DNA of 63,794 nt, the filler included, from Aduncisulcus paluster (taxonomy: Eukaryota), in assembly GCA_024181965.1 (NCBI GenBank). It is 11 parts of 11 records of this genome, joined end to end, with 100 filler letters (N's around TTAATTAATTAA, not from the genome) between each part and the next. Parts side by side here need not be neighbours in the genome. Positions count along the whole stretch, not along the records: positions 57,397 to 61,264 come from BQXS01011522.1; 10 more parts are not named here. One strand, written 5' to 3'. Positions 1 to 63,794 of the stretch are shown here, in pieces; the first letter of the stretch is position 1; each line of letters begins with the position of its first letter. Made by a program: the position numbers and the translations under genes. The notes below the pieces were generated by a model. The model ran no database searches. It was not told the origin of the DNA and saw only the letters and a program-made list of their open reading frames with translations.

Positions 1-151
1 GAAAGTATTTGAAACTTTCGAAGCTCGAGATGGAAAATTTCCCATTTTGACACAGTTGTTGATTTCCACGACCCAAATAATACTTGTGTATCCCTCCCAT
101 AATCCTGTATCTATTCTCCAATTGCATCTTTAAACCATATTTGTTGCCTCA

Positions 152-766
152 ATGCCTGAAAAAGAGGATTACTTTGATTCCTCCGAGTATGTCTGCAAAA
201 TCTCGGATATAAGCAGTTCATCTGTTTCATATGGTTCCACATCGCCCAAATCATCCGCGTCATCTCCCATGCACCACTGTATGGAATCGTTAATCGACAG
301 TCGCAAAGGGAAAGATCTCCGTGCCAGCATCAACCGGAAAAAGCTGGCATTGGCCGATCCACGCGAAACAAAAACACTGTTAAAGTTTATTTGTACGACA
401 TTTTCCCGTCATTTGGTGCGGAATATGAAGGTGAACGGATATGACGATCTCACAAAGGAATCGAATTGGGATGAACGTGATTTCTCGGAATTGTTGGAGA
501 GATTTGTTCAATTCGTGAAACTATCCTTTTTCTTGGAACCATCTTTCCCATACCAATGTATTTTACTCCCTTCGACACAGAACCAGAAATATCGAAAGAA
601 AATTCACAATTTTATTGGAGAACTTGTCGATAAAATTGCCATTATGCACGAAAAGTTCTCAAAGGATGAAGTATATCGGGAGAAAGAGAGACAGGACCGA
701 TCAGACGAAGAAATCATGAGACAACGCCTTGAAGAATCCCTTTCGAGGCTGTCGGACAAGAAATAA
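152..766 (+). CDS. Hypothetical protein (204 aa)
   Basis: ATG-to-TAA ORF with a Ser-rich N-terminus and charged C-terminus; no motif recognised. Confidence 0.55.
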   Translation: MPEKEDYFDSSEYVCKISDISSSSVSYGSTSPKSSASSPMHHCMESLIDSRKGKDLRASINRKKLALADPRETKTLLKFICTTFSRHLVRNMKVNGYDDLTKESNWDERDFSELLERFVQFVKLSFFLEPSFPYQCILLPSTQNQKYRKKIHNFIGELVDKIAIMHEKFSKDEVYREKERQDRSDEEIMRQRLEESLSRLSDKK

Positions 767-1384
767 CGGCAATATCACTGGAACCATTGGAATTGGCAAT
801 GTTATAAACCATATTAATTGGTGTTTTTTGATATATTATATGTTCATACTGTTTGGTGCCTTGATTCATATCATGTTTATTTGTAATTTTCACGATATAT
901 AAACTTAATTAAAAGGAACAATCATAATATCGATGTAATTTCTCGAAATATGCTAAGATAAATTCTCAAACAATGAAAATATCCCTAGAAAATTTTGATC
1001 TTTTTTATCACTTTCTTTGCATAATTATCATGTGTTTTATCTTCCTCTTCTCCTTTTTCTTCCTTATCCCTTCCTATTTACCATATCAGTTTTGTTTTTA
1101 GTGATTTTTTGTTGATCCTTGTTAGTTGATGAAATACTTGTATAAAGATCATATACCTTTTATTATTCACCATAATAAATGTATTCATATCTATTTCTAC
1201 TCTATATTTAAGATAATGATAATGAATAGCGAGTTTGGTCCATAACAATGCCATTTCTATTAATATTCAATATTGAAATGCATAATTATTAAAACAGCGA
1301 ATAGTTTAATATATTTTATTTTTCGATTTTTAATTTCATTCTTTGATTAGTTTGTTCTTGCGCACTTCATTCATTTTGCTCAAT

Positions 1385-3079
1385 ATGCCACGTGAAATAA
1401 TATCAATTTTAGCCGGACAATGCGGCAATCAAATTGGATCTCAATTTTTTGAACGGCTTTGCTGTGAACATGGAATTGGTATGGATGGGACATGTGTCGA
1501 TCCCTCCGCTGAAACTGCCAGATTAGACAGTTTTTTTTACCTTTGTGATGATGGAACATATACTCCGAGAGCTGTTCTCGTTGATCTTGAGCCTCGTGTG
1601 ATTGATAGAATTAAAACAAAGTATTCATTTTGGAATCCCGAAAACATCCTTGTTGGTGAGAAAGGTGGTGGTGCAGGAAATCTTTGGGCAAATGGATATG
1701 CCCGTGGTCAAGATCTTGAAGAACAAATTACAAAAATAATCGATAGAGAAGCTCAAGATGCTGATTCATTAGAAGGTTTTGTTCTCACTCATTCTATTGC
1801 TGGAGGAACTGGTAGTGGAATGGGTAGTTACATTTTGGAATGCTTAAATGATAGATATCCCAAAAAACTGATTCAAACATATTCTGTCTTCCCAAATGCT
1901 CAAGCTGCTTCTGATGTTATTTTACAGCCATATAATTGTATTCTTTCAATGAAACGTCTTGCCTTGAATGCTGATAGCGTTGTTGTTTTTGATAATACAG
2001 CTCTTGATAGGATTGCCGGAGAACATTTGCATTTAGATAAACCCGATTTCGAACAAGTGAATCAGCTTGTATCAACCGTTATGGCTGCCACAACAACTAC
2101 ATTAAGGTATCCAGGATATATGAATAACGATTTAGTCGGTTTGATGGCTTCTCTGATTCCAACTCCCAAGTGCCATTTCCTCATGACTTCATATGCTCCC
2201 ATTACATCTGCTACCACCGCCCCTGTCTCTGCCGTTCACGCTACAACAGCTGCTGACGCCACTAAAAGCACTATCAAAAAGACATCTGTCCCCACTATCA
2301 TGACTTCTCTTCTGNNNNNNNNNNNNNNNNNNNNCGTTATGGCTGCCACAACAACTACATTAAGGTATCCAGGATATATGAATAACGATTTAGTCGGTTT
2401 GATGGCTTCTCTGATTCCAACTCCCAAGTGCCATTTCCTCATGACTTCATATGCTCCCATTACATCTGCTACCACCGCCCCTGTCTCTGCCGTTCACGCT
2501 ACAACAGCTGCTGACGCCACTAAAAGCACTATCAAAAAGACATCTGTCCCCACTATCATGACTTCTCTTCTGCAACCCAAAAATATTATGGTCAGTTGTG
2601 TTGGTGGCAGAGAAACCGAGATCAGAAGTGGAGCTCGGGGAATAATTAGCAAAATGAAAGGATCTTTCTTGAGTGTTTTGGACATTATTCAAGGAGATGT
2701 TACTACATCTGCCGTTCATCAAGCTTTACGTGGTATCAAGGCTCGTCCTGAACTTGCCAGGTTTGTTCCCTGGGGTCCTTCTTCCATCCACGTTGCCCTT
2801 GCCCGTAGATCAAAATATGTTGCTGCTCCTCACTCTGTAACTGGTCTTATGCTCGCCAATCACACTTCTATTCGTCATTTGTTTAGTCACACCGTTGCTC
2901 AATTTGATAAACTCTTTGATAAAGGGGCTTATTTGGCCGAATTCAGGAGAAGTGACCTCTTCATGGATAAGGAGGAAGAACTTCAAGCAGAATTCAAAGA
3001 TAGTGTCGAAGTTGTAAAAAGTGTTATTGAAGAATATAGAGTGGCCGAACAACCCGATTATCTCTCATTCAAACCGTAA
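1385..3079 (+). CDS. TUBG1: Gamma-tubulin (contains an artefactual 238-bp duplication around the N gap)
   Basis: Starts [18 protein letters not shown] at ATG 1385. Motifs [51 protein letters not shown] and [10 protein letters not shown] are diagnostic of gamma-tubulin. Confidence 0.97.
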
Positions 3080-3168
3080 ATAAATATATTTAATCTTCTA
3101 AATCATTTTTCATGGCTATTCTGGGCGATTAATCTTGGTAAATTTTTTTCTCTTTTTTTGTCGCTGAA

Positions 3169-4971
3169 ATGCTTTCATTTTCTAGCAGTGGTCTTAAATC
3201 ATCCCTTTTGAGATCTTTTGGTGCAAAGGGTCTTCAAATTGAAGAACAACTATTGTTTGAATACCGTACGTTTCGACAATTCCTATTCTCAACGAATGCT
3301 TGATATTTTTATCACAATATCTCATATTTTTGTTTTATTCTTAACATATAAATTATTTTTGACATCATGTATTCTTTCCCACAAACGTTTCAAATTCTTC
3401 TACTTTCTTTTTTCAAAATTATTCCGAAAATCTCATTAATATCTCCTTTTTTTATACCCAATTAACTTTTTCTTAATCAACATATAAATATTTTTTCATT
3501 ATTCTTTCATTTTTCTATCACAGCTTCCTGTGATGGTCGCAGTGGTTTTCTCCTTGAAGAAGAGGAAGTTAAGTGTAAGAAGCCATCTTCTCTTGGAGAT
3601 TTAGAACGTAAGACCCCCATCGATCTCCCTTGTTTGTCCGAACCTCAGGTTACTCGTCACTACACCCGCCTCAGTACAAAGAATTTCTCCCTTGACCATG
3701 GTATGTACCCATTAGGTTCTTGCACCATGAAGTATAATCCTCGTTTGAATGAACACGTTGCTGCCCTCCCCGGATTCAGTGATATTCACCCTCTTCAACC
3801 TTTGAGCACTGTTCAAGGTGCCTTACGTGTGTTACAGAATGTTGGAGACGCTCTTCTCGAGATTACTGGTATGGATGGAGTTCACCTCTCTGCAGCCGCC
3901 GGTGCTCATGGAGAACTCACTGGTTTGATGACCATCCGTCAAGCTCTCGTTAACAGTGGTGACATTGCCACTAAGAATGTCATTTTGATTCCTGAGAGTG
4001 CTCACGGTACAAATCCAGCTACTGCCGCCATGTGTGGTTTTGAAACAGTCGTTGTTCCTGCCAGGAAAGAAGATGGATGTGTTGATGTTGAGTGTGTCCG
4101 TGATCTCTGCAAGAAACACAATGTTGCCGCTATTATGGTTACTAACCCATCTACCCTCGGTATGTTTGAGAAAGATATCAAGAAGATCGCTGATGTTATG
4201 CATGAAAATGGCGGATATCTCTATATGGATGGAGCCAACCTCAACGCATTGATGGGAAAAGCCAAAATCGCTGACTTTGGTGTTGATGCCCTTCACATCA
4301 ATGTTCATAAAACCTTATCCACTCCACATGCTGGTGGAGGTCCTGGAGCAGGTCCTGTTGTCTTCTCCAAGGCTCTCAGTGGTTTCATGCCCTCCCCCAA
4401 CGTCCACAGATTGAAGGATGGAACCCTCCACATCAGTGAACACCCTCATCTCACTTCATCTGGTCGTGTCAAACAATTCCATGGCCAGTTCAATGTTCTT
4501 GTCAAGACTCTTGCTTATATCCTTGCTCTTGGTGGTCGTGGAATTCGTCAGGTCAGTGAGGATGCTGTGATGAACGCCAATTACCTCCTCTCTCGCCTCA
4601 CCAAAGCTGGAATGACCCCAGCCATCCCTGGCAGACGTTGCATGCATGAATTTGTCCTCAGTGACAAATTCCTTAAGGACACTGGTGCATCAACCATGGA
4701 TATTGCCAAAGGTCTCCTTGACAATGGATTCCACCCAATGACCGTCTATTTCCCTCTCATTGTAAGTGGAGCCATGCTCATTGAGCCTACAGAGAGTGAA
4801 AGCCTTGAGACCTTGGATGAGTACTGCGAGATCCTCTCACGGCTCATGCACGAAGCAAAGACAGATGGTGAGAAAATGCACCATTATCCTAGTTTTACTC
4901 CTATCAAGAGATGTGACGAGGTGCTTGCTGCTAAGAAACCCATTTTAAGCTTCGACGATATTCCCAAGTGA
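3169..4971 (+). CDS. gcvPB: Glycine cleavage system P protein subunit 2; exons 3169-3265 and 3524-4971
   Basis: Motifs MYPLGSCTMKYNP, AGAHGELTG, SAHGTNPATA, HINVHKT (PLP lysine), PHAGGGPGAGP and IEPTESES. A GTACGT...ATCACAG intron (3266-3523) restores the in-frame N-terminus MLSFSSSGLKSSLLRSFGAKGLQIEEQLLFEYPSCDGRSGF. Confidence 0.93.
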
Positions 4972-5199
4972 TTTTATTCTTTTCTCCCTTCTCCAAACCC
5001 TCTCTATTGTTGTTAAGTGATGTTTTTCTACCACTCTCATCTCTAGTTAAGATCATCTTAAGATAAGATATTAACCCAAATAAAACACCATATATATTAT
5101 CACCGATCAGTTGAAGGCTTCCTCCAATAATAGGAGTCCTATCGATCAACATAGCGAGGTCATTTGTAATGGATCCGTATAATGGGTATTAATGGTGAT

Positions 5200-7971
5200 T
5201 CACCAGTATTCTTTATCAGATTTCTTCCCCTTTCCTTTCCCCTTCTTCTTTCCTTTCCCCTTTCCTTTTCCTTTCTCTTTACCTTTAACCACCGAAGCAA
5301 ACCATTCCACATCCTTTTTCTCCTCTATAACTTGCTTCAAAGACACAAGATCTTCTCCAATCCATTCTCCTTTCTTCTTCTTCTCTTTCTCTTTCTTCTC
5401 AGCTTCTTTCTTTTCTCCTTGGGAATGATCCTGATCTTTCTGCCCCGACAAAATGCCGCTTTTCTCTGATATTTCGAGGTGATGAGGAAGAAGTTCAGTG
5501 AACACTTCTTCTGCTCCGGATTTAGACATGATCCAATCGTCATCAGTGTCAGAAGGAAAAGGAATAAACACACCATCGGAATCAACGTAACCATTGGATG
5601 ATGAACCACTCATCAATTCTCGACACCGACGAGATTCCTCTTTCTCCCATTTCCGGCGTTGTTCTTTTGCTTGTTTGTTTGACCTTGCAAGTTTCTTGAT
5701 TCTTTCTTTGATTTGAATATCGACTTTCTTATGGGATTGACGTAACCATTCTTGAAATTTCTCAAACAACTTAGTTCTATTTTTAGAACCGGATTCCTTT
5801 TGCGTTTGATCCTCACCATCATGATGCTGCGTTGTTGTTGAATGTTCATCGATTCGTAGTTCTTTGGTATCTGAAACAATACCACGACTTTCAGTGGCAC
5901 TAAGAGTCATTGAAGGAATAATAACCTTTCCAAGAATAAAGAACAATCGAGATGAAAGCGGTGTAAAGTTCAAGAAAGGCATTCTTTTCCTCAGTTCCAT
6001 CATATCTCCACCATAAAACTCATCCATCCCAACTGTACATACCTGTGATGGCACATGAGACAAGGAAGAGGAAGAGGAAGAAGAGGAAGAGGAAGAAGAG
6101 GAAGAAGATTGAGAGAGATACACAGAGGGTATATTAGCCTGGTAATATGAAGGAGGTACACACATGGGATGTAGAAAACAATATGACGCATCATTGAGTT
6201 GGTAAAAGAAAGAGGAAGAAGAAGGAATGGGCGTAGATAAAGGGGAAAGGTATTTGAATGCATAGTGTGTTTCTGGAGTTGCATACACATCATGATATTG
6301 TTGGAAAGGACTTGAAACATCCCTTGAAGAGAAGAAATAACAATCTTTGTCTTTGTCTATAAGTTTATCCTTGTGTGCAACTGATAAGGAAGGAATGGAA
6401 ATATCTTCACAATCATGAGGTGCATTCTTTAAATACCATTCCCGGAGAGCTTGAATAACATTCGTCCAGTGCAGAGCAGATACAAGATCAGTTTCAACCT
6501 GATGGATGGCATATTCAACACATTGTTCGCTTGGCTCTCCTTTGTAAAGTTCAAGTGATGCCTTCAGAAAGTCTAATTCATTCTTGATAGTTTTTGTGAG
6601 AAAATAAACATAATTACTGGCTTGGAATGTGATATGGAGAAAATGTTCATAAAAGAGCGACAAAATACTGTCAGGATATTCACGAGGATTGAAAACATCA
6701 TTGTTGGGAAGCAAAGGAAGAAGAATAGAATATTCAATTAATGACGGATCAAGAACAGAGAGAGAAGAAGAAGGAGAGGATTTTGGAGGAGGAATAGAAA
6801 CTGAACTACTAAGAACTTTCTCGTGTCCTATTTTTGGAACAATATTAGTATCAGTATCGGATATTAAATGTTCTTTTTTACATATTATATCTTTTCTCAT
6901 TTCCTTACTTTCCTCTTTTCTATTAATATATTCATAGAGACAAGCGCACAGACAGAGAGGATCAAAAGAATATTTTAGAAAATGATGAACACAAGAACTC
7001 ACTTGAACACAAGATTCTCTCAATCTAAATTTAGACCTTATAATATTCTCACCATCAAAAGATGAGGATTTATATTTGTATCTAGTTGAATAAGGAAAAG
7101 ATGAAGAATCAGACGGAAGCACAGCAGGAACACAAACTATTGTATTGTGAATCCTCAAAATACGACGAAATAGAATATCATCTTGATTCTCACCAATGCT
7201 TGACTTTGAATGTTTCGTCTGACCCTGTAATTGTGTTGTTTTTAGAGAGGAAGAAGTTTTTTCGCCTGGGAAGAGTTCTTGTTGTGATATAGGAACCTCA
7301 GAAGTCTTTTTGACACCAAGAGTCCGTTTAGCTGATGATATTCGATGAGATATGGGCTGTCGAACATTCAATCGTTTCAAGCTATCGATAGTCATTGTTT
7401 TCTCTCCACACACACAACAAGAACAAATAAAGTCACGAGGAGGGAGACCTTCCATATGATCCAAGTCTGACGATGCAGTAGAAGGATGGTACGAGCCCTT
7501 ACTTTCTTGTTCATCTTTCTCACAGGCTAATTTCCATTGGAATCGCAAAAAATCAACGGCACAATGGAAACACACAGCATGTCCACATGATAATATCCGT
7601 AAAACAGGGGTTTCTTCAAGGCAAATAGGACACGAAGGAGGGACAAAGGCAGAATCAACAGAAAGATCGTTATCAGGAGTTAACTCAAGAGACACAACAT
7701 TTTTCCATTTTGGAACATGGCGGGAAGAATGTAGATAGGGTATTGGTTCATCAATAGTCATAGGAGGGATGATTGTAGTGATTGCATTACTATGACACAA
7801 TTGCCGAGGAGTAAACGAAGGAACAAATGTTTTTATGATGGGATCATGCCTTTTAATTGATTTTTGTTTGGGCATTGAAACATCAAATAAGCCAATACTT
7901 GCGATATCAACAACTTTAGGCTTGTGGCTTTTATCTTTGGTCTTTAGAAGTTTTTCACGACTTTTCGCCAT
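5200..7971 (-). CDS. RNF10: RING-finger E3 ligase, RNF10/Mag2-like
   Basis: C3HC4 RING CPICLEE...CGHAVCFHC...CCVC, plus family motifs FFYQLNDASYCFLHP and ELRKRMPFLNFTPL, and a basic C-terminal tail. Confidence 0.7.
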   Translation of the reverse strand: MAKSREKLLKTKDKSHKPKVVDIASIGLFDVSMPKQKSIKRHDPIIKTFVPSFTPRQLCHSNAITTIIPPMTIDEPIPYLHSSRHVPKWKNVVSLELTPDNDLSVDSAFVPPSCPICLEETPVLRILSCGHAVCFHCAVDFLRFQWKLACEKDEQESKGSYHPSTASSDLDHMEGLPPRDFICSCCVCGEKTMTIDSLKRLNVRQPISHRISSAKRTLGVKKTSEVPISQQELFPGEKTSSSLKTTQLQGQTKHSKSSIGENQDDILFRRILRIHNTIVCVPAVLPSDSSSFPYSTRYKYKSSSFDGENIIRSKFRLRESCVQVSSCVHHFLKYSFDPLCLCACLYEYINRKEESKEMRKDIICKKEHLISDTDTNIVPKIGHEKVLSSSVSIPPPKSSPSSSLSVLDPSLIEYSILLPLLPNNDVFNPREYPDSILSLFYEHFLHITFQASNYVYFLTKTIKNELDFLKASLELYKGEPSEQCVEYAIHQVETDLVSALHWTNVIQALREWYLKNAPHDCEDISIPSLSVAHKDKLIDKDKDCYFFSSRDVSSPFQQYHDVYATPETHYAFKYLSPLSTPIPSSSSFFYQLNDASYCFLHPMCVPPSYYQANIPSVYLSQSSSSSSSSSSSSSSSLSHVPSQVCTVGMDEFYGGDMMELRKRMPFLNFTPLSSRLFFILGKVIIPSMTLSATESRGIVSDTKELRIDEHSTTTQHHDGEDQTQKESGSKNRTKLFEKFQEWLRQSHKKVDIQIKERIKKLARSNKQAKEQRRKWEKEESRRCRELMSGSSSNGYVDSDGVFIPFPSDTDDDWIMSKSGAEEVFTELLPHHLEISEKSGILSGQKDQDHSQGEKKEAEKKEKEKKKKGEWIGEDLVSLKQVIEEKKDVEWFASVVKGKEKGKGKGKGKKKGKGKGKKSDKEYW

Positions 7972-8375
7972 AGTTGAAGGAGAATTATTACCCTATGGAC
8001 ACCAATAAATGACGATAAGCAAAGAAATCCTCAGATAAAATGGAAGATAATCGGATATTGGCGTTGCAGAGGGATATGATTATTTTAATGGCTTGTATTA
8101 GTTAATATATTGCTAACAATATTGAATTATTTTGTGAAAGTAATATATAGGGACTCTCAGATGACAGAACAATTTTCCAAATCTATCAGTGAAATAACTC
8201 ATTTTTAGAAATTATTATACCGTTAAATATTTATTATATTACAATATTAAAATAAAGAATCCATTTATATTCGATACTTCTTTTTCTAATGGTGATTTTG
8301 GAATGATTCATTATTTCCCACTCTTTTGGGACCTTATATTTTTATTATTCCCCGGATTTTAAAGTAATATTTACA

Positions 8376-8756
8376 ATGGATAAAAAAGAAAAGCCTTCTA
8401 AAGATTTTGGAAATGTATTTTCAAAGATACTTGAAAAGGATATCGAAGGTGATGTTCTTGCCGAAAGGAAGAAAAGAATAGAAGACGTTGATGCAGCCCA
8501 ACATGAAGAAAGTATTCAACATGCTATTACTGAGATGAGAAAACAACAAATGAGAGAAGGATATGATGAAACTCTTGGCGATGTTTCTGTTGAAACAAAA
8601 CTTCATGGAATTGCCGAACGAGGTATAATCAAGCTTTTTGAGACCATTTTCGAGGCTCAAAGGGTTGAACAGACACAAACAGAATATTCAAAAGAACAAA
8701 GAATATTGATGGGGAAAGAAGAAGAAATCGAATTTGAGGACTCAGAATTGGAATAA
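8376..8756 (+). CDS. RRP15: Ribosome biogenesis protein Rrp15-like
   Basis: ETKLHGIAERGIIKLFETI resembles the Rrp15 core motif (E..L..IA.RGVV.LFN.V). Confidence 0.7.
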   Translation: MDKKEKPSKDFGNVFSKILEKDIEGDVLAERKKRIEDVDAAQHEESIQHAITEMRKQQMREGYDETLGDVSVETKLHGIAERGIIKLFETIFEAQRVEQTQTEYSKEQRILMGKEEEIEFEDSELE

Positions 8757-8935
8757 TAATTAATTTATTTAACATTTTAAACTATCCAAAACAAATTATC
8801 ATGGAAATATTACAAATACTTGTGATGGCCACCGGCATCAACCGGCATGTAGTATAGTGAAAGAAAAAGAGTTTGTTGGGGAAAATAAAACTTTAAATAA
8901 ATTTATTATATTAAAATATTGCTCAAAATAGCAAG

Positions 8936-9362
8936 TTATACCTGTTCATCTGGTCCAATTTCTTTTTTCTTTTTCATTTCCTTTCTCACTTCTTTTAAAT
9001 CCACAATAACAACACATCCATCCATATGTTTTCCCATCACTACACATTCGTGGCAATACAATGCCTTGTGGATGCCTTTAGCTCCACAAATAAGACATTT
9101 TCCCTTTGTTTGACTATTGGAGGCACAATAGTCGCATATTTTAACTTCTTCCTCTAAAAAAAAGTGTGAATCGCACAAAGGACATCTTCCATCACATTTA
9201 TCACACAATAATCCAATTGTATCACCAACCTGACGACGACAAAATACCAAATCGGGATCTTGGACGAATAATGATTAATATGAAATAAAAACATAAAAAA
9301 TTAGAAAATAAATCATCCATTTTGGATTAAAAAATTAAATACATACGATACCGAGCGGCCAT
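8936..9362 (-). CDS. PHF5A: PHF5A/Rds3 (SF3b subunit); exons 9362-9347 and 9258-8936
   Basis: CDKCDGRCPLCDS, ICDYC, CLICG, YCHEC and DGC zinc ligands. An 88-nt GTATGT...AAG intron (9259-9346) gives the conserved start MAARYHPDLVFCRRQ. Confidence 0.95.
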
Positions 9363-9514
9363 AATGCGAGAAAATCGAGTCACCAGTGGAAGTCACTTCC
9401 GAAGTACTTGTCCAAGTTCGACCTGAACGGTTCAGGTATAATGGACTACGACACTAAAATTAAAACATAAAAGAACATTTATTATTCCAAATAAAAAAGA
9501 GGAGTTAATTGACC

Positions 9515-11260
9515 TTATTCCTCCTTCTTATGTTTCTTCTCTTTCTTTTCTTTTTTGTGTTTCTTCTCCTTCTTTTCCTTCTTCTCTTTCTTTTCTTTCT
9601 TATCCTTCTTCTCTTTCTTTTCCTTTTTCTCCTTCTTCTCCTTTTTGTGTTTCTTTTCTTCCTTCTTTTCTTCCTTCTCTTCTTCCTTCTTTTCTTCCTT
9701 GGTTTCAATTTCTTCAATCATCTTCTTTTCCTTCTTCTCTTTCTTGCTTTCTTCATCCATGACAACAGAAGCGTGTTTCTTTGTGAGAGCCTTCATTTCC
9801 TTGGCCTCGACTTTCTCCTCGTCTTCCTTCTTTGCTGAGGAAGTTCTTCTTTTGCCAATGTTTATGCTCTTCAGTTCCATGGAAGAACCATTGCTCCCAT
9901 GAGAAGCTTTCCCACCAGTGACATCCTTCTTGAGGACAAAACTCTTTCTCTCAGAACCTTTTCCATTCTGTTTGGCAGCCTTACGCTTGTTTTGGGTCTT
10001 GATGGCACGTCCTTCAAGTTCACTGGCACGTCTCTCAAGATACTCCCTTGAGTAGACACCAAACTTGTTGTCCAATTTACCTTCCCTTCCCCATGTGGAA
10101 GGAGCAGTCTCTTCCTCTTCTTCTTTCTCTTTCTTCGCCTCTGGTTCAGTGTGAACAATGGCATCTTGCTCAATCCTGTTGTCGGGAGTGTAGAAGGCAT
10201 CCATACGCACGGCAAGAGAGGCACGGGCAGCCTGGGAACGAGCCATTCTTCCCTTGTTTTTGGAATTAGATTGACCAACGATACTGCTTCCATAGATGAT
10301 ACCATACTTGGGAGTGTAATGCTTGGTCTTGATGGCACGGAAGAAGGCCTTCTCGGCTCCAAGAAGCTGCAAAGTACTGGCGGGGAACTTGGCCAAATTA
10401 ATCAAAGATCCAGCATGAGAAACCAAACGAGCACCAATGATTTCTCCCACAACCTCAGTAAGGTTGGGGGAAATGGTGTGCATCCTGGATAAAAGGAAGT
10501 CCTGAGTACTCTGACGAGTGATAGAAAGGTTCAATGTCTCAGTGGCAACTCCTGTAATCAAGAGCATGTCTTGTTTGGACACCTCAGTTCCCATAGAGAG
10601 CTCGGCTTCATCACGAACCAACTCAGCAACTTCATCAGATAAAAAGCTCAAATCAACCTTAGAGGCATTCTTTTTATCGCCACAAATAATAACAAATTGG
10701 GCGTAATCAGCTCCTTTTGTCAATATCTTGGCCAATTCGGGGAAATGCCACCCATACCATTCACGAAGACGCATAACATATAAATTCAACTGTTTCTCAA
10801 GTTCTTGAAGCAAACAAATTGACTGAACGATCATTGTATCGGCTCTATCAGCTGAAAACTTCAACTTATAACGACACAATGAATGGGCGAGAGCAAGACT
10901 GGCTTGATCAGCATGGGCATCAGGAACAAGAGTATCAAGCTTTTCCTTAACAGTTCTAAAATCATCAATGTTGCTGGAGCTGAATTGATACTGAACATTC
11001 TTCAGAGGCAAACGTTCGAGCAAGTTCTTCTTAAGGGGAGCATCTCCAACAATAAGAGTTCTACCTTTGAGAATTTTCTCATTTTTAGTCAAAAATGAAC
11101 ACAAAATTGATGGTAATTTGTTTGTGGAAAGGGCAAGAGCACATGAAGCAGCCTCAGCGACAGAGCCAAAAGCTTCATAAGCTTCAACGGAAAGAGGCTT
11201 TGAATTAACCAAAGCGAGTCCGCTTGCGGTCTCAAACAATATCATTTCGCTTTTCACCAT
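9515..11260 (-). CDS. NOP58: Nucleolar protein Nop58 (C/D snoRNP)
   Basis: MILFETASG, LAHSLCRYKLKFS, DTMIVQS, REWYGWHFPEL, PASTLQLLGAEKAFFRA, TPKYGIIY and a KKE-repeat tail. Confidence 0.92.
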   Translation of the reverse strand: MVKSEMILFETASGLALVNSKPLSVEAYEAFGSVAEAASCALALSTNKLPSILCSFLTKNEKILKGRTLIVGDAPLKKNLLERLPLKNVQYQFSSSNIDDFRTVKEKLDTLVPDAHADQASLALAHSLCRYKLKFSADRADTMIVQSICLLQELEKQLNLYVMRLREWYGWHFPELAKILTKGADYAQFVIICGDKKNASKVDLSFLSDEVAELVRDEAELSMGTEVSKQDMLLITGVATETLNLSITRQSTQDFLLSRMHTISPNLTEVVGEIIGARLVSHAGSLINLAKFPASTLQLLGAEKAFFRAIKTKHYTPKYGIIYGSSIVGQSNSKNKGRMARSQAARASLAVRMDAFYTPDNRIEQDAIVHTEPEAKKEKEEEEETAPSTWGREGKLDNKFGVYSREYLERRASELEGRAIKTQNKRKAAKQNGKGSERKSFVLKKDVTGGKASHGSNGSSMELKSINIGKRRTSSAKKEDEEKVEAKEMKALTKKHASVVMDEESKKEKKEKKMIEEIETKEEKKEEEKEEKKEEKKHKKEKKEKKEKKEKKDKKEKKEKKEKKEKKHKKEKKEKKHKKEE

Positions 11261-11705
11261 CTTCTACTCAACCAAATAAAAAAAATGTGATTAGCCAAGT
11301 TCCATTTTTAGAAATGAAAACATTAAGCAATAATTTTATAATTTATGGGGATTTCTTTGGAATTGATAATTATATTTATCTATTTATGCAATGGAAAAAA
11401 TGATTGCTTTTAAATCGCGTTTCCCTCGTGATTAGAAAATAATAATGGCCAATGATAAGACGAAACAAATCAAAAAACTAAAAATTAAGGGAAAAGGGAT
11501 GACCAAACCNNNNNNNNNNNNNNNNNNNNCAACCAAATAAAAAAAATGTGATTAGCCAAGTTCCATTTTTAGAAATGAAAACATTAAGCAATAATTTTAT
11601 AATTTATGGGGATTTCTTTGGAATTGATAATTATATTTATCTATTTATGCAATGGAAAAAATGATTGCTTTGAAATCGCGTTTCCCTCGTGATTAGAAAA
11701 TAATA

Positions 11706-12017
11706 ATGGCCAATGATAAGACGAAACAAATCAAAAAACTAAAAATTAAGGGAAAAGGGATGACCAAACCCGGAAATGTCAAGCGTTTAAGAGAACTGAA
11801 GGAAAAAAAAGCTAAACTGGACCTGATAAAAAAACTCAGGAGAGAGAAGGCAGAACGGCTCGAATTGGAACAACAACAAAGGAAAAAAGAACGAAGGGAA
11901 AAAGAACTCATGAAAATTGAGAATGAGAAGAAGGGTGAAGTTGTCCAGACAATATCTCTTAAAAAGGTAAGGAAGTTGTCAAAAAAACAATACCATGAAC
12001 AGATTCGAAAGATATAA
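11706..12017 (+). CDS. CCDC86: CCDC86/Cgr1-like small basic nucleolar protein (5' part also duplicated at 11446-11509)
   Basis: C-terminus ENEKKGEVVQTISLKKVRKLSKKQ resembles the CCDC86 motif ENERKAEVVQVI...KKKQ. Confidence 0.65.
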   Translation: MANDKTKQIKKLKIKGKGMTKPGNVKRLRELKEKKAKLDLIKKLRREKAERLELEQQQRKKERREKELMKIENEKKGEVVQTISLKKVRKLSKKQYHEQIRKI

Positions 12018-12362
12018 CGCCCTTCTAGCGAGAAAAAATATTTGGAATCTTATTATACCCAAATGTTACATGAATCATGTTCCAATGTGGCTATTATTTT
12101 TGCCATAGGATAACAGTGGGGCAGTAATTCCATAATGGTTGAGCGTTGACATTATCTAAAGTCGCTGAGAAGGACCTTGTTTCCTTTTATAGCTGTATAC
12201 TACGGAAATACGCTAATTGGTCGCATTGAATGGGGAAGGAAATATAATTGCAATAAATTTATTGGTTTATATATATTCAATTGATTTTTTAAAATTTCTA
12301 GTTATTTCATTAATGCGAACCCCCACAAAATCATAAATTACATTTTTCTTCGGAAGCTAGAA

Positions 12363-13091
12363 ATGAAAAGGGAAGATAAATATGAATCTAGCCAGAAAAA
12401 AGCATCCTATGAAGTTTCATATGATAGTAGTGATGAATATGAAGAATCTTGGCTCACTGAGTTTCTTTCCAGTAATTCCCAGTATAAAGCGTTAGTTAGA
12501 ATACCATCTGGATATTTTAGGGATGCATTCAATCTGACAGGGCTTGATGTTAAGATTCCATACTATCATGATGTTATTAAAATGATTAGAAATGAGGAGA
12601 ATACTGATAATGTGTCTTTGCAGCGATCTGCTGCTGTGTGTTATGCTTTAGTACATCAAAGATTTTGTTTATCAAGTCATGGTCTATCTCAAGCGGAAAA
12701 ATTATACCATAAAGGTGTTTTTGGAACTTGTCCCAACCTAAGTTGTGAAGATTCTCATGTCTTGCCTGTCGGCATTAGCGATGAACCTGGAGTTTCTAGT
12801 TTGCATGTATATTGTCCAAGATGTCATAAAACATATAAAAGTAGTACATTTTCAAGCATGGATGGGTGTTTCTACGGAACGACATTTCCTCATATGTTTG
12901 GTTTAGTATATCCCGAAATATTTATTCACGAACCGCCAATATCACATTGTCCTCTTGTATTTGGAATGGGGGTGGCTAAAAAATCAGATATTGATCGAGT
13001 TGAAGCAAAGATGAAAGAGAGGGCCGAGAAGGGAATAGAAATCCCTTTAGAAATGATTCAATTATTTAAATACACCGATAAAACTAAATAA
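12363..13091 (+). CDS. CSNK2B: Casein kinase II regulatory (beta) subunit
   Basis: SWLTEF, DAFNLTGL, YALVHQRF, FGTCPNLSC, LPVGISD, YCPRC and DGCFYGTTFPHM. Confidence 0.95.
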   Translation: MKREDKYESSQKKASYEVSYDSSDEYEESWLTEFLSSNSQYKALVRIPSGYFRDAFNLTGLDVKIPYYHDVIKMIRNEENTDNVSLQRSAAVCYALVHQRFCLSSHGLSQAEKLYHKGVFGTCPNLSCEDSHVLPVGISDEPGVSSLHVYCPRCHKTYKSSTFSSMDGCFYGTTFPHMFGLVYPEIFIHEPPISHCPLVFGMGVAKKSDIDRVEAKMKERAEKGIEIPLEMIQLFKYTDKTK

Positions 13092-13391
13092 AATGGTGCA
13101 GTATATTCTGTACCAGCTGTTGATTTCTTGATTGTTGCATGCATCATGCAACTTGTTTGGGTTTCCGAAACCTCAGGAGGCTCCTGATCGAAGGTTGAAT
13201 CAAATTTCAATTTATTTCCAAATAATCTTCTCCTTACAACCCTGGAGGTTTATCTTCCTTCACCTGTCTCCTTCTCCCCCTAAGAATGTTGATATTCCAG
13301 ATATCACTGAGTTTAAGTTCTTTCTTCTTTGATGAAGTTGAACTCGACACCGGTACTTGTGTTCCCCAGGCACTTTCCTTTGATTCTACAG

Positions 13392-13491
13392 NNNNNNNNN
13401 NNNNNNNNNNNNNNNNNNNNNNNNNNNNNNNNNNNTTAATTAATTAANNNNNNNNNNNNNNNNNNNNNNNNNNNNNNNNNNNNNNNNNNNN
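13392..13491. other. Artificial contig linker N44-TTAATTAATTAA-N44 (also at 21968, 25445, 32854, 40498, 43000, 49970, 53095, 57297, 61265)
   Basis: Identical 100-nt spacer with six-frame stops repeated ten times; genes are truncated at it. Confidence 0.98.
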
Positions 13492-13874
13492 ATATCTATG
13501 GGGAACTCTTGCCAAGAATAAAGTGCTGTGTGCGGATTCATTTGATATTCCTTTGTTACCTTTTCTCCATCAGATGTTATGAATGTAGCATTGAAATCTT
13601 TGATTCCAGTTGGCCGATTATGATGACTAATAACAAACTTGCGAAGATAATGTGGTGTAATAAATGGGAGATATAAGTTGGGATAGAAATGAAGGGTACT
13701 TTCACCTCTTAAGAAGGCGGACAAATAACGAATATCATCACCAAGTTGAAAGTCAGCATGTGCTCTAGAACCATCTATCACCGATAGATCGATATGTTCA
13801 ACGGGATAATGGCCAATATAGATGCCCCAAAATGAGTGATCGCCATCAATAGTAACTTTCCCAACGATTTTCAT
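13492..13874 (-). CDS. Lineage-expanded hypothetical protein family member (3'-truncated by contig end)
   Basis: ORF runs into the linker. The LYLPF...FNATFITSDGEKVTKEY...WQEFPID pattern resembles a multicopy family I recall from Aduncisulcus; not verified. Confidence 0.5.
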
Positions 13875-14203
13875 AATAACCCAATCAATAAACGAATGGC
13901 CAATGGAGGATATAGAATATTTTTAAAAAAATGATATTTCCCGAAAAAATTAGGATGTAAACGCAAAATTATATCCCATATCCAAGGGAAAATGACAGTT
14001 GTTGAATTGGAGTCCAATTACGTTTGAAATATGAAATTCCATCGATGCAGAAGACATTGTGTTGCTCTGTGTTTCCAAAAAAGTATATTTATTTTATCCA
14101 GTCATGTTTATTCCCGGATTGGATGAAAAATAGATTGGTAACAAATTTTCCCCCAATTTTGCTGCAGGTAGACATCCAATCACACATTATACCATACTAT
14201 TCA

Positions 14204-14365
14204 ATGCCTTCAAACTCAAGAAGAGGAACTACTGATCTTAAACCTGTGAAGACAAAGAGTGGTTCACTCGACAAAAGATTCACTTCTCCCCAGTTTGTCA
14301 AAAAGGATGGTACAAGAGATATGAGAACTAAACGAACAGGAGAAAGGAAAAAACAAGGGAAATAG
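14204..14365 (+). CDS. Small basic 53-aa protein with two K.G..D.R motifs
   Basis: ATG 14204 in good A-rich context. Sequence MPSNSRRGTTDLKPVKTKSGSLDKRFTSPQFVKKDGTRDMRTKRTGERKKQGK. Confidence 0.65.
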   Translation: MPSNSRRGTTDLKPVKTKSGSLDKRFTSPQFVKKDGTRDMRTKRTGERKKQGK

Positions 14366-14588
14366 TGATTTCTGTTATCATTTATTTATATGACGGCAAA
14401 CTCTGTTATTGATACAATCTCTTGAAAAATAACAAAATTTGGGACGTTTGGGGCATTTGTCACGTAAAATTGTTATTTACTAAATAATTATTTAGTATAA
14501 TAAAGGATGATACGTCATAGATGTGTGAATTAACGTGACTGAATAATAATCGGATTATTAATGAATTACTGAATTGAGCATTTAATTT

Positions 14589-17500
14589 TCACCCCCCTGT
14601 GTTATTGCCTTTCGAGGTGGTAATATATGGTGGAGCCACTTTGTGGTTCGCAATAAATTGTCCTTCAAATTTTCTAATTTTCTCTTGTATCAGTGAATGA
14701 TGATCACTAAAATCTATTTCCTGTTCTTTCACCACAGCGAGGCTCGCTTCAAGGGATGCAATTTCTGTTTGTAAACGCTTCAATTCTTCACTCAGAAAAT
14801 CGAGTTTTTTTTCTTGTTTCCGAATCAATTTATGATTATGTTGCACACTTGAATAATCTGGTATTGACAGAGAACTTTGCATTTGATCGAATATCCTGTC
14901 AATTTGTGCAGCTTTTGCTCGCTTAATGACGTTATGGGGAGGAATCTTTGTCGAAAGAGGGGAAATAGCCGTCAAGAACACCACACCATGAATGACAAGG
15001 GATGAAACATCAGTATCAGCAATTATAATATCCTTTTCTTCCTCCTCCTCTTCCTCCTCCTCCTTTTCTCCTTGGAGTTTATCATCGTTGATTTCTTCTT
15101 TAATCGGCCCTTCAACCAATGAAGAATCAAAATCAACATCGTATCTTGTATATCTCATAATAAATTTTCTTTCACGGATGACTTTTGTTGTAGATCCTCT
15201 ATCCGGAATGATATCAATGTGAATTCGAATGACATCATTTGTGTCGATTTGAATACAATGCCAGAGCCATAAATTGAGCAAAGAAAGTCGATATTTCATA
15301 TGAAAAGAAGTCGAACATGTGTCAATGGTTATCAATAATAGAACATCCTTTGAAGAGGGAGAAGGAGGAGTTTGAAGGTACAAATCGTTGACATATCTGG
15401 GGTGAACGGTTTTCTTTATCTCTCTCTCTTCTCGTAGTCCCTCAAACGTTTCTTCGTCTTCTTTTCTTGCCCTTGGGGATTCTTCAGAACAACAAGAGTG
15501 CATGTATGAACCTAAACAGAACGTGGCGCCAGAAATAGGCACCCCTTTCATGCTTATTGACCCTTCTCTCGACGAACATATCTTCAAAAACTCTGGACAG
15601 ACCAATTCCTTGTCTCTTATCGTTTTAATATCACTCGAAAAAATGCACTGTGATCGTTGCGGAACAATAGGAATATAAAGTTTATCAATAAGATGATAAG
15701 AACCAGATTTTAATGCCTTTCCCTCTCAGATGTAAGTATATGAATATCGCTCAGGGGAGAACAGGTTGAAGACATCGAGCGAATAACAGCCGTCTCAAAA
15801 TTGTCATTTTCTCTCCCATCATCGTACTTTCCTTTGTCTTCAATGCCATCCGAGTAGAGAGGAATAATTCCAGGATAAGCCTTATGGAGATCATCAAATT
15901 GAGCCCTCTGAAGCAATAGTTCTTGTTTCAAGGGGGAAACTACCGTAGATTTCATGGATTCAATACGATTATAAATACTACCTTCACACNNNNNNNNNNN
16001 NNNNNNNNNATGATAAGAACCAGATTTTAATGCCTTTTCCCTCTCAGATGTAAGTATATGAATATCGCTCAGGGGAGAACAGGTTGAAGACATCGAGCGA
16101 ATAACAGCCGTCTCAAAATTGTCATTTTCTCTCCCATCATCGTACTTTCCTTTGTCTTCAATGCCATCCGAGTAGAGAGGAATAATTCCAGGATAAGCCT
16201 TATGGAGATCATCAAATTGAGCCCTCTGAAGCAATAGTTCTTGTTTCAAGGGGGAAACTACCGTAGATTTCATGGATTCAATACGATTATAAATACTACC
16301 TTCACACAAGACAGAGGAAGAGGAAGAAGAGGAAGAAGAGGAAGAGGAAGAAGAGGAGAAGGAAAGGTCTGGAATTTCGTGAGTTTCTTTATCATGTTGA
16401 ATTTGTGAGTGCACGTTTTCTTTCACAAAAGTCTGCACTCGTTTTATCAAAGAATTACCAACAAACCCCCTAGATTCACTGTATTTCATCCCTAACCTGC
16501 ACTTTCGTTGGAACTCTTCAAGGACGCTCATATAGAACCCCTGTATGGAAGTACTCAAGCAAGGAAATAAGCAACGAAGAGGGGGGGAGAGACAAGGTAT
16601 GGATGACAACGGATTATGTCCGTCAAAGAACAATACAAATGGAAGCTTCACAGAAGACGATGGATACTTCTTTAATAAACTAGAAAGAAGGGGAACGGAA
16701 GAACAACTGTTGGGATCGAATACTATTATGGAGGGTAAATAATCAATATTAAACTCTGGGTCGTTGGGATTATCCTCAATCTGACATACAAATGACTCAA
16801 TCGCTCGGAATATCGAGGCACCACCGGGATTCTTTGCCTCAATTGTATCAAAAGCCAAACAACACGACAGATCTGGCAGTGTGCGCTTGATATATTGTTT
16901 AAACTTATTAATTGATACGTTAATACATCCAATACGCACTGCAACCATCTCTAGTGGGGTGGCCATGTCATGTAGAACTCTTTTGGGTTTTTTATCAGAT
17001 ACACAAGAAGAAATCTCCAGAGCATCAAAGACATGAAAGGACACATATAGATGGCATGTACGGAGGATACTTACATGTAATGGGGATTCAGATCTCACAA
17101 CGACCGACTTACTTGATGAAAATAGAGGAATGATCACTGAGGTAGAAGATTCAATATCAGATTCACTTACAGTCACATATTGCTCATGGAATGAATGCTC
17201 GTGGAATGGATACGAACAGCTGTGTCCCGATCGTCCTGATACAATGCTATGTTGGTCACCTTTCTCCTGCTCTAAAAGACGCGACGCAGCATCAATAATC
17301 CTCACAAAATACCTGGGAGTCCTTCCGTTGAATACTACACCGAACTCGTCTGATAGAAACAAGAAAGAATTACCGGATATCCGGAGAAGAACTCTGTCCG
17401 TTCTAGAATCTTTCCATGAACATAGAACAATTTCATTCGTGGTCAGTTGAAGGGCAAATGCAGTTCCACTCGGAGAAAACTTAAGAAATACAGGTTTTGA

Positions 17501-18878
17501 ACCCAAAGTAACGTCTGTAAAATCGTCAACTTTATCAAATTCTTCAATTTTTTTCTGAGATTCCAGTAAAAGCAGCCTCAAATTAGAATCGAGAATTCGA
17601 CCTTCATTCAAATCGATGAAGACTGGCATGGTCTGCCCTGAATCACACACAATAATGTCCTTTGTTGGATATGAATGGATAGAAATCTTTGTTTTCGAGG
17701 GAGAAATGTGACTGATCAGCTTANNNNNNNNNNNNNNNNNNNNCTGATACAATGCTATGTTGGTCACCTTTCTCCTGCTCTAAAAGACGCGACGCAGCAT
17801 CAATAATCCTCCCAAAATACCTGGGAGTCCTTCCGTTGAATACTACACCGAACTCGTCTGATAGAAACAAGAAAGAATTACCGGATATCCGGAGAAGAAC
17901 TCTGTCCGTTCTAGAATCTTTCCATGAACATAGAACAATTTCATTCGTGGTCAGTTGAAGGGCAAATGCAGTTCCACTCGGAGAAAACTTAAGAAATACA
18001 GGTTTTGAACCCAAAGTAACGTCTGTAAAATCGTCAACTTTATCAAATTCTTCAATTTTTTTCTGAGATTCCAGTAAAAGCATCCTCAAATTAGAATCGA
18101 GAATTCGACCTTCATTCAAATCGATGAAGACTGGCATGGTCTGCCCTGAATCACACACAATAATGTCCTTTGTTGGATATGAATGGATAGAAATCTTTGT
18201 TTTCGAGGGAGAAATGTGACTGATCAGCTTATACTGGAAAGAGGATAAAACAGTCCCATCATCAGGAGAAATCGTGCTAAAAACAAGGATTTGGTTATAT
18301 TTTTCACAGTCAGACTTTAAATGACAAACACAAAACTTTCCTGAATGTAAAGAAAGGTATACACGGTGTGAGAATGAAGAGAAGGGGGTGAATCCTTCAA
18401 GAGTATGCAAGTTGCCAGAAGGATGATGGTGCATCACGAGGTTATTTTCTCCAGCCGAAAAAAGAATAACAGGATCTCCCTCGGAATCAAAAGAAATTGA
18501 AGGATAAGAGGGGGAAGGAATACATTTAACCTGTTCAAAGGTTTCCGATTCAAAATCAATAATAACAAAAGCATAATCACCATCCACAATTTTAACACAG
18601 CATACACATATCGGTTTTAACAACGAAAATGAACAAAAAAATAAAGATTCTACATTAGGAATGTCACAATTGAAATAGGTTTCTTTATCTAACCTTAAGC
18701 AAGTAAATGGTTGTTTAGAAATATAAAGTATTAGATTTTTATGTTTTATATCAAATTTTGGCACAATAACTTCTATATTATTCTTTTCTAGAAGAGCCAA
18801 CACATAGTTGTAAAAATCATTAGAACTCAAGTCTAAAACAACATCTCTATATATTTGTTGAAACGATTCTTTCTCCAT
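14589..18878 (-). CDS. Large hypothetical protein (one gene split into three ORFs by gap duplications and a 1-bp indel); possible N-terminal beta-propeller and C-terminal coiled coil
   Basis: ORFs 17721-18878, 15710-17767 and 14589-15605 overlap through duplicated segments. The copy at ~16035 has 4 T (ERE-KALKSGSYH); with that fourth T the frame continues LIDKLYIP...KELVCPEF. The copy at ~15718 has only 3 T. Confidence 0.7.
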
Positions 18879-18986
18879 GAGGTATTGGCAAAATCATATA
18901 TGTTGTCAAACCCAAGTTTTTTTACTTTTTGCAGTTTTGTCTCATTCATTTATACTTGTTAAAAAATATCGATAATATTATCAAAT

Positions 18987-21967
18987 ATGAGTGATTTAGA
19001 TGAACAAAAAACGGATTATTTAAATCTTAGTGGATTAAATCTCAAAGATATTCTCTTTTTGAATATATATGAATATTTACATACATTGGTGATAAATGAT
19101 AATAATATTTCTATTTTACCAGATTCGTTAAGGTTTAATGAAGAGTTATTTAACATATTTGCTGGGAGAAATAAGCTTGAGGATGTCCGTGCTCTTATCC
19201 GGTTCTCTTCACTTGGATTTGTTGATTTATCGCACAATAATTTATCTCTTAATGCATTACTAGAACTTAGAACTATTCAGATTATGTCTCTTGATGTTTC
19301 CAACAATCCAGGGATAAAAGAATTATATGATCATCTCTGTCAGATAATAGATCTTCCTGATTCCCCTCCGAGCTCTTGTGTTCTATCAGATATTGATATT
19401 GTCCGTCTTGCTTTGATTGTTCTCCTCCCTCGTGTGTGGAGTTTCAATGGACGAGTTGTTACTACAATGGAGCGAGATCGAGCCCATCGAATCGTTTATT
19501 CTAAATTTTATGCACATCCCCCCGAATATATTCCATTCAATTTTCTTGAAACATATCCTTCAAATGGTGATATCAGTGTTGGTGCTGTGAAGAAGATAAA
19601 ACGGAGTGTATTGAGAAAATTAGTTACAAAATTTGATAGAAATAGATTTGAACAGTTATTTCCTCCCTCAAAAGTCTCAAAAGGTGGTAAATTGACTGAT
19701 AGAAAACACAGTAATGCCCTCCTTGCATTGATCCATACTATAACAACCCAGAGAGCTCTTGACCAAAAAAGACTCTCTGCTCCTCCTCCTCCATGCCCTG
19801 CTTTCTCCCTTTCTTCAGCCAATATCAAGAGAACCTGCGTTTCTCAACGAGACATGCGACTCTTCTTCACTCTCCCTCTTCACACCCTCCTCAAATATAT
19901 TCCAAAACCATTCAACACCGATTTACTTCTATTTTTAGCCTGTTCAACGATATTACCCATTCCTCAGGAGCTTTGTAGTAGAGTGATTAGCTGTATTTTG
20001 AGAGCTATACCTCGAAGAGTGTGTGTTCCAGCTCTTGTTCCCGAGACTATGTATGTGGGTGGCTTTGCACCTTTGGTTACGATCGCTGGACGTGACATTA
20101 CTCCTCTACATCCACTTCCCCTATTATTCTCTACTGCACCGCAATTCCTTGTGAACTCATTCATATCTGTCTCCCTCCCTTTCTTGGCATCTGATCCTTT
20201 CCAGCATCTGTCCTTCATTTCCGACCATGAGGATGAGCTATTTACAAAGACGGAGAAATCATTCGACGCCTCTTCCGGCATTCGTGGTATTCGAGGCATT
20301 TCAACAGATACAATCCTTGATCCTTCATTTGCTATGCCCGGAACAGACATTTCTTCGCATGAAACTATGCCGTCGACCAGTAATGTTTCCATTGACGAAA
20401 CAGCCGTGACAGGAGAGTCATTGTTATTACGCAGGTCTGATATGGGTAAGTCTTCACTCAGTTCTTCTCAAAATGTGATGAGAATGTCTAAAAATAGACA
20501 AGATCTGATCTCTCATAAAAAAATGGCCAAGTCAAGAGATATGTCCGCTTCTTCTTCCGTGTCGTCTGGTGAAGATATTTCATATCTTTCCATGACCCTC
20601 AAGACTGTTAAATCCTTTCTATTTTCTACATCTATCGTTGATCGAGTGTCTTTATTATCACAAAAAGATGCCTTAAAAGCCTCTGATAATCCTTCTCTTG
20701 TCCTCAGTCATGAATGTCTATATCCTGTCCCTGGTGAAAGTGCTGATAGGCATTTCTTTACAAATATATCCGGGTACGTTTCAGATGGCATTGGTCCTCC
20801 AAAAACAACCGAGCAGAGGTTTAATACAATTATTGCACTCAAAATATGCAGATATTGTGTGTTAAAATATGCCAACAAACCTACCCTTAACTATCTCCCT
20901 GAGTATATGAAAGTAGGGTTCGATGTGGTTGCAAGAAATGGTCGTAGAGATATTGACGCCACCACTGGAAAGATACTGAAGAAACCTGTAAAATTATCTC
21001 CAGCTGTTCCTAATTCTCAACACAAGAGCATTGATGGTTATCCTAGATCTTCAGTCCATCAAATTGGTTCTTCCTCTCCTTCTTCCCCTGCCCAAGCTAC
21101 TGCTTCCTCTACTCTTAAGAATTCTTCGGTGGCCTCTCAAGTGTCCTCCTTCTCTAAAAAAGAGAAGAAAAGGAAAGAATTCCTTGGTAAACAAGCCCAG
21201 AGGGAGATTGATCGAATGAATCAAGATATCATTGACACCCGTAGAGGAGCGGGAATACCATTTGTGACTTCCCGACGAATAACTTCTCTTCCTACACTTC
21301 AAATCCACGGTGTATCCTCTGAGCACACCATTACTACACGTGCTCTGACCTCTGCTATCGTCCTTGGGAAGGATAAACCAGCCAGTAGAGTGGCGGAAAG
21401 AGTGTATATCTGTTCCACCCCCCCACTTTTGACTTGGGAAGGAGCGAACTGTGAAAATGCAAAGCGTAGTCAGATGAGACGGCGTGCTCACACAGATGTG
21501 ATGGTTAGGAAACGATTAGAAAGAATGGAGGAAGAAGAACGGCAGCGGAAGAAACAAATTGAGGAGGCTGAGCAACATGATAGAGAAATCATGCAAAGGG
21601 AAGAGGAGGAAGAAGAGGAAGAAGAAGAGATCGAAAGGAAAGGAGAGGTGTTGCCGACAAAGCCTCAACTTCATCCATCAAACAAAGAATTAGAAAAAAC
21701 GAATCAAATCACTCAAGCAATCCCTTCTGAGAATGCCGGAAAAAAGAGTGCTCAGCCATCTGGAACCCACGCACTAAATCGTGATCTTTCTGAGCGAATT
21801 TTGGATAAACAAAAGGTTCTTTCTAGTTCCGGCAAACCAAGAGTTCCTCTCCGTCAATCAACTATGTTTTCACGGGACTTTCATCCATCAGATCATCATC
21901 AAGCTCCGCGGATTAATCAATTCTCCAAGGTATTTCAATCATTCACATCCCATTCCCAACCTTCTGT
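18987..21967 (+). CDS. Leucine-rich repeat protein (3'-truncated)
   Basis: N-terminal LRRs LNLSGLNL, LVINDNNI, VDLSHNNL, LDVSNNP and a cap LPRVWSFNGRVVT. Confidence 0.75.
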
Positions 21968-22069
21968 NNNNNNNNNNNNNNNNNNNNNNNNNNNNNNNNN
22001 NNNNNNNNNNNTTAATTAATTAANNNNNNNNNNNNNNNNNNNNNNNNNNNNNNNNNNNNNNNNNNNNAT

Positions 22070-23245
22070 GGTAGTGATATTATTGGTGAAGTTGACGGTG
22101 GTGATCGATCTGATTCTTCTCAGGCCGAGCAGGATGCAGAAGAGGATGAGGAGATTGATATGGATGGAGATGATACTGGATCTCTTGGTCAAGACGAGCA
22201 TGTGTGTGCGGTTGAATCAACCCAAGACAATGACTTGGAAATGGATGGTGCCGATGATACCAAACAAGCCACTGTGAGTGTCTCAATTGAAATCGATGAA
22301 GAAGAGGAGAGTGAGGAGAAAGTTAAAGTGGAAGAGGAGGAAGATGACGAAGGGAAGAGCGTTTATTATGGGGAAGATGACACTGAAGTTGAAGAGAATG
22401 AGAAAGTTGAAATGTTGTGCCAATTGGCTGATGTTTTGGAGGAGATTGAAATGGATGGAGATGATACTGGATCTCTTGGTCAAGACGAGCATGTGTGTGC
22501 GGTTGAATCAACCCAAGACAATGACTTGGAAATGGATGGTGCCGATGATACCAAACAAGCCACTGTGAGTGTCTCAATTGAAATCGATGAAGAAGAGGAG
22601 AGTGAGGAGAAAGTTAAAGTGGAAGAGGAGGAAGATGACGAAGGGAAGAGCGTTTATTATGGGGAAGATGACACTGAAGTTGAAGAGAATGAGAAAGTTG
22701 AAATGTTGTGCCAATTGGCTGATGTTTTGGAGGAGATTGAAAGTGTTGCGGATAAAGACACTGAAGAAGATGAGGATGATGTTGAACCTGTTATTCACAC
22801 TCCTGCCTTGGCATCGCCTACAACTGTTCATCCTTTAGCTACTCATCAAGAGGCATCTTCCGCTCACACGACGCAATCTACGGTCACTACTTCTTCATCA
22901 TTCAGCTCATGCATTGAAAATGTACAGGGCGATTCCAGGGAGAGTACAAGAATTTCATCTGCCTCTGGAACAGTCGAATTGTGCAACGAAGAAAATGATT
23001 CTGAGATTTCACACAATTTATGTCGAAGAATCGAAGGTTTAAGAGCCTATCTGGAAAAAGAGCTTGGGTTTGATAAATTTGTTGATGCCTACAAAATATT
23101 GGCTGAGATTGACACATCTGATGAATCTCTCATCGAAAGTGAGTTGAAAGTTGTTTTGAAAACTGAAGTCGAGCGTGGATTTGTGTCTTTAATTCAACAA
23201 TTGATATTTTGTGAGGATAGATTTTATCATTATCGCGCAGTGTAA
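22070..23245 (+). CDS. C-terminal part of a NEK1-like kinase (5'-truncated)
   Basis: Acidic region followed by RIEGLRAYLEKELGFDKFVDAYKIL...LIQQLIFCED, resembling the conserved NEK1-family C-terminal domain. The kinase domain is not in this contig. Confidence 0.65.
   Translation, partial: GSDIIGEVDGGDRSDSSQAEQDAEEDEEIDMDGDDTGSLGQDEHVCAVESTQDNDLEMDGADDTKQATVSVSIEIDEEEESEEKVKVEEEEDDEGKSVYYGEDDTEVEENEKVEMLCQLADVLEEIEMDGDDTGSLGQDEHVCAVESTQDNDLEMDGADDTKQATVSVSIEIDEEEESEEKVKVEEEEDDEGKSVYYGEDDTEVEENEKVEMLCQLADVLEEIESVADKDTEEDEDDVEPVIHTPALASPTTVHPLATHQEASSAHTTQSTVTTSSSFSSCIENVQGDSRESTRISSASGTVELCNEENDSEISHNLCRRIEGLRAYLEKELGFDKFVDAYKILAEIDTSDESLIESELKVVLKTEVERGFVSLIQQLIFCEDRFYHYRAV
22150..22740 (+). 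repeat. 291-bp (97-codon) near-perfect tandem duplication
   Basis: GGAGATTGA(T/A)ATGGATGGAGATGATACTGG begins at 22150 and 22441; a third junction GGAGATTGAAAG is at ~22732. No gap lies inside it. Confidence 0.95.
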
Positions 23246-23783
23246 AGTAATATACGTTAATATAATAATCCGTATAATTGGATAGACTCGAACAATGAAT
23301 GGGATGGTTCTTATTTATTGTTTCTCACTCCTATTTATAATTAATAATCCTCTTTCATGTGAATTTTATACCTCCTGACAATGACCAATATGAATTGATG
23401 ATTTCTAACGAGAATCTGAGTCTGAAATCACATCACCTTTTTTTTGTGACTTCATATTCGAACTGATAGTAAATTTTTGTGTTTTGAAATTTTCATAAAT
23501 GCCAAAGAATTTGAGTTGAAAACCCAATCGATTTTAAAACCTTTATTATGCGTTAAAATCCATCATAAAAACATTATATTGAGGCCACTCAAATATTTTC
23601 TGGGTAGATGATCAAAATAGTCAAAGAATGCTTCCAATCCAACAGACTAAAGAAAATCAGATTTAGTATGGATCCTTTTCTCCCTTTATCATATTATATT
23701 ATAATTTATAATAATTAAAATATAATATTAATATCGATAACAAAAAAAAAAAAAAAAAATGACAAGACGAACTGATGATTTCA

Positions 23784-24917
23784 TTATACCGACCCCAATT
23801 CACCTATCATATTTTGTGGAATCATATCCTTGACGTAATCGATGGAATAACCTTTAGCCAACAAATAAATAAGTTTGGCCAATGCAGCTTCAGCAGTCAT
23901 ATCCTTTGCACTGACACATCCAGCATCCTTCAAAGATGCACCGTATTCATCTAAATTAACCAAACCTTGATGGGTCTGAGTTGCATCAACAAGGACAACT
24001 CCACGGTTATTTGCGTCTGTCAACGCACTCATAAAATCATCATCGCCAACTGGACCATTACCAGTTCCATATGCAAGGATGACTGCACCCTCGATAGTGC
24101 TATCATCAAGAGCACGTTCAACAAAGTCCCCACTAATTCCGGGGTAGAGATGGATCAGAACGACATTAATATCGGACACATCGGCAGTAACAGCAAAAGT
24201 TCCAGTTGGAGGATCAAGGATAAGATCATCTCTAACGAGGGTTGTGACGCATTGAGTCACAAGATTGGGGAAGAAACCACTTTCAAAGGCATCGAGATCC
24301 CAAGCAGAAAGTTTCTGAGTTCTGTTACCTCTCATAGCATGGTGATCGAAGTACAACATAACTTCAGGAATGGAATAATCAGCAGCAAGTTGAATAGCAC
24401 CCAAAAGATTGAAAACTCCATCATTAAAGGTTTCAGCAAGGGGAATCTGAGAACCTGTCACAACAACAGGCTTATCAAGATTTTCCAAGAGGAAGGAAAG
24501 GGCAGATGCAGTGAAAGCCATAGTATCGGTTCCATGGATAACAACAAATCCATCATAATCGTGATAAACGTTAAAAATATCGTAAGCAATTTGCATCCAA
24601 TTGCTAGGGTTCATCTGAGATGAATCAAGAAGGGGATCATATTCATTAATAGTGTAGGAAGGCATGTCATCAGCAGAGAAGTTTGGGATGTTGCTCATTA
24701 CCTCTTCCAAATAGCCAGGTTCTGGAACATAACCGTCATCAGTTTTCTTCATACCAATAGTACCACCAGTATAAGCAATGTAAATTGATCTATCACTTGT
24801 TTTAAGACCATCATTCCTTTTAAATTTGGAATAGGGCCCATCGGGAAGAACAATTGGATCAAATGCCAAAGAATATGATATAAAGGCAACTATAAAAAGG
24901 AAATAAAGAAATTTCAT
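23784..24917 (-). CDS. ansA: Type I L-asparaginase (AnsA-like) with N-terminal signal peptide
   Basis: IYIAYTGGTIGM, DSS, HGTDTMAFTASALSF, VVTGSQIPL, RGNRTQK, YGTGN and DMTAEAALAKL; hydrophobic leader MKFLYFLFIVAFISYSLA. Confidence 0.92.
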   Translation of the reverse strand: MKFLYFLFIVAFISYSLAFDPIVLPDGPYSKFKRNDGLKTSDRSIYIAYTGGTIGMKKTDDGYVPEPGYLEEVMSNIPNFSADDMPSYTINEYDPLLDSSQMNPSNWMQIAYDIFNVYHDYDGFVVIHGTDTMAFTASALSFLLENLDKPVVVTGSQIPLAETFNDGVFNLLGAIQLAADYSIPEVMLYFDHHAMRGNRTQKLSAWDLDAFESGFFPNLVTQCVTTLVRDDLILDPPTGTFAVTADVSDINVVLIHLYPGISGDFVERALDDSTIEGAVILAYGTGNGPVGDDDFMSALTDANNRGVVLVDATQTHQGLVNLDEYGASLKDAGCVSAKDMTAEAALAKLIYLLAKGYSIDYVKDMIPQNMIGELGSV

Positions 24918-25966
24918 GTTAGTTTTTCTTTTTTCAGAGAAGAAACGAACAATTATGTGAAGTCCAGAAAATTCAACGGATGCATTTATTAGGGAAGGGG
25001 AGATACTAAAAAGACAGAAATAAAAAGAGAAAAGAAAGGCATTGAAGGATATTAAAGGGTATATTAGGTGGTAACAGACTGACTGCAGTACGATAAAGTT
25101 TCAGACAAGAAGGATACTGATTGTAGTGTATTCAGCATAGAGACGAAGACACCGAAAGGCAAACTCTACCAAGTAAACAATGTAGTGAAAAAACTAGTGA
25201 ACAAAAGTTGCACATAGTGTGTAACTAAAGAACCGAGGAGTAGGAAGAAATGAGTGTACGGTAATCAATAGAAATTTCTGAAAAAGGCAAAAGCAAACAT
25301 ATATTGAGAAGATCTAGCAAGACATCAAGATGCTACTCTCTAGAGCCATTAAAATAAGCTAAGTCATTTTAGAAAGGAGTCAAGAGTGAATAGGAAGCAA
25401 TGAAACCAAGTATTGATTAAAAATTGGGTATTAGAGAATGCAGGNNNNNNNNNNNNNNNNNNNNNNNNNNNNNNNNNNNNNNNNNNNNTTAATTAATTAA
25501 NNNNNNNNNNNNNNNNNNNNNNNNNNNNNNNNNNNNNNNNNNNNATATCTGGAATCTATGAAAATAGAAAAACCTGAAATTATGAAAAGAACTTCTCAAA
25601 GATCCCAACGCTCCCAAAAATAAAAAATGACAAATAAAATCTTCATTCATTTAATTTGAGCATAAAAGTCGCTTTAAATTTATAAAAGTAACCTTAAAAG
25701 CATTTTTTCACTATAATTATGAACTATCACTTTCAAAATGTGACAAAAAACTCCCAAATACTTCCAATGTCTGATATCAAATAGTTACAATGTTTCAAAT
25801 GCTTAAATCGAGTTATAAACACACAAATTCTTTAAAATAATATCATAAATGTTTAATTTAATGACTATTTCTGGCTGGAACATTTTGCCGGTATTTTAAA
25901 TACCGGCACCTGCCGGTCCCGGTATTTTCGTTTTATCCCAAGTATCCTGACAAGAAGTTCTTTTTC

Positions 25967-28900
25967 TTGTGGTCCAATATCTTGAAGAATATTACCCTTG
26001 ATAAAGATAACACCGACCCTCATAAAGATCGTTCCTCACGACTCTGGTTTGTCTTCCATCCTGTCTTGGACGTGATTAAGGACACTGCTTCCAAAGGTGT
26101 TACATTTGATGATGGTTCTATCATTCGTTGTTTAAAGTTTTTCAGTAATTTGTGTTCAGATCCATCACATTCCCTCGAGATATTTGAGAAAATTAAAGAT
26201 TTCTTGATGGATTGGTTTACTATATTAAAGAGACACAAATACAAGCTTGGAGCACTCCATTGGAGCCAGTTAATTTCATCATTTGCTGATTTTCCCTCAT
26301 TAATTCCAGAATTATCTCCTAAATATGATAATGCCATGAGATGGTGCAAACGAAATGGTGGTAATTCGACAGATTGTTCCAGATTCTTGCTGGGTCATAA
26401 TATATACCCAAAAAGATGGAGAAAATTGTTGAAATCACTTGAAAAAGAAACTGACTTTTTGATTCGAGCTGAATTATTTCATGAAAACCGTGATTCAATG
26501 TTGAGATATGTGAATGATGTCTGTATTTCAGAAGAAATGATTATAAAACAGAAAAGAGGAATTAAATTGTGTTTTGAATGTATATTTTCATGGTTTAACT
26601 GGAAAATTAGAGATGAATTACTTTATTTCAGAGATGGAAAGTACTTAAAACAGGAGGACTATATCTATCTCCCTATTTCTCATCTGAATGATCTCATTGA
26701 CACTTTCATTGATCATTTATCAAGATGTGAGGAAGTGTTGGAAGGAGATGTTGATGAAGAGTATTGTAGTATTTGTATCAATTATACTCACAAAGTTAAA
26801 GATAAAAGAGATTCCTTCCTTCCAAAGATCTCCCCATTTTCCAACGTATTCTTGAGAGAGGAAGTAAGGAGAAGTTGGGAGGTAATATTGCTCTATATTT
26901 ATTAATGACTCTCAAAAACATCTCTATTTCTCCCTCTTCTTCAACTCGATCCTCTATTCTCACCCTCATCAAATCATATATCAGAGATTGGTTGAGGATA
27001 TACAATGATAGTAAGTGTTATGGATATTGGATGGTTATTCTTACAAATATCACCCTCTCAAGTGATTATTCAACCCTCAACAAATCCCTCTGTTTTGAAG
27101 CTTGGCCTCTCTTCCACCCTGTTCTTGATGTTGTTAAGAAAGAGTTTGTTGGGGATAAGATTGTTGAGGATGAATATGAAGGATGTTTGCGATTCTTCTC
27201 TAACTTATGTTGTGATCCATCACATGCCCTTGAAGTCTATTATAACATTATGGATCTTCTTGATGGTTGGTTTGAAGTTATTAAGAAGAAAGAAAAATAT
27301 TGGACCAAGAAAAGGAAAGTTAGAAACCTTACTAAAATACTGGATGAGCTTGTTTTTGAACCATTAAAAATCATTTTTAAAATCATTGTTATTTTTTTCT
27401 TTGAAAATTTATTAGATTGGTTATTTATATTGGATAAATCCGATCCAATATTCGATAATTCCGACTTAATTCTAATCTTAATTCCAATTACTCTGGTTAT
27501 TATTTGTTCCTTATTTTATTTTATAAAGTTTGAATTGTTTTGTCCAAAGATTTGTGACAATAAGTCTGCCAACATCATATATTTTTGGGCTGAGATGATC
27601 TCAGTTTTCTCCACAATCCCATCTCTTGTTCCCAATATATCCACCAAGTATGTTGAACAGATGAAATGGTGCCGAGAAAATGGTGAACGCTTAATGAACA
27701 ATGAAATAATAACTGAAATTAGGACAAATTATCACTATTCTGCTGCTGATCATAATATTTTTGAAGACATGTACATGAAATTCTTGTCTTCGATCGAAGA
27801 ATATAAATTAAAGAATGTTATTACAGAACAGCAAGAAGGAAAAGAAGAAGAAAGAAAAGAAGAAGAAGGAAAAGAAGAAGAAGGAAAGAAAGAGGAAGAA
27901 GAGGAAGAGGAAGAGAAGAGTTTCCATGATTCCAAACAAGGCATAATTCTACAAAATTCGAATTCATCGGTATTATCTGTATTATCAACATCTTCAAGTG
28001 TTTCATCTTCTTCCCCTCAACCCGCTCAAGATAGTCCATCTTCTTGTGATCTGTCCATCATAAAGTCGATTGATTCTGTCGTACCTCTCTGTATTGTTGG
28101 AGAAGGTGGATTAGGGAAAAGTATCTTGGTTCAAGTTGGTGCTGTTGATTCATCCTTCTCAAAGATATGTGTTCTGAAGAGAATTATGAATCATAATCCT
28201 TATGCTTCGGCAAGGAATGCTGAACAATTGAAATACATGCAGAGAGAGTATTCTAAATTCCTTGGATCTTCACAAGAGCAAGAGATATGGAGAAATTGTC
28301 TTCCACACCCTCATTTCATTCTCAATCTTCTTGATGAGACCTACTGTGGTGTGATTGGATTTATGATGGAATTTTGTCGAGGTGGAAATATTTCTGAATT
28401 TGCAAGGTCATGGGCTTCTTGTAAATCTAGCTTCAAATCTGAGCATACCGAAGATCTTGAGGTTAAATATGATCCATTGAAAATTGCAGCATTAGGAGTT
28501 TCCATAATAGAGTGTGTTTCTAAGGTATTTCGTACCAATGCGAGACTTGTTCATGGGAACATAAAACCTGAGAATTTTCTTGTTCGGTATGATGATTTGA
28601 AGGATGAATGTCAGGTTCTCCTTGGAGATTTGGGCTTTGTTGAGATCAGGGACTCGATATCTCGAAGCTCTTTCGATCGTGTTGAACATTTTCGTCCCAG
28701 TTCTTCCTCATTAATATCTTCTCAAGAGTCTATATTTGGAATTGATCCGTCATTCCTTGATTCAATGTGTTATAGTGCTCCTGAAAGTTTGGAGAGAGCA
28801 ATTTGTTGTCAAAAAAGTGATGCTTGGGGTGTTTGCTTGACCTTATGGTCTCTGTTTCATGATATGAAGCATCCTTTTATTGGCCATCCAACGATTAGAA

Positions 28901-29262
28901 CACTCCCAAAGCAATCAAAAGATTATGGTCAAAGGTTTTGTTCCAATCTACGGAAGTTGATCGATGATCCAAAATGTCATCCTCGACTCGCAGATAGTGA
29001 GATATTCCGTGTTCTTGAGACGCTCGAAGGTGGAAAATACAAAGAAGTGTATAATGTCCTCCTTGAAGTCTACAATGGACTTTTACAGCCTGATCAGGAT
29101 CTCAGGTTGTCGATCCATCAAGCCCATGACTTGACTGAGAAAATTAAACATTTGCTTCCTCGGGTTGGTGAAGGGTGGAAATGTCCATCAATAGATGAGT
29201 ACATATCTCAACAGCATTCAATTTATTCAAAATGTTCATATTCCATCGATAAATCCTCCTAA
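25967..29262 (+). pseudogene. Lineage-specific helical-repeat/transmembrane protein fused to a kinase-like domain; frameshift near 26833
   Basis: Repeated module (FHPVLDV...CL.FFSNLC.DPSH.LE...W...ISS...PSL.P..S.KY...M.WC..NG) occurs twice. Kinase motifs GEGGLG, VLKR, HGNIKPEN, DLG, APE and SDAW. One base is missing between LPKISP and FQRILERGSKEKLGG. Confidence 0.65.
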
Positions 29263-29597
29263 ATTTGAGTTTTATGTTATTTTTTCTGCCACTTCCAATT
29301 GAGTCAATTCCAAATTGAGCTCTCAAGTCAGATTATCTGCAGATATGAAGATTCTTCATTGAAGAGGCTTATCAAATGTATTATTATTCTTTTCTAAGAA
29401 AAGTTTTCTTGAAGTAAAACTTGTTTCAAACAAGTTGTTTGGCAAACATCAGAGATGGTTATATGGCTGCCATAAGGACTGTATTATGTAACATTAGTAA
29501 TGTTCACCATGTAATCTATGTAGTAAACACTGTGACATAGAATCTATCGCAGATTCTACATGTGTGTTCAATGATTGAACACAGTTCAATACAGAAT

Positions 29598-32500
29598 TTA
29601 TTCTGAATATTTAAAATATCCATCCCCAATCTTCAATCCGAGTGATCTGAATTGCCTATCAATTTCCTGGAGAGCTGCACAGGCCTCTTCAGCCCTAAGA
29701 GGAGAATATTTCCCACTCACTGGTCTTGTCCCTTCGGTAGAGAGTGAAGGAATATGACGTAATTTGCTAAACACTTCATAAACACAGTCAGCAGCATACA
29801 ATAACTTTTCACGATGTCTGACATTTGATATTTCTTTGGATAATGTGTTAACCACAGTATTTCTTATCGACATGGGATCTGATATTAGTTTCTGGAGCTT
29901 ATCTCTAGTTTCTGAAATGGAACTGGTCACTGTTTTCCTCACAACAAGAATAGAATGTGAAGAGCGAGCTGGAGTGGTGGATGTGACAGCAGTTGAGCTG
30001 GGTTTTGTAGTTGTCCCTTGTGCTATCAAATAATTCTCATTGAGATCTCTTTGTAGGGGTAAAGGAGAAGAAGAGGAATGATGGACCATGGTACCATGAT
30101 CAACCAAAGATGATAAGGAAGAAGCAGAGGAGGAAGAGGAAGAAGAGAGAGAAGAAGAGGAAGCAATGTCCAATGTTTCTGAATATCTTTTCCTCTCTTC
30201 TTCTTTCCTCTTCTTCTCCTCTTCTTTTTCCATTTCCCGACGGAGTTCTTCTGACCGTTCAATCAGTTTCTTCTTCCACCCACCTTTCTCGAGGATGATA
30301 TCAACAGCCTTAAGAATATTCTCACCACTCTGCAAAATAGCATCCTGAACATCAATTTCCTTCACTCGTAATGAATCTTCAAGCGAATGAATCACGCTTT
30401 GCAAGTGCCTAGAAGAGGTCTTGCTTGCTCTTCCACGAGTTGAATCGAGACCAGAAGATGATACAATATCTNNNNNNNNNNNNNNNNNNNNGTCCAATGT
30501 TTCTGAATATCTTTTCCTCTCTTCTTCTTTCCTCTTCTTCTCCTCTTCTTTTTCCATTTCCCGACGGAGTTCTTCTGACCGTTCAATCAGTTTCTTCTTC
30601 CACCCACCTTTCTCGAGGATGATATCAACAGCCTTAAGAATATTCTCACCACTCTGCAAAATAGCATCCTGAACATCAATTTCCTTCACTCGTAATGAAT
30701 CTTCAAGCGAATGAATCACGCTTTGCAAGTGCCTAGAAGAGGTCTTGCTTGCTCTTCCACGAGTTGAATCGAGACCAGAAGATGATACAATATCTGCTTG
30801 TGAAGGATGTTTGAACCTTTGATATACTCTGAAATATATGACAAGTTCAAGGGCATCGGCATGGGAACATTTGTATTCAAAATCTTCTTCCACGACATTG
30901 CCGAGATCATCGATCACAGCTGGACGATGAGTGGCTGCAGACGAACATCTGTGGCCAATGGATCTTTCATTTGGAATATGGTGTGTAAGATTCGTGTTGA
31001 TATATAGAGGATCGGTCTTTCCCATTAATATGGAGCGTATTTTCTTCCATTCTTCATCAGAAAGTAATTTAATGTATGGATACACAATTTCTTGCCAAAA
31101 ACAGAGCTCATCTTTGCCGACATCTTCCCCACTCATGCGAATCAGAGCGTCAAGAGGTGGGCAAGATGACATGTCAGGGGGTTCGTGACGTTTTGAGAGT
31201 CGCTGGAACTCACTCAATCGGTTTACGTCACCTTGTTCGAGAAATACAGGCGGTGTGAGAGAAGAGGAGGTCACAGGCAGGACTGTTAAACCTGCAGTCG
31301 TTGACATTAGAGTATATAGAGCATATTGGTGCCTTGTTGGGCCAATTCCAAGGCGTTTGGGTTCAATTAAAGACGAAGAAGCGTGAGAATCAGCTTGAAG
31401 AGCAATTGTTACCTTTTTCTTCTTCTCTTTCTTCTTTTTATCTTTCTTTTCTTGTTGCTTAAGTTTTAATTTGTGCTGACGTTCCTTTTTCTCTTTTTCT
31501 TTCTTCAGCTCATCTTCTTTCCTTTTCTCCTCTTCATAGAATTTGGATCGAAATTGCTTGATTACTTTCAATCGGATTTGTTCCAAATTCTCGACTTCAT
31601 TGTTCGAAAGTAAGACAAAAGCATCATCGGAACACGAATAATACCAATGTTGAGGTCTTTCTGGAATAATAATATTATTCATTCCCATAGCTCCTTTATC
31701 TTTCATCTCAACTTCATTGGTGGATGAATTGTTTCTCAAAACTGAGCTAAATATAGAATCTGAAGATGATTGCAATGATTGTTTTGTATTTGCTTGATAT
31801 TCAGTGAATAAGGAATTTGGATGAAGGAAAATAGATCCTTGAGATGTAAAGACTTGAAGCGATTGGATAGGAATACTAGTAGATATCGTTGACACAGCAA
31901 AAGGATCACAAGAAGTTGTAGATGATATTCCTCCAGATGGAGCAATCGGGAAGACATTAGAAATAGATTTGGAAAACAATTGGTCTTCTTTCTCTTCCTC
32001 TCTCTTTTCCTGTTCCTCTCTCTTTTCCTGTTCCTCTTCTTGGATATCTGAAAACCCAAACAAATCAAGTAGACGATTTCCTTCTTTTCGTTGATTTATA
32101 TAATCCCCTTCCGTAATACAATAATACTCATCAATCTCCTTGTATGGCTCTCTCAGTATAAAGAATTCTTCCCAGGTCTGGAGGTTGGCCTGTTCAATGA
32201 GGGGCGGAGGAGGAGGACGCTCACCTTCAAATGCAATGATATTCGATAACACAACGTCTTCCTCTTCCTCTTCTTCTTCTTCTCTCTCTTCTTCTTCTTC
32301 TCTCTCTTCTTCTTCCTTCACTTTAACTATCTTCTCTTTAACTATCTTGTCCATTCTTTGACCAAAACTATACACTCCTTCAAATCTACGGTGAAACCTT
32401 TCATTCTCTAACTCCTTTAATAAACGAACATTAAATTGGAATACAACTGCCGAGAAAACGGTGGCATTATAAAGATAAACAAGAATAGCACTGCTCCTGA

Positions 32501-32852
32501 ACCCATCAGCCGGTGTGAATGACAAGGGAAGCAGAGAGGAATCATTCGGTGTGGATGATCTATATTTAGAATAATCGGTGTGAGATGATGAGGAGAGCAT
32601 ACTCATACCAGAGTCAAGAGAAGTCAACTCTGCGGGCCGAGCTGGGTAATATCTTTCAAAACATCTACATAGGCTTTGGAATCGAGGATCATGACGGTAT
32701 GCAGAGCTTCTAGCAGCATCCAACAGGGGTGAATTGAAGAAAGGAAGAGAAGGGGGCACAGGAAGGGCAGATAACGCACTGTCTGAGCTAAGAATAGAAC
32801 ATTGAGAAGGTATGGAACATGACTCAAGAGAAGAAGGGAGAGATATTTTAGA
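29598..32852 (-). CDS. Hypothetical low-complexity protein, possible UBA-like motif (5'-truncated; 304-bp gap duplication)
   Basis: Long ORF open to the contig end. VQDAILQSGENILKAVDIILE is UBA-like. Confidence 0.6.
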   Translation of the reverse strand, partial: SKISLPSSLESCSIPSQCSILSSDSALSALPVPPSLPFFNSPLLDAARSSAYRHDPRFQSLCRCFERYYPARPAELTSLDSGMSMLSSSSHTDYSKYRSSTPNDSSLLPLSFTPADGFRSSAILVYLYNATVFSAVVFQFNVRLLKELENERFHRRFEGVYSFGQRMDKIVKEKIVKVKEEEEREEEEEREEEEEEEEDVVLSNIIAFEGERPPPPPLIEQANLQTWEEFFILREPYKEIDEYYCITEGDYINQRKEGNRLLDLFGFSDIQEEEQEKREEQEKREEEKEDQLFSKSISNVFPIAPSGGISSTTSCDPFAVSTISTSIPIQSLQVFTSQGSIFLHPNSLFTEYQANTKQSLQSSSDSIFSSVLRNNSSTNEVEMKDKGAMGMNNIIIPERPQHWYYSCSDDAFVLLSNNEVENLEQIRLKVIKQFRSKFYEEEKRKEDELKKEKEKKERQHKLKLKQQEKKDKKKKEKKKKVTIALQADSHASSSLIEPKRLGIGPTRHQYALYTLMSTTAGLTVLPVTSSSLTPPVFLEQGDVNRLSEFQRLSKRHEPPDMSSCPPLDALIRMSGEDVGKDELCFWQEIVYPYIKLLSDEEWKKIRSILMGKTDPLYINTNLTHHIPNERSIGHRCSSAATHRPAVIDDLGNVVEEDFEYKCSHADALELVIYFRVYQRFKHPSQADIVSSSGLDSTRGRASKTSSRHLQSVIHSLEDSLRVKEIDVQDAILQSGENILKAVDIILEKGGWKKKLIERSEELRREMEKEEEKKRKEEERKRYSETLDXXXXXXXDIVSSSGLDSTRGRASKTSSRHLQSVIHSLEDSLRVKEIDVQDAILQSGENILKAVDIILEKGGWKKKLIERSEELRREMEKEEEKKRKEEERKRYSETLDIASSSSLSSSSSSSASSLSSLVDHGTMVHHSSSSPLPLQRDLNENYLIAQGTTTKPSSTAVTSTTPARSSHSILVVRKTVTSSISETRDKLQKLISDPMSIRNTVVNTLSKEISNVRHREKLLYAADCVYEVFSKLRHIPSLSTEGTRPVSGKYSPLRAEEACAALQEIDRQFRSLGLKIGDGYFKYSE

Positions 32853-32953
32853 TNNNNNNNNNNNNNNNNNNNNNNNNNNNNNNNNNNNNNNNNNNNNTTA
32901 ATTAATTAANNNNNNNNNNNNNNNNNNNNNNNNNNNNNNNNNNNNNNNNNNNN

Positions 32954-33454
32954 CGTGAGCACAAGACATACCGTAACGCTGAGCACTCCCAATCTATCCT
33001 CACCATCACTTCCAACGTTGTGTACGGAAAGAAGACTGGTTCCACCCCCGACGGTCGTAAACGTGGAGAACCATTCGCTCCTGGTGCCTCTCCCACCCAT
33101 GGTGCCGATAGCACTGGTGCCCTCAACTCTTTGAGTTCTGTTGCCAAACTCCCATACAAGGATGCTGCTGATGGTATCTCCAACACTTTCTCCATCACTG
33201 CTAGTGCCCTTGGAAAGACCCATGACGAGCGTATCAGTACTCTTGTGTCCTTGATCGATGGATACTTCGAGAAGGGTGCTCACCACCTTAACGTCAACGT
33301 CATGACCCGTGAGACTCTCCTTGATGCCCAAAAGAACCCTCACAAATATCCTCAGCTCACCATCCGTGTGTCTGGTTACGCTGTTCTCTTCAACAGACTT
33401 ACCAAGGAGCAACAAGACGAGGTTATCTCTAGAACTCTCCACAGCCATGTCTAA
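32954..33454 (+). CDS. pflB: Pyruvate formate-lyase, C-terminal glycyl-radical domain (5'-truncated; copy A)
   Basis: [39 protein letters not shown] and [13 protein letters not shown] (glycyl radical loop), ending QQDEVISRT. Confidence 0.96.
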
Positions 33455-33675
33455 CTTCTTTCATAGATATCGGATTGTTTCTTATTTTAAAATTAAAATA
33501 TTCCAATAAATGTGTCTGACCCTTTTATTTTGTTTCGAATTTTTTGATTGGATTTACCGAATAGATCTATGTTGTTTGATTTTTGTCATTTCAAAATGAA
33601 GAAAGTTTCTTGTCGATCTATCAACTTTCCTATATTTTTTTGTTTTAGTTATATTATTTCAAAACAAATAATAAT

Positions 33676-34704
33676 ATGCCCACAGGAAAAGAATGTACAT
33701 TCTATACTAAACTCGAAGACGGAATTGTTCAATGTCATGCTTGCCGTCATCATTGTAAGATCCACCCTGGAAAACGAGGAATATGTAATGTAAGACAAAA
33801 TTATAGAGGAAAACTGTTTCTTTTAGTCCACTCCCATCCTTCAGCAGTTCATATTGATCCAATCGAGAAAAAACCGTTATATCATGTATGTCCGGGGGCA
33901 AAGATAATGTCAATTGGAACAGCAGGTTGCTGTTTTCGGTGTTCCTTTTGCCAAAATTGGCAATTGGCTCTTACTGCGAAAGATATAGAAGATACTGAAA
34001 TTGCCTCATATGAGTCTTTGCCTCCTGAGACAGTTATTCAGATATGTATGGCCAGAAAATTAAAATGGATAGCCTTTACTTATAATGAACCCGCTATTTT
34101 CGGTGAATATGCACTAGATATTGCTCGACTTGCACTACCAAAAGGTATTCGATGTGTATATGTTACTGATGGATATGAGAGTATTGAGCAATTAGAAGCT
34201 ATGAAAGGTCTAATCTGTGCATTAAATATCGATTTAAAAAGTTTTAGCGATAAGTTTTATCGTACAGTGTGTGGTGGTCGCCTTGAACCCGTATTAGATA
34301 CTATACGGAGAGCTTATTCGCTTGGAATGTTTGTAGAGATAACTACACTTCTTATTCCTGGTGAAAATGATGGAGACGAAGAAATTGAATCTATTGCGAA
34401 GTTCATTTCTTCTGTTTCCCCCGATATTCCTTGGCATTTGTCTGCTTTCCATCCCGATTACAAGATGATGGACCATAAGAGAACTCCTGTTTCTTCTCTC
34501 AAACGAGCTCTTGAAATTGGAACAGAAGTTGGCCTAAAACACATATATATTGGAAATGTTGGGTTTGAAATTGATACAAAATGCCCAAATTGTAAAGAAG
34601 TATTAGTTAAAAGAAGTAGAATGCATTTAGATTGGATTGAACCTGCTTTGTCATCATCTGGTAAATGTAAATGTGGGAAGGAGATTGCTGGTATATGGAA
34701 ATAA
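33676..34704 (+). CDS. amrS: Radical SAM enzyme, AmmeMemoRadiSam (AmrS) family
   Basis: CHACRHHC...GICNVR, DPIEKKPLYH, GCCFRCSFCQNW (CxxxCxxC), FTYNEP, NIDLK, EITTLLIPGEND, PWHLSAFHPDY, YIGNV, CPNC and C-terminal GIW. Confidence 0.88.
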   Translation: MPTGKECTFYTKLEDGIVQCHACRHHCKIHPGKRGICNVRQNYRGKLFLLVHSHPSAVHIDPIEKKPLYHVCPGAKIMSIGTAGCCFRCSFCQNWQLALTAKDIEDTEIASYESLPPETVIQICMARKLKWIAFTYNEPAIFGEYALDIARLALPKGIRCVYVTDGYESIEQLEAMKGLICALNIDLKSFSDKFYRTVCGGRLEPVLDTIRRAYSLGMFVEITTLLIPGENDGDEEIESIAKFISSVSPDIPWHLSAFHPDYKMMDHKRTPVSSLKRALEIGTEVGLKHIYIGNVGFEIDTKCPNCKEVLVKRSRMHLDWIEPALSSSGKCKCGKEIAGIWK

Positions 34705-34818
34705 TATCGATGATTTAAACATTCTTTAATTGTGATCATCACTAATACACTTGTTGAAACTAAGTCTTTATATAATAAAATCTAACGAAATATTCAATTC
34801 ACCAAAAGATCTCATTTA

Positions 34819-35460
34819 TTAGATGTTCTCGGCAGTCAAAGGACCCTTGGGAATCCTCAACTTAACGTTGGCACCATCATCAATGAAGAGACCAGCGTCA
34901 CGCTTCTCGATGTACTCAGCCTTAGGGAACTTGGTGAATCCCCACTTGTTGGAGTCAAGAATAACCTGACGTCCAGGGAATTTGTACTTGGCACGACGAA
35001 GAGCTTCCTTCACGATAGCGATAACGTCCTTGTCATCCTTGCAACGAATGGAGATAAGAGGTTGGTCAATGCTGACACGAGCAACGGTACCAGCGGGTTT
35101 ACCCCAGGCTCCACGCATACCGGTCTGAAGTCTATCAGCACCAGCACAGGAAAGCATCTTGTTAATACGAAGAACATGGAAAGGATGGACACGGATACGA
35201 AGGTGGAAAGCTTCCTTACCACAGTTCTTAACAATGAACTTGTTACAGGCAATACGGGAAGCTTCGAGAGCCTCAGAAGAGATCTGTTCCTTTTCCTTGG
35301 AGACAAGGTGGATACAGACTGGGAACTCATCAACACCAGCAGACTTCTTTCCAAGATCGTAAATACGCACCTTAGGATCGGGCACACCACGGCAGAAACG
35401 AGATTTGGGGAAAGGCTTGTTCTTCTGGTAACGGTAACACTTAGCGGGACGACGGGCCAT
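34819..35460 (-). CDS. RPL10: 60S ribosomal protein L10 (uL16)
   Basis: [55 protein letters not shown] and KFPGRQ. Confidence 0.98.
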
Positions 35461-35475
35461 TTATACTATTTATGC

Positions 35476-35570
35476 CTATAAATCATCAGTGGAAAAGAAC
35501 AAAAGATGACGATAAATTAAAGAATACACAACGAAATACCCAAATTAATACATTAAAAATTCTTACATAC
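35476..35570 (-). other. Putative 95-nt intron in the RPL10 5' UTR
   Basis: On the minus strand, GTATGT at 35570 (same donor as the PHF5A intron), a U-rich body, ACTGAT and TTTATAG ending at 35476, 15 nt before the ATG. Confidence 0.5.
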
Positions 35571-35845
35571 ACGAAGGATGCCAGAAAAAGTTGATTCAGT
35601 ATGATGGTGGAATTGTCTCAAAAAACTATTTTTATACCACCAACAAAATAACACAAATAATCCATAAAATAAATATTTTTAATTACAATTTAACCTTATA
35701 TTCTATAAATATGGTGATAATATCCTCTTGAGGGAATATAGGAGACATAATGAGAAATTGTGATTTGATCATTCATTTCTTTCTTTTCTGAACCTATTTC
35801 TGTCAGCTGGTTTGAGATTCATCTTAAATTGGTTGATAGAATCCA

Positions 35846-35935
35846 AATGCTTTGAAGAAAGATGAAGATCGCTCATCGCAGGGCTTCTGAAGACATCCTG
35901 AATGAATTTATTCTTCCTTGGAAGTACTGAGCATT
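35846..35935 (+). ncRNA. Putative C/D-box snoRNA, U14-like
   Basis: Terminal stem AATGC/GCATT, C-like box TTGAAGA, CATCGCAG (U14 domain A-like), and CTTCCTTGGAAGTA immediately before the D box CTGA. Confidence 0.55.
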
Positions 35936-36236
35936 CTGTTATAATTTAAGAGATTAAGATTGTGAATTTAACCTTGCTTTATTGATTGGATGAATGGATT
36001 TTTGTTACTCTTAACTTCGAACTCCATTTGCTTTTTTCTTGTAGCTGATTCAGTTCAATATGAACAACATAACCACAAAGTGATATCGGTTCAACTGATT
36101 GTTATTTTTACAATACTATCACCATCATTAATAAAAAATGCTGTTTCCATCATATTATGGAAATCTATTTTTGGATTTTTTCTACATGTTCTGGATAATC
36201 AAGTTTCTTTGGATCTTTCATCCCTTTAAACTAAAA

Positions 36237-37358
36237 ATGGGTTTTAGAAATCAAAGATCTGATAATTCCAGACCTCCTAGAGGTGATCGTGGTTCTCGTG
36301 GCGATGGAAAAGGTTTTAGTCGTGGAAGACCCTCTGAGGGTAGAGGAGGCTTTGGCGGATCTAGAGGAGGATCTCGTGGAGGTGATGGAAGGAGTTTTGG
36401 TCGTGGAAGACCCTCTGAAGGTAGAGGAGGCTTTGGTGGATCTAGAGGAGGACCTCGTGGAGGTGATGGAAGAGGTTTTGGTCGAGGTGGTGATAGAGGT
36501 GGACGTGGAGGTGACCGTCGTGATGGAAGAGGTTTTAGCAAGGGCGGTGATAGAGGAAATTTCAGAGGTGGTCGTGGAGGAGATCGTCGCGGAGGTGCTC
36601 CCCGTGGAGGTGCTCCCCGTGGAGGTGCTCCTCGCGGTGGAATGAAAACTGGATCTCGTGTTCAGGTTGAACGTTATGGTTCTCACGAAAATGTTTTCTT
36701 AGCAAGAGGAAAGAATGATCTCTTAGTTACCAAATCATTGACACCTGGATACACCGTTTATGGTGAGAAGAAGATTCAAGTGGAAGAAAAAGATGATGTT
36801 AAGATTGAATACCGTGAATGGAATCCATATCGTTCAAAACTTGGTGCTGCCATTGTCAGTGGTGTAAAAAATATTTATATGAAACCTGGAATGAGAGTTC
36901 TCTATCTTGGAGCTGCCTCTGGTACTACTGTGTCTCATGTTTCTGATATTGTTGGACCTAATGGAAAAGTCTACGCCGTTGAGTATTCCGAAAGGTCTGG
37001 TCGTGATCTCGTCGGTGTCGCTAAAAAACGTACAAATATTTTCCCCATTATTGGAGATGCCAGACATCCTCAAAAATACCGTATGATCGTTCCTATGTGC
37101 GATGTCATTTTCAGTGATGTTGCCCAGGCCGATCAAACTCGTATTGTTGCCCTCAATGCTAAATATTTCTTGAAAAACAATGGAGGCTGTATTGTATCCA
37201 TTAAGGCCAGTTGTGTTGATTCTACCGCCCCAGCCGAAGTTGTGTTTAAAAGAGAACTGAAATACATGAAAGATTCTGGTTTTGTTGACGATGAAACTGT
37301 TGATTTGGAGCCTTACCAGATTAATCACGCTGCCTTCCTCCTAAGGTGGAGACCATAG
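36237..37358 (+). CDS. FBL: Fibrillarin (Nop1) rRNA 2'-O-methyltransferase
   Basis: RGG-rich GAR domain, then [46 protein letters not shown] and [10 protein letters not shown]. Confidence 0.97.
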
Positions 37359-37690
37359 TTATTTAAAATTTAACAAATAAAATTAGAAATATTTTTGACT
37401 ATATTGTTAAGGATTTATTGCAAGGTTCAAGATTCTGTTTTATTACATATCAGAATCATTCTGATACATGATCTACATTTTCGATCTTTTGAAACAATGT
37501 AACTGATATATATATTTCTATGAAAGAAAAATTAAATAACATAGATGATTATGTTATTTCGCCTTGTCGTATCATTTCAATAGAATGAATGTATGCTCTT
37601 TTCACTGTTGACAACTTGTCAGCTCGAAATTATGAGTTTCATTCGTATAACAATTTGTTTTTCTTTTTGAAAAATATTGTGTGTTTTATA

Positions 37691-39640
37691 ATGACAAACG
37701 TAATAACAATTTTTCTATTGTCAATTCTCCTGTTGTCTGCTCTCGTTATTTGTGAACCCAAACAGACTGCTCCAGGGATTGCATTTTACTCCACAAAAGA
37801 TCTTATTCGGGAAGCATTTGTTGAAATAGGGGTGTATTCTTGTCAGGCTCTTTCTGGTCAAATGTTTGTTGATCCCTTCCATTTTTCTTCTGAGTCCTTT
37901 GAATTGAACATCGATAAATTACGGATTGACACAATTAGCCCTGGCGATTTTGATGCTAAAATGCCTGTCAGTCACGATAATACAATCGAGTTCACAATTA
38001 AAAATGTTTTTGCCTCATTTTCTCTTCATGCTTTTCTTACTTCCCCCTTCCTCCCAGAAAATGAGTTTGAAGGTAATGTGAATGCGACTTTTCACCAAAC
38101 AAATATTCATTTGAAGACAAATATTGTTGTTGATGAGAAAGGTCGTTTCTTGATCCCTTCTAATTCAGAATTTAACATTGACATTGGAAACATTTCAATT
38201 TCATTGATATCTTTTGATATCGAGCCTTTAACAGGCGAAACAATTGAGGTTACTGAACCTGTTTCACTTGATGATCGCTACAAACCACTATGGGTGGCTG
38301 AAATCGAAACATTCTTCTCTCGCTGGCTGAATAATCACTTTGATAACTACATCCATCATCTATATGATATTTTATACCCAAAATATCACCTTGAGAATGT
38401 GAATAGTGAAACTGGAAGGAACTATTTCATTGATTTAAGTGCTGTTTCTATACATACAAATCCCCATTCCTTGGGCGAGGGATACGTTGGTTTCATCCAA
38501 GAATCATCAATTCCTAATTTCTATAAACACATTGAAACATATTTGCCACATCATATATTATTCCCAAAGGCTGAACAGGATGTTGAGGAAGATGAGGAAG
38601 ATGATGAAATTCTACCCATTCTTCAACCAAACTCCACAAATGACCTAATTATTGAGGAAATCTCACTTAGTGGCACCGGAAAAGATGGAGATATGATCAT
38701 TAGTGAAGTTTCTGTCACCGAAAATGATTTTGTTGCTATAGAACCAAAAGACTTCTCTCTATCCTCTTTTCCGTCTGGTTCTGGAAATCTTCTTCATTTT
38801 GATGAAGTGAATGGAAATGATATGCTTTCAATGATTGGAAAAGATGTGAACTTTGGTGTTGGAATAACAAGAGAATCCCTCGACTCGTTATTATACACTG
38901 GTGTATCTACCGAACTCTTTGGACACCCATTCTTCGGCGATTGGCTTCTTCCTCTCACTCATGATATCCATCTCAAGACAAACCATTCATTCTTTATTCA
39001 ATATGTTCCGTTTTTGAACGTTTTATGCGAAAACTGTGACATTATCCTTGGAACCGAACAATTTGGAGAAGTATCCGATGTTTCCATAACTGATAAAAGT
39101 TTCCAATTTACATTGGATGTATCAACCAACATGTGGCTTAGCGAGGAATCCTTTGATGATGATACGAATAACGAGAACTTCGATGATATGAAGAAGTTTG
39201 CTGTGGTCTGTGCTTCATTTACCTTTAATGGATTCTTTGACAAGAGAACTGCTCTTTCATTTAAGGTGAAGCTTCATAGTGTAAGTAATGTGAGCATTGA
39301 TTATGAGGATAATGAAGAAAGTATGTGCCTGAGTATGACCGAGTCTGAGGAAGAGTTAGAAGAGGGCAGTTGTGAACATCATTCAGAATTACATTTGGCC
39401 GAAGCTGTTGGGAAAACAATTGTGCAACAAATGATAAACAAATGGGTTTCATCATCTGACTTCAATTTCTCTGTTCTTGTTCCTAAGACTGTAAGATCTG
39501 AGGGGTGTTTCTATTCATCTCAACGAGGATACATATATTTATTCGCACGAATGGACCATTTATTCTTCTCAAACAAATTTGGGGAATGTGTCAATTCGTT
39601 CATAAACGAATATTCCTCAGATGCTGTGTTATCTGAGTGA
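37691..39640 (+). CDS. Secreted protein, probable BPI/LBP (TULIP) lipid-binding fold
   Basis: Signal peptide MTNVITIFLLSILLLSALVIC, then APGI, and alternating beta-strand segments (LNIDKLRIDTI, IEFTIKNV, IVVDEKGRF, DIGNISISL) typical of the BPI N-domain. Confidence 0.5.
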   Translation: MTNVITIFLLSILLLSALVICEPKQTAPGIAFYSTKDLIREAFVEIGVYSCQALSGQMFVDPFHFSSESFELNIDKLRIDTISPGDFDAKMPVSHDNTIEFTIKNVFASFSLHAFLTSPFLPENEFEGNVNATFHQTNIHLKTNIVVDEKGRFLIPSNSEFNIDIGNISISLISFDIEPLTGETIEVTEPVSLDDRYKPLWVAEIETFFSRWLNNHFDNYIHHLYDILYPKYHLENVNSETGRNYFIDLSAVSIHTNPHSLGEGYVGFIQESSIPNFYKHIETYLPHHILFPKAEQDVEEDEEDDEILPILQPNSTNDLIIEEISLSGTGKDGDMIISEVSVTENDFVAIEPKDFSLSSFPSGSGNLLHFDEVNGNDMLSMIGKDVNFGVGITRESLDSLLYTGVSTELFGHPFFGDWLLPLTHDIHLKTNHSFFIQYVPFLNVLCENCDIILGTEQFGEVSDVSITDKSFQFTLDVSTNMWLSEESFDDDTNNENFDDMKKFAVVCASFTFNGFFDKRTALSFKVKLHSVSNVSIDYEDNEESMCLSMTESEEELEEGSCEHHSELHLAEAVGKTIVQQMINKWVSSSDFNFSVLVPKTVRSEGCFYSSQRGYIYLFARMDHLFFSNKFGECVNSFINEYSSDAVLSE

Positions 39641-39739
39641 ATTCGAAAAGAATGTCCATCAAGGTTCAAATTGAACACCAAAACCAGAATAAAAAATCTG
39701 AATTTCAAATATATAATTTATAATAGTATTATAATATAA

Positions 39740-40497
39740 TTATATGATATAATTCAACAAAGAGAGTCGAGTTTTTCAAGAATCGTTGATATTGATTTTA
39801 TAAGACCATCCTTGTCATCTTTGGACAGGAAATCCTTGCCTTGATTTAACAGCTTACTGATTAAACTAATGGTTTTCTCTTCTTCTAATCTCTTTCTTTC
39901 TTCTTCTCTTCTCTTTCTTTCCTCTTCTTCTCTTCTCTTTCTTTCTTCTTCCTCTCTTCTCTTTCTTTCCTCTTCTTCTCTTCTCTTTCTTTCCTCTTCT
40001 TCTCTTCTCTTTCTTTCTTCTTCCTCTCTTCTCTTTCTTTCCTCTTCTTCTCTTCTCTTTCTTTCCTCTTCTTCTCTTCTCTTTCTTTCTTCTTCCTCTC
40101 TTCTCTTTCTTTCTTCCTCTCTTCTCTTTCTTTCCTCTTCTTCTCTTCTCTTTCTTTCTTCTTCTTCTCTTCTCTTTCTTTCCTCTTCCTCTCTTCTCTT
40201 TCTTTCCTCTTCCTCTCTTCTCTTTCTTTCTTCTTCTTCTCTTCTCTTTCTTTCTTCTTCTTCTCTTCTCTTTCTTTCCTCTTCTTCTCTTCTCTTTCTT
40301 TCTTCTTCTCTTCTCTTTCTTTCCTCTTCTTCTCTTCTCTTTCTTTCTTCTTCCTCTCTTCTCTTTCTTTCCTCTTCTTCTCTTCTCTTTCTTTCCTCTT
40401 CTTCTCTTCTCTTTCTTTCTTCTTCCTCTCTTCTCTTTCTTTCCTCTTCCTCTCTTCTCTTTCTTTCCTCTTCCTCTCTTCTCTTTCTTTCTTCTTC
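39740..40497 (-). CDS. C-terminal fragment of an (EEEERKRR)n charged single-alpha-helix protein
   Basis: The minus frame reads the repeats, then LEEEKTISLISKLLNQGKDF...LLLNYII-stop (TAA ending at 39740). Confidence 0.65.
39890..40497. repeat. Tandem 24-bp (occasionally 21-bp) purine/pyrimidine minisatellite
   Basis: Unit TCTTCTCTTTCTTTCCTCTTCTTC and variants, about 25 copies, running into the contig end. Confidence 0.95.
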
Positions 40498-40597
40498 NNN
40501 NNNNNNNNNNNNNNNNNNNNNNNNNNNNNNNNNNNNNNNNNTTAATTAATTAANNNNNNNNNNNNNNNNNNNNNNNNNNNNNNNNNNNNNNNNNNNN

Positions 40598-41466
40598 AGC
40601 ATCAGGGAGGAACTATCCTCAAACTCTCGGTTCTTCTGGAGAAGGAAAGATAACTGTGTCAAAAAGGCCTCTTTGGCATCCTTATATTCGAAATATGCAT
40701 CTTTTGTACTTGAAATAAGGGATGGATAACGTTTGGAATCATGATGAACTTTCTGCGTTTTTTCAATCGCTTTTCGCAGCTTAAGTAACGCTTTTTCTGT
40801 ATATTTCCGATATTTGTTCGTATTATTGGCGTAATTGTACATGTCCTTTACAAGATCTTCATACTCAGACTTGGCCTTTTCTCCAGCGACCTTCAATTCG
40901 TTTTTAACACGAGAAAGACGAGGAATCAGACCATCTCGTATTTTTTGTGCAGCACTCTTATACATTTTACCCATTTCTAGAATCCTCCTAACAAGGGCAT
41001 CAAAGACGGGGCGTTGGGGATTTCTGAAGTGGATGGAGAGGGTGTCAGTAGTCTTCTTAACCTCTCGGTCGTGCCTTTCTTTTGCAGCGGAGGGGCAATG
41101 TTCACCTAATGGATCATGTTGGGGCTTTTTGCCAGGGAATTTCTTTTTTAACTTGACCATAGCGGATACCACCATTTTTTTCCTTTTTTCATAGGGTACT
41201 AGAACGGCAGAATGCATATAGTCAATCATTTTATCGGCTATTTGGTCATATGACTCACTTGTAAGCTCTAAAATTCCATTTAATTCTTTTAGGGCTCTTT
41301 TCCCTTCACGAATACGAGAGAAAACTAGATCAGCACGATAAGAAAGTGTAGAAAACCCATTTCGAATCTGTTGAGGTTGATCCTCATCGGAATACTTTAA
41401 TACTTTGCTCTGATACTGGTTAATCCCAGAAGATTCTGGTTTAGTGGATGTTGATGGATGTGACAT
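40598..41466 (-). CDS. Coiled-coil protein, possible F-BAR/FCH domain (3'-truncated)
   Basis: All-helical basic sequence; RIREGKRALKELNGILE resembles FCH helix 1. Confidence 0.45.
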
Positions 41467-41847
41467 ATTGAATTTGATAATTCTTTCACAAACACATTAC
41501 CAAAATTTAATGTAAAAAAGAACTTTTTCTACACAATAGAACGTTTATGATTCGTAATACGAACCTCGATATCTCATCTTCGCTAGATATATTATAAAAC
41601 CAATAAATGAAATGTATTTCTGGTCTATGGGAGAAAATATTATCAAAGGATATAAAATATTCTCTTTGACACTCTTATTCCCTTCACTTCGAGAGAAATG
41701 CCTCTCTCGTGTGTCATGAAAAGAATAAAATTGAAATGAATATATTGATTCATACTTGCATTACAATAGAACGATTATTGTTTGTTAATTGAATTATGAC
41801 CAATGAGAATTCGTTAGAGATAAAATCAATCACTCTTGGACTCGAAT

Positions 41848-42999
41848 ATGGCTCTGATCGAGGAACAAAAGGCAAGAGAAAAGCTCCAAATAACTAAGGG
41901 GGAGTTATCAAAGCTTCTCATATTGCATGGATTTTATCCTAGGAATGTTAAGAATGGAAAATTATACTTTGCCAGTGACGATATTAAAAGGCTCCAAAAA
42001 TCACCAATATACACTCATTTTGCTGATCTCAAGGCATTTAATAAGAAAGTGAAGAAACGTTTCAACAGAAAAGAAGATCTTGATGCTAAGAAATTAAAGA
42101 AACAAGCTCCCCATGTTTCTTATGAATTTTTGGTTCGTGAAAGATATCCCACGCTTGATTCTGCTATCAAGGCTCTCAACGATGCCCTTCCCATATTGTC
42201 TTTGTATGCTGCTGTATCTACTGACACTGGAGCTATTGGAAGAGGAATGGTTGATCGTTGTAAGCGGGCTTGCCGTGCTTTTCATTACTATCTTACCCGG
42301 ACTCGTTCTCTTAGGGCAGTATTTATCAGTGTTAAAGGTGTTTATCTCCGTGCTTCTGTTCATGGTGTTGATATTACCTGGGTCATGCCTCATCAGTTTG
42401 CTCAACAACGTCCCGAAGATGTTAATCTTCACACAATGAAGACTTTTTTGCAGTTTTACTTGCTCTTGGTCGACTATGTTAACAAGGAGCTTGCTGCTGA
42501 ACTTGGGGTGTCTTATCCCATTGCTTTCAATCCTAGTCAGGATAGTGCTGGGATGTGGCTTGCTGCTGCTACGTATGAAGAAGAGGCCAAATCAAATCCT
42601 GCCGTTTTACCTCTTCGGTTTGCTGTTACCCCCTCTAGTTCTGCTGATGAGTCGTCCCTGCACATCCACTCTCAGCAACATGTGTTTGAGGGTCTTTCTG
42701 TCGAGATATCTACCGAGTGTGGCTACTCGTTCCTGGAGCTTTGTCTTCGTGCTGGAGGTGCTGAGGTTCACTATGGTGGGTATCATGATGGAGAATCCCT
42801 TGAAGAGAGAGGTTCTCGCATGCCTCATGAGGTCTCCAAGAAGGTTGATGGATACCCTCACCGTATCACCCATGTTATTTCTGATCGTCCAAAGGTCATT
42901 CGCAAGCGTACCGATGTGGAATACATCCAACCCCAGTGGGTGTTTGATTGTTTCAACTTTGGAACCCTTCTCCCTTGTCCTGAGTACTTTGTTGGAGAG
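41848..42999 (+). CDS. PES1: Pescadillo/Nop7 (3'-truncated)
   Basis: KAREKLQI, LILHGFYP, VRERYPT, VFISVKGVY, ITWVMPH, MKTFLQFY, and BRCT ITHVISDRP...YIQPQWVFDCFN. Confidence 0.93.
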
Positions 43000-43724
43000 N
43001 NNNNNNNNNNNNNNNNNNNNNNNNNNNNNNNNNNNNNNNNNNNTTAATTAATTAANNNNNNNNNNNNNNNNNNNNNNNNNNNNNNNNNNNNNNNNNNNNC
43101 GACTAATTTCGCCCGTTTCAATGGAGCTCTGCGCTTCCTCAGTCATTTAGAAAAAAGGTGTGCTGAAACCTAGAAACAAATAAAAATATTATGTAATTAG
43201 GTAACTAGAGCTAAAAAGCAATACAAAATCAGTATCAAAAAGGAAACTAAAATTTGTATGGTGAGCCTATCCAAAATATCTGTATTTCGTCACAAATGAT
43301 CTCGGCTTGTAATTATTGTGTAGATAAAATAGAATATATATAATTTAACGTGTTCATATTTCCAAAAATACTTTAATTACGGAGTTTTTAAAGCTTCCAT
43401 GAAATCCTGCAGCTTGCAGTTCTTGAAGAAGTATTATCCTGCCTGTGATGGATGTGAAAGCAAACAACAACAATACTATTTTCTTCGTTTCTACTGAGTT
43501 TTCTACCTTGTCATAATGTTGGTCATTTTCTTTACTATACTCATAGTATGACACGTGCCAGCAATAGTACATCAGTAGATCATATAGTTGAATCCTGTCT
43601 TCGGTGGTAAATTATCAAAAGTAGAGCCTGCGAGCTCCAATGATTCGTTTACGTTTGGTTGACTCGTTTGGTTAACTCATTCCCTCGGACACAGACTATC
43701 TTTCTATATCAGCATAACATTCGG

Positions 43725-44318
43725 TCTCAGACCAAACGAACTGAGGAAAGTGGAGGGCAATATTTTCCTACTATATTATTGGCACGATCAGCTCTAACAC
43801 GAAGACTCTTGCGAAGAGGATTGGGAGGTATTGAATCAGTCCGCCGAGATCCAGAACCCTTGCCAGATTCAGATTTTGAAAGACCATCGAAGATGATTTC
43901 CAAATGACGTGTTGTGTTTATTCGACCCATAGACTCATATATCTCTTTGTCCTTCAAATATGGGGAGCAAAACACTCCGGACAAAAGCCACAAATTCTGT
44001 CAATTTCAGCATCTACGATCTCATGGAAGATTTTGGCTGGAACGGAAGAACATAAGGCAGTGTTTGTTTCTATTTTTAGAAAGGTGGTTTAAAAACCGTT
44101 TCAATTTTTGAAATTTTTTTGAGTATTTTAGTAATTGCCTCTTCAGAATATTTATTTTTGAATATGTTCTGGAAGTTTTTTCTCGCGGAATATTCCTTAG
44201 ATACTACAACTTTCCAATTGATTCGGAACACGAAATTCAAGCTCAGTAGTATATTACAGTAAACTATACGGCACTGAATTCAGTGGATTTGACCGGATTC
44301 TCAGACCAAACGAACTGA
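43725..44318 (+). repeat. Exact 20-bp direct repeat TCTCAGACCAAACGAACTGA
   Basis: Copies at 43725-43744 and 44299-44318. Confidence 0.85.
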
Positions 44319-44547
44319 CCGACCGAATCAGCAGATTCTGGAAAAGAATATCAATGATTATTGATTCATACAAATAAAAATATAAATTCCAATTAAATTG
44401 ATGAATACTATTCATAGTAAGAAGAAATCAATAGATCAAAATTATATAAAGAAAGAAAGAAAAGAGAACAAATGAATAGATTTCTTCGCAGAGTTTTTTG
44501 ATTGTGAAATAATATAAAAAATAATAACAATATATAAATATATAAAT

Positions 44548-47100
44548 TCAATCTTCTCCTTCTTCTTCAAAACCTCCAAACAAACTAATTGCACCATTTT
44601 TATCCATTAAATCTAGCATTTTTTTAATATTGGGATCTGAACTTACTGTATCCTTATCACAAATGACAATAAGATGCTGTTTTGCACGTGAAATCGCAAC
44701 GTTCATTCTTTTCCAATTCTTCAAAAATCCAACCTGTCGCTTTTCATTAGATCTAACAAGAGATAAAATTATAACATCTTTTTCACGTCCTTGAAACCCA
44801 TCAATTGAATGTATTTCAAGGTCCTTTTCAATCAACTCTTCGTCAATCATCGAGGAAATGAGTCGTACTTGCCCCCGATAAGGTGAAATGATTCCAATCT
44901 GATTTGGACTCACATGAGCAGAAAAGGAAGAAGAGGAAGAGGAAGAAGAAGAGGATGTTGATTTTCCTTTCTTACTACTTCTCTTTCCTTTCCTTTTCCC
45001 AGATGTTTTCAAAGAAGATGTTTTCGAAGAAGAAGAGGAAGAAGAAGAAGAAGAACAAGAACTTGATGATAATATCTTTTTCACCAATTGTATACAAACA
45101 TCAGCTTCTTCTTCATTTTTCCAGCTAATACTCATCTTGGAAACATCCTCTTCTTCTCCACAACCACCACAAACATCAATAATACACATTGGATGTGACA
45201 TACAATTATAAAACGTTGAGGAAGATGAAGAGGAAGAGGAAGATGAAGAGGAAGAGGAAGAAGGAGAATCACAAACACCAGAACATATGCTTGACCATGG
45301 TTCTGACTTCCCGCATAAGAGTTTACCGCCATATACGCACTCACTGACAACAGTACAAACTGGTTCTGGCAATCGATATGTCATGTTTAAAAAAGTTGTG
45401 TATGAGCCAGGTAGAGAATCAATAGAATGTGCAAGAAGAGATTGTGAAAGCTTTATAGAACCACCAATTGCACCACTTACATGATGAGAACTTGGAGTTA
45501 TACGATCATCAGACTTTATACTATCAGACTTAATACTATCAGAGGCATAGTTATATGTTGACCAATGTTCAGATTCAGAGAGGACAGTGGGTTGTAGCTG
45601 GTGGTGATCACCAGCAATAATAATATTGCCTTTCATACATGTACAACATAACAAAGATAGTGGGACCGTCATCTGTGAGGCTTCATCCATTATTACAGCA
45701 TCAAACAACAATGGTGAATCAGAGGAACTGCTGCTGGAATATGAACCACTGGAACTACACGATTGCCTTAAGTGATATGACATGACTGTTGCTGGCGTAC
45801 ACAACACAACACGGACACCTCTAAGAACTTCATTAACGCCTTCTTCATAGACTCGCTTCCTTTCTTTCACAAGTCTCCAGGAATCTCTCATACTACCAAA
45901 TTTAGATGTGGCACCGGTTCTGGATCCATTTTTAGAACCGTGCCGACCCCCAGCACCGATACGTCCTTGAATATCTTTAATTTGCTTGTCGAGATCTGCT
46001 AATACACTGCTTACATGTGACACAGACACACCACTCGATATCGAATATCTGGTCTCACAAAAGGAATGAGTACGGGCAGCTTGACCAAGACGAATCATAG
46101 ATCGTACACCAGATTGATGCAGGGAAATGACAAGATTGTCAATGGCACAGTTAGAGGGGGCACATACAAGGATACGTCTATATTTGTGGTAACAGGCATG
46201 AGGGGATGCTGAACCATGGGGGGAGGCTGAGCCATGAGGTGACGATGAGCCATGAGGTGACGATGATACCCGTTTAAAATCTGATAGCATGATGGATATG
46301 ATTGCAGATAAGGTTTTAGTCTTACCAGAACCTGGGGGACCATGAATGAGAGAAATATCATTATAAAGCGCTTTTCTGACGGCTATTCGTTGCGATTCAT
46401 TTAGGGTGGTGTATTGGGAACGAATTGATCGAGGCAAAGAAGATCGGAATGCAGTATCAGCAGGTACAAAAGCATCAGAAATGCTAGACTTCGATGAATC
46501 AATTAATCCAAGGCATTGAGAAAGTAAATTTGATGCTGGCTGAGGATAGTCATTGATAAATATATCCAAAGCTTCCATTTGACGCCGAAAGGTGACATCT
46601 GGAGATGTTGCTACAATATGAACGACATCAGGGATAAAAACAGAGAAAGATGATCGTGGCAATTCATGTTTATGCTTATTATGTGGTTTAAAATAGGAAA
46701 ACTCAGTGGAATCGCCTCGTTTAACCCGGGATTCGACGATATCAAGAACAATTTTAATTTCATCAGAAGACGGAGTTTCTGACACAATTCCAGATACAAT
46801 AGGATGTGATCCATTGACAAGAACGACATTTGTTCCCTTTGAAAGAGTCACAACTTCCTGTTTGAATGAAAAAGAACATACAGCAAGAGATGTGGTAGGA
46901 GTAGATGATATAGACAAAATAGATGCATTTAAAATGATATCCTCATTGCTAGAAGTCAGTAGTTCTGGAGCAATCACAATTTTTTTCAGGGGGGAAGATG
47001 AGTCGTTGGCAATCACGAGAGATGACGCAACTTCCACTTCCCTTTCTTTTTCTAACAAAGACTTATATCTCTGTAACAAGTTTTTTAAGGATCTATCCAT
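44548..47100 (-). CDS. IGHMBP2: Superfamily 1 (Upf1-like) helicase, IGHMBP2/Hcs1-like
   Basis: LLEKERE..., DVTFRRQMEAL, LNESQ, HGPPGSGKT, CAPSNCAIDNL, DEASQ, GDHHQLQP, ISPYRGQV, SIDGFQGRE and RMNVAISRAK. Confidence 0.85.
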   Translation of the reverse strand: MDRSLKNLLQRYKSLLEKEREVEVASSLVIANDSSSPLKKIVIAPELLTSSNEDIILNASILSISSTPTTSLAVCSFSFKQEVVTLSKGTNVVLVNGSHPIVSGIVSETPSSDEIKIVLDIVESRVKRGDSTEFSYFKPHNKHKHELPRSSFSVFIPDVVHIVATSPDVTFRRQMEALDIFINDYPQPASNLLSQCLGLIDSSKSSISDAFVPADTAFRSSLPRSIRSQYTTLNESQRIAVRKALYNDISLIHGPPGSGKTKTLSAIISIMLSDFKRVSSSPHGSSSPHGSASPHGSASPHACYHKYRRILVCAPSNCAIDNLVISLHQSGVRSMIRLGQAARTHSFCETRYSISSGVSVSHVSSVLADLDKQIKDIQGRIGAGGRHGSKNGSRTGATSKFGSMRDSWRLVKERKRVYEEGVNEVLRGVRVVLCTPATVMSYHLRQSCSSSGSYSSSSSSDSPLLFDAVIMDEASQMTVPLSLLCCTCMKGNIIIAGDHHQLQPTVLSESEHWSTYNYASDSIKSDSIKSDDRITPSSHHVSGAIGGSIKLSQSLLAHSIDSLPGSYTTFLNMTYRLPEPVCTVVSECVYGGKLLCGKSEPWSSICSGVCDSPSSSSSSSSSSSSSSSTFYNCMSHPMCIIDVCGGCGEEEDVSKMSISWKNEEEADVCIQLVKKILSSSSCSSSSSSSSSSKTSSLKTSGKRKGKRSSKKGKSTSSSSSSSSSSFSAHVSPNQIGIISPYRGQVRLISSMIDEELIEKDLEIHSIDGFQGREKDVIILSLVRSNEKRQVGFLKNWKRMNVAISRAKQHLIVICDKDTVSSDPNIKKMLDLMDKNGAISLFGGFEEEGED

Positions 47101-47292
47101 TTGCAATATTTGAAATTGTCGAGAAAATGGCAAACAAAAAATGCAGGTTGTACGAGTTGTAATAAAAACTGATATTAAACTCAATATTGAAACATAACTG
47201 CTTGATTATGTAAATATAATAATTAATTTTATTATGTATCCATAAATGAAACTATAGATTATATAGATATAAGAAATTGCGATTTTTCAATC

Positions 47293-47363
47293 GCGCTTAT
47301 AGTCTAGGGGTATGATATCACGTTTCCATCGTGACGGCCCGGGTTCGAATCCCGGTGGGCGCA
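47293..47363 (+). tRNA. tRNA-Gly (TCC)
   Basis: Acceptor GCGCTTA/TGGGCGC-A, anticodon arm TCACG-TT-TCC-AT-CGTGA, T arm CCGGG-TTCGAAT-CCCGG, and a downstream T-run terminator. Confidence 0.96.
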
Positions 47364-47846
47364 AATTTTTTAATTTCTCCTTTAACCTTCTTTCTGTGGT
47401 TTGATCAATAAATTATCATTATGGTTGGAGCATATAAGAGGCAATTCGAATGGAGTTAGCTAAAATTCTTTTGTCTTCGAAACAATAGAAGCAAATTGAA
47501 TATCGAGTTCTCTGTTTGGATCGAATGAAAAAACCTAGCATCATTTTAATTGGTTTATTTTGTGTTAAGTGAATGATGCTTTTATATTAAACCTAAAAAA
47601 TATGTTGATATTGTTGAATAGCTCTTGTAGCCATGATCGGATGAAAATTCTCAAACAATCGTCTCCTTTAAGAACTAAATCGCCCAAAAAATACTATTTA
47701 TATTTGATTTTCTGAATTTTAAGCTGTAATAATTTATTGGATCTCATCAGTCACCGTAATTCTTCCATGCTGATCAAGAATTCTTGACAATGAAAGAATG
47801 TCCATCACATGTTTTTTTGTCAACCGATATTTGACTGATAACAATA

Positions 47847-49969
47847 ATGTCCAAACCTGAAGCTACAAGAACTGAATTAAACGTTAGTGGTTTCATTGCT
47901 GATAACTTCAAGGCTTATGACGGAGATGCTTCTTTCTTGGCAAAGGCTACCGACAGAACCTCCGGTCTCTGGAAGAAAGTTCTTGCTCTCATGGCCGAAG
48001 AGTTGAAGAAAGGAGTTCTTGATGTTGATTTTGACACTCCTTCCACCATCACTTCCCATGCTGCTGGATTCATTGACAAAGATGCTGAATTGATCGTTGG
48101 TCTTCAAACCGATGCTCCCCTCAAGCGTGGAATTAAACCTGCTGGAGGATACCTTATTGTTGACAAGGCCTGCCAAGCCTTTGGTTACACCCTTAACCCT
48201 GAAGTGAAAAAAGTTTTCTCCACATACACCACCACTCACAACGATGCTGTCTTCAAAATGTACACCCCTGAGATGCGTATCGCCCGTCGTTATGGAATCA
48301 TCACAGGTTTGCCCGATGGTTACGGTCGTGGTCGTATCATTGGTGATTACCGTCGTGTTGCCCTCTACGGTCTCGACAAGCTTATTGAGCTCAAACAAAA
48401 GGATAAGGACATGAACGCTGCCATCATGGATGCTGAGACCATGCAACTTCGTCTCGAGTTGAGCGAACAGATCAAGGCTCTTAAGGCTCTCAAGGCCTGT
48501 GGTGAGATGTACGGTCTTGAACTTGGACGTCCTGCCAAGAATGCCCTTGAAGCTATCCAGTGGACTTACTTCGGATACCTTGGTTCCGTCAAGCAACAAG
48601 ATGGAGCTGCCATGTCTTTTGGTCGTGTTGATGCTTTCCTTGATATCTTCATCGAGAAGGACATTGCTGCCGGTGTCCTCACTGAAGAACAGGCCCAGGA
48701 GTTGATCGATGACTTTATCATGAAGCTCCGTATCGTTCGTCACCTTAGAACCCCCGAGTATGATGCTCTCTTCGCTGGTGACCCCACTTGGATCACCTTC
48801 GTCCTTGGTGGTATGACCATGGATGACAAGTCTATGGTTACCCGTACTTCTTACCGTATTGTTAACACCCTCACCACTCTTGGCCCTGCCCCTGAGCCTA
48901 ACATGACCATCCTTTGGGACTCTAGACTCCCCATGAACTGGAGAAGATACTGTGCCGACATCTCCATCCGTACTTCCTCCATCCAGTACGAGAGTGATGC
49001 CCTCATGAAACCCATCCACGGTCAGGATTATGGTATTGCTTGCTGTGTGTCTGCTATGGCCATCGGAAAGGCTATGCAGTTCTTCGGTGCTCGTTGTAAT
49101 CTCGCCAAGCTTCTCCTTTACTCCTTGAACAACGGTTACGATGAGGTCAAGGACTTCCAGGTCGGTCCCAAGTTGGGTAAGATCAAGTCTGGAGACGACA
49201 CTCCCCTCGACTTCGAGGAGGTCAAGACTATCTACATCGAATACATGAAATGGATGGCTGAGTTGTATGTCAAGACCATGAACATTATCCACTACTCCCA
49301 CGATCACTACTGTTACGAGTCTCTTCAGATGGGTCTCCACGACACTCACATTATCAGATACATGGCCTTCGGTATCGCTGGTCTTTCCGTTGTTGCCGAC
49401 TCTCTCTGCCATCCGTGAGGCTAAGGTGTACTGTGTCCGTGATGAGCAAGGCATTGCCCGTGACTTCCGTATTGAAGGTGAGTTCCCTCGCTATGGTAAC
49501 GATATCGACAGTGTGGATGACCTCGCCAGTTGGGTTGTGTCCAAGTTCATGAACTTACTCCGTGAGCACAAGACATACCGTAACGCTGAGCACTCCCAAT
49601 CTATCCTCACCATCACCTCCAACGTTGTGTACGGAAAGAAGACTGGTTCCACCCCCGACGGTCGTAAGCGTGGAGAACCATTCGCTCCTGGTGCCTCTCC
49701 CACCCATGGTGCCGATAGCACTGGTGCCCTCAACTCTTTGAGTTCTGTTGCCAAGCTCCCATACAAAGATGCTGCTGATGGAATCTCCAACACTTTCTCC
49801 ATCACTGCCAGTGCCCTTGGAAAGACCCATGAGGATCGTGTGAGTACTCTTGTGTCCTTGATCGATGGATACTTCGAGAAGGGTGCCCACCACCTTAATG
49901 TCAACGTCATGACCCGTGAGACTCTCCTTGATGCCCAGAAGAACCCTCACAAATATCCTCAGCTCACCA
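47847..49969 (+). CDS. pflB: Pyruvate formate-lyase (copy B; 2-bp frameshift at ~49401-49407; 3'-truncated)
   Basis: [47 protein letters not shown], active-site [17 protein letters not shown] and [18 protein letters not shown] is broken by loss of one CT unit. Confidence 0.95.
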
Positions 49970-50069
49970 NNNNNNNNNNNNNNNNNNNNNNNNNNNNNNN
50001 NNNNNNNNNNNNNTTAATTAATTAANNNNNNNNNNNNNNNNNNNNNNNNNNNNNNNNNNNNNNNNNNNN

Positions 50070-50548
50070 CCTCTATTTCTCTTCCTGTTGCCCCATACCC
50101 TCTCCTCTTGCGTCCAATCTCCTTGCCCTTGAGTGATGGAGTGAAGTACAGTGTGGAAGAGTATAGACAAAAAGTATACGAGTGCATTCGGAAGAGGAAG
50201 AGGAGGAAAGAACGTCATGGTCTGTCTCGGTCTGGAAGCTCGTTTAGTTCTGGTTCTAGGTCTTCTCTATCATCTTCTTCAACAGCTTCTCTGCGCTCTT
50301 CACACTCTTCCTCACGAAGCACTCACTCACGCTCCACCTTATCCCACTCTTCTTCCTCCTCGTCGTCGTCGGTCTCCTCTTCTTCTTCAGCTCACTCTTC
50401 TTCGCGAAGCGGACATCGAGGAAGCTCAAGGAAAGGGGCGAGAGAATGCCGCGAGGATAAGGAAAGAAGGAAGGCTCAGAAGGAAAGGGAGCGGTCATTT
50501 CATGGGGAAAGGTCGAGAGATAGGTTTTTGCGGGATAATGCTTTCTGA
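50070..50548 (+). CDS. Ser/Arg-rich C-terminal fragment of an unknown gene
   Basis: ORF near the contig start ending RDNAF-stop; low complexity. Confidence 0.4.
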
Positions 50549-51609
50549 CTGAGATAATTGTCCTTTGTGTTGATGAAATCCTTCTCCTTAGTATTTTTTG
50601 TTTTGTATTCATTCCATTTTTATCTAATATAATGGTCCAAAAACAAAATTTTGATGTTTTTAATGTACTTCTCTTCTTTTTTATCAATTACTATTTAGTA
50701 TTATTATTATTTGCTTGTTGTTGCTTTGAACTGAAGAGACTTCTGAAATTGTTGGTTTTGAGAATATTTCTATTTTTAGAAACAGTATTTCTGATGTCTC
50801 TTTAAGCTCTATATAATAAGTACTTGCCTACATTGCTTGGTTTTTTTTATCTCTGCATTCGAAACCTCGAAGTTTCATTTTATTTGAAAATTATTATTTT
50901 TGATTATTTTTATTATTATTATTATTGCTACGGGAAATGATGAAAATTAGTTCTTTGCATCTTTCTATTTCGTTGTCGGATTGAAATAATATGCATTTCT
51001 ATGTTTTATCAGATTAGTTTTGAATGATCACAATTATGTTGATTTTTCTTGTGTTGACGACAAAGTTTTTTTTTTTTTTACAAATTTATTTAATTATTTT
51101 TTTTGTTGTAGTTCTTGACGCAGATTCTCTTATAGGGATGAAATGATAGTCTTTCTTTGGCACTTAGCCTTTATTTTCATCTGCTTATTTTTGTTTTATT
51201 ATTACTAGCCAACATCTTAAACTTACTTTTTGTCTTTTGTCGCTTTCGTCCTTTTTTCATAGTTTCTCCAATATTAGTATTCCTAAATTATATATAGAGT
51301 CTATAATTAGACTAATAAATTTTTTGAATAATTTTTTTGAGTGGTTTGATCTACTAGATATTTTGACAAATTAAATATCTGTCAAAAGAGTCGTTCAGTG
51401 AAGTTTCGAGGTGACTTCCAGCTCACATAGATCCAGGTGAAAGAGAGAGAAAACAGGTCAGTCCAATACTTAAAATCACGAATCTTGCAGTTTTATCGAA
51501 GATTAAAGTGTTAACCAATAAAATTATTAAATTTATATTGGTGGCTAGCAAATTTATTCTTTTGAGAGAATCAATTCGATTCCACAAAAGACTATTTTAT
51601 TTTTCAGAA

Positions 51610-51875
51610 TCTATTTTTAGAATTTCTATTTTTAGAATCATCATTTCAAAATATCCGTTAAAACATTTAATCTCATTCAAAAACACGATAAAAATCATTA
51701 TAACACGATTTATTTAGAGTTTTCTTATTCATGCTTGGCATTCCCTGTGTCGATGAAATGACAGAAGAAGAAAGTTTCCGAAAACATTCATTAAAATACA
51801 TTTTATAACGCTTTATTATCAAAAAAAGACAGAGTTAATCCTATTTGTTCTAAAAATAGATTTTCTAAAAATAGA
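51610..51875. repeat. Doubled inverted repeat (TCTATTTTTAGAA x2 ... TTCTAAAAATAGA x2), MITE-like
   Basis: Copies at 51610, 51625 and inverted copies at 51848, 51863, each pair with 15-bp spacing. Confidence 0.55.
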
Positions 51876-52039
51876 AATTTTTGACAAAATTAGACATTAT
51901 ATTTTTAGTCTTAAAATTTTTTTGTAATCAATTTAACATCATACTCGACATATTTCACAGTTCAAGAGAAATTTCGTTTATTTTCAACGGATTTCTACTA
52001 TTAAGCCAATGATTCATCAAATATCAATAAATCTCCCCT

Positions 52040-53094
52040 TCACTCTTGCATTTTCATACGTTCTTTCAATTCTGGAGGAGGAATGTCATAACTAGTTAAA
52101 GGTTCTCCCATTTTTCTCAAGCTTATTTCTCGTCCAAGAGAAGCAGAAGAAGCAGACGATGAAACAGAACTCCTTTTCCCCATTTCTCCAACTTCATCGA
52201 GAACAGCTCTGGCCTGTTGTAACATCTCACATTTCTTTTTTTCAGATTTTCGTTGTTCGGCCACCATGGGATCCTCTTCAAGCAAAATCCCGGTATTGCG
52301 AACACCATAAACTTGGCTCACAAGTTCATCCCTCAATGTTTCAATTGACTTATCAATCAAGAATTTTGAAATTGCTTTGATTGTGGTATCTTGAATCTTA
52401 TTTTTAACAAGACCAAAATAAGCATTCAATAATGGAGGCACCAAAGATACTGCAGATTGCTCAAGAACAGAGACTCCTTGTTGTGCAGAGAGGGATAGCT
52501 TAGAGGGCATTGTCTTGGAAATAGATGATTCAGTTGCCTCTGATTCTCCTTCCTTTTCCATTCTCTCTCGTCTCCTTCGTCTCCTTCCACTCGTCTTGTC
52601 ATCTTCATCATCCTTTTCCGTCTCTGGATTTGGTTCTATTAACCCCCCCCCTTCGGCTTCTCCAATCACACCTCTTCTGGCTTCTTTGGTTGCTCGTTTC
52701 ACAGCCTCGGAAAGATCTGGATGTTTTGTATTGATATAGGACATTTCACAACCAATAACATCTGTAACAAAAACTCTCGTTGGAGCATGGAGTTTTTTAA
52801 TTAAATTTTCAGCTACATGAACAGTCCTTGATGTTAAAGCAGTATAACGTCGCATTTCTGCTGGGGGACAATGACGAGCAATGCGACTGAGTTCATCACA
52901 GACCAAATCAACACATCTCACAGAGGGACTCTCAAGTCTGGAAATAGCTCGTTTAGCAAACAACTCAAATGCATGTGGAGGAATGAAAAGAGAAGGCTTC
53001 GATCCAGAAGCATTACGTAAAACAGTGAGAATTTCATCCATACTGAGCGCATCAGTTGATTTAATTCGATCAAGAAGACTATTGTAGACTTCAT
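52040..53094 (-). CDS. Dynamin-related protein (middle and GED domains; 5'-truncated)
   Basis: RNASGSKPSLFIP..AFE, RLESPSVRCVDLV..EL, EMSYINTKHPD, YFGLVKNKIQD..KAI..FL and LLEEDP.VAEQR. Confidence 0.9.
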
Positions 53095-53194
53095 NNNNNN
53101 NNNNNNNNNNNNNNNNNNNNNNNNNNNNNNNNNNNNNNTTAATTAATTAANNNNNNNNNNNNNNNNNNNNNNNNNNNNNNNNNNNNNNNNNNNN

Positions 53195-56100
53195 AGAGCA
53201 AAGTTAACACAGTTTTATGTTGCTGTAAAGCAGTTTGCGAATCAAATGATTTCCCATTTTCCTTTTCTACGGCAGAACCGAAAGAACTGCCGCCGGAAGA
53301 CGATTTCGTCATACCCTCGGCCACTGATCGATGTTCGATTTCATCCATATCAACTCCCCTGCTCTTTAGAAAATCAATAAAAGTTGATGGAACTCCCTTC
53401 ATTTCCATGGTACTTAAGAGAGATGAAGATATTGAAGCACTTCGTGAACGAATAATACTCCCATTTTTAACTCCAGATTGTTGCAATGAATAGAATGACT
53501 GTTTCCGTGAATGATGCAGAGAGTGAAGGAAATTGCCACTCAAGTCGGACTCTGAACCTGAAGGAGATATCGACCTTGAAGAGAGAGAAGAGGAGGAAGA
53601 GGAAGAGGAAGGAAGTGATTTAAATCCAGCAAGGCTATGGTGATCTTTCCCAGAGGAAGAGAGTGTCAATGGATTTGTGAGCATTGTTCCAAGATAGAGA
53701 TTTGCATAGAGGCTAAAGAGAGTCGGGCAATAGTTATGGAGAGACACAAAGGGTGAAATGGTTTCAAATGAGTCAACAGATGATCTAAAAGCACGCAACA
53801 AAGACAAAAGCGACAGCGAGAAGGAAGTTTTTAGGGTGTGATGGAGAATTAGGCAGCTCAATCCAGCGGGAAGAGTCAGGAAAGAGAGAGGAATGGTTGA
53901 AAGAGCAAGAAGAAGATGCATTTGATGACGTTTTATCGTGACGGGATTCAAAGTAATGTGTTCAGAAAGACCAAGAAGGTATATTAAAGATAATATAATC
54001 TCTATTTTTAGATCTTGAGAAAGAAAAGACTTTGTATCTTCCATAATATTCAGCAAACAGAAAGAGAGAGACTGGAAATGCAAAGGATTGAGTGAATCCA
54101 CTAACATTTTTAGGAATGAAAAAGCGTCAATGCTGAAAGATGAGAAAGGCGATTCGAATGCCAATATACATTCGCTATCATTAAGCGAAAGATCGGCTTC
54201 TTCCTCACATTTGTCCCTCATGCAAATGCCCACCTTTCCAAGGTATTTCCAGATATACTTGGATGATTTACGAGCAGAGTTCGTTCCGTCTCCATCATTG
54301 CTAACAATGTAAGATCTTGAGGACGTGAAAGGATCTTTCCTCGGGGATCTTGGTGATCTTGGAGAAGGTATGGACAGACTGAATAATGAAGCATCTGAAG
54401 GTGGATTTGGAATCAGGGATTCGTCTTTTTTCATCTCACACGAAAGATCATCGATTGTGGGACGGCATCCTTTTGTCAAAGTTTCTCTCTTCTTCTTTTT
54501 CTTCATTTCTAAATCATGCAAGAAAGTAACAGATAGCTGCACCAGTTTCACATGACCTAAACAATATTGGGCGGATGAGGAATATTGTAAATCGATATAT
54601 TTTTGAATTTCAACATTGATTTTCTCTTTCTTCTTCTTCTCTTCTTCTTCCAGTTTCTTTGCTTCCATCTGCATTTCCTCAGATAATTGACCACCATTCA
54701 GTGCCAATGGATTCACAGGAGCAGAGAAGTCATCAAAGATTCCTTGAGATTCTATTGATGGTTCATGATGTGAAAAAACACTCTGGGTGATCTTCGGAGA
54801 ATACAAAGAAAAGGAGGACGAATTGAATGGATCGAAACAAGAAGATGAAGATAAAGTGTCAATAAAACCATTGGAAGTTATATTGTCTGTTCCGTGTAAT
54901 ATAGGGAAAAAGAAAGAGAAAAGACAGGAAATAAGAGAAGATAACGATTTAAATACATTTCCATCAATAGATTTCTTATTCTTTTCTCTATCTCTGGCCA
55001 AAATAAGAGAACATAGACAAATCCAAACATTCGAAAGTCCTCTATTTGATCCATCAGTATTGTTAGAGTTTTTCATGAATGAAGATGATTCATTTGGACA
55101 CGAATAATCATCAGAAAAAAGAGCGGAAACGGAGTCAGAACGACCCTCATCTCCATCTGAATCGGAGGATGGAGATTCAAAGTGCATGATCGATGAAAAT
55201 AGAGATTTCGTCTGTTCAAGGGCATATCTGCAATGCAAATCGTCATACGTTGGGACATACAAGTCATTACACATCTTCTTCATGGATACAGCAGTATTAT
55301 ACGATACTGATAATGCTATATTTAGAACATTCTCAGTGGGACATATCTGTTTCACTATTTTCTCACGTAATGAATGCAGCTCACATCCGCTATGGATTCC
55401 CTTTTCTTGTGAATTGGCTTCCATCCATTGAAAACCAACCTCAGAGCGTTCCCAGATATCAAAAGCCATAAAGACCATCATTTTATGCAAAATTCCCATC
55501 TTTGAACAGACACTAACAATGCTGTTTGGATCCCATGAAAAGAGGAAAAACGCACAAGCCGTGACAAAATCACCCTTTGAAAACAGAGCGAATGCATTTT
55601 TTACACCAATCCTTCTCCTTTTTGCTGTCTTAAACCCCTTGGCAATGAACGCACCGACTTTATCTTCCCCAGAGCCAGAATACATCTTTGAGAGCATACT
55701 AGCTTTCCCTTCCGCACTCAAGAATAAGGAAGGAAGTCCCCTTGGAGAGTGAGTTAGTGAAAATACTTCTTTGACCAACTCTGACGTGAGAGTCGAGAGA
55801 TAGATGGGCATTCTGGGCGGAAGAGAGGAAGAGGATGAAGGGAGAGTTAGTGGAGTCACATGTCTCGGCAGTAACCACAATGGACAACACAGCAAGAAGA
55901 ATGATTCAAATGTTGATGGACACAATCTTTCTTTCACAACCAGTCGATTGTAATCAAGACTTCTCCATCTTCCGATCTTCTTTCGTATAGTTTGATACTT
56001 GTCAATGTATGTATGCTGATGAGGTTGGTCAAAATCAATACAAATTTCAGCCAAGTATTGAGTGATAAATGCAGTCAAGTTTGGAGAAGCCAAATGATTA

Positions 56101-57296
56101 AGAGAAAGAGCAAGGCAAGAGGGAATTACAACAGAAAGACTGAGATTTGAAGTGACTATCGGCAATGATAGGAAAACACGTAGCTTTTCATGGTAGGGCA
56201 ATCCAGATATAATCGATAGGAAAGAGAATAGACAAAATGCTGATGCACGAAGCTTATCTTTCGAAATATTAGACCTTTTCAGCTGAGCGTCAGAGGATGA
56301 TGAATCAGATGCAAATGTACAATTATCATGGATATTATGGACAATGTCGAGATCAACAATACGTGGCGAGAGAGGGTTGTCAATGTTATTATATAATTCT
56401 CCAACGATGGTAGCGAAGAAAGAAGGAGCTGTCTTGTCGATTGATTTATGTTCTGACATTGTATCTTTCTTGAAAGATGATGCGTCTTGTTTAGATTCCC
56501 CATCTGAAACACTTATTCTCACCCTCTTCATTGATCTTCTAATTAGTTCAAACCGAATGGGACTTACAGCTGCCACAAGAAGACACAAAGCACTTAAATA
56601 TGATGCAGAATGGTTATTGTATGTTGATGAAAGCATTGGTTCATCCTGAGGGTTTGTAATAATCTTGTTTTTGATAATTTCTTCCCTCTCCTCTTCCATT
56701 TCTTTGAGAATCGTGTGTAAAGTCTCACAAATAGAACATAAAATGTGCATGAAAACGTGAGAACAATTATGATTATGCGACAACAGATGAGACTGCAGAG
56801 AAGGTAATAGCTGTGAAAGGGTCGAAATAAACTCTGATCTCACCTGACCAATGGAAACGACGTTATCATTTACACTTGAAGAAGAGGAGGAGGAAGAAGG
56901 AGAAGAGGAGGAAGAGGAGGAGGAAGAAGGAGAAGAAATGGATTTATCATCACCTCTTTCTTCCTCTTTCCTCTTCTTTTCCGCTTCCTCCCTTTTCTTT
57001 TCTTCTCCTTCTTTCTTGCCCTCATCTACTCCAGCATTCGTTTCAAATTTCTTCAAGAGGTGAGCATATTTTTTCCTCAAATGAGCAGGAAGTTTCTTGA
57101 CTTTTTCATACAAAGCCTTGTCAGCAGCCGATGGTTCTGTCTTGCTCGAGTTAGAAACCCTTTCCTTGTCTTCTCTCTCTTTCTTTTGTTGCAACATCAA
57201 TCTTTTTCTTCTCATTTGTAACATTTGGAGTCTTCTTGCCTCTTCCTTCTTCTTCTTTTCCTCCTCTTCCTTCCTTTTTCGTTCAAATATTTCAAC
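53195..57296 (-). CDS. Rav1/DMXL (RAVE complex) homolog, internal fragment
   Basis: KVGAFIAKGF...GVKNAFALFSKGDFVTACAFFL...IVSVC matches the Rav1p_C motif (KNAFALL.K.R...AAAFFLL). The ORF is open at both contig ends. Confidence 0.65.
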
Positions 57297-57397
57297 NNNN
57301 NNNNNNNNNNNNNNNNNNNNNNNNNNNNNNNNNNNNNNNNTTAATTAATTAANNNNNNNNNNNNNNNNNNNNNNNNNNNNNNNNNNNNNNNNNNNNT

Positions 57398-58016
57398 TAG
57401 CTTTCCTTCTTTTCCTTTTGGTCATAGATTTGTCTATTTTCTCGAAATCTGTATATGTATCTAAATATAAACTGAAAAGGGGTCTAAAAAAAATAGGATT
57501 ATCAATGGTAAATGATCCTAAGAATCTTCCTGTAACGTGATCACTCTTCGACAACCATCGAGGCCTTGGAACAAGGAACTTCCATGTTGTTGTCGATCTA
57601 GCGCTCTCGAGTGAAACACCATCCCAAACTTCGAAAGAGATACCAAACAGTACACTCCTGCCAGGATCAATACCCACTAAGAGGGTTTTTGTGGGTTCAT
57701 CTGTGGTGATCTGTGCCTGAATCTGATTCAGCATACTATGCCTAGTACTAGCAGGGAAGGGAAGACATTTATCCCTTGTTGTCGCGGTAAGGCTTAAGTC
57801 GAATCCATCGGACTCGATATGGGTTGTGAAGCTGGTATTCAATGGCAACCCATATCGAGTCCGTATAAGATTCCTTATTCTTCTAGCCTTTACCTTAATG
57901 TACTTATTGTAAGTCTTCGTTGGCATATAGGTGTACAATGATCCGCCCTTGGACAACGAAGGGGTCTTATGAAAAGCCCATCGTTGCCCGAATAGATATC
58001 TGGTGGTGGTGTGTCT
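57398..58016 (-). mobile_element. Fanzor/TnpB-like RNA-guided nuclease fragment
   Basis: HIESDGFDLSL followed by LLVGIDPGRSVLF (RuvC-I) and FRPLFSLY...FEK...KRKRRKA. The frame is open from 58016 to the contig end. Confidence 0.6.
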
Positions 58017-58296
58017 TTATTTAATGTTGTTCAAATAAATTTTTACACTTATTTAATTATTTATATTTTATATTATATTTCACATCTGGGATTCCACATT
58101 AGATCCAGCTTCGCCAAATACTTGGAGAAACAGTAACCATATCCTTTCGCCAATGCTGCGCCAAGGGGAGCAAGTCTCCAGAATGAGGTTTGGAAGAGGG
58201 ATTTTTCAGAAACCGTGCTATCTTCAAACAAAAACAAACAAACAAGAATAGATATCTATTCCTAGTTGGCGAAATGCATTTTGATCACATTCCACA

Positions 58297-61264
58297 ATGA
58301 GCATGAAAATGAAAAAGAACAGAATATCTGTGTATGCCAGAATCAGACCTCTACTTTCAATCGATGAATCTCGGCAGATTGGAATTGAAACAACATCGAG
58401 TTCCTCTCTGATTGCCGGAGATTCGGCATGGAACTTTACCAATTGTTTTGGAAAAGATGCCTCAAATCAAACAATATTTCAGAACTTCATCCCGATGCTT
58501 GATCAACTCTTCAGTGGTATCAATGGTAGTGTTCTTGCATTTGGAGGGACAGGAAGTGGTAAAACAACCACTATTTGTGGATTTGACGATGGTCATGGTA
58601 ACATAACAACTCCTGGAATTATCCCCCTTTCGATAAAATATCTATTCGATCGTCAGAAGCTATTCAAACGGTGCTTATTCTCAGTATCTTTGTTTGAAAT
58701 ATATAATGAAGGTATATTTGACTTGCTGAATGATCGATCTAGCCTGTCAATACATAGTGTCACGTCTGAAAATGGGAATTCTTATGAGAAGATTTCTGGA
58801 TTAACCAATGTTCAGGTCTCTTCTCTTGAACCTGCCATGGAGTTATTTTTGAATGGTATTCAAAGGAAAAGTATGGGGGTTTCTATCGTTCATTCCCATA
58901 GCTCTCGAGCTCACACTATCTTCCGAATCAGGGTCGTAACGCAAGGTGAACACGGTCTGTCAATTGGGGAATTGGATATTTGTGACCTCTGTGGTAGTGA
59001 ACAGCTCATTGATGGTGCTGATTCAGAACAATCTCTTCAGACAAAATCCATTAATACATCCTTGCTCGCCTTATCTCGTGTGATTAGTTCCTTGGCTACC
59101 CGCTCTGCAGATCCTTCATCCAAGGAATACATTCCATACAGAGATAGTTGTCTTACACGTGCTCTAAGGAACACAATCGGAGGACAGTCAAACACTTGTA
59201 TTGTTCTAAACATTGCTCCTGCACTCGCTTCCTTACATATCAGCTTAAAGGCTCTTCATTTCGGTCAAACAGCAATGAAAGTGAAGCTTATGATCAAAGC
59301 TAATAGCATAAACTGGAAGAAAGAGAAAGAAATTACAAAAAAGAGTGATCAGGAAGATCTCTCAGAAAACGTTCAAAAACTCCGTCAGAGTATTGTAAGT
59401 GTTCGTTCTGGTAAAGATCTCACTGAAGGCAAAGTGGGATCATTTGTCGATGAAGGTTTGTTTCTCCTTGATGCCATGATATCCGGATCATACACTCCCC
59501 TTCGTGAGAGTACCTCTTGTTCCTCATCGGATAAAGGAGAGATATCATCTATCTGTTCCGTTGGGAAATACACGATTGTATATCGAGACGTGTATATTTT
59601 CGGACATCGGATCCGTATCACTGAGATTGGTAATCCTGCTTCAACTCCATTCTTTTCCGTGCATGGAACGTATTTCTTCCACGATGCTATCGATTTCTTC
59701 CCCTTTATTCCGGCAATCCTTCAGTGTGGATATAAATATATCGGTATTGATATGCCTGGTTTCGGTGGAAGTCCAGGACCTCGGCAATCTCTTCGAACTG
59801 AGGACTTTCTGAGTAGTGAGCTTCTCTCACACGTTAAGAAGACAAGATCATTGCCCCCAAATACCTTTTCCACTCCCTCTCACTCTTCCAATAATCAACA
59901 GACTGGTGGAAGGAGATGGAAAGGAAAGACGACGAAAACATCACACCATTCACTGACCTCTTCGGAATTAGGGTCACCGAGTGATATCGTATATGCTGCT
60001 CTGCGGTTGTATGGTGCTACAACTTCTCATCGAGCAATCATCCTTTCCCATGAGATGGGGGCTTCCATATGCATGCGTCTTTGCTGTGAACCCTGTCTTG
60101 GGAAGGTGGTTGGAACATTGTTCTGTCTCAACCCTGTGTGGACATGTGATAAAGCTCTTTTGAAACAAGGGAAGTGGACCAAATTCTCCAAGATTGTGAA
60201 ACGAATACAAGGAAAGCTCCCTTCTTTATCTAACCCATCAAGCTCAAGTAATTCCCCCAAGAAATCATTGTCTTCAACCAAAGTTGCTCTTGTGTACAAC
60301 TCAGCTGACATGTACTGCTCGCTTCCACTATGCAAGGCTATTGGAACCTCATGTGATGGGACAGGCATAGCTCTGAGAGTGAAAGGATTGCCGGAAAATG
60401 GAAGAGTATGGAGAGATATTTGTGTAAGTATCTGTTCCCTGATTTGTTCTTCCATACATCATTATAATCTCGTGGAATCATCCTCTCCCCATTCGAATCC
60501 TCCTTTAAAATTAACTGAGGAAGAGAGGAAGCGAGGAGAGGAAGAAGAGGAAGCTAAAAAAGAAGAAGAAGAGAGAAAGAGGAGAGAGAAGGAAGAGGAA
60601 GAGGCGGAAAGAGTGGATGCATTTGATCCTAAGGATATTGACAAATTATTTCAGCAGGCAATGTCGATGCAAATCTCATTTGGATGTGAAAATTCTGTCA
60701 TGTCCCCACAAGAATCCAAGAAGTTGAGTGATGAAGATAAGGTTTTCCTCATCATTCGTGAAGAAAAGAAAAAGTTTGCTCCTCTGATGGATTCCAAAAA
60801 TCCTTCTATTCGGATGAAAATGATGTATTCTGTGAGTATCTTGAAAAGAATAATTTCCAGCAAACTCCTCGATTTCTCCTTGAGTGCTTTATCATCCCAT
60901 CCCTTGAGATCTGTTCTTTTGCCCATATTATCTTCTTTACCTATTCTTCCTGCTCCTCTCGAAGTTCTGTCAGCTGTGGGACTGATTGATGCTCATTTGG
61001 AAGAAGAACAAGATAATGAGGCTTTCCTTGAAGCAAAATGTCACAAACATGCTATAGATCCCTTGAAGGCTCTTGAAGCTGCTTTGGGGGCTCCAATTGA
61101 GTCTAAAGGGTCTTCTTCTTCTTCTTCTTCTTCTACCTCTGCTCTTCTTCACCTCCCAGGGTACTTCATTGGCCGTCGTGTCCTTGCCAATCTTCCAGTT
61201 CTCTGCAATGTTCCCCACACTCCTTCGTGTGCCTGGTTAACCTTGCCCATGAAAGGCGAGAGTT
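58297..61264 (+). CDS. Kinesin motor protein fused to an alpha/beta-hydrolase-like domain (3'-truncated)
   Basis: VYARIRP, GGTGSGKT, EIYNE, SSRAH, DLCGSE, INTSLLAL and IPYRDS.LT; then SVHG...GYKYIGIDMPGFGGS...ILSHEMGASI. Confidence 0.85.
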
Positions 61265-61364
61265 NNNNNNNNNNNNNNNNNNNNNNNNNNNNNNNNNNNN
61301 NNNNNNNNTTAATTAATTAANNNNNNNNNNNNNNNNNNNNNNNNNNNNNNNNNNNNNNNNNNNN

Positions 61365-62234
61365 AATGGAAATGCGTATTCAGGATGTGGATGTATTGCA
61401 GAAGCCTTTCTTGATGACCCTCACTTAATTCATCTTGCTGTTGGAGTTGCTTGTCCCCATGAAAGATCTATCACAAACGATGAAATAATTGCTGAAATTG
61501 AACAGGGCAAATCAAAATCGGCTTCGGATAAACAACGCAAGAAACTACTTTCCCTTCGAGATCAGCGTGTTTATTCAATGGTTGGTGGGACAGTTGGAGT
61601 GTATGCTGAGCGTGGAATGGCATTTACTGCCTGTATTCATCAACCTCATTCCCATCCTGCGACTTCTTCTCAGTTAAAGGACACCTCCAAGGAATCACAT
61701 GATTCTCTAGAGGATATTCCCTTGTTATCTTCACAAAGCATTTCTTCCGAACATATCCCCAAAGAGGTTGATGGATGTATTGCATTTGATGTATCTTCCT
61801 TACGTGAAATTGCAGAGAAAAGCACAATGAACATTGCATCCACATTTGCTCTTCTTCAAAAACTTGGTCTTGGATGTGGAATCCGAGCTCTGAAATATGA
61901 AGCCAGAATGAAAGTAATTAAAAATACATTCATGGGTGAAGGTTCTGAAGGAAGTTGGTTTTATATTTTCCAACTGGGGGCAAGACTTAGGGCACGGGGA
62001 AAGGGAGTAGGAAGTTGTCTCATGAGATCAGTATTGAACCTGGCCGATAATATTGGTCTTCCAATTGCTTTAGAAACACAAAAGGCACGAAATGTTAAAA
62101 TGTATGAAAGATATGGTTTCAGAACTGTTCTAAAAGAAAAAACATTCGCTGGAGAGGGAGTAATGAATTGGTTTATGATTCGACCCATCAATGGAATATG
62201 GGATCACGAGAAACAAGAAGAAATCTCCCCCTAG
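61365..62234 (+). CDS. GNAT-family N-acetyltransferase (5'-truncated)
   Basis: In-frame AEAFLDDP upstream of the called ORF; WFYIFQLG, RARGKGVGSCLM (motif A) and LETQ..RNVKMYERYGF. Confidence 0.85.
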   Translation, partial: NGNAYSGCGCIAEAFLDDPHLIHLAVGVACPHERSITNDEIIAEIEQGKSKSASDKQRKKLLSLRDQRVYSMVGGTVGVYAERGMAFTACIHQPHSHPATSSQLKDTSKESHDSLEDIPLLSSQSISSEHIPKEVDGCIAFDVSSLREIAEKSTMNIASTFALLQKLGLGCGIRALKYEARMKVIKNTFMGEGSEGSWFYIFQLGARLRARGKGVGSCLMRSVLNLADNIGLPIALETQKARNVKMYERYGFRTVLKEKTFAGEGVMNWFMIRPINGIWDHEKQEEISP

Positions 62235-62804
62235 ATTCATCGAACAATATCTAGAAGTATACACTGTTTTGTTTAGTAAACAATTCATTGTAAATTGTAC
62301 AAAATAAATTCCATATAATTTCAAAAAATTCACTTATTGGGTGATCTGATCACTGATCAGAAGTTCTGAACGATTGATTTATCAAGACAGAATGAAGGTT
62401 TATCTTGGAGAAAACTAACAAGTCACTTGTTTAACAAGTTGATACAAGTAAGAACCTCCTCTGAAATGACTTCAACTTGAAGTTCAAGGCTTGAAGTGAA
62501 ATTCAAGCCAAGCATACAAATTTGCTCATTTACTAGTAGATCCAAAAAGCCACTGACATATAACTAATATCATTGTCAAATCAATATAATAGAAATTGAG
62601 CCTAATAGCTAAGAAATATAATAGAAGCTATCGAAGGACAATAAAAATAATTCAAAATAAAAGAAGAAACAAATCCTAAAGGCAACTAAAATGTAAACTT
62701 AAGATCGCCAAATGATGATGAATAGAAACGTTTCAAAAAAAATTAAAAGTACACAATTTCAATAATCGAAACATAAAAAATAAAAAACTAAAATGTTCGA
62801 AATA

Positions 62805-63794
62805 TCACATAGAATCGGAATCACCAAAATCAGCAGTGATATCAATTTCTTGATCCTGAACAGTCACGACATCAGGGAGGAACAATACCCTTCCCTTTGG
62901 AACTGTTGGATCAATTCCGTATTCGTCATCGTCATCGATATCAATGCTGAATTCTTGAGCGCTTCCTGGAATTTGATGAGGAGCAGGAGAGTTATTCTCT
63001 TCGTAGGCAACACTTCCATCCCAAAGACTATCCTCACCAGTGTAAGAATACTCTTCCATCTCCTCACAGTCTTCCTCTTCAACCTCTTCCTCATCAATAT
63101 TGACTCTTGATGGGGCACACAGAGCAAGATGGGTGTTCTTGAAATCAAAGAAAGGAATCTCCAATGGTTTTCCCTTAATCACCCAGAGAGGAACGTAATA
63201 CAAGAAGTATATAATCAAAAGGAGTGCAACTCCAGCAATAATAAAGTAATAGATAGGAAGATTTTCAACATAGAACTTGTAAATAATCTGCATTTCACTA
63301 GTTACACCTTCGGATGTGGCCAAAATGGTCATAGTAGTCTCATATTCCTTCTTATATCCAGTAACTTCATACGATAAGTTGTTCAAGAAAGCCTTAACTT
63401 GGTCAATATTCTCAAAAGTACCGCTAGTAACAGTGTCTTGTCCAACTGTGGAATTACCTTGAATGAGTTTGATTGTTCCAAGATTTTCATTTTGAGCAGT
63501 GGGGAAAGGAATCTCAAGGTCCATCTCGTCATACGATCCCCACAAATCACTGTTAACAGTCAGAGTACCCTTATCTCCCATGTTCATGGTCATCATGTCA
63601 ATTGAGAAACTACTTTCAGCTCTATAAGTAGGGTCAAGGTAACTATCAAGAGATTCTTCGTCCATTTCAGAGAATTTCTCAATGGCATCTTCATAAGAAA
63701 TACCTCCAACGTACCCGTAAACAATAATATTCACCTCAGCAGTAAGACCATAATTGACAAACAGATCTTCCAGAGGGAAAGTAAGTCCTAAACC
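62805..63794 (-). CDS. Type I membrane protein, acidic (5'-truncated)
   Basis: TM segment IYYFIIAGVALLLIIYFLYYV with an acidic C-terminal tail. Confidence 0.6.
   Translation of the reverse strand, partial: GLGLTFPLEDLFVNYGLTAEVNIIVYGYVGGISYEDAIEKFSEMDEESLDSYLDPTYRAESSFSIDMMTMNMGDKGTLTVNSDLWGSYDEMDLEIPFPTAQNENLGTIKLIQGNSTVGQDTVTSGTFENIDQVKAFLNNLSYEVTGYKKEYETTMTILATSEGVTSEMQIIYKFYVENLPIYYFIIAGVALLLIIYFLYYVPLWVIKGKPLEIPFFDFKNTHLALCAPSRVNIDEEEVEEEDCEEMEEYSYTGEDSLWDGSVAYEENNSPAPHQIPGSAQEFSIDIDDDDEYGIDPTVPKGRVLFLPDVVTVQDQEIDITADFGDSDSM

Follow-up and report, generated by a model that had tools for sequence, protein, structure and literature searches.

We propose that P0001, an open reading frame cut by the end of a short contig from Aduncisulcus paluster, a Giardia relative that is free-living, is a decayed, non-functional fragment of a Fanzor-derived, species-specific repeat, a reading to which we assign a probability of roughly 0.6. 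The frame has paralogues in the same genome and matches an apparently intact Fanzor-type family of this organism at the level of one motif. We infer that it probably descends from a Fanzor gene and has probably lost its function. The N-terminal module of about 200 codons that P0001 shares with its paralogues (N module) would then derive from a Fanzor/TnpB-type transposon gene. On this reading, a pair of strands ahead of RuvC-I would have been kept, together with the RuvC-I β-hairpin, its catalytic Asp (GIDPG) and possibly the beginning of the basic helix after RuvC-I. The ~180-residue recognition lobe of real Fanzors is missing, and its only long relative, P0002, also lacks RuvC-II, the zinc finger and RuvC-III. 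For the ancestor, and for the ancestor only, an RNA-guided RuvC nuclease that cuts DNA beside its transposon may be assumed.

The window, i.e. the whole stretch of DNA that was analysed (63.8 kb), consists of 11 separate contigs of 2.4 to 13.4 kb with a G+C content of 35-41%, joined by ten linkers of 100 nt each (N44-TTAATTAATTAA-N44). P0001 is located on the contig at 57397-61264 (3868 bp), and the run of N that cuts its frame at 57397/57398 is such an inter-contig linker and not a gap in an ordered scaffold. The contig across this linker (53195-57296) was considered as the continuation of the P0001 gene and rejected, because its product is a Rav1p_C-like host protein and the two contigs are connected only by artificial linker sequence. 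Two sequencing runs contain the P0001 contig, X1 with a share of 0.97 and X2, possibly an RNA run, with a share of 0.91; none is recorded as RNA. A kinesin gene lies 280 bp from the stop-bounded 5' end of the P0001 frame and is cut by the other end of the contig. All features are listed in Table 1.

Table 1. Features in and around the P0001 frame; positions count along the whole window.
Feature	Position	Strand	Basis or remark
P0001 open frame, 206 codons	57399..58016	-	N-terminal part of a repeated Aduncisulcus-specific ORF
In-frame TAA closing the P0001 frame upstream	58017..58019	-	translation
First ATG of P0001, M31, MPTK	57924..57926	-	translation
Two predicted strands FTTHIESDGFDLSLTATT	57782..57835	-	align with the pre-RuvC-I strands of P0005 (SDQYKISVSS) and giant-virus Fanzors
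Candidate RuvC-I β-hairpin TLLVGIDPGRSVLFGISFEVWD	57621..57686	-	22 columns align with P0005 residues 290-311
GIDPG of P0001	57660-57674	-	Asp codon 57666-57668
80-nt GT...AG stretch, intron in the P0006 gene model	57598..57677	-	window coordinates
Hairpin inside the coding frame	57801..57873	.	perfect 18-bp inverted repeats and flanking pairs
12-nt AGATATCTATTC	57990..58001	.	very 5' end of the P0001 frame
Artificial linker N44-TTAATTAATTAA-N44	57297..57396	.	separates two unrelated contigs
Kinesin motor host gene, divergent	58297..61263	+	PF00225, E 1.6e-63

Translation of the minus strand of 57398-58016 confirms the frame reported in the initial annotation. It runs through 206 residues without a stop, contains the quoted peptides FTTHIESDGFDLSLT, KTLLVGIDPGRSVLFG, FRPLFSLY and DFEKIDKSMTKRKRRKA, and its 3' side ends at the contig end after ...KSMTKRKRRKA. 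The stop codon described directly upstream is indeed present (TAA), and no ATG precedes MPTK, the first Met being residue 31. The Asp of GIDPG is residue 117 and is followed by 89 residues before the contig ends.

The frame is more than a chance ORF, because it matches two other proteins of A. paluster. P0002 (ADUPG1_012409, 565 aa), the one longer relative returned by a word-indexed search of 5.8 billion proteins, is 50% identical to P0001 over 180 residues (E 1e-44 in the whole database and 2e-54 in the pairwise comparison), and the match covers its N-terminus, residues 11-183. P0006 (ADUPG1_013741, 125 aa), encoded on a 19-kb contig, is even 97.2% identical over 106 residues. Judged by sequence, P0001, P0002 and P0006 thus give the genome at least three copies of the N module, in agreement with the earlier suggestion of a multicopy element, and it is reasonable to suppose that this multicopy repeat may have caused the assembly break at the contig end. 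When 1.84 billion cluster representatives were scanned in full by HMMER with a two-sequence profile as query, 12 proteins passed the limit of E 0.001, and each of them comes from A. paluster. No relative of the N module was found among 41 pattern stretches from viral contigs or among 161 pattern stretches from JGI metagenome contigs.

Apart from these proteins, A. paluster apparently possesses a genuine Fanzor-type family that is multicopy and intact. Its member P0005 (ADUPG1_012987, 559 aa), which was found by a near-length search with P0002, contains the Cas12f1-like TNB domain (PF07282, E 2.3e-9, above the cut-off). Three copies, P0015, P0016 and P0014 (ADUPG1_011795, ADUPG1_013614 and ADUPG1_006906), are at least 90% identical to P0005, and P0017 is a broken member of the family. 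Fanzor/TnpB proteins have been described by the motif D-X(125,275)-[TS][TS]-X-X-C4 zinc finger-X(5,50)-RD (Bao and Jurka 2013, PMC3627910). A regular expression finds this motif in P0005, P0014, P0015 and P0016, starting with D296 and continuing after a spacer of 182 residues with TS..C4..RD, i.e. all four proteins have the RuvC-III RD after the zinc finger. A PDB search with the P0005-family profile gave no match, and the AlphaFold2 model of P0005 (alignment A2) had a pLDDT of 30.9, which is too poor for a fold search. The proteins of the family are already labelled 'Cas12f1-like TNB domain-containing' in public databases, these being machine labels.

The giant-virus Fanzors with which we compared this family are taken from 57 viral stretches from IMG/VR that encode DExYTSKxCxxC. 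In 42 viral ORFs a RuvC-I candidate is located 100-300 residues upstream, reading xxDPG in 37 ORFs and xxDLG in the remaining five, and exact GIDPG serves as RuvC-I motif in only one of the 42. The 'GIDPG' named in the initial annotation as the RuvC-I motif of Fanzors is thus rarely found as an exact string in this sample, and the '(T/S)DG..(S)V' strand put forward there as a general Fanzor trait is absent from the consensus of 30 giant-virus Fanzors. A profile of these 30 ORFs can be aligned colinearly with the P0005 family along 404 columns (hhalign E 6.8e-6, probability 84.6%), and three signatures are paired in this alignment, i.e. GIDPGR of P0005 with the viral xLDPG, DEYHTSKLC with DEsYTSKtC, and HRD with DRD.

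It is the candidate RuvC-I region that connects the N module to this family. In BLASTP, P0001 matches P0005 over 74 residues (E 4e-5), from SDGFDLSL/SDQYKISV through TLLVGIDPGRSV/TLCLGIDPGRAV, and P0002 matches P0005 in the same 22 RuvC-I residues (E 9e-5). Smith-Waterman scores against P0005 are 62 for P0001 and 63 for P0002, compared to 33-34 +/- 5 for shuffled sequences, none of 500 shuffles reaching either score. With six further A. paluster proteins as controls, no score was significant, the lowest count being 25 of 500 shuffles (P0001 vs P0013). Comparison of the N module with the P0005 family by hhalign is confined to 22 columns (E 5.7e-4, probability 29.5%). An HMM of giant-virus Fanzors, in which DPG is at position 320, places both paralogues at positions 282-324; the scores of 1.9-2.9 bits are exceeded by 2 of 400 whole-sequence shuffles and, if the fragments are shuffled, reached by 1 of 300 and 0 of 300 for the two paralogues, respectively. 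Similarly, hhalign aligns the N module with the 30 giant-virus Fanzors at the right position, at an E-value of 0.034 and a probability of 1.5%. The match of the two predicted strands upstream of the motif to the giant-virus Fanzor profile is weak; the corresponding strand of P0005 itself does match that profile. A joint MAFFT alignment in which P0001 and P0002 were combined with the P0005 family failed to line up GIDPG and was left out.

Language-model neighbours point in the same direction. Of the 30 clusters nearest to P0001 in the ESM Atlas, 20 carry DUF8286 and the Cas12f1-like TNB domain (score 0.92, 149-155 shared features). For residues 1-175 of P0002, DUF8286 is found in 22 of 30 nearest clusters, mostly from Mucoromycota and giant viruses, with 189-204 shared features and scores of 0.97-0.98; the tool itself states that roughly one in 100 shuffled proteins attains such scores. 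DUF8286 (PF26935) is used here solely as a label of Atlas neighbours, and our literature search found no paper that mentions it. The Atlas model of P0002 has a pLDDT of 0.34, and the AlphaFold2 model of P0001 (alignment A1) was unusable (pLDDT 31.8).

The N module differs from real Fanzors in its length. In its family the Asp is located ~110 residues from the start, as compared to position 296 in P0005 and ~320 in the giant-virus consensus, i.e. it is preceded by ~110 residues (counted from the paralogue start) instead of 295 and ~319, respectively. As the Asp is this close to the start, the N module has no room for a recognition lobe, and no WED domain and recognition lobe were found N-terminal to its RuvC-I, where two strands align weakly with the pre-RuvC-I strands. 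The gene models of P0002 and P0006 begin at the same aligned place. Since both start alike, the short N-terminus can be regarded as a family trait that does not require a lost exon, and the earlier idea that an N-terminal lobe was lost or resides in another exon is not supported. The start codons of the paralogues align ~22-24 codons upstream of M31, at residues 7-9 of P0001, and P0001 contains no ATG at this position; thus, the start codon of this copy has probably been lost. We also considered LYTYMPTKTYNKYI as the N-terminal 'YPTKxQ' strand of TnpB/Fanzor proteins and rejected it against the viral Fanzor HMM, where the P0001 fragment fell on another position (5 of 300 shuffles did equally well) and the P0002 fragment gave no match (65 of 300).

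The C-terminal half is equally incomplete. P0001 ends before the region in which the [TS][TS]-x-x-C4 zinc finger (PF07282) and the RuvC-III RD would be expected, and both are absent from P0002, in which neither Pfam detects PF07282 nor a regular expression [TS][TS]xxC4...RD. P0002 is composed of several segments. Residues 1-170 correspond to the N module; a match to P0003 and the A. paluster repeat proteins P0009-P0013 spans residues 171-296. Residues 298-336 form a 39-aa piece that shares 85% identity with the helix immediately following RuvC-I in P0005, and residues 355-440 match P0007, P0008 and P0012. Some of these partner proteins bear DDE_3 or reverse-transcriptase pieces; the P0009-P0013 family, to which a Pfam scan assigns no name, may by its motifs be a CACTA/Tnp2-like transposase. 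The 39-aa piece is colinear with P0002's own GIDPG. As the two pieces of P0002 that resemble P0005 differ in their identity to it (85% vs ~55%), P0002 is more likely a patchwork than one diverged gene. Moreover, the N module and a TS-C4-RD tail are combined in none of the 12 proteins matched by HMMER.

The gene model of P0006 requires a comment. The models of A. paluster were produced with BRAKER2 and RNA-seq hints (PMC9933649), and in P0006 an 80-nt stretch is skipped as an intron, which removes GIDPG and shifts the frame so that the model ends in another frame. The same stretch encodes VGIDPGRSVLFGIS..., which is identical in P0002 in spite of 50% divergence. Because these residues are identical, the stretch is or was coding, rendering the P0006 intron doubtful.

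Taken together, we regard P0001 as a dead remnant because the N module has no recognition lobe, P0002 has neither RuvC-II nor RuvC-III, P0001 has no ATG and its frame is cut at a repeat. The assembly of P0002 from pieces of A. paluster repeat proteins and the missing ATG at the paralogues' start in P0001 are both probably signs of decay. The original proposal of a Fanzor/TnpB RuvC remnant is partly supported: the alignment of GIDPG with RuvC-I of P0005, the placement at RuvC-I of the giant-virus Fanzor profile and the Atlas neighbours speak in its favour, whereas the lack of a significant match when Pfam and PDB were searched by sequence (queries P0001, P0002 and profile A3), the low hhalign probabilities and the mosaic nature of P0002 speak against it. 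Thus, the fragment is probably a degenerate relative of the known Fanzor system.

Alternatively, the N module might be an RNase H-fold domain of other origin, i.e. of the resolvase, YqgF, DUF460 or terminase type, that has only the generic 'hhhGIDPGxxxxG' hairpin in common with Fanzors. We consider this unlikely. Pfam reports nothing significant for P0001, but its best row, DUF460, covers the motif (residues 97-125) and reaches 11.6 bits (E 0.23, cut-off 28 bits), which is not significant, yet higher than the 1.9-2.9 bits obtained with the Fanzor HMM. The pattern [hydrophobic]GIDPG[R/S]xV occurs in 40 viral stretches, in none of whose ORFs the TnpB zinc-finger motif is found. Among nine viral GIDPG ORFs that were scanned, one (L033) has the RNase H-like domain of a terminase (PF17289, E 1.8e-6) and another is a glycosyltransferase, and PF07282 was present in none of five viral records reached through GIDPG loci. 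As the phage terminase L033 and unrelated proteins bear the same nine-residue pattern, this pattern alone is not diagnostic, and the significant match of the N module to P0005 comprises only 22 columns.

Several observations nevertheless argue against another RNase H-fold origin. In RuvC, RuvX and DUF460 the motif is located at the very N-terminus, whereas in the N module it lies ~110 residues into the chain, after strands for which the pre-RuvC-I strands of P0005 are the aligned counterparts. The Pfam models for RuvC, RuvX and terminases are silent at E up to 10. Among the Atlas matches listed, DUF8286 and TNB prevail, with Cpf1 RuvC in one of 30 and no resolvase or terminase. Finally, P0002 bears a colinear piece of a Fanzor from the same genome.

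Likewise unlikely is that the N module represents a lineage-specific host family, or an orphan ORF belonging to a different transposon superfamily, in which GIDPG arose by chance or convergence and P0002 is a wrongly fused gene model. The restriction of all relatives to A. paluster, across the cluster representatives as well as the viral and JGI metagenome contigs, would suit such an origin, as would the several unrelated repeat proteins that match the later segments of P0002 and the proximity of P0001 to a normal kinesin gene. However, coincidence would have to account for a match to P0005 that scores above all 500 shuffles with either paralogue, with six controls failing to match, and for the fact that two independent routes, P0005 and the viral Fanzor HMM, lead to the same position within Fanzors. 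The Atlas scores of P0002 residues 1-175, with the shuffling rate given above, add to this.

A striking element of the P0001 frame is a hairpin within the coding sequence. Its arms (57809-57826 and 57846-57863) are perfectly complementary over 18 bp and enclose a loop of 19 nt; the RNA fold has a predicted energy of -40 kcal/mol (z -8.05), and none of 200 shuffles is equally stable. It is the sole perfect inverted repeat of at least 13 nt in the 63.8-kb window that is not of low complexity, and an Rfam search of 57397-58400 returned two chance-level rows and no family for the hairpin. The arms encode RTRYGL (5 of 6 residues identical in P0001 and P0002) and TTHIESD (7 of 7), which are among the best-conserved residues between the two proteins. 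One might envisage a new, short Fanzor derivative that has lost its recognition lobe as well as its C-terminal catalytic half and that spreads or persists in A. paluster as a non-autonomous or domesticated element. The hairpin would then act as a cis-acting DNA or RNA signal rather than being a by-product, and the pre-RuvC strands, RuvC-I and the conserved, very stable 18-bp hairpin would be what has been kept. We regard this scenario as very unlikely. Separately, the 12-nt AGATATCTATTC at the 5' end of the frame recurs at 58250-58261, inside a 16-nt intergenic palindrome, and this repeat could mark a repeat boundary.

That P0001 is part of an intact, active Fanzor variant with a short N-terminus, whose 3' half lies on another contig, is the least probable explanation and in our view highly improbable: the frame is open through 206 codons to the contig end, the 97% identity of P0006 suggests a recent duplication and the terminal KRKRRKA lines up with the basic start of the post-RuvC-I helix of P0005 and P0002, but P0001 has no ATG at the paralogues' start, the gene model of P0006 gives a 125-aa product, with an intron that shifts the frame, instead of a long ORF, a TS-C4-RD tail accompanies the N module in 0 of 12 matched proteins, and the N-terminus is too short for a recognition lobe.

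Fanzors are known to occur widely among eukaryotes as well as giant viruses (PMC3627910; PMC10432273). Metamonad taxa are not named in the main texts of four Fanzor surveys (PMC10530073, PMC10432273, PMC10711439 and PMC3627910), although their supplementary tables may list the species. In our literature search no paper was found that contains both 'Fanzor' and 'metamonad', and the fornicate papers found do not mention Fanzor. The P0001 locus itself is of little weight: it is a cut-off, probably dead part of a mobile-element gene, and the draft genome that contains it is highly fragmented. If confirmed, the P0005 family would modestly widen the taxonomic range of a known system and would provide divergent Fanzor candidates for testing.

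Compared with Fanzor1-type proteins as characterized by Bao and Jurka (2013, PMC3627910) and Saito et al. (2023, PMC10432273), the N module shares the xxDPG, here in a candidate first RuvC strand. Additionally, it resembles them in the two predicted strands before the motif and the basic stretch after it, in its multicopy, transposon-like setting, and in its DUF8286/TNB language-model neighbours. It differs from them in that no RuvC-II, zinc finger or RuvC-III is in view, P0001 being cut and P0002 lacking them, in that its Asp is ~110 instead of ~300 residues from the start, and in that its HMM and HH comparisons remain below significance; P0001 is also cut before any ω-RNA region.

The P0005 family of the same species is the closest system for comparison within the genome. 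TLxxGIDPGRxVxxG.....D is common to both, with 12 of 22 residues identical in P0002, and the preceding strand, SDxxxxSxxx, aligns with the N module. On the other hand, P0005 has ~290 residues before RuvC-I, PF07282 and D-X182-TS..C4..RD, none of which is found in the N-module family, and outside the motif the identity between the two is at noise level. RuvC, DUF460 and the nuclease of the terminase large subunit, the first strand of which reads hhhGIDPG, resemble the N module in the motif itself; they differ from it in that no profile match is significant, and the position of the motif and the neighbouring strands fit a Fanzor better.

The minus-strand open frame of P0001, which carries a RuvC-I-like GIDPG motif and is probably Fanzor-derived, contains a perfect inverted repeat that folds as RNA with -40 kcal/mol (z -8.05) and is the sole such repeat outside low-complexity sequence across the 63.8-kb window. 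The repeat arms encode residues that rank among the best conserved between P0001 and its 50%-diverged paralogue P0002. In the gene model of another, near-identical paralogue, ADUPG1_013741, the equivalent of a GT...AG stretch within the frame is removed as an intron, i.e. the GIDPG motif is lost and the frame is shifted. As this stretch is conserved with P0002 we doubt the intron call; the conservation suggests that gene prediction introduced the intron in error, or that it is spliced optionally at best. A 12-nt word begins the frame's 5' region, and a second copy of it is found 260 nt upstream; the two copies are either a possible sign of a repeat boundary or a chance recurrence.

Features of the window
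Feature	Position	Strand	Remark
Inverted repeat, perfect, 18-bp arms, 19-nt loop	57801-57873		inside coding frame of P0001
GT...AG stretch, 80 nt	57598-57677		intron in ADUPG1_013741 model
12-nt word AGATATCTATTC	57990-58001		5' end of P0001 frame
AGATATCTATTC, second copy	58250-58261		intergenic, within 16-nt palindrome
Kinesin motor-domain gene	58297-61263	+	neighbour of P0001 frame; cut by contig end
Open frame, 1367 codons	53196-57296	-	Rav1p_C match, E 5.1e-7
Linker	13392-13491, 21968-22067 and further		between contigs
Linker word TTAATTAATTAA	13436, 22012, 25489, 32898, 40542, 43044, 50014, 53139, 57341, 61309		inside linkers

The kinesin motor domain of the neighbouring gene is followed by a PF00561-like region (weak alpha/beta-hydrolase match, E 0.0024) and a long tail. 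The 1367-codon frame contains long Ser runs and long Lys/Glu runs and is still open where its contig ends. Since the 11 contigs are connected by artificial linkers (N44-TTAATTAATTAA-N44), adjacency of features across a linker is meaningless.

The gene model of P0002 (ADUPG1_012409), whose locus lies outside the window, is a mosaic. Beside the N module, i.e. the part shared with P0001, it contains a segment of 39 aa with 85% identity to the local Fanzor family, as well as pieces from two or more further families of A. paluster repeat proteins. This patchwork suggests that mobile elements have been nested or recombined.

The fornicate A. paluster possesses a multicopy, apparently intact Fanzor-type family (P0005, P0015, P0016 and P0014), which exhibits PF07282, the Cas12f1-like TNB domain, and the motif D-X182-TS..C4..RD; P0017 is a broken member. 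All these Fanzor-type proteins are encoded outside the window. Metamonads are unmentioned in the main texts of the Fanzor survey papers searched. In the alignment, the P0005 family is colinear with the Fanzors of giant viruses.
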